DNA of 64,000 nt. Origin: a virus. Lineage: Duplodnaviria > Caudoviricetes. Position numbers and translations under genes: made by a program. This document shows positions 1 to 64,000 of this stretch, piece by piece. The stretch lies in IMG/VR virus record IMGVR_UViG_3300021375_000006; one strand, written 5' to 3'. Positions within the stretch are counted from its first letter, which is position 1, and each line of letters begins with the position of its first letter. The notes under the pieces were generated by a model. The model was not told the origin of the DNA. It saw only the letters and a program-made list of their open reading frames with translations, and ran no database searches.

Positions 1-2
1 TC

Positions 3-785
3 TTTAGTAATGAGGGTGGTTTCATGCCCGGTTCTAACATCATGGCGGCTGGAGCCCCAGGTGTTGGTAAGACTACGGTCCTACTAGAGCTACTACACAA
101 GGTACATGCCACGAACCCGAACAAGCGGGTACTCTTTATTTCTGCGGAAATGAACCAACTAGACATGGCCCGATACCTAAAGCGATTCCCACACTGGGGT
201 CAATTGCCTATTCTCTTCTTGAGTGACTATACAGATCAGAACCCACAGGCTATTATCGAGTCCACCTTAAAGCAGGGTTGGGACCTCGTTCTAACGGATT
301 CTTATACCGAGGTCAATGACACGGTTAAGGAGGAGTGTAACCTAACCCGTAGCAAGACCGAGAAATGGTTCTTGGACCTGATGATTGCCCAAAACCAGGG
401 TAAGAATCGCCGTAAAGTCTACACGACCTTCATCACTATCCTCCAACTCAGTAAGGGTGGTACCTTCGTCGGTTCTAACAAACTGAAGCACATGACGACA
501 GCCATGATGGAACTGAATTGGAAAGGTGGCGAAAACTCTACCCAACGCTATATGGAGTTCAGTAAGAACAGGTTGGGTCAGGTCGGTCAGAAGATGTACT
601 TTAACTTCGACGGTGGGGTTACCTTCGACCAGGCCCGTTACCAACGAGATCTACTGAATGAGGCTATGTTGGCTGAGGAGCGCCAGAAATTGGAGGAAGA
701 GGATGGGGCGTTCGACCGCCTGTTTGGTACCCTAGAGGTAGAACCCGAAGTAGTACAAGAAACAGCTGAGGTGGCAGCCGAATAA
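3..785 (+). CDS. RadA/Sms-like (RecA-superfamily) P-loop ATPase, 5'-truncated by the window edge
   Basis: Walker A GAPGVGKTT, VLFISAEM, Walker B LTDS, SNKLKH...KNRLG. The frame is open upstream of the ATG at 24 (FSNEGGFMPGS, cf. RadA GGIVPGS). Confidence 0.7.
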   Translation, partial: FSNEGGFMPGSNIMAAGAPGVGKTTVLLELLHKVHATNPNKRVLFISAEMNQLDMARYLKRFPHWGQLPILFLSDYTDQNPQAIIESTLKQGWDLVLTDSYTEVNDTVKEECNLTRSKTEKWFLDLMIAQNQGKNRRKVYTTFITILQLSKGGTFVGSNKLKHMTTAMMELNWKGGENSTQRYMEFSKNRLGQVGQKMYFNFDGGVTFDQARYQRDLLNEAMLAEERQKLEEEDGAFDRLFGTLEVEPEVVQETAEVAAE

Positions 786-807
786 CCACTGTTTTTAATT
801 ACACCCA

Positions 808-838
808 GAGGGGCCACTGTGGCAGCAGAGGGCCCCTC
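808..838. other. GC-rich inverted repeat (GAGGGGCC / GGCCCCTC) just downstream of the + strand gene
   Basis: Perfect 8-bp stem, 808-815 with 831-838. No U-tract directly after it. Confidence 0.55.
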
Positions 839-1401
839 GCCATGTGAGTATATGGCCCAGTGCGCGAAGGGGGCCCGTGGGGTTCCCTGGCGCGTGTGTT
901 CGCGCGCTTTTGTTTGACTGGCCGCTACATAACATGAAATCTTACTGAACGTGGGCCCGTCTTGGCTTAAATGTACTATTTATTAGGAAATGTTGGTATA
1001 TATCTACCTTACTGGCCGGTGGCCTTAAGAGCTGGACTGGCTAAACTGGCTTAGAATGGAGATGGTTAGACTATATATTACCTAACTGGCTACAGATTTG
1101 TTCTATCCCCTGTACAGTAATAGACAATACCTATTATACAAAGGCTTATTAGTATCTCTGGTATGTAGTTGTATGGCTCCATTGTGTGGACTGTGTATGT
1201 GGTTTACTTATCTAACCAGTGTAAGAACCTATTCATTACTATATAGAATACTACAAGTACTGAGATAAGTTTGATTGCCATTAACATTATTATTGTGTAT
1301 GTATGGTTTGTGTTCCCCTTTATTACTCTGTAGACTTTGTTTGTCTTGCTTATGGTGTATGTGTAGTTAGAGTTTTGTGGTGCTGTGGCCGCGCGCGTGG
1401 T

Positions 1402-3276
1402 TTAGTCCACGCGTTGAGCTCCGACTTTTAGATTAGTACCACCCACTAGATAATTATCCTTCTCTATAGGCCAGTTAGCATAGGTGTTCCATGTGATAGT
1501 GGACTGCTTAATGACACCATTATTATCAATAAACTCTAGTAGCCACGGGCCTAGGCCAACCTGCTCATGTATCATTATCCCTGGAGTACGCTGGTCATTC
1601 TGTACACCAAACTCGTATTGATTCCCATTAGGTGCTGTGGCTCTAAGTAAAATCATCCCAACGGCAAGACCAATGCCTGCTGCTGGTGAGCCTGCTTCTA
1701 CCGCAGTAATCTCTGCACCTAGTTGTATTGGTCTAGTGTAAATAGTCTGCCCATTTGTATCTACTACCGGGAAACGACTAGCGATCTCCTGTGGTATAGT
1801 TCTCTTCCAATCCATTCCTAAAAAGGCTTTGGCCTGCATTGGCCCTAATTGCCCTGCATCTGCATTGGCTTTTAATTTTGGGATAGATCTGCTTATAGTC
1901 CATAGATTGGCACCTCCACCAAAGGTCTCATACTCTGTATAACCAAAGGTGTAAATACCTACTATATCTCCGTCGGCATTTAAGATTGCAGAGCCTGAAT
2001 TACCACCAATACCTGGAGCATTTAAAAAGAGTGAATCTACTGCCTGCTCTCCTGTTCTAATATTAAAGTGAGCGTCTCTGATTATCCCTGTAGTTAGAGA
2101 ATCTGTATCATATCCAGCCGGGAAACCACACATCCAAACTGTTTGCCCAGTTACTGGTTCTACCTGACTTAATTTTAGTACACGATCCTGTTGAAGTTGT
2201 ATATTAGTTCTAAATAACATTACATCTGCGACCGGGTCATAACTAACTAGTTGTGCCATCTGTCTTAGATCATACCATTCACCTGCATAGCCTACCCAGA
2301 CCTGATCAAAAATAACATGTTGTCCTGCTGTAACTTCAAACCAGTTATGAGCACATGTTAAGAAATACCCAGCACTTAGATCTGTAGGTACACCAAATTC
2401 GTTCTGTTCTAGACTAACCCATTGACCTGAGCCTACATATAATCCTTCACCTGAACCCTTTGTTATCCATACCGGAGATGCTGCATACTGAATTTTATCA
2501 TTATACAGATCTATCATTCTTCTATTCTCTGCTGCTGCAGTAGCTTTACCTAATGCAGCCTCTGTAGTAATATCGAATTCATTGTTTACTCTAATTTGTG
2601 GTAGTTGAATTTTACCGTCCGACATTGTGATTACCTCATCACCAAAGTATAATGAATTGTCTGATAGGTATAAGTGTCTAATTTTGTATTCCGCGTTTCC
2701 TAGATCGTACTGTGCGTTTGTATCTGGTATAATAGATGAGGTCATTGTACCACCCATATCACCTGAAGTACCAGAAGTACCAGATGAACCTGAAGTACCT
2801 GATGAACCAGAAGTTCCAGCAGGACCTGTAGGCCCAGTGGGACCGGTCGAACCAGCTGAACCAGATGAACCTGAAGAACCAGATGAACCTGAAGAACCTG
2901 GAGTACCACTACCACCTGAAGTACCAGAAGTACCTACTGAACCGCCAGTTTCAGTCTCATATTGAATTTGAATTTCGTCTTGACTATCTAATACATAATC
3001 TGCTACATTTGCATCCCAAACTAACTCTGTACCAGCCTCTAATGAACTGGCTGTAACTGCAGAACCATCTTTCTTCCATGAAAAACCAGCCTGTACTCTA
3101 TGCCCATTAACAAATACTTGGATTGCATCTGTTTCTCTAGCTGAATTAGTAATAGTAATACCAGTATCACCATTAATTTGTGTAGTTGTGAAGGTTTCAA
3201 CTATAGTATTGATACCTGTCAAGGCATTAATAGTACTTTGTAAGTTACTTACCTGTTTTACTTTAATTTGAGACAT
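1402..3276 (-). CDS. Fibre-like virion protein with GSSG repeats fused to a trypsin-like (S1C/HtrA-type) protease and a PDZ-like domain
   Basis: GTSGSSG repeats and an IIPDTNAQYDLG fibre motif. Catalytic triad contexts LTCAH, DPVADV, GGNSGS, then GAEITAVEAGSPAA (PDZ-like). Confidence 0.75.
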   Translation of the reverse strand: MSQIKVKQVSNLQSTINALTGINTIVETFTTTQINGDTGITITNSARETDAIQVFVNGHRVQAGFSWKKDGSAVTASSLEAGTELVWDANVADYVLDSQDEIQIQYETETGGSVGTSGTSGGSGTPGSSGSSGSSGSSGSAGSTGPTGPTGPAGTSGSSGTSGSSGTSGTSGDMGGTMTSSIIPDTNAQYDLGNAEYKIRHLYLSDNSLYFGDEVITMSDGKIQLPQIRVNNEFDITTEAALGKATAAAENRRMIDLYNDKIQYAASPVWITKGSGEGLYVGSGQWVSLEQNEFGVPTDLSAGYFLTCAHNWFEVTAGQHVIFDQVWVGYAGEWYDLRQMAQLVSYDPVADVMLFRTNIQLQQDRVLKLSQVEPVTGQTVWMCGFPAGYDTDSLTTGIIRDAHFNIRTGEQAVDSLFLNAPGIGGNSGSAILNADGDIVGIYTFGYTEYETFGGGANLWTISRSIPKLKANADAGQLGPMQAKAFLGMDWKRTIPQEIASRFPVVDTNGQTIYTRPIQLGAEITAVEAGSPAAGIGLAVGMILLRATAPNGNQYEFGVQNDQRTPGIMIHEQVGLGPWLLEFIDNNGVIKQSTITWNTYANWPIEKDNYLVGGTNLKVGAQRVD

Positions 3277-3324
3277 TGTGTGCTAGACATATTTTTGGTT
3301 AATATATCTATCTGACACTTAGAT

Positions 3325-4290
3325 TTAAAAATCTTCAGTCTCTTTGTATGATTCTAGTATTAATTTAAAGTATTGATGTGATGCCCACTTTTCATCTGGC
3401 ATTGGAGATTTAGTAGGATCTGTATTAATATAGAGTCCTTTATAGAATGGACCTCCTGTTTCTTGTTTTGTTACACCCGCATTATGAAAAATAGCATGGC
3501 TTTCCCATTTCTGTACAGGTTGAGTGCCCCATCCGAACTCAAAGTCATCATGACATTGAGTTTCATATCCCATTTTCCAAAGATTCCATAACACTCCCCA
3601 CATATCAGCGCACCAAATTTGAATTTCATGCCATTCTTTATGCTGTTGTTTAATCTCTCTTACTCTTTCGCTAATAATTTTAAATAAATTTTCGCTATCA
3701 TTGTATACTTTTTGCCAAAACTCTGCAGTAATACCAGGTTTTAGTAAATATTGTGCTCCACCTGCTCCTTCTTCACGATTTTCAACCATTTCTTGGTCAA
3801 TTCCTACAATTTCACACATTTCTTCAAAAATACCATGCTTTTTACTTTTAATATATTTAGCACCTACATAAGATATTGTGTCAGAAACAATACAAGTATT
3901 TTTTAAATCTACTGTTAATTTGTCTTCTAATTTAAGAGGTTTTGTTAATGCAATATCACAATCATGGTACATTACATTATGAGCAGTTAACCAAGGGTAT
4001 TTTTGCCAGTGTTTTTGAAGAATATGAGGTCTAATAGATGAGATGTACGAATGAGCGCCTCTTGTATCTTCATAATAAGAAAATAGTACTCCCTTTTTAG
4101 ACCACTTTCTTCCTACTTTTTCAAATCTACTATGAGGACCATCCGGAGCATGCGAACTTACAACATGGACTTTAGACATGTCTATATTTCCGTTTTTTTC
4201 AAAAGAAGCTAGCATTGCATCTACTTGCCAAGAGTAATAAAATGACGCCGGCTGCGCGCAGATCCAGTAAAGATTTTTGTTTTCTGACAT
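3325..4290 (-). CDS. Glycosyltransferase resembling GT95/GT96 (HPAT / peptidyl-serine galactosyltransferase) protein O-glycosyltransferases
   Basis: FYYSWQ, SSIRP, HDCD (DxD) and WCADMW line up with plant YFDWQ, INKP, LDAD and WISEMY motifs (recalled, not searched). Confidence 0.55.
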   Translation of the reverse strand: MSENKNLYWICAQPASFYYSWQVDAMLASFEKNGNIDMSKVHVVSSHAPDGPHSRFEKVGRKWSKKGVLFSYYEDTRGAHSYISSIRPHILQKHWQKYPWLTAHNVMYHDCDIALTKPLKLEDKLTVDLKNTCIVSDTISYVGAKYIKSKKHGIFEEMCEIVGIDQEMVENREEGAGGAQYLLKPGITAEFWQKVYNDSENLFKIISERVREIKQQHKEWHEIQIWCADMWGVLWNLWKMGYETQCHDDFEFGWGTQPVQKWESHAIFHNAGVTKQETGGPFYKGLYINTDPTKSPMPDEKWASHQYFKLILESYKETEDF

Positions 4291-4395
4291 TTTTTAAATT
4301 TTATTTCTAAGGCTTCGAGCTAGTAAGTCATAAATACCTATGTATTTATATAGTTAACTAGTCTATAGCCATCCAGTGGCCTCTGGTGGTGTGAT

Positions 4396-5049
4396 TTACC
4401 ACTCGACGGCACCATCTATTCTTTCATTTTCATCTACCCAAGAAAAAAGTCTGGACTCAAGTACGTCGTGAAGTACGACTGTTTTTTCATCAATTTCCCA
4501 ATTGTAAAAATACTGATAACCGAAGCAAGCAACGTCCGGTTCAATCTTCTGAATTATCTTATCAGAGAAAGATTTACAACCATGTGCCCATGTTATTCTA
4601 TCATAAACTTTTAAAACTTCGTGTATGATTCTAGCATCAGGAGCTGCACCGTATACAGTACAATCTAATAATGTATTATTCTTTTGGGATGGTTTCATAC
4701 CTGAGAAAAAGGTATGTTGTGGCGATAATTGATCTCTTACTATATTAAAAGATTTAACTGGCCTTGCATCTACGTCACAGTAAATACCACCGTAGTCTCT
4801 TAATAATAACAATCTAATTCTATCTGTAATAAAAGCCCACTTATATAGTCCTGGCTCTTTAATATAATTTTGTAAAAAAGGATCGTCCGGATATAATTCT
4901 GTGAAGACTTCATTACCCCAAAGCTTATGCTCATAATCTGGGTTCATGTCTCTCATCTCTTGAACAAATTTCTTACAGTGCTCTGGCAATTCCTTTTCGC
5001 CAACCCAAATTTGATGAATAATCTTTGGGATTTGAATATTGTCTTCCAT
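4396..5049 (-). CDS. GT32-like glycosyltransferase (DxD sugar-binding region)
   Basis: IPKIIHQIW, DYEHKLW, DRIRLLLLRDYGGIYCDVD signature. Confidence 0.8.
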   Translation of the reverse strand: MEDNIQIPKIIHQIWVGEKELPEHCKKFVQEMRDMNPDYEHKLWGNEVFTELYPDDPFLQNYIKEPGLYKWAFITDRIRLLLLRDYGGIYCDVDARPVKSFNIVRDQLSPQHTFFSGMKPSQKNNTLLDCTVYGAAPDARIIHEVLKVYDRITWAHGCKSFSDKIIQKIEPDVACFGYQYFYNWEIDEKTVVLHDVLESRLFSWVDENERIDGAVEW

Positions 5050-5110
5050 ATAATATAACTAGTTAAATAAAATTATCTACTAGTTATATAACCCACTCAT
5101 AAAAAGTTTA

Positions 5111-8100
5111 TTAAAAACATGCCTCACCCTGGCTAATGCTAGCATCCCAGCTGCTACCACCTGAATACCAATAAGGTTGATCTCCTGGGAAGCTTGAATC
5201 CGCTGCTGCTCTAGTAACACTATGACAGAAAGTGTCAGTACCATTTCCAGCATTTCCTCCACAACTCTGACCTCCACCAATTGGTGAAGTTGTAGTGGAT
5301 GCTGCATTACCACACGGCCAATATCTTACTATATTACAAGTACCGGACCTATTATCCAGTGTACTTGCAGTATAAGTATAACACTCTTCATCTACAGTTA
5401 CACTACCACCAATAGTCAAGGTAGCAGATGTGTCAGAAGTAGGAATCTCCCAGTTAAATGAAAATGGAGTATACAAACCTGAACCGGCAGTAGAACCTAT
5501 AGATACATTTGTAATATATGCACTACTCTCTGTTATTGTACTAATAACAGGATCAGTATATAGAGGTTGAGATGCCATTAAGTATCTAGTAAATGCACCT
5601 GTTGTTCCTGGATTACCAGAAACGTCTTCAGTAGTTCTCTCAGCAGCTAACTCATTTGTGCTGCTAGTAATTCTTGCTCCTGTAATAGACTCAGAGTAAT
5701 TAATTGTTAATGTTTGCTCAGAGTATTTTGAAACACCACTTGTAGTAACCGTTGCTGAATAACCAGATGTTGCATTTGAAGGCATTGAAACCGAAATCTC
5801 CACAGTACGAGTATTCAAATCAGCAGACGTTACAGAAACATTACCATTATTAGAGCTAGCCCCAAAGGTTACAAGATCTATACCAGCATCCATTATTATC
5901 GTTTGCTCTAATGTTGTAGAATTTCCTGGTGTAAGATTTACTGTTTGAGTTAGTGTATCGGAACCTGGAGTACCAGACCAAAAAGAACCATTAACTCCAT
6001 TAGACCATGTAATTGTAGCAGGGTATGTAATTAAATTAGAGCTACCCTGTGCCGTAACTGTTGCACTACCTCCACCAGATGGCATAATTACATTACCACT
6101 AATAGACTTACTACCAGGTTGGATAGTGGCAGTAACTGCACTTGTATTCGCACCTGTTTTTGATATATCAGTTATAGAAAAATCATATCCAGTACTAGCA
6201 CTATATGTAGTAGCCCAATCAATATCTGCACCAACAACACCTGTTAATGTATGTGTTGTAATATTTGGAGATACATTACTAATACTGTCATTTGTCGTAA
6301 GTGTAAATGTATGTGATGTTGCCGTTAATGTAGTATTTGCAGTAATTGTACCTGTGCTTGAATTACTAGATCTGGGATCTAAACTAGGCATAGTAAAGTC
6401 TATATCCATACCTTCTCCACCATAATTAGTTTCTGCAATTGTAAAATGACTTGGTTTTGAAATACTGTCAATTTCTGCTGTATAATCTGTAGAATTATTA
6501 GGCTGTACTGCAACCTCTATTCTATTTACAACGGTTCCGGCAACACCACTATAGGTAATTGTTACAGTACCATTAGAATTATTACTACCAGATACTGCGG
6601 TTGCGTTAGATGAAAGAGCTTCACTATAATTATTTACTTTTGATGAGGAGTTATTTGTTTGTACCGTCGCAGTATATGTGTAAATACGCTGTCTAATATC
6701 AGGTGTTACTGTAACTGTTAAGGCACCTCCACCGGAAGGTATACTTGCTGTACCTGATAAGTTAGAAGTATATGTGTTTGGTTCAGTAGCACTTCCGTTT
6801 AAAATACCGGATACGCCTACTGGATCTTCACTTCGCCATAGATAATTTAATGGAGTACTTATTTGTGCACTAGCGCTGACCGGATCTCCAGCTTCACCAG
6901 TAAATGTTTGAGTATATGTAGATGTACTACCATTGCTAAATGTACATGCTGGTGTTGTATTACTAGATGCCATAGACCATGTAACAGTATAAGTATATTC
7001 GTTTGTTGTTTGAGATCCTGTTACTGTCACTATTGCGCTACCACCACCCTGTGGCATTGATGCTAGAACAATATTAAGATCTGTAACTGAATGGTCTGTT
7101 ACGTGATTTCTATTTGAAACTAAATTTCCACTATCATCATTACTTACACCATTCTGTGTTCCACTTGTACCGACATAATATGTAGTATCTGCATCTTGGA
7201 ATGATAGCGGATGTGTTGTAGCGTGGAAACTACCAGTTGTACCAGTATAAGTAATATCTGGCCATGATGCTGTATCTGTATAAGGGTCAACAAACGTTAT
7301 TGTATATGTGTGGACTAATAGACCATCAGATTTACCTGAAACTGCTAGATTACAATCACCACCTCCTGCTGGCATTGTTACAGTACCAGTTACTCTTTTA
7401 TTAGTATTATCTATAGTATATGAAACTGCAGCCGTATCGTTTCCGGATTTGGTTACACCCGTTATATTAAAATCATCATAGTCAAAATCTGCACTAAGCT
7501 GTATTGTAAAATTAAAAGTATCACCAGTATATCCCGTGAATGTTTGTTGATATGGAGCTCCGTCAATTGAAACACCAGTAATAGATTCTGACGCTGTTAA
7601 ATTAAAAGAATATTCTGGTTGATTAACTTGTGCATTTACAAAAATTTCAACTTTACCACCACCAGATGGCATAGCAAAAGTACCTGTTAAGTCTTTATTT
7701 GCATCACTTAAAGTATATTTGTTCTGAAGTGCTAAATATGCGTTAGCACTATCTCCTTGGTGTGTTGCCGTTTTAAGAGTAAAATCATAATCAAGTGGGT
7801 TTGGAGTAAAACTAGAATCAAAGTCAAATTCTGTTCCCGTAGTCCCTGTAAACGTATATTTGTATGCTGATCTTGTATATGTACTAGACACGTTTACCCA
7901 ACCCGAATTTGGTACTTGTGTAACTACACTTGTAAAACCACCAGGTGAGAATGTACTACCATCATCCGCTGTAGTATCTCCAGTTCCGGTTCCTGGTTGA
8001 TCAGTCTCATCACCAACTATAATTAAATCAAAATTCCAATCATTTTCAGATGTAGTACCACTTATTTGTATATTATATTCTCCAGAAGCTTGAATATTAC

Positions 8101-9424
8101 CACTTACCTGAAATTCATCTACTCCTAATAGTCCATTTTGACCAGGTGTACCCTCACCACCATCTGTATATACAGCTATAGAATTTACATTAGCAGCTGA
8201 CCCTGAAACAACAGTAGTAGACGAGTTTGTAATATTATCAATTTCATAATCACCATTTACCGGTGAAATAGAACCTATATATGAAAATGTAGTACCTACA
8301 GTACCTGTAATTTCAATAGTATTAGAATCAACATAATATGCGTTACTAGAAGATACTGCGTCTAATGTTGCATTAGCAACATTTTCTGATAGATTTATCC
8401 TAACTGTATATTCACATGCATCTGAATCAGTCCATGCAGTACCATTCCAATAATAAGCTGTAGTTTGTCCATTTTCTAGATACCATCCAGCTGGTATAGT
8501 TTCACATGTATACACAAATGTTTCAGTACATAATTCAGAAATTGATGTCTCTAAGCCTGTAGTCCAAGTACCGTTAAAATTTAAACTATAATGAGTAGCA
8601 CCTGTTGGTTGTGTGTTGTTTGCTATATAACTATATCTACTATCTGAAGCCTGTGATGAGTTTATCATCACCTGAGCACCTGCATTATTTAGAGCAGGAG
8701 TTAAAGTGTTCTGAAACCATGTTGTAGTATTTTCAGGGTCATCATCAGTTACTAGAATAATTAATTTTTGTACACCTGATCTGAAAGAGCCTGCAAAATC
8801 ATTAGCAACAACTTCGTATGTAGCTTCACCACCACATTCAGTACCTGAGCCTAGTTGCATACCAGTATTACTGTTGGGTTGATCGATTGCGTTTAAGGCA
8901 TTACCAAATGAAGTACTATTACCAACTGTGTTCATTTTTTCTACACAGGTGATAAAGATGTTACCACTACTTGGTCCGTTTGAGTTAGCTACATTAATTT
9001 TTTGACTAGAAGGTAAAGCCTGATAATAACCACTACCGGCGTATGCGGGTGAGGTATTGTTTCTTCCATCGAAAAGAACAAGACCTAATCTGTAGTTTCC
9101 ACTTGAAGCAGTATCAATTGTACTAACTAGGCTATTCAGACCTGTTTTCACACCACTAATGGCACCACTCATCGAATTAGTGTAGTCTACAACAAAGACT
9201 ACATCCATACCATCAGCACATACTCCTCCTTCACCGGCGTTTCCACTTCCTGCGTTTTCTATTATACCACCTAATGTTGTACCATCATCAGAAAAGATAG
9301 CAGCAGGGGCACCTCCTCCGGCACATAATAGACTAGGGTCATTAACGTGATAAGTTACGTTGACCTGATTTTCCGGTTCCGGACAGTCTATTTCATGTAT
9401 AAATCTCTTTACCGATAAAGCCAT
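5111..9424 (-). CDS. Large vWA-domain adhesin/virion protein with a long beta-rich repeat stalk
   Basis: MIDAS-like VVFVVDYTNSMS and FRSGVQKLIILVTDD. More than 1000 aa of T/S/G/N-rich beta-repeats with recurring TGTxG and MPSGGG motifs. Confidence 0.7.
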   Translation of the reverse strand: MALSVKRFIHEIDCPEPENQVNVTYHVNDPSLLCAGGGAPAAIFSDDGTTLGGIIENAGSGNAGEGGVCADGMDVVFVVDYTNSMSGAISGVKTGLNSLVSTIDTASSGNYRLGLVLFDGRNNTSPAYAGSGYYQALPSSQKINVANSNGPSSGNIFITCVEKMNTVGNSTSFGNALNAIDQPNSNTGMQLGSGTECGGEATYEVVANDFAGSFRSGVQKLIILVTDDDPENTTTWFQNTLTPALNNAGAQVMINSSQASDSRYSYIANNTQPTGATHYSLNFNGTWTTGLETSISELCTETFVYTCETIPAGWYLENGQTTAYYWNGTAWTDSDACEYTVRINLSENVANATLDAVSSSNAYYVDSNTIEITGTVGTTFSYIGSISPVNGDYEIDNITNSSTTVVSGSAANVNSIAVYTDGGEGTPGQNGLLGVDEFQVSGNIQASGEYNIQISGTTSENDWNFDLIIVGDETDQPGTGTGDTTADDGSTFSPGGFTSVVTQVPNSGWVNVSSTYTRSAYKYTFTGTTGTEFDFDSSFTPNPLDYDFTLKTATHQGDSANAYLALQNKYTLSDANKDLTGTFAMPSGGGKVEIFVNAQVNQPEYSFNLTASESITGVSIDGAPYQQTFTGYTGDTFNFTIQLSADFDYDDFNITGVTKSGNDTAAVSYTIDNTNKRVTGTVTMPAGGGDCNLAVSGKSDGLLVHTYTITFVDPYTDTASWPDITYTGTTGSFHATTHPLSFQDADTTYYVGTSGTQNGVSNDDSGNLVSNRNHVTDHSVTDLNIVLASMPQGGGSAIVTVTGSQTTNEYTYTVTWSMASSNTTPACTFSNGSTSTYTQTFTGEAGDPVSASAQISTPLNYLWRSEDPVGVSGILNGSATEPNTYTSNLSGTASIPSGGGALTVTVTPDIRQRIYTYTATVQTNNSSSKVNNYSEALSSNATAVSGSNNSNGTVTITYSGVAGTVVNRIEVAVQPNNSTDYTAEIDSISKPSHFTIAETNYGGEGMDIDFTMPSLDPRSSNSSTGTITANTTLTATSHTFTLTTNDSISNVSPNITTHTLTGVVGADIDWATTYSASTGYDFSITDISKTGANTSAVTATIQPGSKSISGNVIMPSGGGSATVTAQGSSNLITYPATITWSNGVNGSFWSGTPGSDTLTQTVNLTPGNSTTLEQTIIMDAGIDLVTFGASSNNGNVSVTSADLNTRTVEISVSMPSNATSGYSATVTTSGVSKYSEQTLTINYSESITGARITSSTNELAAERTTEDVSGNPGTTGAFTRYLMASQPLYTDPVISTITESSAYITNVSIGSTAGSGLYTPFSFNWEIPTSDTSATLTIGGSVTVDEECYTYTASTLDNRSGTCNIVRYWPCGNAASTTTSPIGGGQSCGGNAGNGTDTFCHSVTRAAADSSFPGDQPYWYSGGSSWDASISQGEACF

Positions 9425-9445
9425 ATTAGATTAGTTCACTTATAT

Positions 9446-12400
9446 TTATATTTCCCATTGTAATGACGCCGTATAACCAGAAGCTCCAGTTCCACCGCCA
9501 GTACATTCAATATAAACTGTTCTACCATCTAATACCGTTGCATTTGAAATGCCAGTAGTAATTGTTTTATGTAATGTGGCTGCAGGATGAGTCCATGTCG
9601 CATGTTCCGTTGGTGTATTTCCATTTGAATCAACTGATTTTAACTTAAATGTAGTTTCATCAGAGGCCGCGGCAGCTCCAAAAGATGTTTCAATCTTAAT
9701 TAATGAACTAGAGCCGAAGCTAGATGGTACGTACACAAAGTTTTGTGAAATATTTGCTGCAACAAATGCCTCTGTTCTAGCAATAGGGTTTAATGCTATA
9801 TGTTCATACTGGTATGCAGCTGCTCCTGCTGGTCCCGGAGGGCCTGGAGGGCCTGAAACTTCTGAATCAGCACCTGGAGGGCCTGGAGGGCCTGCAACTT
9901 CTGAAGGAGTACCTGGAGAACCAGATGTACCACTTGAACCACTTGTACCAGATGAACCTGAAGATCCACTTGTACCAGATGAACCAGTACCACCATCTAC
10001 ACCAGATAGACCATCATCACCAGCAACACCACTTGAACCACTTGAACCAGATGAACCACTTGAACCTGAAGATCCACTTGTACCTGAATTACCTGAAGAA
10101 CCTGAAGATCCACTTGAACCAGATGAACCAGATGAACCACTTGTACCTGAATTACCTGAAGAACCAGATGAACCACTTGAACCAGATGAACCTGAAGTTC
10201 CAGGAGCACCTTGTTGACCATCTACACCAGATAAACCTGAAGAACCAGATGAACCTGAAGAACCAGATGATCCGCTTGAACCTGAAGAACCAGATGAACC
10301 ACTTGTACCTGAATTACCTGAAGAACCTGAAGATCCACTTGAACCAGATGAACCAGATGAACCACTTGTACCTGAATTACCTGAAGAACCAGATGAGCCA
10401 CTTGAACCTGAAGATCCACTTGTACCAGGATCTCCTTGTGAGCCTTCTGGACCTTGTTGACCGTCTACACCAGATAAACCTGATGAACCACTAGAGCCAC
10501 TAGAACCTGAAGAACCAGATGAGCCACTTGAACCTGAAGAACCACTTGTACCTGAATCACCTGAAGAACCAGATGAACCAGATGAACCGCTTGAACCTGA
10601 TGAGCCACTTGTACCTGAACCACCGCTTGAACCTGAAGAACCTGATGAACCACTTGATCCACTTGTACCAGGATCTCCTTGTGGACCAACTCCACCATCT
10701 ACACCAGATAGACCGTCATCACCTGATGAACCAGATGAACCAGATGAACCACTTGTACCTGAATCACCAGATGAACCTGAAGAACCTGAAGTTCCAGATG
10801 AACCTGAAGTTCCAGATGAACCGCTTGTACCTGAATCACCAGATGAACCTGATGAACCTGAAGAACCAGAACTACCTGGTAAACCTTGTTGGCCATCTAC
10901 ACCAGATAGACCATCAGCACCGCTTGAGCCGCTTGAGCCGCTCGATCCACTTGAACCATCATTACCAGATGAACCAGATGAACCACTTGTACCTGGTAAA
11001 CCTTGTGGACCTTGAATTGAACCACCAGATACCCATTGAGTACCATCCCATATATGTAATGAGTCATCAGATTGATTTATATAAGCATCACCTTGCGTGT
11101 TACCATTTGGAGGTAATTGACCTACATTTTCAACTGAACCTTGCATTGTTATACCAGTACCTGTTGAACCAGGTGCGCCATCTTGACCAGATGAACCTGA
11201 AGAACCTGAAGAACCACTTGAACCATCTACACCATCTACACCAGATAAACCTGCTGCGCCTTCTTGGCCACTTGAACCTGAAGAACCTGAAGAACCATCA
11301 TTACCAGATGAACCTGAAGAACCAGATGTACCTGAAGAACCGCTTGAACCAGCAGAACCAGTAGGACCTTCCGGACCTTCTGGACCTTGTTGACCATCTA
11401 CACCAGATAGCCCATCGTTACCAGATGAACCGCTTGAGCCACTTGTACCACTTGAACCAGCAGAACCATCGTTACCACTTGAACCTGAAGAACCAGATGA
11501 ACCAGCAGAACCAGTAGGACCTTCCGGACCTTCTGGACCTTGTTGACCATCTACACCAGATAGCCCATCGTTACCAGATGAACCACTTGAACCTGAAGAA
11601 CCAGATGAACCACTTGTACCAGATGAACCGGCAGAACCAGCAGGACCTTCTGGACCTTCTGGACCTTGTTGACCATCTACACCAGATAGTCCATCGTTAC
11701 CAGATGAACCACTTGAACCTGAAGAACCATCGTTACCACTTGAACCTGAAGAACCAGATGTACCGCTTGAGCCTTCTGGACCTGTAGGACCTTCTGGACC
11801 TTGTTGACCATCTACACCAGATAAACCAGCTGCACCGTCTTGACCTGATGAACCTGAAGAACCTGAAGTTCCAGATGAACCAGCAGGACCAACATCTCCT
11901 TCTGGACCTTGTTGACCATCTACACCAGATAAACCATCGTTACCAGATGAACCACTTGAACCTGAAGAACCAGATGAACCACTTGTACCAGATGAACCGG
12001 CAGAACCAGCAGGACCTTCTGGACCTTCTGGACCTTGTTGACCATCTACACCAGATAGTCCATCGTTACCAGATGAACCTGAAGAACCTGAAGTTCCAGA
12101 TGAACCTGAAGTTCCAGATGAACCAACAGGACCTTCTGGGCCTTCTGGGCCTTGTTGACCATCTACACCAGATAAACCAGCTGCACCGTCTTGACCAGAT
12201 GAACCTGAAGAACCTGAAGTTCCAGATGAACCAGCAGGACCAGCATCTCCTTGTGGACCTTGTTGACCATCTACACCAGATAAACCGGCTGCGCCATCTT
12301 GGCCACTAGAACCTGAAGAACCAGATGTACCGCTTGAACCAGCATCTCCTTGTGGACCTTGTTGACCATCTACACCAGATAGGCCATTAGATGCTTGTAC

Positions 12401-13321
12401 TACAATTGTACCAGTCATTGGTTGATGAGCAGTACACTGATATGTATATGTTGGGTGAGCATCATGAGGTATATGCCATACCATCACAGCACCAGCCCCG
12501 TTGATAGGGTTAGCACCTGCTCTAATACCATCTTGTGGAGTTATAGGATTACCTTGTGGGTCTCTAATTTCTAATGGATGATTAGCATCTTCTCTTCTAA
12601 ATGTATACGTTTCACCTCTAGAAACATATATAGTAGGGTTTTGGTTAGCTGCTGCACCACCATGATAATCATCGTCGCTATCTACTTTATAGTATGTAGA
12701 TGTTGGAGCATAAAACTTAAATAGATTACCAGTATTAATAGGTGTACTAAATTCTCCACCTTCTGAATCTGTAATTGTTAATTGACCATCAGCTGGGTTA
12801 TATGAAACACCATCAATACTACTAAATGTTAATTCTACCCATGGATCATTAGCATCTGTAGCCGGAGGTGTATATTGTTCTGGTTCAAAAGTATTAAAAT
12901 CTATTTGATCGCTATAGATACCTGTTGAGTTAGGCTTTAAAAGACCTGCTTTTACCCATTCTGAAAGTCCTTGCCATTCAGTTTCACCTAAAGCCGGAGT
13001 ATTTTCATCGACTGGATTAGCAAAATAACCTTTTGGACAAAGAGTATAAAATTTATTATTCTCTAAAACATAGACTAACATACCGATAGCTCTTCTACCT
13101 GTAGTATATCCACCATCTCCTGATTCTGAGAAACCAGCATGTGTTAAGCTATTACCTTCTTGCCAAACAGGTATTGCATTTCTTTCAGCAATTGTAGTTA
13201 CACTCTGAAAACCACCCTTTAAGTAAATTGGGTGTAAAAGACCTTCCCAAGTCTGTAATGACGCGGTAGGACTTAAAAATCCTGGAAATTGTATGGCTGC
13301 TGATGGGTTTTGAATTGGCAT
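9446..13321 (-). CDS. Collagen-like (Gly-X-Y, Ser-rich) fibre protein with a cupredoxin-like domain
   Basis: About 850 aa of G-S-S/G-T-S triplets punctuated by GLSGVDGQQG units. HPLEI...YQCTAHQPMTG cupredoxin-like segment. Confidence 0.75.
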   Translation of the reverse strand: MPIQNPSAAIQFPGFLSPTASLQTWEGLLHPIYLKGGFQSVTTIAERNAIPVWQEGNSLTHAGFSESGDGGYTTGRRAIGMLVYVLENNKFYTLCPKGYFANPVDENTPALGETEWQGLSEWVKAGLLKPNSTGIYSDQIDFNTFEPEQYTPPATDANDPWVELTFSSIDGVSYNPADGQLTITDSEGGEFSTPINTGNLFKFYAPTSTYYKVDSDDDYHGGAAANQNPTIYVSRGETYTFRREDANHPLEIRDPQGNPITPQDGIRAGANPINGAGAVMVWHIPHDAHPTYTYQCTAHQPMTGTIVVQASNGLSGVDGQQGPQGDAGSSGTSGSSGSSGQDGAAGLSGVDGQQGPQGDAGPAGSSGTSGSSGSSGQDGAAGLSGVDGQQGPEGPEGPVGSSGTSGSSGTSGSSGSSGNDGLSGVDGQQGPEGPEGPAGSAGSSGTSGSSGSSGSSGSSGNDGLSGVDGQQGPEGDVGPAGSSGTSGSSGSSGQDGAAGLSGVDGQQGPEGPTGPEGSSGTSGSSGSSGNDGSSGSSGSSGNDGLSGVDGQQGPEGPEGPAGSAGSSGTSGSSGSSGSSGSSGNDGLSGVDGQQGPEGPEGPTGSAGSSGSSGSSGNDGSAGSSGTSGSSGSSGNDGLSGVDGQQGPEGPEGPTGSAGSSGSSGTSGSSGSSGNDGSSGSSGSSGQEGAAGLSGVDGVDGSSGSSGSSGSSGQDGAPGSTGTGITMQGSVENVGQLPPNGNTQGDAYINQSDDSLHIWDGTQWVSGGSIQGPQGLPGTSGSSGSSGNDGSSGSSGSSGSSGADGLSGVDGQQGLPGSSGSSGSSGSSGDSGTSGSSGTSGSSGTSGSSGSSGDSGTSGSSGSSGSSGDDGLSGVDGGVGPQGDPGTSGSSGSSGSSGSSGGSGTSGSSGSSGSSGSSGSSGDSGTSGSSGSSGSSGSSGSSGSSGSSGLSGVDGQQGPEGSQGDPGTSGSSGSSGSSGSSGNSGTSGSSGSSGSSGSSGSSGNSGTSGSSGSSGSSGSSGSSGSSGSSGLSGVDGQQGAPGTSGSSGSSGSSGSSGNSGTSGSSGSSGSSGSSGSSGNSGTSGSSGSSGSSGSSGSSGVAGDDGLSGVDGGTGSSGTSGSSGSSGTSGSSGTSGSPGTPSEVAGPPGPPGADSEVSGPPGPPGPAGAAAYQYEHIALNPIARTEAFVAANISQNFVYVPSSFGSSSLIKIETSFGAAAASDETTFKLKSVDSNGNTPTEHATWTHPAATLHKTITTGISNATVLDGRTVYIECTGGGTGASGYTASLQWEI
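9826..12388 (-). repeat. Coding low-complexity repeat (GSS/GTS triplets, about 15 GLSGVDG units)
   Basis: Visible 9-nt periodic GAACCAGAT/GAACCTGAA/GAACCACTT units on the + strand. Confidence 0.9.
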
Positions 13322-13339
13322 ATTATCTAATTATTTTGT

Positions 13340-15475
13340 TTAAGCATTTTTAAGATTTAAGTTAAGCGCATCTACGGAGGCTGTTAAACCTACATCATAT
13401 AACCAATAGTCTACTCCTGATATTTGGAAAGATATTCTACCTCCAAAAATAATATCTGCATTTGATGAATCAGGTAACTGGAATAAAGCTGTTGAGGTTG
13501 GATCTCCTGGGAATGATTGTGGAATTGCTATATAGTACCTATTTGCTCTTGCGTTTGGATCTGCATCAAATCCAATTGTACCATTAGGTATAGATGATTG
13601 TGTTAGAGTGTTACCTTGTGGTATATACTCTTCAATGACCGGCACATTATACTGTGTACCTTGGTTTGCAACCATATCAGCCCATATTAAATCAAAGTTT
13701 AAAGTGTATGTATTATCATTTAACCTCCAACCTTCAGCAGTAGGTGCAACTATTAAGTTACCACCGGTTGGATAACCAGCATTAGAACTCCAGTGTAACC
13801 AATGTATTTTTTCAGTTGGAGGCTCCGGAGCTAATGTTGTTGTCGTTGGAGCTGCAGTCGTTGTACTAGTTGTCGTTGTACTAGTTGTCGTTGTACTAGT
13901 TGTTGTAGTAGTTGTACCTGTTGCACTAACTTGGCAGTTTATTGTATTACCGGCGTCATAATATCCAGCAGGTATAATAACATCAACATCATAATTTTGA
14001 GCACCTAACTGGTATATGCTAGGTGTAATACTATCTACTATACCCTCATCTACAGTTGCTGTAACAGGATCACCGACCGCACCTGGTTGTATTGATACAT
14101 TAGCTTCGCTACATGTAAATTGTGGTTGTGTTGTAGTTGTTGTCGCCTGTGAAGTATCATTAATATTCACTCTAACATAATTTTGAGCTATTCCATAAAG
14201 TTCAAGTTCAGTTGTATAAGTATTATCAGTATAAAGTTTCATATCATACTGCTCAACTGGTTCTGTAGTATTATCTGCCTCAATTGTTACACTCCATAGA
14301 GCAGCTGTATTAGCATCTCCTATCGAACCTTGTGTTACTGTTGTAAAACTACCACTTGGGAATACACCTCCATTAAAATCTGCAGGTGATGCAGGTTGAC
14401 CACTTATTAAGATAGAATCAACTCTCCACCATATTTGTTGTCCAGCTGGTATAATATAATTATTAGTTCCAGCTAGTTGCCATTGATATGTTGTACCCTC
14501 ATCATTGGTAACCCAATTACCTATTCCATTATTTTCATTGTTTGGATTGCCATAAGGACCCCACATATATGCCGGAGCTATAGTTGTCGTCGTCGTTGTT
14601 GGCTCTGCAGTCGTTGTTGTAGTCGTTGGTTCAGCTGTAGTTGTTGTCGTTGTTGGTTCAGCTGTAGTTGTTGTCGTTGTTGGTTCAGCAGTCGTCGTAG
14701 TCGTTGCTGGAACTATAGATATTACTACGTTGTAAATACTATTAGGGTTTTGTTCGGCTGTAGTAACTTGCATAACATCACCATTATCAGTTGATATTAT
14801 ATTTGTACTAATTACACCAGAACCTGGAGTATAAGATTCTCCATTTACAGTCATTGTATAAGTATAACCTACTAAACCAGTATGTAAATATGCTACATTA
14901 TATAAAAATGCACCTGTCTGAGTACCTTGGACCTCCTCAAAAGTGACTTGGTTAGATGTTGGACTAGTATCTTCTCTAAAAGTAGATCCTGCTAGATTAC
15001 TTGTATAATTTGTTCTTAATGAATAAAGAACTGTAGTTGTTGTCGTTGTTGGTTCAGCTGTAGTTGTTGTAGTCGTTGGCGCTGCAGTTGTCGTTGTTGG
15101 AGCTGCAGTTGTCGTTGTTGGAGCTGCAGTCGTAGTCGTCGTATTTGGTAACGCTCCTGCTACTGGATTCCAAACAAATTGGCCATTAAAAAGCCCAGCT
15201 GCTTGAAATCTAGGCCAATCAGCATCTAAATTACTAATCTGTGTAAATTCAAGTCTAGAACCTAAATCAGATAGTGCTAGAGTAAGATCATTATTTGACC
15301 CACAAATTCTATAACCATTTAAAGTTTGTTTTTGGTACAGTAAATTATAGTCCATTTCATTATGTGTTAATGGTCTACCTAAATTATGTGGATTTAATGA
15401 GTTATATTCACCTGTTACATTATTAAAATGTAAGCCATGATCAAAACTGTAATCTTCTATTTTATCGAAATGCAT
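13340..15475 (-). CDS. Mucin-like Thr-rich virion fibre/adhesin
   Basis: N-terminal RPLTHNEMDYN fibre-like motif. Several PTTTTTTAE/AP tracts separate globular domains. Confidence 0.65.
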   Translation of the reverse strand: MHFDKIEDYSFDHGLHFNNVTGEYNSLNPHNLGRPLTHNEMDYNLLYQKQTLNGYRICGSNNDLTLALSDLGSRLEFTQISNLDADWPRFQAAGLFNGQFVWNPVAGALPNTTTTTAAPTTTTAAPTTTTAAPTTTTTTAEPTTTTTTVLYSLRTNYTSNLAGSTFREDTSPTSNQVTFEEVQGTQTGAFLYNVAYLHTGLVGYTYTMTVNGESYTPGSGVISTNIISTDNGDVMQVTTAEQNPNSIYNVVISIVPATTTTTAEPTTTTTTAEPTTTTTTAEPTTTTTTAEPTTTTTTIAPAYMWGPYGNPNNENNGIGNWVTNDEGTTYQWQLAGTNNYIIPAGQQIWWRVDSILISGQPASPADFNGGVFPSGSFTTVTQGSIGDANTAALWSVTIEADNTTEPVEQYDMKLYTDNTYTTELELYGIAQNYVRVNINDTSQATTTTTQPQFTCSEANVSIQPGAVGDPVTATVDEGIVDSITPSIYQLGAQNYDVDVIIPAGYYDAGNTINCQVSATGTTTTTTSTTTTSTTTTSTTTAAPTTTTLAPEPPTEKIHWLHWSSNAGYPTGGNLIVAPTAEGWRLNDNTYTLNFDLIWADMVANQGTQYNVPVIEEYIPQGNTLTQSSIPNGTIGFDADPNARANRYYIAIPQSFPGDPTSTALFQLPDSSNADIIFGGRISFQISGVDYWLYDVGLTASVDALNLNLKNA

Positions 15476-15509
15476 CTATTGTACCGTATTTTTATTATAT
15501 ATCTTTATA

Positions 15510-18203
15510 TTATGCTGGTGTAGTCATGTTTATTAACGCAGTTACATACCTTATTGCTGGAGGTTTTGCCACCTGTGTAGGTGCAGTCGCAAGATTATCT
15601 GTATTTATATAAGGGTCCCTGGATCCTGCCATGGATTGGTTGAAAGAATATTCTCCAGTGTTACTCATACCCCAATACCTACCTTGGGTGCTTGTATTAA
15701 AAGAAATCTGAGTAGCGCCATAGTCATTAGAATACCAACCATACGGAGTATATTGGCTATGAGCCATTAGATATTGACCTGTTTGATCTACTTCGACACC
15801 AGTATTAGCTCTTAGACTAGTTCTTGCAGTCCATGTTTGCCCATAATCTGAAGAATAATAACTAGGTTGCTGCCCGGTATTAACCGCGCCTATCAGATAA
15901 ACATATTGGCCATTTCCTGAAACACCTACTGTAAAGATTAGATCTTCAAGACCTATACTTTCTGAAGTAATATCTTGGAAGCTAGCACCATAATCAGCAC
16001 TTCTATATATTATATGGTCGTAGTATTTATTCGGGTCGTTGACAATTGACGTACCTGTTATATAAATGTATTTACCTCCAGAACTTGTTTTTGCTCCATG
16101 CACTAATTGCAAGTCTAATTGAGATAGAGAAAAACTAGCACCATAGTCGGTAGAAATCCAAACATCACCCATATTGTTCACCGACGGGTTTAATACCATA
16201 ACTCGCCCACTAGGTGATATAAAGATATATTCCCAGGTACCTTGTGGAACATCAGGTATTGGCTGCCAAGACACACCTTGATCATAAGTGATTACTGCGC
16301 TACCTCCATTAAATGCGGTAGCAATCATATAATGTAGATCATCAGAGGCTTTAATTATAGCATGACCGGAGCTTGGTAGATTACCAAAAGTCACTGGAGG
16401 GGTAACTGAATCTAAAGTAGAGTCTACCAGATCGAAATAAGGAGCTGTATCAATTTGAGCTATAAACCTAGCATCTCCTGATACTGGCACATAGCCATCA
16501 TCTGTTGGAGCTGCAGTTGTCGTAGTTGTCGTACTAGTCGTACTAGTCGTACTTGTTGAGGTTGTACTAGTCGTTGAAGTCGTACTAGTCGTACTTGTTG
16601 AGGTTGTACTAGTCGTTGTAGTCGTAGGTGCTAAAATTCTAAAATTGACTAAGAATCCTATAGGAGAGAATTCATCATTATCAAATGGGAATTCAGTATC
16701 ATATCCTGAACCGTTCCAACTATATGAACCTGGCATACCACTATAGGCAAATTCACTAGTGTCTTCTGCATTTGCACCTACTGTAAATTTATAGTAATTA
16801 GAAATAGTATCGTTATGGTCAGTTACAAAATAAGGACTGGCACCTACAACTTCATTACCAGCAGGACCATAAATACCACCTACATCCTCTAACCACTTTT
16901 GAGTTACATTAAATCCATTACCTACACCTGCGTTATTATTACATGGAGTACCACCATTAAGCCCTTGGAAATTATCTGTAGCCAGTCGGTATGAGTAAGC
17001 TGCTACACCGGCTTGCATTTGTAATTGAATTCTAGATGTAGTCAATGTAGGCTCAACATGCCAGTAATAAGTTTCACCCGCTTGTAGTGGATAATACCAA
17101 TACTGGTCATTTGACCCCCAACATGTTGGCTCAGTAGACTGATCTTCTAATACAGGATTAATTCTATTAGTTGCTGCTGCATCTGTCGATACTACCCAAT
17201 TAAAATGCTGAAGGGTTGGAGCTGCAGTTGTCGTACTAGTCGTACTAGTCGTACTTGTTGAGGTTGTACTAGTCGTTGTTGTAGTCGTTGGAGCTGCAGT
17301 TGTCGTCGTCGTTGTTGGCGCAGCTGTTGTCGTTGTCGTTGTTGGAGCTGCAGTTGTCGTCGTTGTTGTTGGCGCTGCAGTCGTTGTTGTAGTCGTTGTT
17401 GGCGCTGCAGTCGTTGTTGTAGTCGTTGGTTCAGCTGTAGTTGTTGTAGTCGTTGGTTCAGCTGTAGTTGTTGTCGTTGTTGGCGCTGCAGTCGTTGTTG
17501 TAGTCGTTGGTTCAGCTGTAGTTGTTGTCGTTGGAGCTACAGTTGTAGTCGTTGTAGTTGTGCTAGTAGTTGTAGTTGTACTTGGGTAATCTAAACCACC
17601 TAGATCCCATTTTGCTTTTGGAATTATTTGATTTTCGTAACAATCGTTAACATACAACTCTTCTTTTGTTAAACCTGGTAAACGTTTTGTCTTATTATAT
17701 AATTCTATTAACTCTAAATAGTAATTATTGTATTCTACGTCAATATATTCACATGGACTAACATATCTACCTTGATTTTGAATATATTCTGAGCATTCGT
17801 AGTTATTTTTAACGATATTTAGCCTAGATTGTTGTAAAAATACTGTAGATAATGCATCTTTACTAGTTTTATTTAGTAAATAACCCTCGGCAGACTCAAA
17901 TTCACCCCTTATATTGTTAATAAAAGAGATAAATCTACGATCTGGTAGCTCTACAGTAAATCCAAGTAGTTGCCAAACAGATTCATTACATGTACCACAT
18001 TGACAATCTATATAAAGTAGTTGAAAAGGAAACTCATTATTGATAAAATCGCGCAAAGCATCAATGGATTCGAAACGTCTTTGAGTTTTCGTACCATATT
18101 TTGCAGATTTATTGAATAAAATTTGGCTAATCTTACCCTCATTCAATTCAGTTTTCTGCAACGCACCGAATGCATTAGCTAAACTTATTCTATCAATTAA
18201 CAT
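15510..18203 (-). CDS. Mucin-like Thr-rich protein with a C-terminal BNR/Asp-box beta-propeller
   Basis: Long APTTTTTT tracts. Asp-boxes TYDQGVSW, STDYGASF, SADYGASF, SSDYGQTW, SNDYGAT. Confidence 0.7.
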   Translation of the reverse strand: MLIDRISLANAFGALQKTELNEGKISQILFNKSAKYGTKTQRRFESIDALRDFINNEFPFQLLYIDCQCGTCNESVWQLLGFTVELPDRRFISFINNIRGEFESAEGYLLNKTSKDALSTVFLQQSRLNIVKNNYECSEYIQNQGRYVSPCEYIDVEYNNYYLELIELYNKTKRLPGLTKEELYVNDCYENQIIPKAKWDLGGLDYPSTTTTTSTTTTTTTVAPTTTTTAEPTTTTTTAAPTTTTTTAEPTTTTTTAEPTTTTTTAAPTTTTTTTAAPTTTTTTAAPTTTTTTAAPTTTTTTAAPTTTTTTSTTSTSTTSTTSTTTAAPTLQHFNWVVSTDAAATNRINPVLEDQSTEPTCWGSNDQYWYYPLQAGETYYWHVEPTLTTSRIQLQMQAGVAAYSYRLATDNFQGLNGGTPCNNNAGVGNGFNVTQKWLEDVGGIYGPAGNEVVGASPYFVTDHNDTISNYYKFTVGANAEDTSEFAYSGMPGSYSWNGSGYDTEFPFDNDEFSPIGFLVNFRILAPTTTTTSTTSTSTTSTTSTTSTTSTSTTSTTSTTTTTTAAPTDDGYVPVSGDARFIAQIDTAPYFDLVDSTLDSVTPPVTFGNLPSSGHAIIKASDDLHYMIATAFNGGSAVITYDQGVSWQPIPDVPQGTWEYIFISPSGRVMVLNPSVNNMGDVWISTDYGASFSLSQLDLQLVHGAKTSSGGKYIYITGTSIVNDPNKYYDHIIYRSADYGASFQDITSESIGLEDLIFTVGVSGNGQYVYLIGAVNTGQQPSYYSSDYGQTWTARTSLRANTGVEVDQTGQYLMAHSQYTPYGWYSNDYGATQISFNTSTQGRYWGMSNTGEYSFNQSMAGSRDPYINTDNLATAPTQVAKPPAIRYVTALINMTTPA

Positions 18204-18602
18204 TTATTGCGCGTTTATTATTGATTCACCGATTAAGAATGTAATTACCCCTAATATAGCTGTAAATATTGCCCAGAATACTTTTAAGTAAGTACCTTTC
18301 CACTTGATTAGTTGTTGAACATCATTTTCTAGTTGATCTCTCTCGTACTGTAGCTTTTCATACTCCTCTCTAAACTCGGTATTCTTATTAGTATTAACAA
18401 TTACACCATCAAATGGATTAAGTAGACGCTTCTTTAGATCTTTTACGTCAGCCTTCATGTCTTTTTGATTTTCTAACATGTTTCTCATCTGACTATCCAA
18501 TGCAGCATAGTTCGGGTCCTCCATCTTCTGTTTTAGAGATGAAAAAGCCTGAATTAGGTCTTTTAGTATTTGTTCATTCGTTTTTTCTGTGTTGCTAGAC
18601 AT
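18204..18602 (-). CDS. Coiled-coil protein with a C-terminal transmembrane helix
   Basis: Heptad-rich N-terminus, then VFWAIFTAILGVITFLIG. Confidence 0.55.
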   Translation of the reverse strand: MSSNTEKTNEQILKDLIQAFSSLKQKMEDPNYAALDSQMRNMLENQKDMKADVKDLKKRLLNPFDGVIVNTNKNTEFREEYEKLQYERDQLENDVQQLIKWKGTYLKVFWAIFTAILGVITFLIGESIINAQ

Positions 18603-18605
18603 AGA

Positions 18606-19343
18606 TTATCGCTTGTTTTTTTGTCTTTCTATTTCCATCCACTTCTTACCAATCGGATTAGAGACTGGTTGCTTTAGGAATTTTCTAATCTCTTTCCCGA
18701 CTAGATCAATAGGTGTTGAGTCCCCATATTCAGAATTATCTACAATCTCAAAACGTTTCGCCTTGAATAGTCTCTGAAACTTACCTAGATTCTGTTGCAC
18801 CTCATCCCACATCTTAATTACCATATCTTTAGGTAATTTTCGCGGTCTAGCAGCATTTCTCTCTAGTGCAACTTCTAATGATGTATTAACGAAGATCATA
18901 TAACAATCATAGCCAAGACCTCTTAGTCTTTCAACCTGACCTTCAATCTTCTTATAGTTCTTACCAGTACCATCAATAATCATACCGAGTCTACCAGTAA
19001 TATACATCTCTTGAGTACCCTTGGTTAACTTCTTGGCTCTGTCTCTTAACTGCATGGCTTTATCCCATGAGTCTTCACTACCGTCTTTCATTGACATAAG
19101 GTTAGTCATATCAATACCTGCCTTCTTTAGTAATATCTCGAACGCGGCGTCAGAGTTGACCAGCTTAAGACCATTATCATAAGATACAGTACCAAAATCA
19201 TCAGTCTTAGGTAGGGCGAATAATTCTTTCGCGACGTAAGACTTGCCAGAACCAGGTCCTCCAGCCATAAAGAATGCCTTAAGTATACTAGGGTCATTAA
19301 CTCCTTCTTGTAAGAAGTTTTCAAATGTTTTAAAAATTTTCAT
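18606..19343 (-). CDS. Zeta-toxin-like/AAA_33 P-loop kinase with an N-terminal capsid-targeting-like peptide
   Basis: FMAGGPGSGKS and IIDGTG. N-terminus MKIFKTFENFLQE-G (ATG at 19343). Confidence 0.7.
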   Translation of the reverse strand: MKIFKTFENFLQEGVNDPSILKAFFMAGGPGSGKSYVAKELFALPKTDDFGTVSYDNGLKLVNSDAAFEILLKKAGIDMTNLMSMKDGSEDSWDKAMQLRDRAKKLTKGTQEMYITGRLGMIIDGTGKNYKKIEGQVERLRGLGYDCYMIFVNTSLEVALERNAARPRKLPKDMVIKMWDEVQQNLGKFQRLFKAKRFEIVDNSEYGDSTPIDLVGKEIRKFLKQPVSNPIGKKWMEIERQKNKR

Positions 19344-19384
19344 GTACAACGACTTTTTTACTACTATATTATATATCTAATTCA

Positions 19385-19405
19385 CCGGTCGTTTAATACG
19401 ACCGG
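19385..19405. other. Perfect 8-bp hairpin CCGGTCGT-TTAAT-ACGACCGG at the left edge of the GC-rich island
   Basis: Inverted repeat read directly from the sequence. Confidence 0.7.
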
Positions 19406-19887
19406 AGTGGTTAAAAAAGTGCCAGAAGGGGTCGCGCGCGGGGCAGATTGGGTTCCACCTTGCCTAGGGCGTTATTTTTGTCCACGAAGTGTTCAACGAA
19501 TCAGATTGATGATGACGCGTTACCTCACTGCAACTCCAGTGGCCAGCAGGTGCCTATGTGCTGCAGAGCCTCTGTTACAAGAAGTGCTGCTGTCCACATG
19601 CCGTTCCTCATCTGGATCCGCGTTACCTATCTGCAATTAGTGTCCTCACTGGTATTAAGTGCCCTATCTGCCTTAGGGGTTCGCTGGTCAGGCCAGGCCC
19701 TAAGCGGCCAGCTGGGGCCAGTTGTCTGGAAGGCCAACCTTACTGACAGAAATGAAAAACGCTCCGAATTTTTTTCCCAGTGACCTCAGAGGAATCTGAG
19801 GAATCGTCGCTGATCTCACCACCTAGTCTTGGAGTTCCTTTTAGAATGCGAAGTGCTCAAAGACTCGTGGTGCTGACATTTGCTCAC

Positions 19888-19914
19888 AAAAAAAGCTGCT
19901 CAGAGGCAGCCTTT
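19888..19914 (-). terminator. Rho-independent terminator after 19937..20686
   Basis: Minus strand GCTGC-CTCTGA-GCAGC followed by T7. Confidence 0.75.
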
Positions 19915-19936
19915 AATGTTTTATAGTTAGTTAGAG

Positions 19937-20686
19937 TTACTTAGTCAGGATCCAGCCAATAGCCACATCACCAATAGTCTCTTCAATGTCTGCACTATTT
20001 TCCCAGAATTTTGGATCTGCTATACCATGACGAGTACCTGCTAAATACGTAATCACATATACTGGATATGAGCCGTCTTTAACTAATTCCCATTTATATT
20101 CTTTTTTATAGTCAAGATCTTCTAATTCTTCACCAATTTCTTCAAAAGAATCTGCTTTCTTTACTGCCTTCTTTAAGGCTTTGAGCATTTTCGTAGTCTC
20201 TACGATTGTAGAATACTCATTTACAAATGATTCGAATGTTGGTACGTATTTCATAGTTGTTTGCTTACCTTCATAGACTTCACCGTTTTCCCATATCCAT
20301 AATTCAGTACCATTACCTTCAGTTGCACTTGACATATAAACTGAACCCATGCCACCTTTTAGTTTAACTGGGAAACATGCGCCGGCAGAATCATAACCTT
20401 CTTCTTCTACCCAACGTTTAGCCTCTTCATCATCAACAAAATTACCATCAGCATCGGGCATACCACCTTCTCTATAAAGTACAAAACAATCTTTTGCATT
20501 GATTGTACCTGAGTATAACCACTGATCGCCGTAGTCATCGTCTTCCTCTTTAGGTATTTCTGTATCTCCGAATGAGAAATGAGGAGCTAACTCCATTGCT
20601 TTCTCTTGAGCTTTTCTTTTATTGTTGAATGCGAACATTTCCATTGTGTCGCCATCCTTTTCTGCTATCCAAAATATCTTTGCCAT
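19937..20686 (-). CDS. Acidic hypothetical protein, candidate internal head protein
   Basis: Intact ORF with an internal MKYVPTFESFVNE motif. Confidence 0.6.
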   Translation of the reverse strand: MAKIFWIAEKDGDTMEMFAFNNKRKAQEKAMELAPHFSFGDTEIPKEEDDDYGDQWLYSGTINAKDCFVLYREGGMPDADGNFVDDEEAKRWVEEEGYDSAGACFPVKLKGGMGSVYMSSATEGNGTELWIWENGEVYEGKQTTMKYVPTFESFVNEYSTIVETTKMLKALKKAVKKADSFEEIGEELEDLDYKKEYKWELVKDGSYPVYVITYLAGTRHGIADPKFWENSADIEETIGDVAIGWILTK

Positions 20687-20702
20687 AATTTATATATTGT
20701 TG

Positions 20703-21569
20703 TTACCAACTTGCGGCCCAAACGAATTCGAAGCCATGTTTTTTACAGAAAGGCTCGATTAGATCTGAGATCTTAGCCTGAGCGTTTTCATATTTAGTAT
20801 ATTCTTTTGAAGACATCATTTTATCTGCTGAGTCACCGTACTCATCTGGGTGTCTTAATTCTCTTGGCTCATCTGTCTTGTAATAGACTGCTTTATCACC
20901 CATACTAAGTCTAGGAGATCTAAGTTCAATCCATCTACTAACTTTTCTTGCGTTCTCTTTTGCAATGTTATATTGCTTCATGATTTTTGGCTCTAGTTTA
21001 GCCCACTCTTTTTTAATTTTATCCTGTGCTTTAAATTCAGCTAGGGCAGTCTTTACATCGAATGGTTTACCATGTACTCTCTCGAAGTCATTAAATACAC
21101 CAACAATATCTTCCATAAATTTATCGAATTGAGAGATCGACTGATATGAACCGTGAATTGTGCCCATACCAAACTCTCTTTCTGGCGTACCTGGATCGGA
21201 TGGCTTAATAGTACCATTAAACATTGTTGCAAATGAGTAATTAGGCTGTCTTGTAGAGTTTGCAGAGCTAAACTTAAAAATAGTTTGATTGTAAGATTTA
21301 CCACCTAGTTCAATCGTCACCGTTAGATTACCACCATAATTCCAGGCTGATCTATAAACTGTTGCTTTCATCGACTTAGCGATGTTAGGGATATTAGCTC
21401 TTAAGTATTCTGCTAATTTAATACCTTTACCGAAGTTATAGCTGCCTTGGTAGGCTTTCTTACCTTCTGCTGATTTCTTAGCAATCTTAATAAATTGTCT
21501 TAGAGTATAAGGTTCGCCCTGGTTAAATAGGGGCTCTCTTGTTATTTCGTCGTATAGTAATTCAGCCAT
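20703..21569 (-). CDS. Hypothetical protein
   Basis: Intact 288-aa ORF in a tightly packed operon. Confidence 0.6.
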   Translation of the reverse strand: MAELLYDEITREPLFNQGEPYTLRQFIKIAKKSAEGKKAYQGSYNFGKGIKLAEYLRANIPNIAKSMKATVYRSAWNYGGNLTVTIELGGKSYNQTIFKFSSANSTRQPNYSFATMFNGTIKPSDPGTPEREFGMGTIHGSYQSISQFDKFMEDIVGVFNDFERVHGKPFDVKTALAEFKAQDKIKKEWAKLEPKIMKQYNIAKENARKVSRWIELRSPRLSMGDKAVYYKTDEPRELRHPDEYGDSADKMMSSKEYTKYENAQAKISDLIEPFCKKHGFEFVWAASW

Positions 21570-21575
21570 TGCTTA

Positions 21576-21902
21576 TTATTTATTTAATAATTTTAGTATG
21601 TAATCCATGTTAAGATAGAAAGAATAACCAGCACCTTGATAACTATGGTCCTGTTCAACAGTAAAGCTTTGTCTATATTTCTTTAAGATTCTATTAATAG
21701 TATCTTCAATATCTTTACCAATTGCACTAGGATCACCTATTTCTATTTCTTTATCATTGTCTTTGCCAGTAGAAGCCATGGCTAGAAAGCCACCTTGTCC
21801 ATATCTATAGGAAAGTCTATAGTTAATAACTTTATCGTTAGTAACTACTTGGAAATTCTTCTCGTTTAAAAACTGTTCGAATAATTTTGCTTTAATACCC
21901 AT
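21576..21902 (-). CDS. Hypothetical protein with a capsid-targeting-like N-terminus
   Basis: MGIKAKLFEQFLNE-K. Confidence 0.6.
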   Translation of the reverse strand: MGIKAKLFEQFLNEKNFQVVTNDKVINYRLSYRYGQGGFLAMASTGKDNDKEIEIGDPSAIGKDIEDTINRILKKYRQSFTVEQDHSYQGAGYSFYLNMDYILKLLNK

Positions 21903-22069
21903 TATTTTGATAATACATTTTTACTTAATATTAATGGAGATTTATCTGGTCCAGTTGTAATGTAATAACAAACTTCTCCTTCTGTTATTAATATAGGTTT
22001 ATCCTTAAATGTTTTAGAATAATGCTCTAATACATAAGCCTTTAGGGATTCTACCAGTTTATCTTCCAT
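21902..22069 (-). CDS. Small 55-aa protein missing from the ORF track
   Basis: MEDKLVESLKAYVLEHYSKTFKDKPILITEGEVCYYITTGPDKSPLILSKNVLSK. Fills the gap exactly, with TAATG overlaps at both ends. Confidence 0.6.
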   Translation of the reverse strand: MEDKLVESLKAYVLEHYSKTFKDKPILITEGEVCYYITTGPDKSPLILSKNVLSK

Positions 22070-23532
22070 TATGCTTTCTTCAATTTTTTATCGTGTCCGC
22101 CATCTCTAACCTCTTTTGCAAGATCTTTATCAGCGTTACCCCAAGTACCTTCACCTTTTGTTAAGAATGCATTTACTCTTGCATAACCCCATTGTTGTTG
22201 ATTAGCACCTGGTCTGTGACCTGATTTCCATGCTGCTAGACCTCTTCTCATTACCGCTCTGATAATTCCAATTGGTACACCAGTATCTTCTGCTTTCTTC
22301 TTTAGTGCAGTTTCAATTTTATCATCATCTAGAGGACCTCTATCTGTTGATTTTTGTTCTGTATCATCAGCTTCATGAACTGGGTTTTCAGGAGTAACTG
22401 TTTCGTCTACGATTTCAACTGGCTCTAGGAAAGTACCAATTCTATCATCATAAGACATAACAAACTTCTCACCAGAATCAGTAACATGTTTGTTGAATTT
22501 CTTAATCTTCTTCCAGTCTTTGTTGGTCATCTTCTGAGTTTCTACTACACCATCGTCGCCATCTACAACGTCATAGAGCGTATTTAAGTAGTCCTCTGCC
22601 TTAACTATTTTACCATACATCCAAGCATCTAACCCTTTACCAGCGGCCATTCTATCGCGTAACATGGTAGCATAGTCAATGATTCTCTCTAATTGTGCAA
22701 AAGCCATTTGATCTTGTTGCTCATTAGCTTCTACAATCTCTTCATTGAAGTCTCCGTCATGTGCTAATTTACCTTTAAATCTTTTTAAGGCATCTTCAAT
22801 CTTTTTAACATCTTGTAAATCTAGAGTAACCATTTCCATACCAGCATTATCTGCTACTTGAAGTGCTGGATAATAACTGAATTGTTTTGGTAGTTTACCT
22901 AATTTAAGTTTAGTTTTTAAATACTTTAGGGCTTGTTCTAATCTCTCTTGAGTAAACGGAACACCTTGCATATAGAATAAGCCAGTGCGGCCATCATATC
23001 CCATTGCCATTTCATTTACTTTAGACTCTTCAATAGTATCATCATATAGAGATGATGCCCATTCTTCACTGTCCTTGCTCTTTTTAATCTTAGCACCATA
23101 CTCTTTAAAGAACTTCTTAAGAAAGTCTTCTTTAGATTTTGCTTCACCAGCCATTTGATGAATATCTGACATAGTACCTTCGTCTAGTGCTTCGCTATAT
23201 AGTTTATTGTAGGCTTTAGTGGCTTTAGAAGTTTTTACTTCACCTTTCTCTCTTGCCTCTTCATCACCAGGCATTTCTTTGTAAGCATCTGGATCATCAT
23301 CGTCCATTTTAGCCTGCTTCTTAATTTGATCTTCTTTATCCTCTACCTCATCATCTTCTAGACCTCTGTGATATGGATCCGGGCCTGGTTTTTTATCAGC
23401 TTCATCTATACCTCTACCGTAATGAGAAATATATTCTTCACGAGTCATACCTAATCTTTCTGCGTGAAACTGAATAAAGTCAACGAAGTTGTCCTGCCCA
23501 TTCCAATGTATTGAACCATCTACTATTCCCAT
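22069..23532 (-). CDS. Acidic multi-segment protein with a C-terminal DUF5824-like domain; candidate head protein
   Basis: C-terminal LKKKAEDTG...RRGLAAWKSGHRPGANQQQWGYARVNAFL (domain name recalled, unverified). Many (L/I/V)-x-E sites. Confidence 0.6.
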   Translation of the reverse strand: MGIVDGSIHWNGQDNFVDFIQFHAERLGMTREEYISHYGRGIDEADKKPGPDPYHRGLEDDEVEDKEDQIKKQAKMDDDDPDAYKEMPGDEEAREKGEVKTSKATKAYNKLYSEALDEGTMSDIHQMAGEAKSKEDFLKKFFKEYGAKIKKSKDSEEWASSLYDDTIEESKVNEMAMGYDGRTGLFYMQGVPFTQERLEQALKYLKTKLKLGKLPKQFSYYPALQVADNAGMEMVTLDLQDVKKIEDALKRFKGKLAHDGDFNEEIVEANEQQDQMAFAQLERIIDYATMLRDRMAAGKGLDAWMYGKIVKAEDYLNTLYDVVDGDDGVVETQKMTNKDWKKIKKFNKHVTDSGEKFVMSYDDRIGTFLEPVEIVDETVTPENPVHEADDTEQKSTDRGPLDDDKIETALKKKAEDTGVPIGIIRAVMRRGLAAWKSGHRPGANQQQWGYARVNAFLTKGEGTWGNADKDLAKEVRDGGHDKKLKKA

Positions 23533-23534
23533 AA

Positions 23535-24119
23535 TTACCTTAGTTTTAATTTTGCTTTTTTGAAAGCATCTTTAACTTGTAACATTAACTTATGTTCGTA
23601 ACCTGGACCTCTAAAATCACCACCGATTTCGTATGCTTCTTCTTTTAGTTCATTTGCTAATGCTAGAGCTTTATCATAGAATTCTTGCTCTGCAATATCC
23701 ATTCTACCATCTTCATCATCAGAGATTGTACCATCTGCATTAGCTTCATTTAGGCTGTTGAATTCTTCTAGCTTGTTAGCCTCATCTAAGTTCTCTTTGA
23801 TTTCATTATAGAAACCATCATACTCAGCTTCAATATCCTCGCCGTACACTTTTTGCCAGATTTCAGCAACATCCTTTTTAGTAACCTTGTTCTTGTATTT
23901 ACCAGTTACTTCTTGGTAGAAACCTTGGTATTCATCTTCCATGTCTTCACCATACACGAATTCCCATGCTTTAGCTAGGTCTTTGAATTTATACTTCTTT
24001 GCTTCTTCTAACGATTCGTATGCTGATTTATTGCCACCGCAACCACAGTTACCGCCACATTGGCAAGGATCTTTCTTAGTCTGCTCGAATTCCTCAAGCA
24101 TTGGTAATTTATTAGCCAT
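23535..24119 (-). CDS. Acidic hypothetical protein with an internal tandem duplication
   Basis: Two copies of K.KD.A..W..VYGED.E.EY.GFY.E. Confidence 0.6.
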   Translation of the reverse strand: MANKLPMLEEFEQTKKDPCQCGGNCGCGGNKSAYESLEEAKKYKFKDLAKAWEFVYGEDMEDEYQGFYQEVTGKYKNKVTKKDVAEIWQKVYGEDIEAEYDGFYNEIKENLDEANKLEEFNSLNEANADGTISDDEDGRMDIAEQEFYDKALALANELKEEAYEIGGDFRGPGYEHKLMLQVKDAFKKAKLKLR

Positions 24120-24155
24120 GATATACTTTTATGTTTGTTATTATTATAGTATATA

Positions 24156-24743
24156 TCAATCTAAAAATAACTCTTTGAGATTATGTCTTTCAATGATTTC
24201 TATAAGAGCCTTATCATAATTTTTAGCCTCAGCATAGTTTTTATCTAAATAGTTTAAATACTTCTTTTCAGTACGTAATTTATTTAGATATGCAGCTTGG
24301 TAAAGTGCATAATCCGTTACTGATTCTTTCCAATCATCATAGAATGCATGTCCTAGTTGAGTACCATTTGCTGTAGTAGCTCTGGCTCTAGCCTGCTTCA
24401 TACCAAATAGGTTATGGTTTTCTTGATAGATTCTACTTTCCCAATATCCAGTCTCTAAGATGGATTGAGCTAATACAATATGTGGAAATCTAATATTAAG
24501 TTTTTTGATTTCTTCAACAAGAGCCTCTTGTGAGAATATATCTTCAGGCGAGTCTAAGACAAGTAACTCTGTTTCTATTGGTTCATTTAGGGCTTCTTTA
24601 AAGCCATCTTCATGTGCATTAGAAACCATTGAGGTTAGGGCTATATAGCCGATTACAGCTATTCCAATTAAACTAAGATAGTGTTTTCTTTGTGGAACCA
24701 CTTTTCGATATGAAAGAGATTCTTTACAATAGGTGTATAACAT
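24156..24743 (-). CDS. Glucosaminidase (GH73-like peptidoglycan hydrolase) with a membrane anchor
   Basis: FPHIVLAQSILETG and NHNLFGMK motifs, plus an N-terminal hydrophobic helix. Confidence 0.75.
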   Translation of the reverse strand: MLYTYCKESLSYRKVVPQRKHYLSLIGIAVIGYIALTSMVSNAHEDGFKEALNEPIETELLVLDSPEDIFSQEALVEEIKKLNIRFPHIVLAQSILETGYWESRIYQENHNLFGMKQARARATTANGTQLGHAFYDDWKESVTDYALYQAAYLNKLRTEKKYLNYLDKNYAEAKNYDKALIEIIERHNLKELFLD

Positions 24744-24760
24744 AATAGATTGTTTTATTA

Positions 24761-24807
24761 CAGTACTAATATAACAAAAAAAAGTGACATAAAAAAATAA
24801 AATGGCA
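24761..24807 (-). promoter_or_regulatory. Conserved promoter-like element, copy 1 (TGCC-N6-T7-ATGTCA-N11-TATATTAGTACT)
   Basis: Identical spacing at 24761, 50320 and 58294, each just upstream of a minus-strand ATG. Confidence 0.7.
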
Positions 24808-24847
24808 CTTTTTTTGTAAAAACTTTGTACTGAACCCCCAGTATATG

Positions 24848-25255
24848 CTAAAATTTATCCGAAAGAAGATCTTCTATATCTTCATGGATTTCATCTGCAG
24901 TCACATCAAGTTCTAACATGATGTTTGCTTTGTATACCAATTCCTTCATACCGTTATTAAATACAACGATTGTAGGTACTGATCTTACTTTATATTTCTT
25001 TCTAAGCTCTGGATATTTTTCAATATCTACTCTGTAATATTCTCCGTCTTTAATCTCTTGCCAACCATCAAATGGCTCAACAAAAGAGGCTACAAATTCT
25101 ACAATTACTACACCTGTATTAATTGCTTGATTAAATGAATCTGCAGTTAAATATTTAGGTTCTACATCTGAACTATCATTATTAGTAGGAGTAGCAAAGG
25201 TTGCCATGCCCATAATAGTAAAAGCTAAAAGTAGTATGCTTAATGTCTTTTTCAT
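24848..25255 (-). CDS. Secreted thioredoxin-fold protein lacking CxxC
   Basis: Signal peptide. VIVEFVASF replaces VVDFWAxWC; KYKVRSVPTIVVF is retained. Confidence 0.6.
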   Translation of the reverse strand: MKKTLSILLLAFTIMGMATFATPTNNDSSDVEPKYLTADSFNQAINTGVVIVEFVASFVEPFDGWQEIKDGEYYRVDIEKYPELRKKYKVRSVPTIVVFNNGMKELVYKANIMLELDVTADEIHEDIEDLLSDKF

Positions 25256-25260
25256 AAATC

Positions 25261-26418
25261 TTATCTAAATTGATAGTTCAATCCAGCTTTTGCTGAATAA
25301 ACTTTTCTATCCCAGAATTTCTGGTAGTTACCTTCAATATAAACCCCTAAATTCTTGCTAAGCTTCCAGCCAGTTACTAAACCAACTTGGTAGTCTGTCC
25401 ACTGTGCTTTAGGATCTCCATCTCCAATCCATCTAGCATATCCAAAATCATCATCACCAAATAATTGAGTATGGTATGGAAGTACTGAAGCTGAGAAATG
25501 TACCCAGTTGTTTCTTTCATAGTGATAGAAGTCTAAACCAATTACCGCTGATAAAGTACCTTGATCGTCAATTAGTGCTAATTGTTCTCTATTGTAAGGA
25601 CCTACAACTAGGGGACCAAATCTATTAGCTCTAAAGTCTTGGTCTGTATCTGCAACTCTCTGGCCGTTTGGTGCTGTCCAGTAATAGTCGATTAAGTCTG
25701 TTTCACCATCAAAATCTAAATCAATACCATAAGCATTATCTTGGAAACCATACTCGTATGCTAGTTCCCACCATTGTCTTAGTCTTTCATTACCGAATTC
25801 ATCGATAAATGGAGTTTCTAAGTAATCTCTAATTGGCTCATAACCATAAGGTCTATGGCTTCTTGCTACAGCACCGATTGTAAGATTTAATTTCTTACCG
25901 ATTGGTTTTCTCCATCTTAGGTCAACTGAGTTATATTCTAGGTCAACAAAACCATCGTTTTTAGATTCTAACTTAGCAACCCAATTCTTACCTAAATATC
26001 TTAAGTAAAGGTCTTGGTTTGTAAATTCATTACCGAACTGTCTGTTCCATGTATACTCGAATTTATATTCCCAACCAGATACAGCACCTACAGTTGTATA
26101 AAAACCTTGTTGTTGTTCTTTTCCATCATAGAATACTCCTGGCTTTCTTTCATAATCAAATCTAGCTACCTTTCTAATACCTAAACCGTATGAATAGTTA
26201 GCTTTTCTTTCTGGAGTTACATCGATAACTGCGTTATCTTGGTCTACATAGTAGAATCTCTCTGATGATTGTAGTGGTTGACTAACTTGTCCTACACCAT
26301 AGAAAGTAGAGTATTTAAAGAACTGACCTATATCGATTAATTTCTTTTTAGGTTGTTCTTGAGCTTCCGCAACTTGAAATGTTACCAAAGCTAGTATTAG
26401 TAGTAAAAACTTTTTCAT
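25261..26418 (-). CDS. Probable outer-membrane beta-barrel protein
   Basis: Signal peptide, alternating aromatic strands, C-terminal AGLNYQFR. Confidence 0.55.
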   Translation of the reverse strand: MKKFLLLILALVTFQVAEAQEQPKKKLIDIGQFFKYSTFYGVGQVSQPLQSSERFYYVDQDNAVIDVTPERKANYSYGLGIRKVARFDYERKPGVFYDGKEQQQGFYTTVGAVSGWEYKFEYTWNRQFGNEFTNQDLYLRYLGKNWVAKLESKNDGFVDLEYNSVDLRWRKPIGKKLNLTIGAVARSHRPYGYEPIRDYLETPFIDEFGNERLRQWWELAYEYGFQDNAYGIDLDFDGETDLIDYYWTAPNGQRVADTDQDFRANRFGPLVVGPYNREQLALIDDQGTLSAVIGLDFYHYERNNWVHFSASVLPYHTQLFGDDDFGYARWIGDGDPKAQWTDYQVGLVTGWKLSKNLGVYIEGNYQKFWDRKVYSAKAGLNYQFR

Positions 26419-26421
26419 ATA

Positions 26422-26715
26422 TTATCTATTGTATAATTTATCCTCGATTCTATCAAGTGATTCCTTGATGTCATCGACGTCGTCCTGTGTATCTAAGATA
26501 GTCTGGCGCACCAATTCATCTTTTAGTTCGTACTCAGTTCTGGATATGTTTGGTCTTGGTAGTTCCTTTGCTTCCTCAATTTCAGTACGCAATTCATTTA
26601 TTTGTGCCTGTTGAGCGAACCAAAAAGATACCACAGTAGTAATAGCGATTGCTATACCTACTAGTGTTTTAATTGAAATTTTGAAACCGTAATCTTCGTT
26701 AAGTTCCTTTGCCAT
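26422..26715 (-). CDS. Single-TM coiled-coil protein
   Basis: LVGIAIAITTVVSFWF followed by a coiled coil. Confidence 0.5.
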   Translation of the reverse strand: MAKELNEDYGFKISIKTLVGIAIAITTVVSFWFAQQAQINELRTEIEEAKELPRPNISRTEYELKDELVRQTILDTQDDVDDIKESLDRIEDKLYNR

Positions 26716-26733
26716 TATAGTAAACCTTCTTTT

Positions 26734-26958
26734 TTAGAAGATAAAATCAAATGTCTGCTTCAGTTCCTTTGCATCTTTACTTTCTGGTTCTACATCGAAC
26801 TCAGTATATAGATGTTGATAAATGGCATCCCAATTATCATCGTCGGCTAGACTATCTAATTCTTTCTTGTTTTTCTTTATATATTTCTTAATGTCGGACT
26901 CAATGCCTTCATTAAGATGTTTAAACTCTGTTAGAGTTACAATCTTTTTATTTCTCAT
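26734..26958 (-). CDS. Small protein with a capsid-targeting-like N-terminus
   Basis: MRNKKIVTLTEFKHLNE-G. Confidence 0.55.
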   Translation of the reverse strand: MRNKKIVTLTEFKHLNEGIESDIKKYIKKNKKELDSLADDDNWDAIYQHLYTEFDVEPESKDAKELKQTFDFIF

Positions 26959-27787
26959 CTTTTTGCTCTAGGATTTTTTCAACATCTAATTCTAAGTATG
27001 CTAAATCCTCAGCTTCTTCTAAAGATAATTGTAGGTTTCTATCTTTACCTGCAACTGCATCATCCAATTCTTTTTCTAAGTCAGCTTTTTGTTTATTAAG
27101 CTCTCTTAGTTTTTGCATTAGTTCTTCTTTTCTATCACCTTCCGCGTCTTTCCATTCTTTAACAGTAGTAGACATAGCTAGTACTGTAGCTGCATGGTCT
27201 TTTGAGATCTTATTAATAGATCTGCCTTCATTAAGACCTAATGATTCTTTTAGAGACTCCCAAGTTAATTTTGGCTTCTCTGACTCATAGTATTCATCTT
27301 CATAATCGTCATACTCAGGCTCTTGATACCATGATTGATTTGGATCTGACTCTGCTTCTTTAGTGAAATCATGTCTCTTCCAATTGTATTTTCCATCAGC
27401 AACTAAAGCTGGGAAGAGGACTTTCTTCCCTTTATCTTTAGTCTTTAATTTTTTGAAAGCTAGGCTAATGCCTATGTCTCTCATCTCTTTGCCATAACTC
27501 ATAGCCTTTGAGACTTTTTTGTCTTCCAAGTCTTCTTCTGAATACCCATTCATTTTGGCTAATAACTCATAGTAATCCATGCCACCGAATACACCGTAGC
27601 CTTGATAATGTTTCTCATACCAAGAGTTGCCTTGATTGTCATACATCCATACATCAATAGTATTCTCACGCTCAGATCCAATTTGTTGATCTGTATCGTA
27701 AGTAAACCATGAGAATTGACCTTCGTTTAAAACTTTAGGGTTGTATGGATTAAATGTCTTCTTAGTTAAGTTTACGTAATTAGCCAT
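26948..27787 (-). CDS. Hypothetical phage protein, candidate head protein
   Basis: KVLNE-G near the N-terminus and a second GLNE-G internally. YQGYGVFGGMDYYELLA block. Confidence 0.6.
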   Translation of the reverse strand: MANYVNLTKKTFNPYNPKVLNEGQFSWFTYDTDQQIGSERENTIDVWMYDNQGNSWYEKHYQGYGVFGGMDYYELLAKMNGYSEEDLEDKKVSKAMSYGKEMRDIGISLAFKKLKTKDKGKKVLFPALVADGKYNWKRHDFTKEAESDPNQSWYQEPEYDDYEDEYYESEKPKLTWESLKESLGLNEGRSINKISKDHAATVLAMSTTVKEWKDAEGDRKEELMQKLRELNKQKADLEKELDDAVAGKDRNLQLSLEEAEDLAYLELDVEKILEQKDEK

Positions 27788-27796
27788 AATATAGGT

Positions 27797-28198
27797 TTAT
27801 TTTTTAGGTGATTTTCTTTTCTTTACACCACTACCAGATCCAGATCCAGAAGATACTTTAGTACCCTTCCCTTTTGAAGATCCTTTTGTTGCCTTACCTT
27901 TACCTTTTCCAGAACCAGAAGACTTAGCTGTCTTTTTTCTACCTCTAGAGTTAGTTTTGCCGGCTGCTGCTTCAAACACGTCTTCCGCTTGGTCAACAAG
28001 TTCTTTAGCTGCTTTCTTAACGTCTGCTAATTCTGCTTTTACATTCTTAGCTCTACGCTTTACTTCTTTTGCGACGTCTTCAACGTCATCTGCGATTAAA
28101 TCGCCATCAGCATCTTCGATTTTGCCAGTCTTAATGGCATAGAAATAAACGCCTGCTGCGACGACGAGTAGTCCTAGAATAATTAAAAATGTAGTCAT
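27797..28198 (-). CDS. Membrane-anchored protein with a Lys/Gly/Ser-rich basic tail
   Basis: N-terminal TM helix and a KGKGKATKG...KKRKSPKK tail. Confidence 0.55.
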   Translation of the reverse strand: MTTFLIILGLLVVAAGVYFYAIKTGKIEDADGDLIADDVEDVAKEVKRRAKNVKAELADVKKAAKELVDQAEDVFEAAAGKTNSRGRKKTAKSSGSGKGKGKATKGSSKGKGTKVSSGSGSGSGVKKRKSPKK

Positions 28199-28259
28199 TA
28201 TATAGTTGTTTTTAAATGATTAATACATTATATTTATCTTTCCAATTTTGTTTAAAAGA

Positions 28260-28285
28260 AAAGAGCACTATTTCTAGTGCTCTTT
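28260..28285 (-). terminator. Rho-independent terminator
   Basis: AAAGAGCACTA-GAAA-TAGTGCTCTTT followed by TCTTTT on the minus strand. Confidence 0.8.
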
Positions 28286-28293
28286 AACTGCTT

Positions 28294-28491
28294 TTAAGCT
28301 GGACCTCCGACTCCGAAATAAACCCAAATTGCGTGATCGTCTGCAACGTTTCCGACATCGTCTACATGTTTTTGGTCGTTGAACCAATCATTTAATGTAT
28401 TGACATCTTGTGATTCGTTTAAGGATTGACTTTTGCTTTTTGGCTCGATCTCAGAAGGATTGACAGCTTCTGGATTGAGTTGTTTAGCCAT
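28294..28491 (-). CDS. Small hypothetical protein, monocistronic
   Basis: Own GATATATA motif upstream and a terminator downstream. Contains SLNE-S. Confidence 0.5.
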   Translation of the reverse strand: MAKQLNPEAVNPSEIEPKSKSQSLNESQDVNTLNDWFNDQKHVDDVGNVADDHAIWVYFGVGGPA

Positions 28492-28604
28492 GACCTTAAA
28501 GTTTATTTAATGTTTGAGATATACTCTCATATTATATATCATCTAGACTACAAAAAGTTTATCAAAAAAACCATTTTTTTAAAAATTTAATTTTCTGATA
28601 ACAT

Positions 28605-28636
28605 AAAAAAGCCCAACTCTTTAGAATTGGGCTTTT
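28605..28636 (-). terminator. Rho-independent terminator after 28659..30023
   Basis: AAAAGCCCAATTCTAAAGAGTTGGGCTTTTTT on the minus strand. Confidence 0.75.
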
Positions 28637-28658
28637 AGAATCGGAGTTTTGATACTTT

Positions 28659-30023
28659 TTATAGGTATCTCTCAGCCATACGTTTCCAGTTGCTTAGTCC
28701 TGCCATTTTAAATCCGGCTGCTTTTACAAATGTTCTCATTGAAACGTCTTTAGCTTGCTTCATAAATTCGAAAATCTCTTCTTTATCTTTCATCGGCATA
28801 TCAGTTGGCTCTAAGTGTGGTAAGAGTTTTGCCATTCTTTCCATTAGAGTTGCATCGTCTGGATTCACGTCAATCAAAATCGATCTAGATCTAATTGCTC
28901 CATCTGGATCTGCCTTATCTTTTGGTAAGTTGGAGATGAAAATCACTCTACCAGCAAATTCAAATGTATTAGGTACAATACCTGCTTCTTGCATATTGAA
29001 TTCACCTTCTGGATCCATCTCAAAATCTTTAGGATCGTAAACTGCTTTAGTCTTCTTTAAATATGAAATCTTTCTAACCTTTTTAGTGTCTAATGCAGCC
29101 TTCATTAAGTTTCTACCATTCTCATCTCTAAATACTGCGTCACAATCATCAAATACTAATGTACCATTTCTATATTGGAAAAACTTCTTATACATCATAA
29201 TTACGGATGCGGCTCCTGATACTAATACATAGTCATCATCTTCTACAAGTCCTTCATCTCTTAATGCTCTTTCAACGTTGTAAGTTTTACCTGTACCTGC
29301 TCTACCTGATATGAATAATGAATTGAAAGCACCCGCACCAACGCTTCTTGAGATTTGGTAGATGTCTTCCATTGTTTCTTCTAAGTATTTTACTTTATCA
29401 TCAAGAGTTACTTGGTTTTGCTTTTCAGCAGCAGAAGCTACTGGTACAACACTAACACCCTTCTTAATTCTTGAAATTTGTCTATAAGGTATATCTAGAT
29501 CTACTGAAATAGACTTAACTGAATCACCAGCTGCAAGTCTATCATTTATCTGCTTTAAATCTGCAGTGGATAGGGCTCTAGATTTTGCTTCAGTCACTAA
29601 AGACTCAGCAATAACCTCTTCCATATATTTGTTATCATTTACTAATCTAGCAAACTCATCTAATAATTTTACGATAGGTAATTTATTGTGTCCTGACTCT
29701 AAGCTAAAATCTGCGTTAGACTTTGAAGCGTCTGAAAAGAACTGTAATGAACCGATAATACCAGCTACACCAGATGTATTGTCTGATACTCTAAATGCTT
29801 GTGCACCTTTATCTGAGTAAAACATAACACCAGTGTTCTCTTGTCCATCGATAGTTGCAGTTACTGCAAATGGAAATTTCTTAAACTTTAAGCCTGTTTT
29901 CTTATTAACATATTTAGCTACAATATCTGCTGCTTTAGATAGAGCTGGTTTTACATACTCTACTTTAGCTGCAAATGCATTAGCCTCGTTAATAAATTCT
30001 GATAAGTTTGGTAATCTGTTCAT
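28659..30023 (-). CDS. AAA+ ATPase with a capsid-targeting-like N-terminus
   Basis: ISGRAGTGKT, LVFDDCD, AIRSRS. Starts MNRLPNLSEFINE-A. Confidence 0.75.
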   Translation of the reverse strand: MNRLPNLSEFINEANAFAAKVEYVKPALSKAADIVAKYVNKKTGLKFKKFPFAVTATIDGQENTGVMFYSDKGAQAFRVSDNTSGVAGIIGSLQFFSDASKSNADFSLESGHNKLPIVKLLDEFARLVNDNKYMEEVIAESLVTEAKSRALSTADLKQINDRLAAGDSVKSISVDLDIPYRQISRIKKGVSVVPVASAAEKQNQVTLDDKVKYLEETMEDIYQISRSVGAGAFNSLFISGRAGTGKTYNVERALRDEGLVEDDDYVLVSGAASVIMMYKKFFQYRNGTLVFDDCDAVFRDENGRNLMKAALDTKKVRKISYLKKTKAVYDPKDFEMDPEGEFNMQEAGIVPNTFEFAGRVIFISNLPKDKADPDGAIRSRSILIDVNPDDATLMERMAKLLPHLEPTDMPMKDKEEIFEFMKQAKDVSMRTFVKAAGFKMAGLSNWKRMAERYL

Positions 30024-30034
30024 AATCTATTTTA

Positions 30035-31180
30035 TCACTTATTTAATGATATTTTCCAAGCATCAGAAGTTGGTTTATCCTGCCAGCTTGGTTGGGTATA
30101 TTTTACATTCTTACTAAGCCAAGATGTCATATTATTAGAAGAACTAACTGGTAAGTAAGCTAATTTTTTAGCATTTGGTTCTATTAAGAATATTCCATTA
30201 AAATACTCTTGTGATTGGTAATACAAAATGTTTTGCCACATTAGAGCGTAGTTCAACATAGTGTCATCTTTAGGAGACCCATCTGCATTTACATATTTCT
30301 TAAAAGCATCAACTACACCATTTCTAATAGAACTATTTGCATTAATCCAAATACCGGATGAGCTGCAGAACATAGTATCTGCTAATAATTCAAAAACCTC
30401 GTTAAGATCTACACCCTCCTTAACGCAGGCTTTAAACATCTCGTAAAAAGTACTTCTACCTCCTTTTAGAAAGTTAAATCCTTGGATAGTTTTTTTATTG
30501 GCTCTATCCATACTGAATTTAGACCATACAAATATATTAATTTGTCTTTTTCCAAACTCTTTAAAGAAATGCAATATTGCCTGCTGTCCAGTACCAAATC
30601 CGTTTTGGGTGTTCAATCTTGCATCTTTTGCTTTTACTTCGTATGGCTTTCCGTTAACATTAACATCACCAACAGAAGCGTTAGTTGCACCATTTACCAT
30701 AAATCCTAAAAACAATTCACCTCTACCAACGCCTTTACCAGATTTTTGTTTACCTGCCATTGAGAATATTTCACCTACAACCTTTTTAGGTAAACCAAAA
30801 TCCTTTTCCATTTGAGAAGGTACATCAGTAGGTGAAGTCATTTCAGTAAAGTAGTCCACATCTACCGGATTCTTAATATAATCAATAAAGGATTTTAATG
30901 ATTCCTCAGATTCCTTTTGTAATAGTTTCTCAATATTACCCCAGTCACCATCACTAAAACCTTTAGTCTCTACAAAATAAGTCTTAATCTCTGAAATAGG
31001 ACCAAAATTATCAATATAATCCGCAGTATCTGTTAATTTATCTGAAATAATCTTCTTCTTGGCATCGTCCATTGCGTCAATCTCAGATGATTTAGAAGTA
31101 ATTCTATCTAAAGCCTTCTGAAAATCTTCGTTTAGCAGAGCTGCCGCGAATCTTGCTCTATAGTCTCCTTGTGTTGCCAT
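30035..31180 (-). CDS. Putative PD-(D/E)XK nuclease-fold protein
   Basis: GVGRGE...GDVNVNGKPYEVKA motif. N-terminal LLNE-D. Confidence 0.5.
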   Translation of the reverse strand: MATQGDYRARFAAALLNEDFQKALDRITSKSSEIDAMDDAKKKIISDKLTDTADYIDNFGPISEIKTYFVETKGFSDGDWGNIEKLLQKESEESLKSFIDYIKNPVDVDYFTEMTSPTDVPSQMEKDFGLPKKVVGEIFSMAGKQKSGKGVGRGELFLGFMVNGATNASVGDVNVNGKPYEVKAKDARLNTQNGFGTGQQAILHFFKEFGKRQINIFVWSKFSMDRANKKTIQGFNFLKGGRSTFYEMFKACVKEGVDLNEVFELLADTMFCSSSGIWINANSSIRNGVVDAFKKYVNADGSPKDDTMLNYALMWQNILYYQSQEYFNGIFLIEPNAKKLAYLPVSSSNNMTSWLSKNVKYTQPSWQDKPTSDAWKISLNK

Positions 31181-31182
31181 GT

Positions 31183-31791
31183 TTAATATTTAGGTTTTTT
31201 TGCCTTCTTAGTATATATCTTTATGTTATCATACTCCTTCTCGAGAGATTTAACCAGCTTTAGATTAGCCACATCGTCATCGTAGAACTTAAAGTCAGTA
31301 TAACCCATGTTGATATATGTTTCAAATGCCTGTTTCTTTCTGTCAGCAATATTACCTGTAAATCCATGGACATTATCTGAAATAGCAAATATTAAGTCTT
31401 TGTCAATTCTAAATCCAACATGTTCTCTTAGCCACTTGTAAATCATCTCTCTGTCATCTCTAGCAGTTACAATACCGACTGCAATACCCTTCTTATAGTT
31501 TCTTTTGAAAATGTTTAAGTAGTATTCAATCAGCTTACCTGCTTTCATGATTTCAATATCAGAGAAATCAGTAAAGTCTAACTCATGTTGTTTCTTAGCT
31601 TCAAATTCGTTGAATTCTTCTGGAGTTAATGAGAAGCACTTGCCTGTGAAATGGTCACACACTTTAATCTTCGCGTCTGTAATCACTAGAGTGTCATCTA
31701 AGTCAAAGACCACGATCTCTGATTTAGAATAAGGTTTCTCTGTTACAAGAAAAGCCTCGAATGTTTTAATATGTTTCACTTGGCGTAACAA
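31183..31791 (-). CDS. HAD-superfamily phosphatase with a capsid-targeting-like N-terminus (probable GTG start at 31779)
   Basis: VVFDLDDTL, VTAR, FYDDD. Begins (M)KHIKTFEAFLVTE-K. Confidence 0.75.
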   Translation of the reverse strand: MLRQVKHIKTFEAFLVTEKPYSKSEIVVFDLDDTLVITDAKIKVCDHFTGKCFSLTPEEFNEFEAKKQHELDFTDFSDIEIMKAGKLIEYYLNIFKRNYKKGIAVGIVTARDDREMIYKWLREHVGFRIDKDLIFAISDNVHGFTGNIADRKKQAFETYINMGYTDFKFYDDDVANLKLVKSLEKEYDNIKIYTKKAKKPKY

Positions 31792-32503
31792 CTCCTCTTT
31801 TTTGTACTACTTTAGCTGACATTTCATTTGCATATTTAATTGAATGTTCTACATCTTTACTGTTAACATATTCAATTGCAAATGCTGCAACAAAAGTATC
31901 GCCGGCACCAGAAACATCAATAGTCTCTTGTGGTCTAGGGCTTGGGAATAGTTTATCTTGATATTCGGCGCCCTTTGCACCTAGAGTCGTAATAATGCCT
32001 GGATGTTCCAGCTTATTATTATTTATCCTTTCAGATTCATTTAATTTAATAAATGTATAATTAGCCATCATTTTATTAGTTAAAGGTCTCTTACTATCAA
32101 TAATTGATAACGGAGCCATTAAACCAATATCATAGATGTCTTTGTTAGACAAGAAGCCTTTATTATAGTCACTGACTATCACTAGGTCATACCCCTCTAA
32201 GTAGGTTAGGTCTTTATCAAATGTAGAAATCTGCTCTTCACCCTCATCGTATCTGATGAACATGTGGTTAGATTTCTTTTCTACGAATCTTGTTTTTGTA
32301 ATCTGTTCTGATTGAGTCCATAACTCAATATTGGCATCGGGGGCAATAGCCAAGCAATTAGCCATTGTATTGCCTGCCATCCCTGGATTTTCTATAGTTT
32401 CTACAGGAGTAATAACAGGTACTGGCGCTTCAGGGGACAGACGTCCCACATTACCGTATATAAATCTATCGGTACAGCTATCTCCTATAATTAATATTTT
32501 CAT
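31766..32503 (-). CDS. hldA: D-glycero-D-manno-heptose-7-phosphate kinase (HldE/RfaE kinase domain, PfkB family)
   Basis: IIGDSCTDRFIYG, RLSPEAPVPV, SDYNKG, DVSGAGDT. Confidence 0.85.
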   Translation of the reverse strand: MKILIIGDSCTDRFIYGNVGRLSPEAPVPVITPVETIENPGMAGNTMANCLAIAPDANIELWTQSEQITKTRFVEKKSNHMFIRYDEGEEQISTFDKDLTYLEGYDLVIVSDYNKGFLSNKDIYDIGLMAPLSIIDSKRPLTNKMMANYTFIKLNESERINNNKLEHPGIITTLGAKGAEYQDKLFPSPRPQETIDVSGAGDTFVAAFAIEYVNSKDVEHSIKYANEMSAKVVQKRGVVTPSETY

Positions 32504-32865
32504 CCTTGGGAATCTCCTTTGCGAATTCTGTAGCTATCTTCATCGAAGTGTTGTGTTGATACTTCAAATATTTCTGAGCCATCTTCTAGTGCTACTAACT
32601 GATGTGGTTGGCCTCTTTCAATGGTGATACATGCACCTTCTTTTACTATTGTAGAATCTTCTACTGCACCTTCGGTATCAATCCAGATATATTCAAATGA
32701 ACCCTTACCAACATACCAAGACTCTTTCTTAATAATATGATAATGCATTGAGAATCTACTACCCTTCTTATGAAATCTTAGTAATTTTCCACAATACTCT
32801 TCGTCGTTGTGAATCCAAATCTCTTCGCCCCATGCTTTAGGTACTATTTTAGGTTGTACTATCAT
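32500..32865 (-). CDS. Cupin sugar-phosphate isomerase-like protein
   Basis: VPKAWGEEIW, SMHYH..K.E, GQPH, IFEVST cupin motifs. Confidence 0.7.
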   Translation of the reverse strand: MIVQPKIVPKAWGEEIWIHNDEEYCGKLLRFHKKGSRFSMHYHIIKKESWYVGKGSFEYIWIDTEGAVEDSTIVKEGACITIERGQPHQLVALEDGSEIFEVSTQHFDEDSYRIRKGDSQG

Positions 32866-33581
32866 AATTCTTCTATTCTTTTTGCTTTGTCATCAATAAC
32901 CAAGTCAAAGCTGGGTTTTGTTTCTAAACCTGACTCAGACCAACCCACCACTAAGTTATTGTACTTACATCCCCATTCATTGAGTTGTGCCGTTGTCAAA
33001 TTAGTTAAATCTCTTTTTGAATGACCACCTCTAGCTGTCCAATATGTAATATGCCAGCCAGCTTCATATAGTTTATTTATTTTGCTTATATTAGTCGCAT
33101 TAGGTTTAGCATTTTGATATACTCTTTTACCCTCGTAGAAACAAATGGTTTCATCTATATCAACGTATGCCTTCTTTTGATCAGTATTATATAATTTGCT
33201 TTCTAGTACCTCAGTGGTCGAGTAGTCGCCTATTCGATCAAAGAAAACTACTTCACCAGCATGTTCTGCGCCTACGATTTCTTTGCCCTTCCAATCAGAG
33301 CCCACTACCATTACATCTGGTTTGAATTTAGCCACTAGATCAATTAGACCCTGTTTAGTATCAAAGGTCTCTACTAGATCAATATATTGAATGGATTCTA
33401 GAGCGAACTTTCTATCCTCTAGTTTATTATGAGGTCTATCTGGGCCCTTTGCCCTAGCCACCTTTTCGTCTGAGTCAATGCCTACAATAACTTTATCGCC
33501 TAATTCACTGGCAAATTTAAAGAGCTCAAAGTGACCTCTATGTAGAACATCAAAACATCCATTAACCCAAACTCTTTTCAT
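32862..33581 (-). CDS. hldC: Heptose-1-phosphate nucleotidyltransferase (HldE/RfaE domain II) fused to a C-terminal HAD phosphatase domain
   Basis: NGCFDVLHRGH, VGIDSD, VVGSDW, GDYSTT, then YVDIDETI, YWTARG, IDDKA. Confidence 0.8.
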   Translation of the reverse strand: MKRVWVNGCFDVLHRGHFELFKFASELGDKVIVGIDSDEKVARAKGPDRPHNKLEDRKFALESIQYIDLVETFDTKQGLIDLVAKFKPDVMVVGSDWKGKEIVGAEHAGEVVFFDRIGDYSTTEVLESKLYNTDQKKAYVDIDETICFYEGKRVYQNAKPNATNISKINKLYEAGWHITYWTARGGHSKRDLTNLTTAQLNEWGCKYNNLVVGWSESGLETKPSFDLVIDDKAKRIEEL

Positions 33582-33616
33582 ATCTCTGCATTTACAGGGT
33601 TTATATGGTTAAAAAC

Positions 33617-34540
33617 CTAATTGTTTCCTCTAGAACCTGAAGATCTGCTGCGTGAATTACTACTTGAAGAAGAACTAGAACGTCTAGTAGGTGGAGGTGT
33701 TGTAGATCTAACGTTATTAGTACTTCTATTGTTAACGTTATTTGGTACTCTAGGTTTCCAGTTATTGTTTCTTGTATTATTAGGATTTACTCTAATATTA
33801 TTGTTATTATCATTAGGTCTTCTATAGATTCTTACAGTCTCACCATTATCTCTAATGATTACATTATTATCCGGGTTAATTCTAGGATTATTGTATGATC
33901 TTACTGTACGAGTATTATTACTATTAGTTCTACGTCTATTAACATTAGACTCAATTGTAGAATTAGTTCTATTAGAGACTATGCTACTACCTCTTCTACC
34001 ATTTACATAAACGGTATTGGGTCTATTTCTATGTTGCCATGCATAGTTGTTCATTCTCCATCTCCAGTTCCAGTCATTGTAATATCCATTCCAGCCATAG
34101 TAACTATTCCAACCCCAGCCCCAGTGAGCATTGCCCATCCAGTTATTATATCCCCATCTATCATATCCAAATAGTGACCATCTATGTGGTGTGAAACCCC
34201 ATACCCAGTCATTCCACATTTGATCTCTATTCCAGTAGTAGCCATAATAAGGGCTGTTCCAACCATATCTAGTACCTAATAATCTATTATTCCAATCAAA
34301 TGATCTAGGTTGACTTAGAGCATATTGTGCAAAGTCATATCTAAATTGAAAATCTGTTCTTAATCTATTTCTAAATTGAAATTCATTTAGGGTATCAATA
34401 GCTACATCATCTGAAACCACTATATAATTTTCATCATCATATATTGGGTCATAATTAAGTGTTGATACGTGCCAGTTAACTCCACATGATGTTAATAAAA
34501 CTAGTGATAGAATTGTAAGTAATCTTTTAAGTGTTTTCAT
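33617..34540 (-). CDS. Bacteroidota-type lipoprotein with a W/Y/G/N-rich region and a disordered R/S/N tail
   Basis: Lipobox LLTS-C and low-complexity composition. Confidence 0.6.
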   Translation of the reverse strand: MKTLKRLLTILSLVLLTSCGVNWHVSTLNYDPIYDDENYIVVSDDVAIDTLNEFQFRNRLRTDFQFRYDFAQYALSQPRSFDWNNRLLGTRYGWNSPYYGYYWNRDQMWNDWVWGFTPHRWSLFGYDRWGYNNWMGNAHWGWGWNSYYGWNGYYNDWNWRWRMNNYAWQHRNRPNTVYVNGRRGSSIVSNRTNSTIESNVNRRRTNSNNTRTVRSYNNPRINPDNNVIIRDNGETVRIYRRPNDNNNNIRVNPNNTRNNNWKPRVPNNVNNRSTNNVRSTTPPPTRRSSSSSSSNSRSRSSGSRGNN

Positions 34541-34554
34541 ATATTTGTTTTATG

Positions 34555-34878
34555 TTATTTTTCTTTGTATTCCTGAAATGCTTCACTATTTGGTAGATCT
34601 TTCTCTATTTGTAAAGACCATAGTGAGCTATTTGGGACTACGAACTTTCTTCCATGGCCATAAACATAAAACGTAGTTTTCCAAATAGTTTGTCTAACTA
34701 TTCTTGCTTTCTTTGTACCTTTAATATAGACTACGTCATCTATATCAAAATCAGTACCCATCAAAAACTTCATACCGCTAAAAAAGTTGGCTATTGCATC
34801 TTTAAATGCTAAACCAGCTAAAGCAGCGATTGTTAACCAACCCCATTCTCCAATATACTGTGATAATAACTCTTCCAC
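34555..34878 (-). CDS. Minimal MscS-like membrane protein
   Basis: GLAFKDAIANFFSG...FDIDDVVYI...VVPNSSL matches the MscS TM3/beta-domain pattern. Confidence 0.6.
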   Translation of the reverse strand: MEELLSQYIGEWGWLTIAALAGLAFKDAIANFFSGMKFLMGTDFDIDDVVYIKGTKKARIVRQTIWKTTFYVYGHGRKFVVPNSSLWSLQIEKDLPNSEAFQEYKEK

Positions 34879-35372
34879 TATATTAATCCTTTGTTTGTTA
34901 GATTCTGCAGTAAACTGTATTGACTAATCATTACATGTTTTACCGCTTCATCTCTATTCATAAATACAGCTCGGTCTACTTCTTTTAACTGTAGTTGGCC
35001 CTTAGGAATTTCTAATCCTTTCAGACCGATTTCCGCTAGATCTTTTATCTCTACAATATAGTAGTGTACAACCTTGTTATATTTGTACTTTCTACTGGTA
35101 ACTGTAAACGTAAAAGCATCTTTATTGATTAAAGATTTAGGTACTTTAATACCAAACTCTTCTCTAGTCTCTCTGATTGCTGCATCTAAAATTGATTCTC
35201 CTTCATCAATTCCACCCTTTGAAATACCATACGATGCTAGCTTCTTTCTGCCAGTGCTATGTCCTAATAGAACTTTGCCATCATGTACAATGGCCAAACC
35301 TGCAGACCGTCTCTCTTCCAGAAACTTCTTAGCCTCGTTAATATAGTTATCAAAGTTTGCAATTCTTTTCAT
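34878..35372 (-). CDS. NUDIX hydrolase with a capsid-targeting-like N-terminus
   Basis: GGIDEGESILDAAIRETREEFG Nudix box. Starts MKRIANFDNYINE-A. Confidence 0.8.
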   Translation of the reverse strand: MKRIANFDNYINEAKKFLEERRSAGLAIVHDGKVLLGHSTGRKKLASYGISKGGIDEGESILDAAIRETREEFGIKVPKSLINKDAFTFTVTSRKYKYNKVVHYYIVEIKDLAEIGLKGLEIPKGQLQLKEVDRAVFMNRDEAVKHVMISQYSLLQNLTNKGLI

Positions 35373-35662
35373 TATTTACTTTCTTCGTCGATCCTTTTAA
35401 TTTCTTCTTGTAGTTCGTGTATTCTCCATTCAAAGTCGAATAACTCTTGTCTACTTATTCTGTTATTTTTAAAAGATCGTTGTGCTCTCTTGTATTCTTG
35501 CGTTAATCTTTTTAATTCTTTTTGAAGAGAAGATCTAGCCTGGCCCGCTTGACTTGCCGTGACATTAAATTCTTTCTTTCTTGGGTTTGTTGTTCTCTGC
35601 TTGGGTGTAACCACCATATCGAAGTCCGAGAACAATGTTAGGAATTTATCAACGTTGTCCAT
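35372..35662 (-). CDS. Hypothetical coiled-coil protein
   Basis: Intact ORF with a stop/start overlap and an upstream GATATATA motif. Confidence 0.5.
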   Translation of the reverse strand: MDNVDKFLTLFSDFDMVVTPKQRTTNPRKKEFNVTASQAGQARSSLQKELKRLTQEYKRAQRSFKNNRISRQELFDFEWRIHELQEEIKRIDEESK

Positions 35663-35711
35663 TTCTTGAGCGTTTTATTTGAGTAGGTTGCCCCCTACAT
35701 AGTATATATCG

Positions 35712-36311
35712 TTATTTGATAAGAAACTCCCAGAACGAACGCCCAGTAGTATCTTCATTAGGAAAGTCAAACGATAAAGTTCTCTCCTTACCATTTTCAG
35801 TCCAGGTAATAGACTTAACAAAACTAGCAGGTATTCTAGCAGGATCTGAATTAGTTGTCCATTTATCTGAGAAGAATAATTCAATTCTAACTTCAATATC
35901 ATCGTAGATACCTGAAAGGTTTCTCTCGAATCTCTCTAGTGCAGCCCAGGCACCTCTATTTAGTCCCTGGTGTTGTAATGCACAGTTTGCATAACTAAAT
36001 GTTTCTTTTAACCATTTTTCAGAACATGCGAAAGTATTTGCTGGAGCCATGTGCCCCTTATCATATACATTAGCACTATAATCTGAACTAGAAGAACCAT
36101 TTAAACCAGGATAGGCTTTAAATGAAATCCCATCTCTATCATAAGTAGGTGATTCTGGTTTACAGAAGATAGTGTATTCAACAATCATTGGTTGTTGGTA
36201 TTCCTCATTGTATATAGATGTGTATATGTCTGTTTTAATTTCTTTAGTTTGCGCAAAAGCCACAATGTTAAAGAAGATTAAACAAAATATGATTGATATT
36301 AATTTTTTCAT
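35712..36311 (-). CDS. Secreted DNA/RNA non-specific endonuclease (NucA/EndA family)
   Basis: Signal peptide. YDKGHMAPA, TFSYAN, QHQGLNRGAW. Confidence 0.85.
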   Translation of the reverse strand: MKKLISIIFCLIFFNIVAFAQTKEIKTDIYTSIYNEEYQQPMIVEYTIFCKPESPTYDRDGISFKAYPGLNGSSSSDYSANVYDKGHMAPANTFACSEKWLKETFSYANCALQHQGLNRGAWAALERFERNLSGIYDDIEVRIELFFSDKWTTNSDPARIPASFVKSITWTENGKERTLSFDFPNEDTTGRSFWEFLIK

Positions 36312-36532
36312 TTTAATAAAGGTCTTAAATAATTATTAATTTTTGCTAAAACATAAGAAGATTCATTTCTAGTTGGATAACATGCATCCCATAAAGATTG
36401 TTTTGGAAAATCAGGATCGTCTTGTGTTTTAGCCCACTTTTTTGCAGCTTCAAAATCTACAACTGACCAGCCAAACTCTCTTGTAGGAGTGGCTACAAAA
36501 CCTCTCTTAATTTTTCTTATTAGTTTTTTCAT
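36308..36532 (-). CDS. Hypothetical protein
   Basis: Intact ORF in the operon. Confidence 0.45.
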   Translation of the reverse strand: MKKLIRKIKRGFVATPTREFGWSVVDFEAAKKWAKTQDDPDFPKQSLWDACYPTRNESSYVLAKINNYLRPLLK

Positions 36533-36737
36533 CTTTCTTAGTTTTTATTTTTGGTTCGCTAATTATTTTAACGTAACTATCTTTTGCTTTTTTAACACAC
36601 TTTGCACAAAATGGTGTATAATAACCCACTTCATCCGGTTTAGCCCAGTTGCCTGACTTACCGACTGTGTACATTTCTTTATCTGGAAAGTCGCCCAAAC
36701 AATTTGAGCATACTGTCATTCTTACAGCTCTAGGCAT
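36507..36737 (-). CDS. Small Zn-finger-like protein
   Basis: CSNC...CAKC. Confidence 0.45.
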   Translation of the reverse strand: MPRAVRMTVCSNCLGDFPDKEMYTVGKSGNWAKPDEVGYYTPFCAKCVKKAKDSYVKIISEPKIKTKKDEKTNKKN

Positions 36738-37638
36738 CTCTCTGTTCTTTTATCCATTGTAGAACATTAACACTAGGCCTCCACTCTAACATCTGTGTAA
36801 TTAATGATATATCTGCTCTCGATCTTTTCGGTTCTTCTCGCTCTTCGATATGTACAATCTCACCACCGAATTGCTCTGCTATTTCTAGAATTTCAGTCTC
36901 TTCACCATAGGCAACGTTCCAGATCGGCATTGACTCAAATCCACCATTAGGTCTGGTTAGTGCTGCAAAACAGGCTTCTACTACATCACCAACATAGACA
37001 AAGTCTCTGGTTTGTCTGCCATCACCTGTGACAGTGATAGGTTGATATGATTCAAACTGTTTCTTAAAGATAGGAATGGCACTAACATAGCCCACGTCGT
37101 CTGGTTGACCTTCTCCAAATACATTAAAGAATCTTAAGGCTGCACATTGAGTATCTATAGTATGATATTGTTCTAATAGAGATTCCATCTCTAGTTTATA
37201 CTCAGCATACGGAGACATTGGTGCTGGAGTAGCCTGTTCGTTGAATGGTATATCTTGGCTATCACCGTAGACTGCGGCCGTTGAGGCTGCAACGATAGAT
37301 TTGGCACCTCTTTCTGTTGCCCATCTAAATACTCTTTCTGAACCACCGAATATACCTCTAAAATACTTCTCCCAATCTTCTAGTGACTCTTGTACTGAAA
37401 CCGGTGAAGCTAGATGTAATACATAGTCTATATTTTTAATATCTGGCATTGGACCGGCTGCAATATCACATTCATAAACCTTTAATCCAGCTGGTAGATT
37501 ACCAGACGGTAGAGTTAAATTCTCTAGTTTACCTGTGTAAAAATTATCAAGTACTGTAACCTGCCATCCACGTTCTAGTGCTTGCCAAACCGCGTGATGT
37601 CCAATAAATCCGGCGCCGCCTGTTATTACTATATGCAT
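36730..37638 (-). CDS. NAD-dependent nucleotide-sugar epimerase/dehydratase (GalE-like extended SDR)
   Basis: TGGAGFIG, ASTAAVYG, PYAEYK, RFFNVFG, TRDFVYV. Confidence 0.85.
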   Translation of the reverse strand: MHIVITGGAGFIGHHAVWQALERGWQVTVLDNFYTGKLENLTLPSGNLPAGLKVYECDIAAGPMPDIKNIDYVLHLASPVSVQESLEDWEKYFRGIFGGSERVFRWATERGAKSIVAASTAAVYGDSQDIPFNEQATPAPMSPYAEYKLEMESLLEQYHTIDTQCAALRFFNVFGEGQPDDVGYVSAIPIFKKQFESYQPITVTGDGRQTRDFVYVGDVVEACFAALTRPNGGFESMPIWNVAYGEETEILEIAEQFGGEIVHIEEREEPKRSRADISLITQMLEWRPSVNVLQWIKEQRDA

Positions 37639-37644
37639 TTTTTA

Positions 37645-37890
37645 TTATTTAGTTCTTCTATTATATAGCTCATCTAAGAGCATTTTGTAAAGTCTTTCAA
37701 CGGAAATAAAAGATTCGCTTAGTTCATTAGTTCTAAATACTGACATATCATATTTACGATTAAGTAACTGGCCCCATGTTTGACCATACTTATCATATTG
37801 ATCTCCCCATTTAAGAGACCAATTAAGATATTCTGCATTTAGCCGTGACCATGATAAATCTAGCTTTTCCATCTTCATACTTCTATCCAA
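37645..37890 (-). CDS. Hypothetical protein
   Basis: Intact ORF in the operon. Confidence 0.45.
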   Translation of the reverse strand: MDRSMKMEKLDLSWSRLNAEYLNWSLKWGDQYDKYGQTWGQLLNRKYDMSVFRTNELSESFISVERLYKMLLDELYNRRTK

Positions 37891-37893
37891 TAA

Positions 37894-38760
37894 TTATACA
37901 AGCCATTCTCTCAAAGTTTCAAAAACCTTTTCAGGAGTAATTGCTTTATGACATTCAAATTCTCTATCAGTATCAGCATGTTTTGGACACCAATACCAAT
38001 TGCTACCATCAAATTTTTCTGTATGCCAACATCCATGACAGACAGATTCATCTGTTATTCTTTTATAGTCCTCTATTGATAGATCAAATTCATTCCAATC
38101 TTTTGTAAAATTAGAAATCATTACTACAGGTTTACCTAAAGCATGTGCTACCCAAGCCAAACCAGACGAAGGTCCAATATAAAACTTAGAATGCCATATC
38201 CAATTAATAACCTCTTTTAAATCTACAAAAACCTTATGGGCCTCTTCAGGCAATCCATTCCAATGTGGAGGTTTACCAAATAGTTCATGGTTTGATAAAC
38301 AAACAGGTGTTGTACCTGTAGTTTTTATCATCTTACATAATTCATTCCAATTAGTAGCAAGAGTTTGACCTTCTCGACCATCTGTAGAATTCCAATATTT
38401 TAATTGGGATGTACTATGAACACCAAACGTAACATAAGGTTGTTCCATTGGCCTATCCTTTAATATACGATCTATTTTAGGTCTAATATATGCTGGGTTT
38501 TCAAAACCTAATTGCTCTGCATAACCAGCTTGAATAGCTTTATCAAATTTATACCATATTCTAATAATATCTTCCTCTTGCCAACCATCTAACGTATCAG
38601 TAAAAAGAATACTTGGATAACTCCACTTAAATAAATCTTTAAAAATAAGATTAGTCTTAACTGTAACTGGAGTATCATGCTGTTCAGACCATAGTTGAAC
38701 ATAGGGTAATGCAGCAACCAGATCTCCTAATGAATGGCTATTTAAGTCAATTAGTTTCAT
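37894..38760 (-). CDS. Aah/TibC-like (BAHT-family) protein O-heptosyltransferase
   Basis: SLGD, HSTSQLKYWN, FYIGPSSGLAWVAHALGKPVVMIS and the iron-finger CHGCW...WCPKH...FEC. Confidence 0.75.
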   Translation of the reverse strand: MKLIDLNSHSLGDLVAALPYVQLWSEQHDTPVTVKTNLIFKDLFKWSYPSILFTDTLDGWQEEDIIRIWYKFDKAIQAGYAEQLGFENPAYIRPKIDRILKDRPMEQPYVTFGVHSTSQLKYWNSTDGREGQTLATNWNELCKMIKTTGTTPVCLSNHELFGKPPHWNGLPEEAHKVFVDLKEVINWIWHSKFYIGPSSGLAWVAHALGKPVVMISNFTKDWNEFDLSIEDYKRITDESVCHGCWHTEKFDGSNWYWCPKHADTDREFECHKAITPEKVFETLREWLV

Positions 38761-39580
38761 GTAAATAGTTTAAGTAATCTTGTAAACCTTCTTCCAATTG
38801 AAATTCAGGTCTCCATTTTGGCATCCATTTACCTCTATCACTACATGTGAAATACTGATAGCCTTTAGGTATCTTTTCTTCTGGGTGATATTTATATGGT
38901 ATATCCATGATTTCCATCTTCTCTTCAAACTCTCTAGCCTGACCACTACCCACTTCAAACCAATTACCCCACAGATCATCGACAAAGGCTCTAGAGCCAT
39001 TCTTAAATGCAAAGATATTAGCTGATACTACATCTTTAATATAGACAAAATCTCTAAGTGGTTTGTTTCTAAATAGTTTTACTTCTTCTCCAGCTTGGTG
39101 TCTTTTAAACATCTGATATGCAACTGATGCCATTCTACCTTTATCCTCTTCACCTGGACCATATACATTAAAGTATCTTAATGCAATTCCACCGTTCGAG
39201 ATTACATAACCCTCGCCAGCATATTTTGACCAACCATATAGATTAGCTGGATATTCTTTATTTGTACCATAGTTTGCAGCAGAAGAAGAGTAGATTAGTT
39301 TTACCTGATTTTGTTTACATAGATCAGTCAGATATTTTGTCACCTCGTAATTAAGTAACATCATATAATTAACATCTTGCTCTAGTGTATCTGAACATGC
39401 ACCGACATGAAAACAAGCATCTAGTTTTAGTGCAAAGATTTCATTTAGGTTTAACTTCCAGTTATCTTTTAGATCTCTCTCTTCAAATGTAACTACTTCC
39501 CAACCCTGTTTTTCTAATTCTGCCTTTAGGCTTCTACCAATAAATCCTTCCGTACCTGTAACTAATGCTTTCATATCCAA
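38747..39580 (-). CDS. hldD: ADP-L-glycero-D-manno-heptose 6-epimerase
   Basis: FHVGACSDT, YSSSAANYG, NLYGWSK, RYFNVYGPGEEDKGRMASV, RDFVYIKDV. Confidence 0.85.
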   Translation of the reverse strand: MDMKALVTGTEGFIGRSLKAELEKQGWEVVTFEERDLKDNWKLNLNEIFALKLDACFHVGACSDTLEQDVNYMMLLNYEVTKYLTDLCKQNQVKLIYSSSAANYGTNKEYPANLYGWSKYAGEGYVISNGGIALRYFNVYGPGEEDKGRMASVAYQMFKRHQAGEEVKLFRNKPLRDFVYIKDVVSANIFAFKNGSRAFVDDLWGNWFEVGSGQAREFEEKMEIMDIPYKYHPEEKIPKGYQYFTCSDRGKWMPKWRPEFQLEEGLQDYLNYLHETN

Positions 39581-41847
39581 TTATCTTGTTTTAATTTTTG
39601 CCAAACATATTCTGGTGTAATTGTTTTTGTACATTCAAAATGTCTAGGTGTATCTTTGTGTTCTGGACACCAGTTCCAGTCACCTCTATCAAATACACGA
39701 TAGGTCCAACAGCCTGAACATACATTTGTATTAATAATTCTAATAGCTGGTTCAAATTCAATAAAAGACCAAGTAAATCCACTAATTAAACAGACTTTTA
39801 CGTCTAATGCCCATGCTAACCAGCTTAAACCAGAACCAATACCAATAAAATAACCACTGGCTCTCATCTGTTGACCTACTTTAAAAAGAGAAGATTCAGA
39901 ACCATCTGATACTCTTTCTATATTCTGTAAATGAGTAGTTTCTTTTGAACAATAATGTACATCCCAGTTTTGTGTTTTAAATTCATTTATTAAATCTTGC
40001 CAACCAGTTGGATGTTGCCATTCTTTAGCACCAGCAGTTCCTCGAGGGCCAATACAAACTGATGAATTATCTTTATCTTCTATTAAAGTATTTTGATAAA
40101 ATATAGGTGCCATCTTAGGTTTACGTTCCATATAAAAGATTCCTAAACGATCAGCTGCAATCGCACCAATCGGAACTGTTCTCCAATCTCTCTTATGCTT
40201 ATGTTTTACTGAAGGTTGATTATCTTCTTGATAAACACCTAAAGTCTGCCAATTCTGTGGCCAATATTCATGTGGAGAAACTGGTATAATACCTATCTTC
40301 CTATAATAACTCCAATCAAATAAATCTTGATGGTATAACCTAACATAAATAGTATCGTAATCTCTTTGTTGTTTTAGTTCTTCTACTTGACCCATCCAAC
40401 TAATTGTATCTCCTAATGAACTAGACTCGAATTGAATACCTATTTCCCTTTCTTCTGGTTTTAATACCTGTACTATTTGATTAGTTTTTTTCTTAACAAT
40501 ACGGCATTCCCATCTTTCATACCAATCCATTGCGTAGCGAGACCATAAATTTTCAAATAGATCTACCTTTAGATACATTTTATCTTTTAGCCAAAATTGA
40601 GCCTCGTATGATTTATCTTCAGGTGCCCAATCACAATGTAGTTCTGGTCCTGATCTATGATAAAATCTACAAATAGGTTTATTACCAACTCTATCTATAG
40701 TATATCTAAATTGCCTAAAGAAAGAATACCAATTACCATCAGGCCATAGTCGCTCTGTTTGATTAATAAGTATATTTGTCCATTCGTTTAAATCATACTC
40801 TGTAGTTTTAACTTGAGTGGCATCATTAAAAACCAACATACTAAATCTTTGAAAATCATTACCTACTTTACTAGGAATTGAGCTTAAATTATCATTAGCC
40901 CAAGCTACGATTATATTATTATGTGGTTGGTTAAATTTAATATTTTTACTTGGATATAAAAAATTAATTTTATCCTTTTGTTGTTGTGTAATCTCAGTTT
41001 CAGTATAAACAGAGAACTCTTTTATATCATTTAACCATTCACATGCCTGGATAGCAGAAGTAATATGCCAAACATCTTCATATAAAAATAAAGTATTATG
41101 TGGTTTTGATGATTCGATAAGAGGTTTTGCATTAATATTAAATTCTGCATGTTCTTGTTCTGTCATACTACCAGAGTCAGAACCTGGCCTTCTAACGTAC
41201 GTATATAAATTTCTAGGTATATGTACATGTTTACCTCTTGCTGTATTGTAGAATAAAAAGAATGTATCTGTGGATGTTTTGCACTCTTTAACAATAGGTA
41301 ATTTACTAACATCTGGTTTACGCATTGCTCGACCATGGCCAAACATTTTTTGAGTATTTCTATTTGAATAGATTTCCCAAAATTCTGAATTATGTCTAAA
41401 ATTCCACTCTAGGGCAAGATCGTCTGCTGGTTGTACTAATGACCATTGTTCTAAATCTCCATCAGGTGTTGTTTGAAAATAATCTGAAAATATAGAATAG
41501 ACTTGTGGATACGCTTGAAAATGATTATCATATATTTCAAATAATTCTTTATCTAAAATATCATCCGTATCTAAATCAAAATAGTAATCATATTCTAAAT
41601 GTTGAAATGTATTTTGGTATAAATAAAGTTCTCTTCTATTTTCTAAATGATAATAAATAATTCTTTTATCATTTAATTCTTCAACTCTCTTTCTTAATCT
41701 ACGTCTAAACTCAGGATCTTTAGATCCATCATCAGCTACGATTAATAACCAATCATTATGTGTTTGTTTTAATACATTATCGAATGTCAAGTCGATATGT
41801 TCGTCTGGATTATTATGAAAACTGGCTACTGCTAAAAACCTACCCAT
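39571..41847 (-). CDS. GT2-like domain fused to an Aah/TibC-like heptosyltransferase domain
   Basis: N-terminal ADDGS and DLDTDD. C-terminal SSLGDTISW, FIGIGSGLSWLAWAL, CSGCW...WCPEH...HFECTKTIT. Confidence 0.75.
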   Translation of the reverse strand: MGRFLAVASFHNNPDEHIDLTFDNVLKQTHNDWLLIVADDGSKDPEFRRRLRKRVEELNDKRIIYYHLENRRELYLYQNTFQHLEYDYYFDLDTDDILDKELFEIYDNHFQAYPQVYSIFSDYFQTTPDGDLEQWSLVQPADDLALEWNFRHNSEFWEIYSNRNTQKMFGHGRAMRKPDVSKLPIVKECKTSTDTFFLFYNTARGKHVHIPRNLYTYVRRPGSDSGSMTEQEHAEFNINAKPLIESSKPHNTLFLYEDVWHITSAIQACEWLNDIKEFSVYTETEITQQQKDKINFLYPSKNIKFNQPHNNIIVAWANDNLSSIPSKVGNDFQRFSMLVFNDATQVKTTEYDLNEWTNILINQTERLWPDGNWYSFFRQFRYTIDRVGNKPICRFYHRSGPELHCDWAPEDKSYEAQFWLKDKMYLKVDLFENLWSRYAMDWYERWECRIVKKKTNQIVQVLKPEEREIGIQFESSSLGDTISWMGQVEELKQQRDYDTIYVRLYHQDLFDWSYYRKIGIIPVSPHEYWPQNWQTLGVYQEDNQPSVKHKHKRDWRTVPIGAIAADRLGIFYMERKPKMAPIFYQNTLIEDKDNSSVCIGPRGTAGAKEWQHPTGWQDLINEFKTQNWDVHYCSKETTHLQNIERVSDGSESSLFKVGQQMRASGYFIGIGSGLSWLAWALDVKVCLISGFTWSFIEFEPAIRIINTNVCSGCWTYRVFDRGDWNWCPEHKDTPRHFECTKTITPEYVWQKLKQDNWI

Positions 41848-42862
41848 TTCTTACTTCCATTATTTTATTAAACACTTGATCTGGACCTGGTTGACACTTA
41901 AATTCAGAATACCCTTCTAAACAAGATGGATAATAAGGTAAGTTATTTATAGACTTCCAATGTTTAACTGAATATTTAGGATCTGTAGCACAAAATATTT
42001 TACAATCACTACCTACAAAATGAAATTTATAGTCTTGTGATGCATATCTATATGGTGCAGTCTTTCTTGGATCGATAGATGCGCCTATTTGAAATATATG
42101 AGAATCTGTACACCCTGCTAAGTGGATTGGACCAGCATCAAAAGAAACTAATCCAAATGCATTATTTAAAACATGGTACAATTCAGAAATTGGTCTAAAT
42201 ACAGATGCTTCTTCTTGTTTACCTGGTGTATCATCACCATAATTATAGTCAATACCATTTAGATCTACTAGCCCTTTTACAATTTCACCTTCTGAAGTCC
42301 CCTCTCTATGAGCTTTACCGATCAAGACTATCTTCATATCGGTATGTTCTTTAATTAGATCAACTAGTCTTTGCCAGTGTTCTAATGGCCAAGTTCTATT
42401 AGGCCAATTCTCAGTAGGGTGGATAACAATACAGTTATCGTCAATCTTTAATGAGTCTTCAGTTTGTTCTTCTGGAAAATAGTCATAGTGTAAATCTTCA
42501 GGGTAAAGTGAAATACCTAGGCCTAAAGCGTGGTGTTGTCTCGCTTCAAAATTACTTAATTTAATTTGTACTCTACTATCTCTCTCCTGGTCTTGCCACA
42601 TGTTTCTATTTCCTTTAATCCAATGATTATAGGTTTCAAAAATCTCAGTATAGCCTTCAGGATCTTCATCTGTATATTTTAGTAATTTATCAACATAGGG
42701 AGATCTTTCGTAAATATCTGTGCGTCTACACATTACATCTACTTTATGCCCATAAGACTCCGCTGCTTTACGTACAGTTGGAGTAGAGCATATTGTGTCG
42801 CCCAATGCAGGGCAACTAACTTTAATTAAAACTTTAGAACTATTTCCAGGTAGGTCTATCAC
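41840..42862 (-). CDS. GT9-family heptosyltransferase-like protein with four C-terminal Cys
   Basis: ALGDTICSTP, VIHP, RTWPLEHW, SFDAGPIHLA, CKIFC...C...C. Confidence 0.7.
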   Translation of the reverse strand: MIDLPGNSSKVLIKVSCPALGDTICSTPTVRKAAESYGHKVDVMCRRTDIYERSPYVDKLLKYTDEDPEGYTEIFETYNHWIKGNRNMWQDQERDSRVQIKLSNFEARQHHALGLGISLYPEDLHYDYFPEEQTEDSLKIDDNCIVIHPTENWPNRTWPLEHWQRLVDLIKEHTDMKIVLIGKAHREGTSEGEIVKGLVDLNGIDYNYGDDTPGKQEEASVFRPISELYHVLNNAFGLVSFDAGPIHLAGCTDSHIFQIGASIDPRKTAPYRYASQDYKFHFVGSDCKIFCATDPKYSVKHWKSINNLPYYPSCLEGYSEFKCQPGPDQVFNKIMEVRNG

Positions 42863-43257
42863 TTATATTCTTCATAAGACTTCTCTTCGACTAGAAGAGA
42901 GCCAGTTAAAAGATTGATCTTTTTCTTCACCTCCGCTCTCTCGTCGTTAGTAAAATAAACAGATCTTGCTAATTCAACAAAGTCATCTTCGAAATCTTTC
43001 TTAGACTCATGTACTCTAATGTGGTCTTCTATATTCCATAACGTTTGATTAATGTCCTGTAAGTCTTTATGTAACTTTTTCATCTCTGGACGATCTAGTT
43101 CACTTAGAGCCTCGTACATATTATGAACAATAGGTGCTAATACATCGTACTCTGTTTGTACGTTTTTTAATTTGGCTTCATCTTTAATTTGTTCTAATTT
43201 GATAGCCAAAATAGTGAGTTTGTCTAGAATCTCACCGTTTGATACTTCTATTTTCAT
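42859..43257 (-). CDS. DUF6165-like protein (usually found beside glycosyltransferases)
   Basis: EVSNGEILDKLTILAIK...LWNIED...ELARSVYFTNDER...EEKSY (family recalled, unverified). Confidence 0.65.
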   Translation of the reverse strand: MKIEVSNGEILDKLTILAIKLEQIKDEAKLKNVQTEYDVLAPIVHNMYEALSELDRPEMKKLHKDLQDINQTLWNIEDHIRVHESKKDFEDDFVELARSVYFTNDERAEVKKKINLLTGSLLVEEKSYEEYK

Positions 43258-43268
43258 CTATTAATTAT

Positions 43269-44231
43269 TTAAAGTGTTAATAACATATTTATTAACTCAG
43301 TCTGTGGTTGAACATCATCTTTATCAGTTCTAACCTGTCCATGAGTTAAAAGCCCTTGAACTTTACCAGAGCAAGCTAGATCTGAGTATTCAAAAGCTCT
43401 ACCTAAATCAGCAGGATTTGGTTTTGCTATACCATAAGGTGTAGGTCCAACTCCTAATTTCTTTAGTTCATCAATTATACCAACATGCAAATCAATACCA
43501 TGCTTCTCTGATAATAATATGAGTAAAGCTTTTAAAGATTCAATTTGCTTTGCAGAATATCTATGGAAGTAGAGTTGACCCTTATATTTATGATCTAATG
43601 TACATACTTGATCTGGGTGTACCTCTGCATTATACCATGTGTAATATTTACCATCCTTTTGTGTTAATCTACCAGCAGAACAAAGCTCAATTGAGATTGA
43701 GCCTCTATGCATTGTACCAGATTTGGTTTTACCTAAGTGGTAACCCCAATATTCATCTTTGAATGCCTGTAGAATTCTACCATCATATTTAGTTTCATCT
43801 ACACCAGAAGCAGGTAGTCCACCAATTACATAATGAGTTCCTATTCTACCTCTTTGGTCTCTACCCCATTGGTCGATAACTTTATATGGATTATGTCTTC
43901 CTGCTGTATGGTGAATGAATATCCACTTTTTTGCTGTTTCTTGTTTCACATATTCACCATCTGGTAATGGATATTGTTCAATCCATGTTGCACCAGTTGT
44001 AATATCTGTATCTGCTTCTAATTCATGTGGATTTAATCCTAGCTTCTTCCATGTCATTGGGCCTATAATACCATCTCCCTTCAAGCCATTATCAATTTGA
44101 AATGCTTTTACAGCATCTCTAGTTCTAGGTCCAAATACTCCATCTACTCTAAGCCCAAGCCTTTCTTGTATATCCTCAACTAAATCACCAGAATGACCCT
44201 GTTTTAATACGTATTTACTTTGCTTTGACAT
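43269..44231 (-). CDS. N-acetylmuramoyl-L-alanine amidase with a peptidoglycan-binding domain (endolysin-like)
   Basis: VDGVFGPRT..AVKAFQ...GDGIIGPMTW PG-binding domain. FIHHTAG, SISIEL, HGQV..DKDD. Confidence 0.8.
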   Translation of the reverse strand: MSKQSKYVLKQGHSGDLVEDIQERLGLRVDGVFGPRTRDAVKAFQIDNGLKGDGIIGPMTWKKLGLNPHELEADTDITTGATWIEQYPLPDGEYVKQETAKKWIFIHHTAGRHNPYKVIDQWGRDQRGRIGTHYVIGGLPASGVDETKYDGRILQAFKDEYWGYHLGKTKSGTMHRGSISIELCSAGRLTQKDGKYYTWYNAEVHPDQVCTLDHKYKGQLYFHRYSAKQIESLKALLILLSEKHGIDLHVGIIDELKKLGVGPTPYGIAKPNPADLGRAFEYSDLACSGKVQGLLTHGQVRTDKDDVQPQTELINMLLTL

Positions 44232-44641
44232 ATTTCTTTAGTTTTTATTTCTAATTTATTTATCACTCTTAATAAATCAGCATCACTAGTAGTTTCATGT
44301 TTGAATGTAAACACTTCCTTCATCCCTACTTTTTCATAGATTCTAAAAGATATTAAATATGAAGGTTTTACTTTTAATCTATCTTTCATAAAACTAATTG
44401 TTTCTGCCTGAATTCTAGCCGGACCAGAATAGGCAAACTTAGTTTTAATTTTAGCTGAGCATTGATAAGTATCATGGTCTAGTTCCATGAAATATTGTTC
44501 TTCCTTTATTTCATTAGCTATTAAGTAAAGTCTATGTAGTATACTTGGGTGCTCTCCGCTTAAAACTTTTATTAGAGTTTCTTTATCTAGTGCTTTAGTA
44601 ATAAATTTTTTACTTAAATTTATTTTAATTCTATTTACCAT
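44204..44641 (-). CDS. Hypothetical protein
   Basis: Intact ORF in the operon. Confidence 0.5.
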   Translation of the reverse strand: MVNRIKINLSKKFITKALDKETLIKVLSGEHPSILHRLYLIANEIKEEQYFMELDHDTYQCSAKIKTKFAYSGPARIQAETISFMKDRLKVKPSYLISFRIYEKVGMKEVFTFKHETTSDADLLRVINKLEIKTKEICQSKVNTY

Positions 44642-46394
44642 CTCGTTTCTTTAAAAAATCAATCTTATCCTGTTCTGCTTTCTTACGCATAGCCTCGTCG
44701 AATAATTCATCTTCACTACGTTCATTCGATACATCTTCAGTAGGTGTAATTGGTTTAGGTGCAATTACGTCTTTTTCTACTTCAGGTGTTTCTGGTAAGT
44801 GTGGTGTCTCAATTTTTTGTACAGTTGGAGGATATGTACCAAAGTCATTTGGTAAATTCTTTACAACTGCTGCAACTGATGTTGGATTAGTTTCATTAGG
44901 AAATTCACTATTAGATATTTCTTCTGGGTCGATTACCTCAATCTCTTTTTCTGCTGCTGCGATTTCTTCATCTTCTGCCATAAATACATCTTCTTCAAGA
45001 CCATCAACCATATCATTAAGTACCTGATCTAGTGCATGATCTTCATCCCATTCTTCTTCTGGCTCATGACGATCAACCGCTACATCGTAAGGATCTTGAA
45101 TACCTATGGCATCATTCTCATCCATCTTCTTTTGAAAGTCCATAAAGCCAGATTCTTTATCATTAGTCAGACCACCGATAGTATGAATTTTATCATCTTC
45201 CTCTGACCACGGCCCAGGTTTATCCATTTCCTCTAAGAAATCTTGAATTTCTGAATCGTCGTCCTCATTAGACCATGGTAAATCTCTAAAATCATCTAAA
45301 TCATCTTCAACTACACCTTTTGCTAATTCATCTGCAACTTGCGCCCAACGTTTAGCATTTTCTTTATCTATGTTAATATCAGCTGGTGGTTTAGGTTTTG
45401 CATATTGATCTGCGGTACTCCCATCTGTCCAACCAGAGTCATCATAATTATCATCATAATATCTCTCTGCAGCTCTACTTAATGCCTCATTTGGTTCTGG
45501 AAAATCATCATCGTTAAAGTCCTCTTCATTAAATTCATCAGTTAATGTAGGCTCGTATGGAGTTTCTTCATCTTCTGGTCTTTTAGGATTAGCCTTATCA
45601 AATGCAAAGTTGGCTGCAATTACCATAGAGATAGCTAGTGGATCGAATACAAAGATAATTATTAGGAGAAGTATATTAATAATCTTATCCATTGGTGCGC
45701 CTGTAAGGCCTGATAAATATTGTAGTGGTCCTAACTCACCAACAGTATCTGCTTCATTTTGTATCTCTAAGATTTTTAATTTAAGAGTCTGTAGTGAATC
45801 TGCTGCTACTTCTCTTTTCGCTTGAACAGCATTCCTGTTACCCTCTTCCACTTCAATTCTACTCTGTGCCAAACGTAGTTCAGATGTGGATATTGTGGTT
45901 CTAACGCCTCCAACCACCGAGGTGTCTCGTACCTGGATTTGTTGAGACCTAGCATTGGAAAGAGTACTAATGTTATTAGAAATTCTTTCAAGTTCTTGAT
46001 CGTATCTAGTAACGTCTGCTTCATAGAATTGTGCTTTATTATCTAAGAATTCTATCTGGTTCTGTTGAACTACTAATTTCTGATAGGTTTCTTGATATGC
46101 AGCAGATAGGAAGCCATAGATACCCATTGATGTAATAAGTACTAAGACTGTTGCTGCTATTGTTAGATAGGTTCTTAACCATTTGTTAATACTATCCCAA
46201 TATTGATATAATAGAGATGCAATTACTAGTTTACCGAATTCTAATGAACCGGCCATGATAATTACTTCTAATTGTGCCCCTGCAAATAATTTTGATAAAC
46301 CACTTACCGAATAGAATGCTGCTGATGCCGAAATTGACAAGGCAGAGAATGCTATTATGAATGGAAAGAAGTTTCTCTTTAATGATTTAAACAT
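44631..46394 (-). CDS. Multi-TM/coiled-coil membrane protein with an acidic cytoplasmic tail
   Basis: Three N-terminal TM helices, a coiled coil, a fourth TM (LLIIIFVFDPLAI) and a D/E-rich C-terminus. Confidence 0.6.
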   Translation of the reverse strand: MFKSLKRNFFPFIIAFSALSISASAAFYSVSGLSKLFAGAQLEVIIMAGSLEFGKLVIASLLYQYWDSINKWLRTYLTIAATVLVLITSMGIYGFLSAAYQETYQKLVVQQNQIEFLDNKAQFYEADVTRYDQELERISNNISTLSNARSQQIQVRDTSVVGGVRTTISTSELRLAQSRIEVEEGNRNAVQAKREVAADSLQTLKLKILEIQNEADTVGELGPLQYLSGLTGAPMDKIINILLLIIIFVFDPLAISMVIAANFAFDKANPKRPEDEETPYEPTLTDEFNEEDFNDDDFPEPNEALSRAAERYYDDNYDDSGWTDGSTADQYAKPKPPADINIDKENAKRWAQVADELAKGVVEDDLDDFRDLPWSNEDDDSEIQDFLEEMDKPGPWSEEDDKIHTIGGLTNDKESGFMDFQKKMDENDAIGIQDPYDVAVDRHEPEEEWDEDHALDQVLNDMVDGLEEDVFMAEDEEIAAAEKEIEVIDPEEISNSEFPNETNPTSVAAVVKNLPNDFGTYPPTVQKIETPHLPETPEVEKDVIAPKPITPTEDVSNERSEDELFDEAMRKKAEQDKIDFLKKRDGK

Positions 46395-46410
46395 AACTTT
46401 AGTTTTTAGT

Positions 46411-46770
46411 TTACCACTTACCTAATGGACATACAGATCCAGGTGAAAGTGCTTTAGCTGCTAATCTACAACCACAACCCCTCGTTGGTGCGCCAGTAAC
46501 TACATGAATACCCTCTTTATGTGGATTACATGTACCACCATCTCTCATATCACATGAATGACAGATATTTAATCTTGTTTCTGACTCATGTTTTAATTCT
46601 GGCTCTAAATCTACAAAATGAGATTTAACTAAATTACCCCATCCAGTTAAAATCTGTTCAATTTGACTGGGTTTTTTCTTTTGTGCAGGTGTTAAAGGTG
46701 CAGGTTTATATACATCTTTTTTGACATTACCCACAAAACCATACTTATTTGTTTTTCTTTCTATTGCCAT
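46411..46770 (-). CDS. Cys-rich small phage protein
   Basis: CHSC...C...GCGC...CPLGKW. Confidence 0.55.
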   Translation of the reverse strand: MAIERKTNKYGFVGNVKKDVYKPAPLTPAQKKKPSQIEQILTGWGNLVKSHFVDLEPELKHESETRLNICHSCDMRDGGTCNPHKEGIHVVTGAPTRGCGCRLAAKALSPGSVCPLGKW

Positions 46771-46773
46771 AAT

Positions 46774-47532
46774 CTATATATTATGTTTATCTTTAAACAT
46801 CTTCCTACGTTTAATAAACTCCTTTGCATAGAACTCTAAGTCTGATTGAGTTAGAGTAAACTTTTGAGGTAAATTATCATCCTCATTAGCAATCCATATC
46901 TCTGCACCATCTGCTTTATTTCCTGTCATATCCCAATACGCAATAAAATATGCAGAGGCTTGAAGGTAGTAATCAACAACCCATTCTTCTCTCTTAGGTC
47001 TTCTACTATTCTTATAGTCAATAATTTTAATTTGACCATCTGTTACTTTTGAGATATTATCTACTGTACCTGCCCAGCCGCCGCCTTTAGTAGTCCATAA
47101 GAAAGTCTCTGCTTCTAGGACTTCTAAGATCTGATCAAAATAGTCTGATGAATTAGACCAGAATTTATAGAAGAATTTCCATGCCTCTTCTAAATAGAGT
47201 TGACCGTTTTCATCATCTTTAAACTCATTGACCTCATCATCATCTTTTGCAACCTCTTTTAGTTGCGTTAGACGCTCCATGGCTTCACCAGAGGTCTCAG
47301 TTTTGTATAACTCAATAAGTCTGTGCATTATTGTACCACGAGACATACTAAGACTAGAGATACGATTAGCCTCTTTTTCACCCACTCTCTTCTTCCACTT
47401 CTCGAGACCAGACATATCTTTTGTCTGCCCCAATATAGTAGTAACCGAAGGTAGTTTCGCGATTACGTTTCCACCCTCGGTAACCTCATAAAATCTGAGA
47501 CCGTTCTCTTGTACTCTTTTTATTTCTGCCAT
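46774..47532 (-). CDS. PD-(D/E)XK exonuclease (RecB/Cas4-like fold)
   Basis: LPSVTTILG, RGTIMH, WAGTVD, IIDYKNS, YYLQASAY. Confidence 0.8.
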   Translation of the reverse strand: MAEIKRVQENGLRFYEVTEGGNVIAKLPSVTTILGQTKDMSGLEKWKKRVGEKEANRISSLSMSRGTIMHRLIELYKTETSGEAMERLTQLKEVAKDDDEVNEFKDDENGQLYLEEAWKFFYKFWSNSSDYFDQILEVLEAETFLWTTKGGGWAGTVDNISKVTDGQIKIIDYKNSRRPKREEWVVDYYLQASAYFIAYWDMTGNKADGAEIWIANEDDNLPQKFTLTQSDLEFYAKEFIKRRKMFKDKHNI

Positions 47533-48020
47533 TATAGTCCTGCTAATCCCAGTAGTTTAGTAAATAATTCTGTAACGTGGTGGAAATTTATATAGATTAC
47601 TCTACCTATTAAAAAGAAACCGAATAAAACTAGTGAAGTTTTTACAATATTACCTAAGATTGCAAAGAGTCCAAATGCATCATATTGCGGCCACATTACA
47701 ACTAGGTACGAAGCTGAATTAGGTATTTTTGCCATCTCTGGGTAAATAATATCTGAAATGCCTAATTCATTCATAACTGGACCCCATTTACCTAATTGTT
47801 GCATTACGTAGGCCTGTTGGACTTGGGGTGCTGCTCCTTGTACTTCTTCTGGCATATTAACTACACCGTATATTCTACCTAACCAGTCTACTCTTAGATC
47901 TTGGTTATTTAATTTTTGTGTATTACCCTTTTGTTTAGCAGTACGTCTAAATATCCACCAGATTCTAATTTCTGCATAGAGTTCGGACCAATACGAGAAT
48001 GTATTTGTGAACCAGTTCAT
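47532..48020 (-). CDS. Membrane-associated hypothetical protein
   Basis: C-terminal hydrophobic segments. Confidence 0.5.
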   Translation of the reverse strand: MNWFTNTFSYWSELYAEIRIWWIFRRTAKQKGNTQKLNNQDLRVDWLGRIYGVVNMPEEVQGAAPQVQQAYVMQQLGKWGPVMNELGISDIIYPEMAKIPNSASYLVVMWPQYDAFGLFAILGNIVKTSLVLFGFFLIGRVIYINFHHVTELFTKLLGLAGL

Positions 48021-48023
48021 ATA

Positions 48024-48317
48024 TTAATTTTTAGAGAATTCTTTTAATTGTTCTACTGACATTGCGCCTGATTGTCTTGCAACAACTTCGCCATCTTCAA
48101 ATAGAATAAATGTAGGGATAGATCTAATCCCGTATTTAGAAGCAATATCAGTCTCTTCATCTACATTAATTTTTACAACTTCTACTGCTTCGTCTTCTGC
48201 GCTGTACTTTTCTAACACAGGCATCATCATTTTACAGGGGCCACACCATTGTGCCCAAAAATCTACTATTACTTTACCTTCTTGTGGAATCATAATTCTG
48301 GGTTTATTCCGGCCCAC
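48024..48317 (-). CDS. trxA: Thioredoxin
   Basis: VDFWAQWCGPCK and GIRSIPT. Confidence 0.9.
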   Translation of the reverse strand: MGRNKPRIMIPQEGKVIVDFWAQWCGPCKMMMPVLEKYSAEDEAVEVVKINVDEETDIASKYGIRSIPTFILFEDGEVVARQSGAMSVEQLKEFSKN

Positions 48318-48508
48318 TCTATAAGCAAACCTTTATCTGTTAATTCAATATATTTATCATACTTAATACTGACCTGAATTTGGTCTGCTACTACTGCAAC
48401 ACTAGTATATTCAACTGCGTTCTCAAAAACATCTTCAATTAACGGAGAGTTAATGTTTTTATTGAGTTGCTCTAGATAATCTTTACCTATCCAAATTAAT
48501 ATATGCAT
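48290..48508 (-). CDS. Hypothetical protein
   Basis: Intact ORF between trxA and the GT25 gene. Confidence 0.4.
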   Translation of the reverse strand: MHILIWIGKDYLEQLNKNINSPLIEDVFENAVEYTSVAVVADQIQVSIKYDKYIELTDKGLLIEWAGINPEL

Positions 48509-48529
48509 AATTTTAAATTTAGTTATTCA

Positions 48530-49360
48530 TTATACTGAATTTTGGTCCGTTGTTTCATTATCATACCAAAACCTATCCATCCAAGAATAAACATTATCTG
48601 AATCCTTGTCATTATGTTGTTCAATCGCATTATAGGTTGTTGTAAAAACATTAAGGTCTTTAAATTGATGGTTAATCCAAACGTCAATAGGTCCTTTAAT
48701 TGGAGTTTTTTTGCGTAGTTTACGAACACCTCGATCACTTAATAAATAGCCACTAAGCCACCATACGCCATTCTTTAATTTTTCTAAATTTACAGAATAT
48801 TTTTCTGCTGTATAACCTACAGTTGCTGGTAAAATAGAGAAGTAAACCATATCCCAATCTTCTGGTAATTCTTTAAAAACAGAATTAAATGTCTTTGAAA
48901 ATCCAACTTCAAATGTTATATCATCTTCAAGAAAAAGAGCTGCCTTGCCTTTAGATTCTATAAATTTATCCCACATTGCAATATGTCCAAGTGAAATAGC
49001 TATCTCTGATTTAGAACATGATAGAATTTGTTTTCTATAATGATTAATATTATCACTAAATGCCGGATCTGGTTCTATTGTATATTGCCAATTAAAATCA
49101 TAGTCTTTAAGTACTAGACTCTTATCCCAATCGTCTACATCATCTCCCCAAAAAGCCTTTTGCCAAGTTACAAAATCAGCCAGAGTTTGATCTCCATCTG
49201 TTTTAACTCGATCAAGCTGTTTTATTAAGGCCTCTTTTCGATCTTTCCTATGCTCTAAATTTAACACATAGACCTGATCTATATTTTTAGTATTTAATAG
49301 AGTGTTTTTACCAAATAGACCTGCTATTCTTTTTATCAGAGTTGTAGTCCCTCTACTCAT
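48530..49360 (-). CDS. GT25-family glycosyltransferase
   Basis: YVLNLEHRKDR, EIAISLGH, FLEDD, GYLLS..G. Confidence 0.75.
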   Translation of the reverse strand: MSRGTTTLIKRIAGLFGKNTLLNTKNIDQVYVLNLEHRKDRKEALIKQLDRVKTDGDQTLADFVTWQKAFWGDDVDDWDKSLVLKDYDFNWQYTIEPDPAFSDNINHYRKQILSCSKSEIAISLGHIAMWDKFIESKGKAALFLEDDITFEVGFSKTFNSVFKELPEDWDMVYFSILPATVGYTAEKYSVNLEKLKNGVWWLSGYLLSDRGVRKLRKKTPIKGPIDVWINHQFKDLNVFTTTYNAIEQHNDKDSDNVYSWMDRFWYDNETTDQNSV

Positions 49361-49374
49361 GTGGTTGATATTTG

Positions 49375-49446
49375 TAGCCCCTAGGAGAATCGAACTCCTC
49401 TTTCCAGGATGAAAACCTGGCGTCCTAACCGATAGACGAAGGGGCC
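49375..49446 (-). tRNA. trnE: tRNA-Glu (UUC)
   Basis: GGCCCCT acceptor, CCAGG-TT-TTC-AT-CCTGG anticodon arm, GTTCGATTC T-loop. CCA not fully encoded. Confidence 0.95.
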
Positions 49447-49453
49447 ATAGTTG

Positions 49454-49526
49454 TTGGGCCGCAGGGGCTCGAACCCCGACTCTTCTGGACCAAAACCAGA
49501 CGTGTTGCCAGTTACACCACAGCCCA
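49454..49526 (-). tRNA. trnQ: tRNA-Gln (UUG)
   Basis: TGGGCTG acceptor, TCTGG-TT-TTG-GT-CCAGA, GTTCGAGCC. Confidence 0.95.
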
Positions 49527-49530
49527 ATTA

Positions 49531-49899
49531 TTAATTATATAATGGAGCCTTCTTTTGTTTCTTTAAGTATTGTCTATAATTAACAACAGCTCTACTTAGG
49601 ATTTCCATCCTCTGTTCTGGGTCCATGACCATTGTTCTAGTTTTTGTGTAGTAAGTATTACCATCAAAAGAACTAGTCCATGGATGTAGTTTAGTAGGAT
49701 TTAACTGGTAGATTGATCTGTTCTTATAGATCGTACCATAAGAAGTCTTGTGAGTCTTCGTATAGGCTCTACGGATATAACCATTCTCATAAGAGAGATA
49801 GTCACAGTTTGAGATTGGGTCATGATAACATACTGTACCATGATCTGCTTGTGCTTGAGAAGTTAATTCAATACACTTAAGTGCTTGTAGTTTATTCAT
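49531..49899 (-). CDS. Hypothetical protein
   Basis: Intact ORF. Confidence 0.55.
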   Translation of the reverse strand: MNKLQALKCIELTSQAQADHGTVCYHDPISNCDYLSYENGYIRRAYTKTHKTSYGTIYKNRSIYQLNPTKLHPWTSSFDGNTYYTKTRTMVMDPEQRMEILSRAVVNYRQYLKKQKKAPLYN

Positions 49900-49900
49900 A

Positions 49901-50077
49901 TTATTTTATTTCGTTAGACTGATGCATTCTAAAACCAAGAATGGGTGTATGACCTACCAATTCGTTCTTCCTCTTTTCTATCATATCTCTTGTTAGAATT
50001 AAAGTTTCAACGTCTTTCTCGGTCTTCACCCAATCTGTGAATAAATACGTCAGTAATTTTGCTTTTAATTTTTTCAT
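49901..50077 (-). CDS. Small 58-aa protein missing from the ORF track
   Basis: MKKLKAKLLTYLFTDWVKTEKDVETLILTRDMIEKRKNELVGHTPILGFRMHQSNEIK. Fills the gap between neighbours. Confidence 0.55.
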   Translation of the reverse strand: MKKLKAKLLTYLFTDWVKTEKDVETLILTRDMIEKRKNELVGHTPILGFRMHQSNEIK

Positions 50078-50078
50078 A

Positions 50079-50306
50079 TTAAAGGTTATCTCTTACTGAG
50101 TTTTTAAGTAACATTTGAGAAGTAGGAGCGATTCCAAAACTAACCCAATTGTCAGAGTCATTAAATTGTTTTCTACAATGGTCCATGGTGTCCTCAGACC
50201 AGTCTAAATGGTTTCCTGCAACATCAGTTACTGGATGCCAAACGCTTTCCCAACCATCACTTAAGAAGGTTACCCAAGCTTTTTCTACGTTTAAATTTAG
50301 TATCAT
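50079..50306 (-). CDS. Hypothetical protein
   Basis: Intact ORF directly downstream of the conserved promoter element. Confidence 0.55.
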   Translation of the reverse strand: MILNLNVEKAWVTFLSDGWESVWHPVTDVAGNHLDWSEDTMDHCRKQFNDSDNWVSFGIAPTSQMLLKNSVRDNL

Positions 50307-50319
50307 ATCGTTTTAATTA

Positions 50320-50381
50320 TAGTACTAATATACGAAAAATAATTGACATAAAAAAATCTAGAGGCAATTATTTTGCAAAAA
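50320..50381 (-). promoter_or_regulatory. Conserved promoter-like element, copy 2
   Basis: Same spacing as copies 1 and 3. Also shares GCAAAATAATTGCC with copy 3. Confidence 0.7.
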
Positions 50382-50946
50382 GTTTGTCTAGTGGATAAAG
50401 ATTATCCTCTGACTCGGCTCTTTCTGGATGCCATTGTACTGCCCAGATCTTTCTGCTCTCGTCTACGATCGCTTCTGGAATACCACCACCAATATGAGTT
50501 ACTGTAAAGTTATCTGCAACTTTAGCACAGTATTGATGATGTCTTGAATTAACGGTTGTAGTATTTCCGTCTCTATCTGTAATAATATGTTGTCGTGAAG
50601 GTCTAGTGGCATGTGATACATTATCTGAAAAGTCTGCAGCTGCATGAGCCTCTACTATTTCATCATCTATATTCTCTACCACACCACCAAAAAAGTGGTT
50701 AAGGATTTGCATGCCACGGCAAACTCCAATAATAGGTTGCTTATTTGCAATAGCCTCTTGAATCCACCTGAATTCTCTAATATCTCTATCTTTATCTTTA
50801 CCAATATCAGCACCACCTGCTAGAATAAGTGGTCCCGTAATAGGTTGGTTATCTAAAACCTCTGGTTCAAATCCATATCGGGTTAACCATTCAATAAATG
50901 CTGTTTTTTCGGAAGGTCCTTTCGGTGGCGCTAGATAAACTTTCAT
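50368..50946 (-). CDS. Class I glutamine amidotransferase-like (peptidase C26) protein
   Basis: LAGGADI, GVCRGMQ, VNSRHHQ, VQWHPE. Confidence 0.85.
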   Translation of the reverse strand: MKVYLAPPKGPSEKTAFIEWLTRYGFEPEVLDNQPITGPLILAGGADIGKDKDRDIREFRWIQEAIANKQPIIGVCRGMQILNHFFGGVVENIDDEIVEAHAAADFSDNVSHATRPSRQHIITDRDGNTTTVNSRHHQYCAKVADNFTVTHIGGGIPEAIVDESRKIWAVQWHPERAESEDNLYPLDKLFAK

Positions 50947-51107
50947 ATCGTTAAAAAGATGGGAGTCTTAGAACCTGAGTCTTACATTTCCATTGCCTAG
51001 GATGTTAAAAATGCTCTGTTCATAGACTCCCTCTTTGGAGGGAAGGTAATACTAAGTCGCCTTAATATAGTGGTGCGCTTGTGTGAAATTATTCCCTCTT
51101 ATTTTTG

Positions 51108-51179
51108 AGCGAAAGACGAGGATTGAACTCGCGACCCTCACCTTGGCAAGGTGATGCTCTACCGCTGAGCTACTTTCGC
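51108..51179 (-). tRNA. trnG: tRNA-Gly (GCC)
   Basis: GCGAAAG acceptor, TCACC-TT-GCC-AA-GGTGA, GTTCAATCC. Confidence 0.95.
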
Positions 51180-51253
51180 AATTGTAGGTCATCGCTTAAC
51201 CTACGGTGAGTGTACCTTTCACCTTGTTCCCTCTCGGTACTACGATTTTTTTG

Positions 51254-51327
51254 TGGAGAATAACGGAGTCGAACCGTTGACCTCCTGCGTGCAAGGCAGG
51301 CGCTCTAGCCAGCTGAGCTAATTCCCC
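51254..51327 (-). tRNA. trnA: tRNA-Ala (UGC)
   Basis: GGGGAAT acceptor, CCTGC-CT-TGC-AC-GCAGG, GTTCGACTC. Confidence 0.95.
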
Positions 51328-51333
51328 ATCGCA

Positions 51334-51645
51334 TTATTCTGCGTCAGGTACATAAACAGCTGCTCTGCCTTCTATGTCTGCCATTAAAGCTGTAACTTGG
51401 TCTTTTGTATAAGCTGATAACCACGCGCTATCATCTTGTTGTGTTACGCCATCAAAGACTTTACAATCAAATGCGTTGTAAGCATCTGCGCTAGCCTCTA
51501 CTGTTAATTCTGCTGCAGCTTCTGGATCTAGAGAAACTCTAGGTGGTCCTGCTGTTACATGAATTTGAAAAAAGTTATCAAAAACGTAATTTGATTCAAA
51601 TCCATTTTCTAAAGGTTTAAATACTAAGTCTGTAAACTGTGCCAT
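51334..51645 (-). CDS. Hypothetical acidic protein inside the RNA cluster
   Basis: Intact 103-aa ORF. Confidence 0.55.
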   Translation of the reverse strand: MAQFTDLVFKPLENGFESNYVFDNFFQIHVTAGPPRVSLDPEAAAELTVEASADAYNAFDCKVFDGVTQQDDSAWLSAYTKDQVTALMADIEGRAAVYVPDAE

Positions 51646-51669
51646 AATTATATTAATTGTTTTTAATTT

Positions 51670-52072
51670 AAAAAAGAGGATCGTGTGCTAGAGTATACCA
51701 GCTCTAGAAGATCGTTCTATTGTATATATTACTGCATACCAACTAACTCTACTATTATTTCGAGTTCTACTCAAGATGGTTAATCTCGTTGTAGCGCCAC
51801 AATGGCTTTAGTTGTACCTTATCCCCTATAGAATAGGATTATTCGGTCACTAGGCAAGGCTTCCTCTCGGGTACTTGCAATGCTCTTCGTGAAATAGGTT
51901 TAGTTGTCTATTTCCCGATCTACCATCTTCTACTCTGTCGAGTCTCAATCACTCACTTTCGCAATTGAGCCGAAACTTGTTCGGTGTCAGATGTGCCTTA
52001 ACCCCTCTCACGTCAGGGTTTTTTCGGCCACACACTCACTCTCCGTCTGATCAGGAGTTCGAGTGCCTCTTT
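51670..52072 (-). ncRNA. Candidate large structured non-coding RNA (~400 nt), family unassigned
   Basis: No ORF, raised GC, many nested helices with GNRA loops, an 8-bp long-range helix, and 5' GAGG / 3' CCTC-U6 closure. Lies in the tRNA cluster. Confidence 0.65.
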
Positions 52073-52077
52073 TAATA

Positions 52078-52111
52078 TGTTAAAGAACTTTTATGCGAAT
52101 TGGGGTTTCGC
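52078..52111 (-). promoter_or_regulatory. boxB-like hairpin followed by a boxA-like antitermination site (GTTCTTTAACA)
   Basis: GCGAA-ACCCCAA-TTCGC at 52095-52111, then GTTCTTTAACA at 52078-52088 (rrn boxA is TGCTCTTTAACA). Confidence 0.55.
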
Positions 52112-52291
52112 TTACCCTTGCTTATTCTTGTTGCTTACGTAAACTCTTACGTCTTGTGCAACACCTTTGATAGTTTGCATTGCTTTACGTACTCTTGTAC
52201 CTGCAGCTTTGTTTCCCTTTTCGTCGAATTTTACCGCGTCATCTTGGATGCTTTCGATAGCTTCTGTAATTTGATTTAATAATTCTTGCAT
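52112..52291 (-). CDS. Bacteroidota-type histone H1-like (Hc1-like) small basic protein, missing from the ORF track
   Basis: Translated by hand: MQELLNQITEAIESIQDDAVKFDEKGNKAAGTRVRKAMQTIKGVAQDVRVYVSNKNKQG. GNKAAGTR.RK is the family signature. Confidence 0.8.
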   Translation of the reverse strand: MQELLNQITEAIESIQDDAVKFDEKGNKAAGTRVRKAMQTIKGVAQDVRVYVSNKNKQG

Positions 52292-52346
52292 GTTTTGCTT
52301 TTTAAAATTTCTAATGTTTATACTTGGTTTATTGTATTTGTTTCAG

Positions 52347-52721
52347 TTATTCTGACTTTAAAGTATTATGTCTTCCGTTGAAACCGCCGTATTTTGTGTA
52401 TTCTTCATCTACCTCACCAATATCAAACCACTCAGTTGAGTACTTGTCTGTGGTTGATGAGTAAATATCCATGTCACCTTCAAATAGAAGTGATATTTGA
52501 TCTGCTAAATCTGTTTTATCTAAAGATTCTAATTGGTCACAGATGTCATACCAATCTTCATAATAGAGTTCTTGAATATACTCTACGAATTCTTGTTCTG
52601 ATTCAACATCTCCTTCATAAGGAAAATCTGGTAGATCTGTAAAATCTACAGGGTCTAGATCGACTGCGTCGTTAGCTTCCCAGTTCGTGTATTTTTCACA
52701 CTTTCTAATTTGAAATGCCAT
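52347..52721 (-). CDS. Acidic hypothetical protein
   Basis: Intact ORF. Confidence 0.55.
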   Translation of the reverse strand: MAFQIRKCEKYTNWEANDAVDLDPVDFTDLPDFPYEGDVESEQEFVEYIQELYYEDWYDICDQLESLDKTDLADQISLLFEGDMDIYSSTTDKYSTEWFDIGEVDEEYTKYGGFNGRHNTLKSE

Positions 52722-52766
52722 ATTTGTAATAATTTAGTAGTTATATGATATTGTTTTGTGATAGTT

Positions 52767-53123
52767 TCAAGCTAGGGTCTTAATAAAATGAAGTGTCCAA
52801 GCAATTAGTCCATTTAATTGTAGAGCTACTAGGTTCCATTGCTTTCTAAAAGTAACTTGAATTAGGACAAAGATAAATCCTAAGATAAAGAGAATAGGTT
52901 CTACAGTCCATTGACCTGCCATTAAGAATCCAGCACCCATATAACCTACTCGGCTTGCCATTCTCTCTGCTGGGCTTAATTTCTTTTGTTGTACTAGGTA
53001 TCTTAAGAAAGATCTCCACCAACGATACTCACATGATTTGCAAGTCTTCTTCTGATCATGTTTGAACTTCGATGTGGGTAATTTCTTACCACACTTGTTG
53101 CATTTCCTACCACTCATTCTCAT
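52767..53123 (-). CDS. Zn-finger plus small multi-TM protein
   Basis: CNKC...CKSC followed by hydrophobic helices. Confidence 0.5.
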   Translation of the reverse strand: MRMSGRKCNKCGKKLPTSKFKHDQKKTCKSCEYRWWRSFLRYLVQQKKLSPAERMASRVGYMGAGFLMAGQWTVEPILFILGFIFVLIQVTFRKQWNLVALQLNGLIAWTLHFIKTLA

Positions 53124-53218
53124 TAAAATATCAGCCGTAATATATTTGACCAGATGAAATATGTAATCGTTAAAATTGCAGACCAGGCGATAATCTTAGC
53201 CCAATTGTACCTTTTCAT
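53123..53218 (-). CDS. 31-aa membrane peptide missing from the ORF track
   Basis: MKRYNWAKIIAWSAILTITYFIWSNILRLIF. TAATG overlaps at both ends. Confidence 0.5.
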   Translation of the reverse strand: MKRYNWAKIIAWSAILTITYFIWSNILRLIF

Positions 53219-53409
53219 TACTCAAGATTTTGTCTAATGTTTTCTAATTGTAAGACTATTTTATCATAACAGTCTTTACATAACTGCCCCGCACCTTCAA
53301 TATAGTAGTCTCGGTATTCAATAGAAGTATCGTGAGAATATTTAGTTTCAGCTTCACATGAAATGCAAAGGTCTTTATTGTTCTCACTTACATATAATTT
53401 TTCTGCCAT
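53218..53409 (-). CDS. Small Cys-motif protein
   Basis: CISC...CKDC. Confidence 0.5.
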   Translation of the reverse strand: MAEKLYVSENNKDLCISCEAETKYSHDTSIEYRDYYIEGAGQLCKDCYDKIVLQLENIRQNLE

Positions 53410-53458
53410 AATGCTAAACTTTAAGTATTATACTTTTAATTTTTAAAAAGTTTATTTA

Positions 53459-53953
53459 TTAATCCCACCAATGTTGGATATTATGTTCTATGTATCTCCA
53501 TAATATTTTATGTGCTCGAGCCTGTTTTGCTCTAGACTCCCACATTAGTGCATTCTTTTCTCCATCGATTAAATTAATATCTGCTTCTGTATAGTCTTCC
53601 TCCCACTTTTCAACCATTGAGTAATATGGATCTCCGTTTTTATCTAGACTATCTAGCTCTTCAAATTCAAAAGAGGATTTACCATACTTTTCCTCCATTT
53701 GTTTAATATACTCAAATGCATATTCTTCATCATAAACCCTTTCCATTAACTCTACTGCGGTGCGAATTCTTGAGGCTGTTTGTTTTCTATTTAGTGAGCG
53801 CCCTCTATGTTCAATCTCATGTGCAGTTCTTTTTAACTGATGTTGAAATAATTCTATAGCATAGTGATAATCCCAATCATAACCTTTCCAGATAATAGGT
53901 AAGAAATCTGCCACTCTTTTAATTTGTCTCCACTTTCTTTTAAACCAATACAT
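53459..53953 (-). CDS. Hypothetical phage protein
   Basis: Intact ORF. Confidence 0.55.
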   Translation of the reverse strand: MYWFKRKWRQIKRVADFLPIIWKGYDWDYHYAIELFQHQLKRTAHEIEHRGRSLNRKQTASRIRTAVELMERVYDEEYAFEYIKQMEEKYGKSSFEFEELDSLDKNGDPYYSMVEKWEEDYTEADINLIDGEKNALMWESRAKQARAHKILWRYIEHNIQHWWD

Positions 53954-53954
53954 A

Positions 53955-54164
53955 CTAATATTTTGTTGCTATTTTTTGATATGCTGCAAAAAGATGGTCC
54001 GCTGCCTTCTCTACTTCACCTCTTGCTTCCTTCTCTATTTTTAATACTGGGTGTTGAATTAAAGTTTCATCAATTAAACCTAATACTATATTTAAAGTAT
54101 GTACTACCTCATGATAATGAAAATCATCTAATTCTAAGTCTCCTATTTTTTTCTTGCTACTCAC
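53955..54164 (-). CDS. Hypothetical protein
   Basis: Intact ORF in the operon. Confidence 0.45.
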   Translation of the reverse strand: MSSKKKIGDLELDDFHYHEVVHTLNIVLGLIDETLIQHPVLKIEKEARGEVEKAADHLFAAYQKIATKY

Positions 54165-55992
54165 TTTTAATCCACATTTTATTATTAATAACTAATACGT
54201 CTACATCAGATTCTTGGAATAGTCTCATGGCATCCTCTGGGGTTTCTACTATTGGTTCTCCTTTTACATTTAAAGATGTATTTATTACTATAGGAATACC
54301 TGATATACTTTCAAATCTCTCAATTAGCTCATATAGTTTAGAATTGTGCCCTTTAGTTAGAGTCTGTACTCTAGCAGTATTATCAATATGAACTGCTGAT
54401 GGAATTTCAAATGGCCTCTTACATGGAACTGTATGTAACATAAAAGGTGAGTCAAAATCCATAACAAACCAGTCTTGTGCTTTTTCTTGTAATACAATTG
54501 GAGCAAATGGCCTATACCACTCTCTAAATTTAACTCTAGAATTTAGTATGTCCTTCATTTCTGGATTTTTAGGTGATGTGATAAAAGATCTATGCCCTAA
54601 TGCTCTAGGACCATTTTCAGATCTACCATCAAACCAACATATAATTTTATCTTCATTTAACTGCTCAGCAATAAAATCTAAATCTAATGGTTGACTGCCT
54701 TCAAGATAACTATCATCCCATGTTAATCCTGTATATGCTAACTCAGATGTACTATAATCTTGTCGAGGTACACCTAGTGTATAATGTAAATACCAAAGGG
54801 CTCCTCCTGCAGATGTGCCATCGTCTCCACATGCTGGGAACATGTGCATTTTATCAAAATCAGTTTCTGTATGAATTTTATAGTTTGCGTTACAATTTAA
54901 GAATGTACCACCGGCAACGCACAGATTTCCATCATTAAATTTTTCAGTCTCTTCATATAGATCTTGTGTATATTTTACTAAAGATCTCTCTGTAATAAAT
55001 TGAATAGTGGCTGCAATATCCATAGCCTCTTGTGTGGTTGACTCTTCTTTAAGAAAGGGGAATTGCCACATTCTATTAAAAGAATTGTGGCCTGGTTCTT
55101 CTGCTAATACCTCTGGTCTTTGTTGCCTTTTTTCTAATGGGAACCTACCACTTATTTGAGAGAATAACCAGTCAATATATCTCCACTCTTCTCGCTCTAT
55201 TTTCCTATTGAATTGAGGTTCTGTCCACTCTTCCCACTTATCATAGGCTTCTCTTTTTATTCTACCGTATGCTGCTAATCCCATTAAAGTCCCTGCCTTT
55301 AATGTACCTGGACCTATTCCTAAATATTCTGTCGCAACATCATAAAAATTGCCTAGCATATAGCCTGGATTTCTAAAGAAGTGTAATTGAGTATCATCAC
55401 CTACCCAATATCCACTACAGGCTAAATCGTGGTGCATAGATGCGTCTACTGTAAAAATAGAAGCCTTGTTAAAATTAGAAGTAAAAAATGCAGAAGCTGC
55501 GTGTGCTGCATGGTGGTCTACAAAATGACCGTTAAAAGTTTTATCTACACCGTCTATTCTAATATTAAGTGCAAAACCTTTCGCTAAGTTAATATCTTCA
55601 GATCCGTATGGTAATAATGTTCTTTGTATTAGATTAGGTAGTGTGAATCCCCATTCTGTTTTCTCAGGCCTAGGCTCTCCTTCAATATGATTTAAAATAG
55701 GAGTTTCGGCAGACCAACTACCAAATGTAGTTAATGGGTATCTAGTATCATAGGGAGAGTATATTGACATCCAAGGCGCTAGTTCTTTTACCCAAGCAGT
55801 TAATGTAATAAAGTCAATATCTTCTAGTTTAACATCCCAGCCATTTAAAAAGAACTCTAATTGTTCTTTAGTAATGTACATGTCTTTTTTAATTCTAGAT
55901 AAACGTTCTACTGAAGTTGTAGCTACAAGCTTATCATCTTTTATTAAAGAAATAGCAGCATCGTGGCCTAAATGAATTCCAACTATAATCAT
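54157..55992 (-). CDS. O-carbamoyltransferase (NodU/CmcH/TobZ family)
   Basis: GIHLGHDAA, VERLSRIK, DHHAAHAASAF, GTLMGLAAYG, AGGTFLNC, GPRALGHRS, RVKFREWYRPFAP, NTSLN. Confidence 0.9.
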   Translation of the reverse strand: MIIVGIHLGHDAAISLIKDDKLVATTSVERLSRIKKDMYITKEQLEFFLNGWDVKLEDIDFITLTAWVKELAPWMSIYSPYDTRYPLTTFGSWSAETPILNHIEGEPRPEKTEWGFTLPNLIQRTLLPYGSEDINLAKGFALNIRIDGVDKTFNGHFVDHHAAHAASAFFTSNFNKASIFTVDASMHHDLACSGYWVGDDTQLHFFRNPGYMLGNFYDVATEYLGIGPGTLKAGTLMGLAAYGRIKREAYDKWEEWTEPQFNRKIEREEWRYIDWLFSQISGRFPLEKRQQRPEVLAEEPGHNSFNRMWQFPFLKEESTTQEAMDIAATIQFITERSLVKYTQDLYEETEKFNDGNLCVAGGTFLNCNANYKIHTETDFDKMHMFPACGDDGTSAGGALWYLHYTLGVPRQDYSTSELAYTGLTWDDSYLEGSQPLDLDFIAEQLNEDKIICWFDGRSENGPRALGHRSFITSPKNPEMKDILNSRVKFREWYRPFAPIVLQEKAQDWFVMDFDSPFMLHTVPCKRPFEIPSAVHIDNTARVQTLTKGHNSKLYELIERFESISGIPIVINTSLNVKGEPIVETPEDAMRLFQESDVDVLVINNKMWIKSE

Positions 55993-56028
55993 ATTTCAAT
56001 TTTACTTTATTGTAATATTAATAATATG

Positions 56029-56058
56029 AAAAAAGTGGAGTTTGTTTACTCCACTTTT
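56029..56058 (-). terminator. Rho-independent terminator
   Basis: AAAAGTGGAGT-AAACAA-ACTCCACTTTTTT. Confidence 0.8.
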
Positions 56059-56061
56059 AAA

Positions 56062-56250
56062 TTAATTTGCCTTCCAGACTAATAGTAGACTTTCTAGTTG
56101 TTTTTCGTCTAAGTCATAGAGTCTTACGGAATTGCAAGGTACATCTTTCATTCTAAAAAGATGCTCAATATCTAAAATTAGTTTTGCTTTATAGTTTAAA
56201 GAGTCTAGTAGATTTTGTTCTACTTCGTTTAGTTTTGTAGTATTTGCCAT
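56062..56250 (-). CDS. Hypothetical protein
   Basis: Intact ORF. Confidence 0.45.
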   Translation of the reverse strand: MANTTKLNEVEQNLLDSLNYKAKLILDIEHLFRMKDVPCNSVRLYDLDEKQLESLLLVWKAN

Positions 56251-56252
56251 AA

Positions 56253-56477
56253 TTAAAAGGGTAATTCTTCGTTTCTTAGTTTTTCGTACTTTAATTCCTT
56301 AATATCTACTTCTTGTACGTTTAGGGAAGCAAAAGGTGTTCTATGTAATTTAGTGACATCCCATTGTTGATTTGGGTGCAACATATTCTGGTTTCTTGCA
56401 ATAAGTTCTGCCTTAGAGTAAGCGTGTTTATCGTTATCTCCTTCGACATAAACTTCAAAAGTTACTGTGTATCTCAT
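56253..56477 (-). CDS. Hypothetical protein
   Basis: Intact ORF. Confidence 0.5.
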   Translation of the reverse strand: MRYTVTFEVYVEGDNDKHAYSKAELIARNQNMLHPNQQWDVTKLHRTPFASLNVQEVDIKELKYEKLRNEELPF

Positions 56478-56593
56478 TAGTTTATCATTTTTAAAAGGTT
56501 AGAAATAAGTAGTGTCATGTAGAGTCCGAATGCCGTGATAAGCACAATATCTACACTGTCGATTTTTTTGATTATGGTTTTTATTTTGTTCAT
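56477..56593 (-). CDS. 38-aa membrane peptide missing from the ORF track
   Basis: MNKIKTIIKKIDSVDIVLITAFGLYMTLLISNLLKMIN. TAATG overlap with the downstream gene. Confidence 0.45.
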   Translation of the reverse strand: MNKIKTIIKKIDSVDIVLITAFGLYMTLLISNLLKMIN

Positions 56594-56602
56594 ATATTTA
56601 AT

Positions 56603-57898
56603 TTAAAAAGTTCTTACTCCGTCGTAAACTGCTTTAATAACTGGGAACCTCAATGAGTATTCTCCTGACTTGCTTTGAGATTCTTCAAAGTATTGTACGG
56701 TAATCTGCTTCCCTAGAATCTCGTTAGGGTTAGCGAAGTAATAGCGTCTCTGTTCGTGACTAAAGCCACTACCGACGCGTACCTGATTTCCTTTATGTTC
56801 GATGATAACATTCTTTAGCATCAGTTCCTCGACCTCTGCACCATCGACAATAACTCTATGGACGTCATTCTCAAGATCGACTACAATATACTCATCGTCA
56901 AACATTTGTTTTACTTTCAAGATCTCATCAGATCTTTTACCCTTATAGGCTGCATCTTTACGAAGCATTAGGCCTTCCCAGCCATTAGCTTTAGATTCTG
57001 CCATCATCTCCGAGAAGATCTGATCGTTACAGATTTGTTGCGGTAAAACTCCGATTAGTGTTAGACCCTTACCTAGACTCAAATCAAGTAGATCTGTAAT
57101 TCTTTGGCCGAATGTAACCTCTGAAGTTTTAGAGTTGAAATCTTCCATTGACAACATGTCAAACATCCAGTAGTATGGTTTTACAATAGTATGGTCTTTA
57201 CGTTTGATTTCTTTAATGATACCAGCAAAGTCTTCGTTACCATTCTGGTCTACGATACAAACTTCGCCATCAAGAACTGTATTCTTTAAACCAAGTGCTT
57301 TAATATCTAGTTTCAGATGATCAAGTGTCAAGAATTCTTTACCTTGACGTGAGAAGAACTTAGGCTCTCCGGAGGCATCAATAACTGTAAGACATCTTAC
57401 ACCATCCAGTTTTCTTGAGACGAACCAACGATCTTCCCAGTTAACTTTCTTTTGAGTCTTCTCATCAAATGCTTTGGCAAGTGCCACATCAAATGTAGGA
57501 ATAAGTCCTGGTTTTACCTTGTTAATCATAGAAGCAGTTGACCTAGTCTTTAGGTTTCTGTCAATGATGTTAAAAATAAGATCTTTGTAAATATAGTTCT
57601 CATGTACAAATCTATTCACGTTAGCGATTGCTGCGTGACCTGTACAAACTCTATTATTCAGATCATCTAGTAAAGTAAAAATACTTCCATAAGTATTAGG
57701 ATGTCCCATGAGATCTGAATTCTTCTTGCAGTTAGCAGAAGTAACACCATATTGTTTGTAGGTGTCATAAGTATAATTAAGTGCTTTACATACTGACTCG
57801 TATTGAGTATATGTTTTTAGCACTTCTAATTTGTCTGAGTTAGAGTTCGTAGCATTTGATGCTTCGACGAAATCTGAAATAAGTTGAAAATCTGTCAT
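56603..57898 (-). CDS. lig: ATP-dependent DNA ligase
   Basis: SRKLDGVR (motif I), VLDGE, WEGLMLR, ILKVK, GSGFS, SLRFP. Confidence 0.9.
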   Translation of the reverse strand: MTDFQLISDFVEASNATNSNSDKLEVLKTYTQYESVCKALNYTYDTYKQYGVTSANCKKNSDLMGHPNTYGSIFTLLDDLNNRVCTGHAAIANVNRFVHENYIYKDLIFNIIDRNLKTRSTASMINKVKPGLIPTFDVALAKAFDEKTQKKVNWEDRWFVSRKLDGVRCLTVIDASGEPKFFSRQGKEFLTLDHLKLDIKALGLKNTVLDGEVCIVDQNGNEDFAGIIKEIKRKDHTIVKPYYWMFDMLSMEDFNSKTSEVTFGQRITDLLDLSLGKGLTLIGVLPQQICNDQIFSEMMAESKANGWEGLMLRKDAAYKGKRSDEILKVKQMFDDEYIVVDLENDVHRVIVDGAEVEELMLKNVIIEHKGNQVRVGSGFSHEQRRYYFANPNEILGKQITVQYFEESQSKSGEYSLRFPVIKAVYDGVRTF

Positions 57899-57904
57899 AT
57901 TATA

Positions 57905-58288
57905 TTATATAAAAAGTTTGTAATCTTGTTCCGACGCGATAGCTTCTAACTCAAATGGATGTGTGTCATATTCATAACCGTCGTCATAGAGTCTTTTCAT
58001 TTCTTCACCGTCTTGTAAATAATGTGTGTATTCATGTAGAAGAGACTCGATAACCCATTGTTTACTTTTAGCCTCTGGCCAGTAAACCCAAATAGTGTTA
58101 GACTCTCTTTCGAATTCTGCATGTGGACTACATTCACCTTCTGCATCTTCTTCGCCAGTTAATCTAGCGTAGATGTTATGATGTAGCTTAACTTCTGGAA
58201 ATTCACTGTGATATTTAGAAATACCGTAGTGTTCTTTTACCTTTGGGTAAACTTCGTCGATGATATGTTTTACTTTGTTCTTGTCCAT
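57905..58288 (-). CDS. Zincin-like metallopeptidase
   Basis: LLHEYTHYLQ and HPFELEA. Confidence 0.65.
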   Translation of the reverse strand: MDKNKVKHIIDEVYPKVKEHYGISKYHSEFPEVKLHHNIYARLTGEEDAEGECSPHAEFERESNTIWVYWPEAKSKQWVIESLLHEYTHYLQDGEEMKRLYDDGYEYDTHPFELEAIASEQDYKLFI

Positions 58289-58293
58289 AATTA

Positions 58294-58350
58294 CAGTACT
58301 AATATAATCAATTTTTCTGACATAAAAAAATGTTTTGGCAATTATTTTGC
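58294..58350 (-). promoter_or_regulatory. Conserved promoter-like element, copy 3
   Basis: Same fixed spacing as copies 1 and 2. Confidence 0.7.
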
Positions 58351-58380
58351 AAAAAAAAAGCCCAGCGTTAACTGGGCTTT
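58351..58380 (-). terminator. Rho-independent terminator
   Basis: AAAGCCCAG-TTAACG-CTGGGCTTTTTTTTT. Confidence 0.8.
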
Positions 58381-58401
58381 AAAATTGTGATTAGCTTAGT
58401 A

Positions 58402-58626
58402 TTACTTCTTGTCGAATACTTTCCACAGGATAAGTAAAGCAACTAAGCCAACGAATCCGCCATCACCAAGAGATTTTACAATCTCCATAACATTTCCTAC
58501 AACATTAGTTCCGAAAACACCTACGCCGAATACTACTTCAACTAAAATGCTAAGTGAAACAAATGATACTAGGATTGTAGATAGGCCACCTAAAAAGTCG
58601 CCTACTTTTCCAAATATGTCTTTCAT
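58402..58626 (-). CDS. Small two-TM membrane protein (holin-like?)
   Basis: Two hydrophobic helices and a basic C-terminus. Confidence 0.5.
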   Translation of the reverse strand: MKDIFGKVGDFLGGLSTILVSFVSLSILVEVVFGVGVFGTNVVGNVMEIVKSLGDGGFVGLVALLILWKVFDKK

Positions 58627-58669
58627 GATTTTGTGATTTATTTAAAGCCCCGTCCCCCGAGTCTCTAAA

Positions 58670-58918
58670 TTACGCTTCTCCTTCTGAGTCTTTTTTCTTA
58701 CCGAAGATTTTATCAGCAGATGCTAACCCTAAACCACCAATACAAATTGCTGCAACAGCATTTACAATTGTAGGTTCTACTGGGTACTCGGTATAAAGGT
58801 TAATCATTAAAGCAGCACATAAAGTAATACCGCTTAATATTCCGATAAACCTTTTAGATGAAGGTGTTCCTTTCTCGTCTTTCAGAAGTCCTGAAAGCCA
58901 GTTGATTATCTTTTTCAT
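58670..58918 (-). CDS. Small two-TM membrane protein (holin-like?)
   Basis: PSSKRF followed by two TM helices. Adjacent to a cell-wall enzyme. Confidence 0.5.
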   Translation of the reverse strand: MKKIINWLSGLLKDEKGTPSSKRFIGILSGITLCAALMINLYTEYPVEPTIVNAVAAICIGGLGLASADKIFGKKKDSEGEA

Positions 58919-58965
58919 TTAGGCTAGATATATTTTTTAAGGTTTCCCCTGTTATCTATATATCT

Positions 58966-59577
58966 TTAAGAAATGTCATTCGAGTTGATTAGAGTATATG
59001 TGAACGAATTGCTCCATCTATCTCTAGCCTTATACATTACATTCATAAAATCGTAGAAATCATCTTCTTTCGAGAATACTTGACATCCAGCTGACCATTT
59101 GTCAACTTGAACTGAGCCACTTTTCCATGAACCAGCCTTATGGATATTAATACCATAAACACCCTCATGTACATTCTCTTCAATTAAATCATACTCATCA
59201 TCCATGTTTTTGTCTCTGTAAACTTTTACAGGACCCTTTTGACATAGAGCTTCATATTTACCTTGATGTTTTCTAATCATGTGTGAGCCTCTGTATTGAC
59301 CCTCTTTTAAAATAGCAACGCCATCTTTGTTTAATAAGTGTTCTGCCCAATACTTGCCTGGATCGGTAGTACATTTCCAGCAGTTAAAATGCCAATTGCC
59401 GCTATCATCTTTATATGAGATAGTCATACAATCGTCAAATTTGTTTGTAATTTCATCGCCAGTCGCTGCATTTCTCACTCCTACGATGTTTACGTTGTAG
59501 GCACCATTGTGAAAATACTTATGTCCTAAGCTTTCCATTGCTTTTTCAATTTGTTCTCTTGTGTAGCAAGTTTCCAT
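58966..59577 (-). CDS. YkuD/L,D-transpeptidase-like cell-wall enzyme
   Basis: TTDPG and GINIHKAG...WSAGCQV (H-x(n)-S-x-G-C). Confidence 0.6.
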   Translation of the reverse strand: METCYTREQIEKAMESLGHKYFHNGAYNVNIVGVRNAATGDEITNKFDDCMTISYKDDSGNWHFNCWKCTTDPGKYWAEHLLNKDGVAILKEGQYRGSHMIRKHQGKYEALCQKGPVKVYRDKNMDDEYDLIEENVHEGVYGINIHKAGSWKSGSVQVDKWSAGCQVFSKEDDFYDFMNVMYKARDRWSNSFTYTLINSNDIS

Positions 59578-59579
59578 AA

Positions 59580-59942
59580 TTATTGTGTTTGATTTTGTTT
59601 AGCTCTAGCCTCTTTACAGTCTTCACATTGGCATAAATTAGGATCTGCTATAGTGGCCGGTTTATTATTTATTGGTTTTGGATTTACAGCATCTATTTTA
59701 TCTAAAAGCTGTTTATCTGCAGTATGGTCTTTAAACCAAAAGTCAATTACTTTACTAAAACCACCAATTAAGGCACCTAGTAATAACATTAGAACTTCTT
59801 TCCAGTCCGTATCTAGTTTATGATCGCCTAACATTGCATGTTCGATACCTATTAGAACTAGTAGAAAAGATGCTACAATTACGATACTGAGGAAAGTTCT
59901 ACCCCAAAATTCTTTCTTAATTATACTTACAAATGGATTCAT
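59580..59942 (-). CDS. Two-TM membrane protein
   Basis: Two hydrophobic helices, IDFWF, C-terminal CQCEDC. Confidence 0.5.
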   Translation of the reverse strand: MNPFVSIIKKEFWGRTFLSIVIVASFLLVLIGIEHAMLGDHKLDTDWKEVLMLLLGALIGGFSKVIDFWFKDHTADKQLLDKIDAVNPKPINNKPATIADPNLCQCEDCKEARAKQNQTQ

Positions 59943-59969
59943 AATATAAGGTTATATTATTATATATCT

Positions 59970-60410
59970 CTATTTTATAGACTTCTCGATGGCCTTTTTA
60001 ACAGCAGATGCAAATGTAGTTTTACTGAATTCTAACTCATCGTTATTCAGATCAATAAAAGTAGCCTTAACTGTAGATTTAGCCTTGCCTTCTACCTCAA
60101 TTATCTTACCATCCATATAGACTAATAGAGTAACGATAGTCTTTTTACTGACTTTAGTCCATGGACCTATTTCTATCCCAGTTGTTGGCGCTTCGATTGA
60201 GGTTACTTGTACTTCAACTGGTTTTCCATCCATACATAGGTCATATTTGTCTGAGATAATATCTTCCATCATCTGCTTAATACCAAATGTAATTCGCCTT
60301 TGACTGATTTCTTCCATTTCAACTGTGGTTGTTACGGCTTTAACAGTATAACAATCTTGTGCGAATAACATAGTTGGGATTAAGAATAAGAGTAGTAATA
60401 GCTTTTTCAT
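59970..60410 (-). CDS. Secreted protein, probable distant paralog of the CsgG-like protein
   Basis: Signal peptide. C-terminal FSKTTFASAVKKAIE parallels FNQSTIGIATKKALE in 62200..62904. Confidence 0.55.
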   Translation of the reverse strand: MKKLLLLLFLIPTMLFAQDCYTVKAVTTTVEMEEISQRRITFGIKQMMEDIISDKYDLCMDGKPVEVQVTSIEAPTTGIEIGPWTKVSKKTIVTLLVYMDGKIIEVEGKAKSTVKATFIDLNNDELEFSKTTFASAVKKAIEKSIK

Positions 60411-60869
60411 AGTTAAAATCTGATTTTTATATTGCTAACTTAACACCTACATTAAGGTAGTTTAAATTTCTATTAATTTGCAATATTCTACTTGTAACCC
60501 AAATAGATTTATATAATTTAATGTCTCCCCCATATTGTGCAAGCATAAAACCACTATCATTATTTATTCTATATAGAGGACCTGCAAATAGCTTAACTCT
60601 TTTAATAGGTTGATATTGATAGCTGAAAAAGGTATATGCCGCATTTTTGTGTCCTTCGCCCATAAGATGAAAACCAAGAGACATATTATTCCAATCTGTT
60701 GAAAAAGCCATACCAGATGCATGGAAGCAACTAACCCATGCTACTGTAAATTCCACGTCATCATTAGCTTCCCAATTTGTAACTTTATGATATGGCGAAC
60801 AATCTTGTGCGAATAACATGGTTGGGATTAAGAATAAGAGTAGTAATAGCTTTTTCATAATTAAAATCT
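60351..60869. repeat. 71-bp direct repeat (60351-60421 and 60799-60869), 2 mismatches
   Basis: Aligned by eye. Covers the upstream junction and the signal-peptide codons of two adjacent genes. Confidence 0.9.
60427..60858 (-). CDS. Small outer-membrane beta-barrel-like protein
   Basis: Signal peptide, amphipathic strands, ends LNVGVKLAI. Confidence 0.5.
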   Translation of the reverse strand: MKKLLLLLFLIPTMLFAQDCSPYHKVTNWEANDDVEFTVAWVSCFHASGMAFSTDWNNMSLGFHLMGEGHKNAAYTFFSYQYQPIKRVKLFAGPLYRINNDSGFMLAQYGGDIKLYKSIWVTSRILQINRNLNYLNVGVKLAI

Positions 60870-62219
60870 TATTTTACCACCGGTTAATACTTGATAGTTG
60901 AGGGCATTTCCGCCTGATTGCCAAACTCCAGTAAAACTGATATTATATTTGAATGTTTTTGTAATTTGAATATCCCAAGAGCTAAATGGTACAATTAATA
61001 GACCTGGATCCCACCATTTACCTTCATAGTATTGAGTAAACGGAGAGTAGACTCCTAGAATAAGTGCTGATGTTGTAATCTTTGGCGTCACTCTAAAGTT
61101 TCTGTGTACACCACCGACTGCTGATAAGTTTTGTAGACCTCTTTCACCTAATTTACCTATTGTAAAATTTAAACCAGCCATACCAGTATATTTCTTCTTG
61201 CCGAACTTAAATGATTCTAGGGCTGTGGTTGTATTTAGATGATTTTGATTGAAATCTGTCATAGTAGTATTTGCCGCTACTAGATTGAATGTTCTTTTAG
61301 GATTAATCCATGATTTATAGAGAGTTAAACTGAAATCATTCGTCACAGTTGTATATGTGAATAGTGCTCCCTGAATTTTATTTTGTTTTGTATTGGCATG
61401 AGTAATAGAACCGACTACTTTTACTTGGCGACCATTTGAGTTATCTCTATTATCAATAACTACAATATCACCAGATGCAATTAAAGAACCTGAATTTTTA
61501 TTAGCTTCTGCACTTCCATCACCGCCATCTATTGCATTTGAGACAGAATTTGCTAGTGACATGGTCATCGCACCTTCTTTTGATTCCTCTTCAGTTCCAC
61601 CTTCAGCGCCGCCTGTTGAGTTGCCACTTCCACCTGTATTACCTTGTCCACCACTAGTTTGACTAGAACCAGAACCACTGGATTGCCCTGAACTAGTTCC
61701 TGAGCCTCCACTTTCGCCACTTTGGCTACCGGAAGTACCAGATTGACTACCAGAACTACCAGATTGACTAGAATTATTACCATCTTCGCCCTCTTCATCT
61801 TCACCTGCAGCATTATCAATAGCTTCTGCGACTGGAACTGAAGATGCAGAAATAGCCTGAGGTATCATATCTCCACCTAATACTCCCATGATATTTGTAA
61901 TTACTCCAATAGTATTTTGAACCACTGCTGAAGTAGTAGTATTTTGAATAACTTGAGATACAGATTCGCATGGACTCGAACCATTTGCTTGTGAAACTAA
62001 ATCCATCCATGAATCAAAAGTACCATTTGTAAAATCAGCTTGTGTAAATGTCTGTACATTACCAAAATAATTTAGGGCAATAGAGTTACTAGAACCCATT
62101 TGAATAGTCTGTTGAGTCAGAGTACATGGATCTGTAAATGTATAAGACCACTGGCCATAACTGACTAGAGGTGCTAAGAATAACAGAAGTGTAATTATTT
62201 TATTCTTCAAATATGCCAC
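60861..62219 (-). CDS. Secreted protein with a Ser/Gly-rich linker and a C-terminal beta-barrel
   Basis: Signal peptide, SGSSGSQSG linker, strands ending GGKIRF. Confidence 0.6.
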   Translation of the reverse strand: MAYLKNKIITLLLFLAPLVSYGQWSYTFTDPCTLTQQTIQMGSSNSIALNYFGNVQTFTQADFTNGTFDSWMDLVSQANGSSPCESVSQVIQNTTTSAVVQNTIGVITNIMGVLGGDMIPQAISASSVPVAEAIDNAAGEDEEGEDGNNSSQSGSSGSQSGTSGSQSGESGGSGTSSGQSSGSGSSQTSGGQGNTGGSGNSTGGAEGGTEEESKEGAMTMSLANSVSNAIDGGDGSAEANKNSGSLIASGDIVVIDNRDNSNGRQVKVVGSITHANTKQNKIQGALFTYTTVTNDFSLTLYKSWINPKRTFNLVAANTTMTDFNQNHLNTTTALESFKFGKKKYTGMAGLNFTIGKLGERGLQNLSAVGGVHRNFRVTPKITTSALILGVYSPFTQYYEGKWWDPGLLIVPFSSWDIQITKTFKYNISFTGVWQSGGNALNYQVLTGGKIRF

Positions 62220-62904
62220 GCTTAATCATTCTTTTTACAATACGAGCTGAGGCAGATTCTAACGCTTTCTTAGTTGCAATACCAATTGTTGATTGATTGA
62301 ACTTGACTTCATTGTCTTCACCAATTTGAGTTCTTTTAATCGTGACTGCTTCACCGCTTCCACTTCCAGTAAAAATAGTTCCAGTCTCGGCATTGACAAA
62401 TCTTACTTGCATACCAATAATAGTTTTTAGAACAGTCTTTACTCCATCGACTGTCACCTCTTCTTCCTCAGAAATTGAGTAGTCATATATTTCTACATAT
62501 ACAAAATACTCTGCTAACACAACATTACCTATAACTTGAATATCATTTGCTGATATACCTTTCGCTGCAGCTTGATGTTGCTTAACCATTCTCTGTTTGA
62601 TTTCTTCTTTATCTTCTGTAAATAGAAATCTATCTGTCCACTCTAAATAAGACAGAGTTATATTACTAACACCTAAACCTACTCTATTCTCTCTCAATTC
62701 TGGATAGAATTCATATAGTTCTGGTGTAAAGCCTATGTTTAAAACTTGAATAGGCAATTGATAATCTAACATATAGTCAGATACCTCATCGATGTCTGCT
62801 TTTTGTTCAAAACTAGCTTTATAGTCTTCAGTCTCAGTTTTACCTATTTGAGCATGAACTGTAAATGTAGCTAACAAAAAGACCAGTGTGAATAATCTTA
62901 CCAT
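62200..62904 (-). CDS. CsgG/HfaB-like envelope protein
   Basis: Signal peptide. IGMQVRFVNAETGTIFTGSGSGEA resembles the CsgG-family VDLRLVDxxTG. Confidence 0.6.
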   Translation of the reverse strand: MVRLFTLVFLLATFTVHAQIGKTETEDYKASFEQKADIDEVSDYMLDYQLPIQVLNIGFTPELYEFYPELRENRVGLGVSNITLSYLEWTDRFLFTEDKEEIKQRMVKQHQAAAKGISANDIQVIGNVVLAEYFVYVEIYDYSISEEEEVTVDGVKTVLKTIIGMQVRFVNAETGTIFTGSGSGEAVTIKRTQIGEDNEVKFNQSTIGIATKKALESASARIVKRMIKRGIFEE

Positions 62905-63164
62905 GTTATTTCGTCTTCTTTCTTTTCTACCTCTTTAATAATCACTTTGGGCTCTTTCTTTTCCACTATATTATTAATGATAATTTGTGGTTGAGCCGGA
63001 ATGCTATCTTGTACTACAACTGGTGTAGGTTCCTCTTTTGGAGATAACCAACCTTCCATGTTAGTAATAAAGATACCAAAACCAGCGGCGATGACTAGGC
63101 CAACGCCGGCTATGATTTGATTTTTAATTTCAGAAAAGAATTTGTTTTCTTTTTTATCTGACAT
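62898..63164 (-). CDS. Single-TM protein with a Pro/Lys-rich stalk
   Basis: IIAGVGLVIAAGFGIFI, then EPTPVVVQ. Confidence 0.5.
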   Translation of the reverse strand: MSDKKENKFFSEIKNQIIAGVGLVIAAGFGIFITNMEGWLSPKEEPTPVVVQDSIPAQPQIIINNIVEKKEPKVIIKEVEKKEDEITW

Positions 63165-63169
63165 TCTTC

Positions 63170-63364
63170 TTAGTTTATTTTTAAAGTACTAAATATCACA
63201 TAAGTTATTAATGTAAATAGTAGACCATTCATGATCTTCTCATCAGCTTCTCTTTGTGTTAGTAATACTTTTTTCTCGCAACATCCATCTGAAGCGGGCT
63301 TTGTAGACCCACATCCAAATAGTAGTATTGAACTTAACGACAGTGCAATCATCTTCTTTCTCAT
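63170..63364 (-). CDS. Small lipoprotein with a C-terminal TM helix
   Basis: Lipobox LLFG-C. Confidence 0.5.
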   Translation of the reverse strand: MRKKMIALSLSSILLFGCGSTKPASDGCCEKKVLLTQREADEKIMNGLLFTLITYVIFSTLKIN

Positions 63365-63371
63365 AATTAAG

Positions 63372-64000
63372 TTATTTTTTTATAGTTTTAAATGTTTTGA
63401 CGAATTTACCATTAGTTACTTGTAGAAGATAAACTCCTTGTGGTAGTGTAGACAAATCCATTTGGAATTGTACCCATCCTGCAAAGAATGTTCTTTTACT
63501 TCTAAGATATTCTACGTTGCTATAGTTTACTACTCTAACAATATAGTCGCCATTATCTGGTACTGTTAGGTCAAATGTAATTGGACCTATTGTTGGAACT
63601 GGATAAACCATTCCATAAATACCATCAGCAGGTCTAGTATCAAAGGCCATCATTCGTTTATTCACATAGCCATCTGTGTTTTCAACGTCAATGTCCATAC
63701 CTAATTCTGTTCCAGCTGTTTTTCTACCAATCGTAATTGGAATTTCTGTCCAATTTTGATCGATAACTTTAAATCTTACCGTAAACAATTCTGTTGTATT
63801 GCTTATAGTAAAACTACCGAAGGAAGCATCATAACCGCCCCATCTAACAGTTTCGCCTTCCCAGTCCATGGTATATGTTAACCACTCTTGAGCTTTAGGC
63901 GTCACAGTAATCGATACAAACTCTAAATAGTTTTTATCGTAGTTCAATGCGAATTCTAGACTACCAACATCCTCACCTGTAGTTTCTATTTCTACCGGTA
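63372..64000 (-). CDS. Cohesin-like domain plus T9SS type-A C-terminal sorting domain; 5'-truncated by the window edge
   Basis: Frame open to the edge (PVEIETTGEDVGSLEFALNYDKNYLEF). Ends DLSTLPQGVYLLQVTNGKFVKTFKTIKK. Confidence 0.75.
   Translation of the reverse strand, partial: PVEIETTGEDVGSLEFALNYDKNYLEFVSITVTPKAQEWLTYTMDWEGETVRWGGYDASFGSFTISNTTELFTVRFKVIDQNWTEIPITIGRKTAGTELGMDIDVENTDGYVNKRMMAFDTRPADGIYGMVYPVPTIGPITFDLTVPDNGDYIVRVVNYSNVEYLRSKRTFFAGWVQFQMDLSTLPQGVYLLQVTNGKFVKTFKTIKK

Follow-up and report, generated by a model that had tools for sequence, protein, structure and literature searches.

The 73-nt spacer between a tRNA-Ala(UGC) gene and a tRNA-Gly(GCC) gene on a phage-like contig belongs, on the comparative sequence evidence, to a new and as yet uncatalogued family of small structured RNAs of approximately 52–94 nt that is specific to phages. 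The architecture conserved in this family comprises approximately seven A's, an AUCGY strand that pairs with the loop of a hairpin termed H3, an optional hairpin (H1) and a further hairpin (H2) abutting H3, whilst covariation within the H2 loop indicates selection for pairing with a second copy of the RNA. The stretch of DNA analyzed, referred to here as the window, comprises the 64,000 nucleotides of IMG/VR record IMGVR_UViG_3300021375_000006.

Organization of the tRNA-Ala/tRNA-Gly spacer

The window has a G+C content of approximately 35% and carries tail-fibre, exonuclease, DNA-ligase and auxiliary metabolic genes. Comparison of its DNA ligase with cultured phage proteins gave a best identity of no more than 33% and no close cultured relative was found. 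Both tRNA genes lie on the minus strand, as do all of the features described below, with tRNA-Ala(UGC) at 51253..51327 (predicted by ARAGORN and scoring 69 bits against the Rfam tRNA model) and tRNA-Gly(GCC) at 51107..51179 (ARAGORN and the Rfam tRNA model). The 3' end of tRNA-Ala(UGC) consists of the discriminator A at 51254 and C74 at 51253, and since an A-tract directly follows C74 no CCA is encoded by this gene. The structured RNA unit corresponds to the entire 73-nt spacer (51180..51252) and fills the gap between the two tRNA genes.

Read on the minus strand from 51252 to 51180, the spacer begins with a run of seven A's immediately 3' of tRNA-Ala (51246..51252), the last of which, together with the UCGU that follows, makes up the 5' strand of a pseudoknot (AUCGU, 51242..51246; partner at 51191–51195). 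This is followed by H1, a sarcin-ricin-like hairpin of the form AGUA/CC-GAGA-GG/GAA (51226..51241, ending in a further C) that is optional and variable across the family, and by two A's. H2 (51205..51223) consists of a 5-bp GGUGA/UCACC stem and a 9-nt loop containing the self-complementary sequence GUAC (51212..51215), which is the proposed kissing sequence, and adjoins without a linker H3 (51184..51204), which has a 5-bp GUAGG/CCUAC stem and an 11-nt loop within which lies the 3' strand of the pseudoknot (GCGAU, 51191..51195). The unit ends with an A/U tail, AAUU (51180..51183), that also constitutes the 5' leader of tRNA-Gly. The minimum-energy fold of the spacer consists of three hairpins at -17.5 kcal/mol (z = -2.5), and 2 of 200 shuffled sequences were as stable. 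When the spacer was searched with a covariance model of the family, R1, a match of 82 bits (E = 6e-15) was obtained spanning 51184–51252.

A previous examination of this DNA, made from the sequence alone, had proposed a compact multi-hairpin RNA at 51184–51247. All of the hairpins that it described are present in the minus-strand spacer, and comparative data place H2 and H3 far beyond chance expectation. The proposed span identified the right element, though it is slightly short: the true unit is longer because the run of A's extending to 51252 belongs to it.

Related spacers in uncultured phages

When IMG/VR was scanned for the H3 core motif, at least 120 loci were returned, most of which are true members with a minority of chance matches in coding DNA, and at least 69 distinct relatives of 52–94 nt were obtained in this way from uncultured phage contigs. 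Nearly all of the members listed are sandwiched between tRNA genes, whatever the isotype. In two IMG/VR loci (L002 and L003) an Ala-spacer-Gly module was observed in which the spacer is 100% identical to that of the window and the flanking DNA is different. BLAST searches also identified, in large phage tRNA arrays, divergent versions of the spacer flanked by tRNA-Lys and tRNA-Leu genes, of a 99-nt type (L014) and a 75-nt type (L011). The covariance model detected one copy per locus, the exception being L024 which has two unlike copies. A sister spacer type located between tRNA-Asp and tRNA-Ala genes was found at 16 loci in the scan, mostly loci already present in the collection.

Outside this set of sequences the family is scarce. 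A more stringent pattern, applied to one genome for each of 185,579 prokaryotic species, recovered a single true copy, and the 20-kb metagenome-assembled contig that carries it, being full of tRNA genes, is almost certainly a phage contig. Among 50,697 GenBank phage records no genuine match was obtained by blastn with two members as queries. This absence from cultured phage records and, with the exception of one contig, from prokaryote genomes indicates that the family belongs to uncultured phages. No Rfam 15 family was detected in the window spacer, either at gathering scores or at E values up to 10, and two further members gave zero matches at E values up to 10. At gathering scores, 12 member loci produced matches to tRNA, to tmRNA and to one freshwater-1 RNA located in a different spacer. 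A literature search, which included the core motif as a string, did not find a description of the family, although a catalogue of 10,006 candidate phage RNAs might list the motif unnamed (PMC10690425). The sequence-only reading had proposed a collection of homologues and had named a lack of homologues and of covariation as evidence against the element; because both are abundant, that objection falls away. Its view that the spacer encodes a real, compact and pseudoknotted RNA element corresponding to no known ribozyme consensus is borne out by the existence of the family, and no Rfam or ribozyme match was obtained.

The genomic setting of the members is highly regular. Of 74 aligned members, 56 start directly after a tRNA (discriminator, C74 and then A's), with 12 isotypes represented among these tRNAs, and in 50 of the 74 the next tRNA or tmRNA begins 4–8 nt beyond H3, behind an A/U-rich tail. 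The remaining members are mostly flanked by tRNA-like genes that were missed by ARAGORN. In L027 and L074 the element instead comes after the stop codon of a protein-coding gene and precedes an intrinsic terminator. The arrays typically contain one copy, while many of their tRNA genes sit 2–10 nt apart without such an element. Homing-endonuclease genes are common beside the arrays, with HNH genes in 23 of 72 loci in addition to GIY-YIG/NUMOD3 genes, which fits an exchange among phages of modules made up of a tRNA and a spacer. When 420 ORFs from the 72 loci were clustered, the genes obtained (HNH, GIY-YIG/NUMOD3, RNase H-like, QueC and phosphoesterase) did not indicate a partner protein.

Conservation and covariation of H2, H3 and the pseudoknot

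To describe the structure shared by the family, 22 members were aligned with MAFFT, and a covariance model built from this alignment was then used to align 74 sequences. RNAalifold analysis of the unfitted MAFFT alignment predicted both H2 and H3 independently, with compensatory changes at 7 of 12 predicted pairs, and thus agrees with the pair counts below, which were taken from the model-fitted alignment. Standard pairing was observed in 98.4% of cells of the 74-sequence alignment compared with 84.7% after column shuffling, a value reached by none of 500 shuffles, although such shuffle statistics overstate independence as the aligned sequences are related by descent. Sliding the pairing partners by 1–3 columns left at most 51% of cells paired. 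Compensatory changes were present at all five pairs of H2 and at the two outer pairs of H3. The three inner pairs of H3 and its 11-nt loop (UUAAGCGAU, next A or G, then usually U) were essentially invariant among the matches listed, part of which apparent invariance is imposed by the search since the retrieval patterns fixed the H3 loop and inner stem. Dedicated scans in which single positions of the H3 core were freed found no exceptions: no member was found with an H3 top pair other than G-C, and a scan with the central G of the H3 loop changed gave only chance matches in coding DNA.

The pseudoknot between AUCGU and GCGAU of the H3 loop, which had also been noticed in the sequence-only reading, lies far beyond chance on account of its covariation and a joint switch of both strands. 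In the 74 sequences it is paired in 99% of cells and two of its pairs have changed on both sides, its fifth position has U or C facing G such that pairing is preserved, and in L242 it contains a G.U wobble. In the second copy of L024 (6183–6241), in L244 and in L288 the 5' strand is CCUUU and the H3 loop carries AAAGG in the same register, corresponding to the joint replacement of U-A by C-G, of G-C by U-A and of U.G by U-A, a switch that rests on a single lineage of three sequences. Scans in which position 6 or 8 of the H3 loop was altered yielded, apart from one variant with a G.U wobble, only this compensated CCUUU/AAAGG type, and no uncompensated variant of the pseudoknot turned up in the scans.

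The run of A's that precedes the pseudoknot is also closely maintained, with a C followed by exactly seven A's in 49 of the 56 members located directly 3' of a tRNA. In many H-type pseudoknots an A-rich strand occupies the groove of a helix. The run reaches the junction of the pseudoknot helix and H3 from the side of H2, which places it to occupy the groove of the G-C-rich H3 stem, and we infer from the modelled topology that it may do so. The constant count of seven would fit such a structural role.

Variability of H1

The likeness of H1 to the rRNA sarcin-ricin loop, pointed out in the sequence-only reading, holds at the level of the string: AGUA-CC-GAGA-GG-GAA corresponds to the sarcin-ricin consensus with one extra C-G pair, such that two C-G pairs separate the bulged-G module from the loop in H1 compared with one in the sarcin-ricin loop. 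The bulged-G signature, AGUA opposite GAA, is present at sequence level in H1 of the window, and GUACC-N4-GGGAA is retained in 12 distinct sequences of the window's subgroup, 10 of which also retain the leading A. From these sequences an S-turn module in H1 of this subgroup is plausible. The GAGA tetraloop was however found solely in the window's own type, the nearest relatives having GCAA, GAAA, GUGA, AAAA or AAGU. Other subgroups have plain H1 hairpins with compensatory changes that are often capped by GNRA loops, approximately 10 members are without any H1, and in most of the 69 members listed the H1 position is occupied by an unrelated hairpin or by none. As the tetraloop is not constant and the hairpin is exchanged or missing in other members, H1 is a peripheral and exchangeable element.

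A self-complementary sequence in the H2 loop

Among the 69 members listed, the H2 loop contains a palindrome of at least 4 nt in 57 and of at least 6 nt in 32, and the mean length of the longest palindrome is 5.0 nt compared with 2.7 nt after shuffling of the loops. The palindromes, of 4 to 8 nt, are of at least 17 different kinds, and the sequence changes between close relatives whilst staying palindromic; three elements, for example, are identical save for the palindrome, which is UGGCCA, UAGCUA or UGCGCA. In many members the 9-nt loop consists of AA, a 6-nt palindrome and A. When positions 3–8, 4–7 and 5–6 of the 9-nt loops were scored as pairs, the adjacent central pair was GC in 13, UA in 12, AU in 9 and CG in 9, and the covariation score was 0.271 compared with 0.074 for shuffles, none of 500 of which scored as high. 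Neighbouring bases are unable to pair with each other within one chain, and their covariation therefore points to pairing between two chains. The same argument from palindrome covariation has been confirmed by cryo-EM for the OLE and GOLLD RNAs (PMC12286853).

The GUAC of the window is at the weak end of this range, with 4 nt and an estimated stability of -1.6 to -4.4 kcal/mol for the simple duplex, and in L111, L099 and L072 the palindrome has been lost through one base change, L111 having GAAC in place of GUAC. The two copies of the element in L024 differ in both the palindrome and the pseudoknot sequence, as would be expected if the copies must avoid cross-pairing.

A second pseudoknot proposed in the sequence-only reading, between GUACC of H1 and GGUAC of the H2 loop, did not survive comparison with relatives, since the complementarity exists in the window but is not conserved. 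Members with the same H1 have other H2 loops (L033, L025 and L085), and members with a GGUAC loop have other H1 hairpins (L065 and L118).

Hairpin loops of other spacers in the same arrays were also scored for palindromes. A modest enrichment was observed, with 71 palindromes of at least 4 nt where 45 were expected and 18 of at least 6 nt where 8 were expected, 5 of these 18 being trivial T-loops.

Comparison with known RNAs

On the available sequences the element falls among the structured RNAs of phage tRNA islands, some of which self-associate, although tests based on covariance models and on topology assign it to none of the systems compared here. GOLLD, ROOL and OLE are phage RNAs that are likewise often found near tRNA islands and in which loop palindromes switch (for example between GGCC, GAUC and AGCU) with covariation of adjacent bases, the same signature as that seen in the H2 loop (PMC12286853). 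Those RNAs are however of 500–800 nt or more and form cages or long dimers, whereas the spacer family, known here from sequence, is of 52–94 nt, and a dimer would be expected since each unit has one kissing loop. The window spacer and the 12 member loci gave no Rfam match to the GOLLD, ROOL or OLE models.

T4 species 1 and 2 RNAs (rnaC and rnaD) are stable small RNAs encoded in a tRNA cluster and freed by tRNA-processing enzymes; they are larger than the spacer RNAs and unrelated in sequence, and neither is known to have a dimerization loop. [quoted passage not shown] The AA-palindrome-A loop of many members has the same layout, but there is no homology, the setting is different and the palindrome of the window is of 4 nt. 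Experiments on the HIV-1 site with palindrome and compensatory mutants have been reviewed (PMC7357161). The freshwater-1 RNA (RF02979) detected at 9512–9573 of L037 lies in another spacer of an array that carries the element and is also a small conserved inter-tRNA RNA of uncultured phages with a palindrome in a hairpin loop. Its sequence and fold are nevertheless unlike those of the spacer family and the RF02979 model does not match the element.

The HDV-like theta ribozymes are likewise small pseudoknotted RNAs and are reported to be positioned directly 3' of phage tRNA genes (PMC10879173). In the HDV fold the strands are arranged in the order P1, P2, P3, P1', P4, P2', whereas those of the spacer run a, H1, H2, b, a', b', only 4 and 2 nt separating strands b, a' and b', an arrangement that does not yield the nested double pseudoknot. 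The window region and two other members gave no Rfam match to HDV-type models at E values up to 10, nor did cmscan under the same conditions detect a match to hammerhead, twister, twister-sister, pistol, hatchet or hairpin ribozyme models. ToxI-like type III antitoxin RNAs are tandem pseudoknot repeats encoded beside a toxin endoribonuclease, unlike the spacer family which is single-copy and has no such neighbour among those seen.

Proposed function and alternative explanations

Our favoured interpretation of these sequence data, held with moderate confidence, is that the element is an RNA excised from a tRNA cassette that pairs loop-to-loop as a symmetric dimer and acts in trans on a host or phage protein or RNA. 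The unit would be co-transcribed with the flanking tRNAs. RNase P cleaves tRNA 5' leaders, and its cut at the next tRNA (51179/51180 in the window) would generate the unit's 3' end, whilst the 5' end would be produced by cleavage at or within the A-tract by whichever nuclease releases the preceding tRNA, which lacks a CCA. The pseudoknot and the short 3' tail would then protect the excised RNA, allowing it to accumulate, and two copies would join through their loops to give a symmetric rod that runs from one pseudoknot to the other (pseudoknot, H3, H2, H2', H3', pseudoknot'). Such a dimer would bind or titrate a host or phage protein or RNA rather than serve processing of the neighbouring tRNAs. 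A role in trans is favoured because most tRNA pairs do without the element and the identity of the tRNA is irrelevant, and because the element is also found in a non-tRNA setting and is far more strongly conserved than a spacer would require.

It is conceivable, though on balance rather unlikely, that the element acts purely in cis as a processing or insulating spacer, with the rigid pseudoknot keeping the folding of adjacent tRNAs independent, offering the A-tract to a nuclease of the RNase E, Y or Z type and positioning the RNase P leader, and with the excised piece as waste. The exact fit between C74 and a point 4–8 nt before the next tRNA, the upstream tRNAs without an encoded CCA in which A's follow C74, and the A/U-rich tails are all as this would predict, RNase P leaders being usually A/U-rich. 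A landing pad for nucleases would however need no invariant 11-nt loop, fixed count of seven A's or self-complementary loop, and the element is lacking from most tRNA pairs of the same arrays, usually occurs once per array beside any of 12 isotypes, and is also found between a protein gene and a terminator. That last setting also tells against a new small self-cleaving ribozyme which, by cutting at its own 5' edge at or within the C-A7 junction, frees the 3' end of the tRNA, and which may be active solely as a dimer. Its attraction is a ribozyme-like pattern of conservation (bases that are unpaired yet invariant, together with a pseudoknot and a strand rich in A) at a site directly 3' of tRNAs, the position reported for theta ribozymes (PMC10879173). 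The strand order does not however fit the HDV fold and known ribozyme models gave no match at E values up to 10, and we regard catalysis of this kind as quite doubtful. An anti-defence decoy, in which the excised pseudoknot mimics the substrate or antitoxin RNA of a host nuclease (for example of type III toxin-antitoxin or tRNA-targeting systems) and titrates it, would suit a family restricted to phages and located among tRNA genes, and phages are thought to carry tRNA genes partly against tRNA-depleting defences. ToxI-type RNAs have a pseudoknot flanked by A-rich single strands, and the element resembles them in this respect. It is however single-copy rather than a tandem repeat array, no ToxI-like Rfam match was found and no partner protein was seen among its neighbours, making this explanation improbable.

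Explanations that do not invoke a structured RNA, namely a degenerate tRNA gene, a DNA-level site (the target of a homing endonuclease or of recombination), a very short coding frame or hairpins arising by chance, are very improbable as a group. In their favour, the spacer has about the length of a tRNA, genes for HNH and GIY-YIG endonucleases frequently lie in the vicinity, and a GUG behind a purine-rich stretch opens an 8-codon frame across H2; compensatory changes nevertheless keep the RNA pairing while altering both the DNA word and the putative peptide. No tRNA was called in the spacer by ARAGORN, with relaxed and mitochondrial modes included, or by the Rfam tRNA model. The frame, GUG plus 8 codons ending at the UAA of the H3 loop, was rejected since in variants with a 17-nt H2 it lacks a start codon and does not stop at this UAA, and since stem covariation alters the peptide. 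The sequence-only reading had also raised the idea of a decoy for ribotoxins or elongation factors, based on sarcin-ricin mimicry. The GAGA loop of the sarcin-ricin loop contains the contact site recognized by these proteins, H1 of the window combines the bulged-G signature with a GAGA tetraloop, and GUACC-N4-GGGAA is retained by the 12 subgroup members. Given that GAGA varies even in the nearest relatives, that H1 has an extra base pair and that it is dispensable, being different or missing in most members, this idea is barely tenable.

In a bolder and unlikely reading, the family would be a new RNA class working only as a symmetric dimer, either as a dimer-dependent ribozyme trimming the 3' end of the preceding tRNA or as an RNA-only particle tying tRNA precursors together. 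Sister spacers with two palindromic loops could then build chains or condensates. If true, the RNA-only particle would be a small-scale equivalent of the assemblies formed by GOLLD and ROOL.

Implications

Structured RNAs are increasingly being recognized in phage tRNA clusters, among them GOLLD, ROOL, the theta ribozymes and freshwater-1, to which the spacer family adds a very small and well-defined example whose minimal form, as at 11543–11597 of L037, measures approximately 55 nt. Its small size, its abundance in metagenomes and its natural orthogonal variants make the family unusually tractable, and the at least 17 natural orthogonal kissing palindromes on one scaffold may be of use in RNA nanotechnology. 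It offers a tractable system for asking why phages make self-associating RNAs beside tRNAs, and whether dimerization is linked to the maturation of tRNAs, to the stability of the RNA or to countering host defences.

Transfer of the tRNA-Ala-spacer-tRNA-Gly module

The module comprising tRNA-Ala, the structured spacer RNA (the element) and tRNA-Gly at window positions 51105-51338 was 98.6-98.7% identical to those at L002:7838-8071 and L003:13551-13763, two uncultured-phage loci from IMG/VR, and the spacer itself was 100% identical among all three. The DNA surrounding the L002 and L003 modules was unrelated to that of the window. Because a near-identical module sits in unrelated flanks, sequence comparison indicates that it travels between phages as one block. 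HNH endonuclease genes were present beside such tRNA arrays at 23 of 72 loci, with GIY-YIG/NUMOD3 endonuclease genes likewise frequent neighbors.

At window 51205-51235 (minus strand), a GUG preceded by purine-rich sequence begins a frame of eight codons across the second hairpin (H2), with the UAA of the third hairpin (H3) loop as its stop. A coding role was rejected, the frame being judged an accident of RNA structure, since in variants with a 17-nt H2 the start codon is missing and the H3-loop UAA is not where the frame stops.

Other RNAs of the tRNA arrays

Many elements are followed on their 3' side by a conserved tRNA-sized gene (L064:3439-3515, L024:6247-6320 and in L135, L097, L040, L039 and L046) with a normal T arm and an odd 5' half. 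ARAGORN made no call for this gene, which could encode an atypical tRNA, perhaps one with a CCA anticodon. The phages of L014, L015 and L022 carry their own tmRNA (L014:1189-1570, L015:3495-3875 and L022:9696-10080), which stands first in an array of 22-23 tRNAs, and the tRNA-like 3' ends of these tmRNAs were also matched by the initial tRNA-Ala-spacer-tRNA-Gly search pattern. A recurrent spacer family of approximately 63 nt (L014:1571-1634, L014:2262-2324, L004:268-331 and many more) occupies two kinds of gap, one separating the phage tmRNA from tRNA-Gly and the other tRNA-Pro from tRNA-Thr. Its closing stem, GGAUGC..GCAUCC, shows compensatory changes and UACAGCAA is conserved; no Rfam family matched it.

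Palindromic loops

A sister type of spacer, located between tRNA-Asp and tRNA-Ala (L011:2917-2989, minus strand; L014:2749-2820, plus strand), shares the layout of the element, with an A-run, a short segment that complements the loop of the last hairpin, and three hairpins. Two loops contain palindromes, AUGCAU or AAUAUU and CGUACG or UGUACA, and such a bivalent unit could lead to chain formation. A scan for this type found only 16 loci. The tRNA spacers of element-bearing phages also house the known freshwater-1 RNA (RF02979), whose first hairpin has the palindrome GUGCAC at its center, at L037:9512-9573 (minus strand, 74 bits against a 72-bit cutoff) and within 185-nt Gln-Pro spacers (L011:3438-3622 and L015:4505-4689).

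Among 192 dereplicated non-family tRNA spacers from loci L001-L138, hairpin loops with palindromes of at least 4 nt numbered 71 (45 expected) and those with at least 6 nt numbered 18 (8 expected), five of the latter being T-loops. Palindrome enrichment was absent from random windows of the same loci. Loops that pair with themselves could be common to these tRNA arrays in general.

What the first reader, a model, noticed from the sequence alone, without database searches (positions are those of the whole stretch)
51670..52072. Unassigned ~400-nt highly structured RNA in the tRNA cluster
Seen (minus strand; + coordinates): GCCGAAA/TTTCGGC (52022-28 with 51969-75) enclosing AACCC/GGGTT. CTCAAT/ATTGAG with a GAAA loop. 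ACTC-GACA-GAGT. Long-range AAGATGGT/ACCATCTT (51922-29 with 51773-80) enclosing GAAATAG/CTATTTC, GCAAG/CTTGC with CC-GAGA-GG, CCTAT/ATAGG and GCCA/TGGC. A 3' CTAGAG/CTCTAG hairpin, then CCTC-U6. Established: large phage ncRNAs such as GOLLD and ROOL sit beside tRNA genes and are rich in GNRA loops. I cannot match this one to them, nor to tmRNA, RNase P or group I cores. Inference: a new or divergent large ncRNA class.
Basis: partly seen in the sequence, partly recalled or inferred. Interest (0 to 1): 0.82.

Follow-up and report, generated by a model that had tools for sequence, protein, structure and literature searches.

The report
Double-core manA-type phage RNA
The flagged stretch is a real, expressed, about 404-base folded RNA of marine Flavobacteria phages that is built from two nested copies of the core of the known "manA" RNA (recently reported to build RNA-only cages), so it is a large uncatalogued variant of a known but functionally unexplained RNA family rather than a wholly new class.

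Summary
On the minus strand, window about 52076-51673, lies a 404-nt non-coding RNA. I found 124 full-length homologues in marine viral and metagenomic contigs. In 54 representatives, 59 of 97 predicted base pairs show compensatory changes and 98.9% of cells are canonical, against 35-44% when partners are slid. Two pairings (GCCGAAA/TTTCGGC and AAGATGGT/ACCATCTT) are contradicted by covariation.

It is not a new class. Rfam's manA model (RF01745) hits the 3' half in every homologue tested (20-33 bits, below the 55.2 threshold). A model I built from the 5' core finds bona fide manA RNAs and also the 3' core of the same molecule. The RNA is therefore an outer manA-like scaffold whose long hairpin carries a second manA-type core.

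Each core's apical loop forms a covarying pseudoknot with a downstream strand. The first hairpin always carries a palindromic loop (GAUC, GGCC or UCGA). A perfect boxA-consensus match (GTTCTTTAACA) precedes the RNA. In many homologues tRNA genes flank it directly. Whole metatranscriptome contigs from two studies match its predicted span.

Most likely it is a stable trans-acting RNA, cut from a tRNA-type transcript, that self-associates as manA does. Its function is unknown. Earlier notes in this scan record the same family and other manA-like RNAs on other DNA.

The parts
52078..52088 (-). boxA-like leader GUUCUUUAACA, 6 nt upstream of the closing helix
   Evidence: Exact match to the boxA consensus GYTCTTTAANA. 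The box is conserved as GTTCTTT(A/G)A(A/C)(A/G)TA(T/A)T in all 54 representatives. Function not tested.
52094..52110 (-). Hairpin GCGAA-ACCCCAA-UUCGC after the stop of the upstream 59-aa gene (boxB-like or terminator-like)
   Evidence: Sequence. A similar hairpin sits at the same place in many homologues. The + strand terminator scan flags the same bases.
51673..52076 (-). The whole RNA, about 404 nt
   Evidence: A whole metatranscriptome contig of run X5 (404 nt, 0 mismatches) spans 51673-52076. A whole contig of X18 spans 51678-52056. The extent of nhmmer homology agrees.
52066..52071 (-). P0 closing helix, 5' strand AAGAGG (pairs with 51674-51679)
   Evidence: Covaries as AU/GC/GU: 24 AU against 19 GC, 27 against 25, 30 GC against 23 AU.
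52037..52065 (-). First hairpin (CACUC/GAGUG) with apical palindromic loop CUGAUCAG at 52047-52054
   Evidence: Stem covaries. The loop holds a palindrome in nearly all of the 92 unique members: UGAUCA, CUGAUCAG, GAUC, UGGCCA, GGCC or UCGA. The single exception keeps GAUC one base short (CGAUCA).
52031..52035 (-). Outer enclosing helix, 5' strand GUGUG (pairs with CACAC 51683-51687); corresponds to manA's enclosing helix
   Evidence: aligned to manA model positions 18-22.
51994..52029 (-). Outer internal-loop hairpin (GGCC GAAAAA ACCCU ... AGGGGU UAA GGCA), manA signature GAAnAA / UAAGG
51923..51993 (-). Outer four-way junction: CAUC/GAUG enclosing hairpins 51970-51984, 51944-51969 and 51932-51943, followed by GGUAG
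   Evidence: All four helices covary. This is the core of model R1.
52006..52012 (-). Outer pseudoknot, loop strand CGUGAGA (pairs with UUUCACG 51888-51894)
   Evidence: Covarying variants are GGAAAGA/UCUUUCU, GGAAGGA/UCUUUCC, GGAAGAA/UUCUUCU, AGACAGA/UUUGUCU and UGGAAAGA/UUUUUCCG. Permutation test: observed 7.03 against 6.00 (sd 0.08).
51891..51914 (-). Hairpin H0 (GAAAUAG/CUAUUUC); its 3' strand overlaps the outer pseudoknot target
   Evidence: Covaries, for example GAAAGAU/AUCUUUC.
51916..51921 (-). Long helix, 5' strand AGAUCG (pairs with CGAUCU 51709-51714); it carries the inserted inner module
   Evidence: Covaries: CG 42 / UA 11 and GC 48 / AU 6. Aligned to the start of manA's long hairpin.
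51854..51878 (-). Inner hairpin GCAAG/CUUGC with CC-GAGA-GG tip
   Evidence: CG 41 / UA 13. Aligned to manA hairpin 1.
51816..51848 (-). Inner internal-loop hairpin (GACC GAAUAA UCCUAU ... AUAGGGGA UAA GGU)
   Evidence: Matches manA's conserved UGACnGAAUAA ... UAAGGU.
51740..51814 (-). Inner four-way junction: CAACUAA/UUAGUUG enclosing hairpins 51796-51806, 51767-51794 and 51745-51766, followed by GGUAUGC
   Evidence: Hit by R1 at 51738-51849 (24.4 bits, E 9e-4).
51828..51833 (-). Inner pseudoknot, loop strand UUCUAU (pairs with AUAGAA 51715-51720)
   Evidence: At least 8 complementary variants, including CUUAUU/AAUAAG, UUAUGU/ACAUGA, UCCAAU/AUUGGA, UCUUGU/ACAAGA and UGUGU/ACACG. Permutation test: observed 6.33 against 5.60 (sd 0.10).
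51688..51707 (-). Last hairpin CUAGAG/CUCUAG with loop CUGGUAUA (manA's conserved GGUAUAC loop)
   Evidence: Five of six pairs covary. Aligned to manA's last hairpin.
51670..51679 (-). P0 3' strand CCUCUU and U tract
   Evidence: In some homologues a tRNA starts only a few nt after the U tract (alignment ends; L001).

Best explanation
This is a stand-alone, stable, trans-acting structured RNA of about 404 nt, made by large marine phages that probably infect Flavobacteriia. It is a divergent, enlarged member of the manA superfamily.

Architecture. An outer manA-like scaffold has, in order: a 5' hairpin, an enclosing helix, an internal-loop hairpin, a four-way junction, a long hairpin and a last hairpin with a GGUAUA loop. 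The long hairpin is expanded by about 200 nt, and that insertion holds a second manA-type core (internal-loop hairpin plus four-way junction). In each core, a covarying pseudoknot joins the apical loop of the internal-loop hairpin to a downstream strand.

Biogenesis (inferred). It is transcribed with the neighbouring tRNA genes, behind a boxA-like element, and cut out of the precursor.

Action (inferred). By analogy with manA RNAs, reported to form decamers and a 60-mer cage through kissing loops, and given its conserved palindromic apical loop, it most likely works by assembling with copies of itself into an RNA-only particle or scaffold during infection. What that particle does is unknown.

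My odds: real expressed RNA with this fold, above 0.9. manA relationship, about 0.85. Self-assembly, about 0.4.
For: Fold:
- 59 of 97 pairs have compensatory changes in 54 representatives.
- 98.9% canonical cells against 35-44% when slid.
- Two covarying pseudoknots.

manA relationship:
- Rfam manA hits the 3' half at 29.8 bits, E 1.5e-5, and in 7 of 7 homologue loci at 20-33 bits.
- manA is also the top family for the 5' half alone, with the expected element-by-element alignment (E 0.48).
- Model R1, built from the 5' core only, finds the cores of RNAs that pass Rfam's manA threshold: L175 E 5e-4, L191 6e-4, L099 1.7e-3, L092 2e-3.
- R1 also finds the 3' core of the same RNA: window 51738-51849, E 9e-4.

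Stand-alone gene in tRNA context:
- In L001 the RNA (3300-3735) lies between tRNA-Ala (ends 3299) and tRNA-Gly (starts 3737).
- Other copies follow or precede tRNA arrays.
- Bona fide phage manA RNAs also sit about 10 nt after tRNAs or tmRNAs.

Expression:
- Seven RNA-library runs hold it.
- Whole contigs confined to it occur in two studies: X5 51673-52076 and X18 51678-52056.
- Contigs bridge from the upstream gene into it and from it into the downstream ORF.

boxA: exact match to GYTCTTTAANA (sequence), conserved family-wide.

Self-association:
- Palindromic loop kept through GAUC, GGCC and UCGA variants.
- manA cages are held by kissing loops (preprint 10.64898/2026.07.01.735769).

Host: the 3 true hits in genome contigs are all in MAGs labelled Flavobacteriaceae or Flavobacteriales.
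Against: - Every Rfam manA score is far below the gathering threshold (29.8 against 55.2).
- The hit on the 5' half alone is not significant by itself (E 0.48).
- R1's hits on manA loci are partly helped by the fact that those loci were fetched with a pattern taken from the inner internal-loop motif.
- Covariation cannot tell intramolecular from intermolecular pairing, so the two 'pseudoknots' could be kissing contacts or the reverse.
- The GAUC to GGCC change occurs in one clade and may be a single event. A 4-nt palindrome in a 9-nt loop is not rare by chance.
- The metatranscriptome evidence is from assembled contigs, which show neither true ends nor levels. RNA libraries can also carry DNA.
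- The cage report is an unreviewed preprint on in vitro refolded RNA.
- No biological function is known for any manA RNA.
Confidence: 0.6

Rival explanations
1. A trans-acting RNA that works as a monomer or with a protein on the translation or tRNA machinery. Examples would be a decoy or sponge for a host tRNA-targeting defence nuclease, for an RNA-processing enzyme or for a tRNA-modifying enzyme. The manA-type fold would then be a rigid scaffold and not an assembly unit.
For: The family is consistently embedded in tRNA arrays. Bona fide manA RNAs sit beside tRNAs and phage tmRNAs. Its many strictly conserved single-stranded nucleotides are typical of ligand- or protein-binding sites: GAAnAA, UAAGG, GGUA, GGUAUA and the CUAAAC loop.
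Against: No tRNA-like element is detected inside it by ARAGORN or Rfam. No partner protein is conserved next to it: the downstream 103-aa ORF has no relatives, and the upstream 59-aa gene occurs in 133 loci, most of which lack the RNA. Nothing tested here speaks directly to it.
Confidence: 0.25
2. A cis-regulatory leader (riboswitch-like, as manA is catalogued) controlling the downstream 103-aa ORF at 51334-51645.
For: Rfam types manA as cis-regulatory. The ORF starts 25 nt after the U tract. One RNA contig bridges the RNA's 3' part and that ORF (X19, 51430-51784).
Against: The downstream neighbour is not conserved. In several homologues a tRNA gene follows within a few nt, and the 103-aa protein has no relatives in IMG/VR. 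The RNA's 5' and 3' ends pair (P0), leaving no expression platform. Whole RNA contigs are confined to the RNA itself. A boxA-like leader points to a stable-RNA type of transcript.
Confidence: 0.07
3. A member of another known large-RNA class (GOLLD, ROOL, RNase P RNA, tmRNA, group I or II intron) too divergent to be recognised.
Against: cmscan with permissive filters at E up to 10 on 1.2 kb lists only manA, SAM-III (E 0.12) and STnc320 (E 2). ARAGORN finds no tmRNA. The flanking ORFs are complete, so there is no interrupted host gene for an intron.
Confidence: 0.02

Closest known systems
manA RNA motif (Rfam RF01745; Weinberg et al. 2010, PMC2864571; cryo-EM preprint 10.64898/2026.07.01.735769)
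   Same: - Same order of elements: 5' hairpin, enclosing helix, internal-loop hairpin with GAAnAA/UAAGG, four-way junction with three hairpins, GGU, long hairpin, last hairpin with a GGUAUAC loop.
- Marine phage habitat.
- In phage contigs, bona fide manA RNAs are also next to tRNAs or tmRNAs.
- A loop-to-strand pseudoknot was tentatively drawn for manA ('pseudoknot?').
   Different: - About 404 nt against about 175-215 nt.
- Scores 20-33 bits against a 55.2 threshold.
- Two cores instead of one, the second nested inside the long hairpin.
- An extra closing helix P0 joins the two ends.
- A boxA-like leader.
- Hosts probably Flavobacteriia rather than cyanobacteria or Photobacterium.
- Not in a 5' UTR.
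ROOL and GOLLD large RNAs (Rfam families; general knowledge that they occur in phages and prophages near tRNAs and form homo-oligomeric assemblies)
   Same: Several hundred nt, ornate, phage-borne, often beside tRNA genes, no known function. Self-assembly is suspected here.
   Different: No sequence or structure match at E up to 10. This RNA is smaller and has a different helix topology.
rrn-type boxA antitermination leaders (NusB/NusE site, consensus GYTCTTTAANA; bioRxiv 10.1101/091223)
   Same: The 11-nt box at 52088-52078 matches the consensus exactly. It lies just upstream of an untranslated stable-RNA gene and just after a hairpin, as boxB-boxA does in rrn leaders.
   Different: The consensus was derived for gamma-proteobacteria. 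The host here is probably a Flavobacterium relative, and I did not check its rrn boxA. No binding or antitermination test was done.

Membership tests
manA RNA (RF01745) | Score at or above Rfam's gathering threshold (55.2 bits) | tested here: not met
   29.8 bits in the window and 20.2-32.7 bits in seven homologue loci. No hit in gathering mode.
manA RNA (RF01745) | Hairpin with conserved asymmetric internal loop (UGACnGAAUAA ... UAAGGU) | tested here: met
   Inner copy at 51816-51848 is aligned to the model. Outer copy at 51994-52029 is aligned. Both are conserved and covary.
manA RNA (RF01745) | Four-way junction with three hairpins directly 3' of that hairpin, followed by GGU | tested here: met
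   Both junctions are supported by covariation. Model R1 of the outer core hits bona fide manA cores and the inner core.
manA RNA (RF01745) | Enclosing helix, long hairpin and last hairpin with GGUAUAC-type loop completing a single unit of about 190 nt | tested here: inconclusive
   The elements are present in the outer module. The long hairpin, however, carries an insertion of about 200 nt holding a second core. The spliced outer module could not be scored against the Rfam model with these tools.
manA RNA (RF01745) | Position in the 5' UTR of a protein gene (catalogued as cis-regulatory) | tested here: not met
   Downstream neighbours vary and are often tRNAs. Bona fide manA RNAs in the phage loci examined here are also beside tRNAs or tmRNAs, so this catalogue feature may not define the family.
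manA RNA (RF01745) | Homo-oligomer formation through kissing loops (preprint) | not testable with these tools
   Only indirect: a palindromic apical loop is kept across the family.
GOLLD / ROOL | Match to the Rfam covariance models | tested here: not met
   No match at E up to 10.
RNase P RNA / tmRNA / group I intron | Match to Rfam models or ARAGORN; for introns, an interrupted host gene | tested here: not met
boxA antitermination element | Sequence GYTCTTTAANA in the transcript upstream of a stable-RNA gene | tested here: met
   GTTCTTTAACA at 52088-52078 against the consensus. Conserved in the family. NusB/NusE binding is not testable here.

The most novel reading that the evidence does not exclude
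A nested two-core manA RNA is produced as a stable RNA from a boxA-antiterminated tRNA operon of Flavobacteria jumbo phages. In the infected cell it assembles with itself, through the palindromic apical loop and the two loop-to-strand contacts (some of which may act in trans), into a larger or differently shaped RNA-only cage or lattice than single-core manA RNAs. That would make it a natural example of how RNA cages grow by domain duplication.
Probability: 0.3. Interest if true: 0.8.

Novelty: new variant of a known kind. Interest (0 to 1): 0.6.

Why it matters
manA is a sixteen-year-old orphan motif, catalogued as a possible riboswitch. A 2026 preprint reports that it forms RNA-only decamers and a 60-subunit cage.

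- This family has at least 92 distinct sequences in marine data and is seen in metatranscriptomes.
- It shows that the manA core can be duplicated and nested inside itself.
- It occurs as a free-standing gene inside phage tRNA arrays, not only as a gene leader, and it extends beyond cyanophages to phages of Flavobacteriia.
- It gives structural biologists a well-aligned 404-nt target with two predicted pseudoknots and a candidate dimerisation loop.
- It strengthens the recurring, unexplained link between ornate phage RNAs (GOLLD, ROOL, manA) and tRNA genes.

Tried and rejected
- blastn against 50,697 deposited phage genomes: no match.
- No whole genome is held for the window.
- The downstream 103-aa ORF has no relatives in IMG/VR. 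Neither flanking small ORF nor the next upstream ORF (52347-52721) has a PHROG family.
- The upstream 59-aa gene was useful only as a synteny handle: 8 of 80 loci fetched with it carry the RNA.
- The exact pattern GAGCATTGCAAG...CCGARAGGAA found only the same 8 contigs.
- A brute-force search for covarying column pairs and stacks was swamped by phylogenetic correlation and was not used. It was replaced by targeted per-sequence loop analysis with a permutation control.
- Column-wise counts for the two pseudoknots are diluted by loop indels: 78% and 87% canonical, against 28-63% when slid.
- Contig depths from read laying are much higher on the RNA than on its flanks (X18 about 247 against 3; X17 about 245 against 2-8; X19 10^4-10^5 against about 75). 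The tool states that contig depth cannot rank genes, and the sum includes relatives, so I do not use this as evidence of level.
- The promoter scan found nothing above shuffles.
- Six of nine genome contigs pattern hits were chance matches.
- A candidate pairing of the boxA-like box with AAGAGC (51887-51882) could not be assessed, because both sides are nearly invariant and only one of four variants compensates.
- I did not type a long dot-bracket string into the count of structure pairs, and did the slide control in Python instead.
- I could not score a spliced outer-only module against Rfam's manA model.

Full report
**1. What is there**

Window 51646-52111 holds no ORF longer than 48 aa. 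GC rises to 0.40-0.445 against about 0.31-0.35 nearby. All neighbouring genes and four tRNA genes (Ala, Gly, Gln, Glu) are on the minus strand. The minus-strand sequence folds somewhat better than shuffles (z = -2.66).

**2. Homologues**

- Deposited phage genomes give no match.
- The upstream 59-aa gene (52112-52291) has relatives in 133 IMG/VR stretches. Eight of the 80 loci fetched carry a 77-88% identical copy of the non-coding stretch directly downstream.
- A pattern taken from the most conserved motif added two more distant copies, L117 and L124.
Over all loci held, 124 hits are full-length homologues.
- After removing duplicates there are 92 distinct sequences. I aligned 54 representatives below 96% mutual identity, which are 65-90% identical to the window.
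- In the species-genome collection, three of nine pattern hits are true members. All three lie in MAGs labelled Flavobacteriaceae or Flavobacteriales.
- That agrees with earlier notes on this genome, which call it a marine jumbo T4-like phage of Flavobacteria. I did not test that label beyond the MAG names.

**3. Structure**

RNAalifold on the 54 sequences gives 97 pairs. Of these, 59 have at least one sequence with both sides changed and the pair kept, and very few cells are broken. In my control the structure has 98.9% canonical cells and 59 doubly changed pairs. When the 3' partners are slid by 1-3 columns, these fall to 35-44% and 9-15. Invariant G-U pairs fix the strand.

Elements, 5' to 3', with window coordinates:

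| Element | Coordinates |
|---|---|
| Closing helix P0, AAGAGG/CCUCUU | 52071-52066 with 51679-51674 |
| First hairpin | 52065-52037 |
| Enclosing helix GUGUG/CACAC | 52035-52031 with 51687-51683 |
| Outer internal-loop hairpin | 52029-51994 |
| Outer four-way junction, three hairpins | 51993-51923 |
| Long helix AGAUCG/CGAUCU | 51921-51916 with 51714-51709 |
| Last hairpin | 51707-51688 |

The long helix encloses:

| Element | Coordinates |
|---|---|
| Hairpin H0 | 51914-51891 |
| Invariant GCAU/AUGC pairing | 51883-51880 with 51737-51734 |
| GCAAG hairpin | 51878-51854 |
| Inner internal-loop hairpin | 51848-51816 |
| Inner four-way junction | 51814-51740 |

Two are contradicted:

- GCCGAAA/TTTCGGC. 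In sequences where the UUCGG strand changes, its partner CCGAA changes with it, while GCCGAA stays the same.
- AAGATGGT/ACCATCTT. The first strand varies without compensation, whereas GRUG covaries with CAYC.

**4. Two pseudoknots and a palindrome**

I compared loops sequence by sequence across the 92 members.

- *Inner pseudoknot.* The apical loop of the inner internal-loop hairpin is complementary to a strand about 110 nt downstream, in at least eight different sequence versions. Examples are UUCUAU/AUAGAA in the window, CUUAUU/AAUAAG, UUAUGU/ACAUGA, UCCAAU/AUUGGA and UCUUGU/ACAAGA.
- *Outer pseudoknot.* The apical loop of the outer internal-loop hairpin does the same with a strand just after H0. 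Examples are CGUGAGA/UUUCACG, GGAAAGA/UCUUUCU, GGAAGAA/UUCUUCU and AGACAGA/UUUGUCU.
- *Control.* Pairing loops with targets from other members lowers the mean complementary run, from 6.33 to 5.60 (inner) and from 7.03 to 6.00 (outer), with sd about 0.1.
- *Overlap with H0.* The outer target overlaps the 3' strand of H0, which also covaries. The two may stack on one strand or alternate.
- *Limit.* Covariation cannot say whether these contacts form within one molecule or between molecules.
- *Palindrome.* The apical loop of the first hairpin holds a palindrome in nearly all members: CUGAUCAG, UGAUCA, GAUC, UGGCCA, GGCC or UCGA. The one exception keeps GAUC one base short.

**5. Identity**

No Rfam family reaches its threshold. 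With permissive settings the only significant match is manA (RF01745): 29.8 bits, E 1.5e-5, covering 51682-51865. It recurs at the same place in all seven homologue loci tested, at 20-33 bits.

L117 and L124 matched the manA-like motif pattern twice each. That showed me the 5' half carries the same internal-loop hairpin. Searching the 5' half alone again puts manA first (11.8 bits, E 0.48). The alignment runs element by element: hairpin, enclosing strand, internal-loop hairpin, junction, and GGUAGAUCG on the start of manA's long hairpin.

As a reciprocal test I built model R1 from the outer core only (110 positions, 31 pairs). I ran it on loci where Rfam finds manA above threshold. R1 hits those manA cores at E 5e-4 to 0.03. 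It also hits the inner core of the window's RNA at E 9e-4, and of L124 at E 9e-3.

Caveat: those loci had been fetched with a pattern from the inner motif, which gives R1 a head start.

Taken together, the RNA is an outer manA-like unit whose long hairpin has been expanded by a second manA-type core, and each core is locked by the same kind of loop-to-strand contact. It fails the family's score threshold and its size, so I file it as a new variant, not as a member.

**6. Context and expression**

- In L001 the RNA occupies exactly the gap between tRNA-Ala and tRNA-Gly.
- In L117 and L124 it follows an array of eight to ten tRNAs.
- Several other alignment rows end in tRNA 5' sequences a few nt after the U tract, or begin with a tRNA 3' end.
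- Bona fide manA RNAs in phage contigs likewise start about 10 nt after a tRNA or a phage tmRNA. This questions the catalogue label 'cis-regulatory' for phage copies.
- Directly upstream of P0, every member has GTTCTTT(A/G)A(A/C)(A/G)TA(T/A)T. In the window, GTTCTTTAACA (52088-52078) matches the boxA consensus GYTCTTTAANA exactly. It follows a hairpin (52110-52094), as boxB-boxA does in rrn leaders. I checked only the sequence match.
- Four members (L124, L200, L208, L235) have TATATTTG about 10 nt upstream of the box. This fits my recollection of the Bacteroidetes -7 promoter element and is untested.
- Seven RNA-library runs hold the stretch.
- Laid on the window, run X5 has a whole 404-nt contig equal to 51673-52076 with no mismatch. 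Run X18, from another study, has a whole 379-nt contig at 51678-52056.
- Low-depth contigs in four runs bridge the upstream gene and the RNA's 5' part. One contig bridges its 3' part and the downstream ORF.
- Contigs prove neither ends nor levels. I read this as presence in RNA libraries, plus a weak hint of a discrete species made from a longer precursor.

**7. How it probably works**

*Shown:*
- The fold.
- The relation to manA.
- The tRNA-array context.
- Presence in RNA libraries.

*Inferred:*
- Co-transcription with tRNAs under boxA-type antitermination.
- Release by the tRNA-processing nucleases.
- Action in trans.

*Inferred by analogy:*
- manA RNAs refolded in vitro are reported to form pentamer-based decamers and a 60-mer shell, through kissing loops and a GNRA-receptor contact (preprint).
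- The conserved palindromic loop here is the kind of element that makes RNA homodimers.

I therefore favour self-assembly (about 0.4). The main rival is monomeric or protein-bound action on the tRNA or translation apparatus (about 0.25). A riboswitch role for the downstream ORF is unlikely (about 0.07): that ORF is not conserved, the two ends of the RNA pair with each other, and tRNAs often follow directly.

**8. Novelty**

This is a new variant of a known kind. The scan has already noted the same family on another genome (e1-5366135, e1-5366153) and other manA-like phage RNAs elsewhere (e1-5318621, e1-1941074, e1-5323103). I found no paper describing a two-core manA RNA or the link between manA and tRNA arrays. 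The library searched is incomplete.

Noticed in passing
window 52112-52291 (-): The 59-aa gene just upstream (motif KAAGTRVRKAMQ, lysine-rich, reminiscent of small histone-H1-like DNA-binding proteins) has no PHROG family. It is nevertheless found in 133 IMG/VR stretches from many large phage contigs.
   Followed up: partly
L099 921-1446, L139, L149, L166, L191 6511-6999, L092 3108-3623, L199: In several IMG/VR contigs a bona fide manA RNA (above the Rfam threshold) lies about 10 nt downstream of a phage-encoded permuted (alpha-type) tmRNA. In others (L152, L091, L095, L162, L175) it lies about 10 nt after a tRNA. Phage manA RNAs look like members of stable-RNA operons, not gene leaders.
   Followed up: partly
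window 52078-52110 (-): Hairpin plus GTTCTTTAACA is a perfect match to the boxA consensus GYTCTTTAANA. It is conserved in front of every family member, including copies that directly follow a tRNA.
   Followed up: partly
window 51900-51906 and 51808-51814 (-): CAACUAA occurs twice: in the conserved loop of hairpin H0, and as the 5' strand of the inner four-way junction helix. The H0 loop could therefore compete for UUAGUUG (51740-51746). Together with the H0 / outer-pseudoknot overlap, this hints at alternative conformations.
   Followed up: no
window 25369-25439 (-): Weak hit of the outer-core model R1 (16.8 bits, E 0.08) inside the 385-aa ORF 25261-26418. Probably chance.
   Followed up: no
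L235 about 2640-2665: One family member carries an extra GC-rich hairpin (GGGCCCAUUGGGCCC) inserted between the GCAAG hairpin and the inner internal-loop hairpin. This shows that the linker tolerates insertions.
   Followed up: no
window 50368-50946 and 54157-55992 (-): Neighbouring genes include a glutamine-amidotransferase-like protein and a Nol-type carbamoyltransferase (PHROG auxiliary metabolic categories). An ATP-dependent DNA ligase lies at 56603-57898.
   Followed up: no
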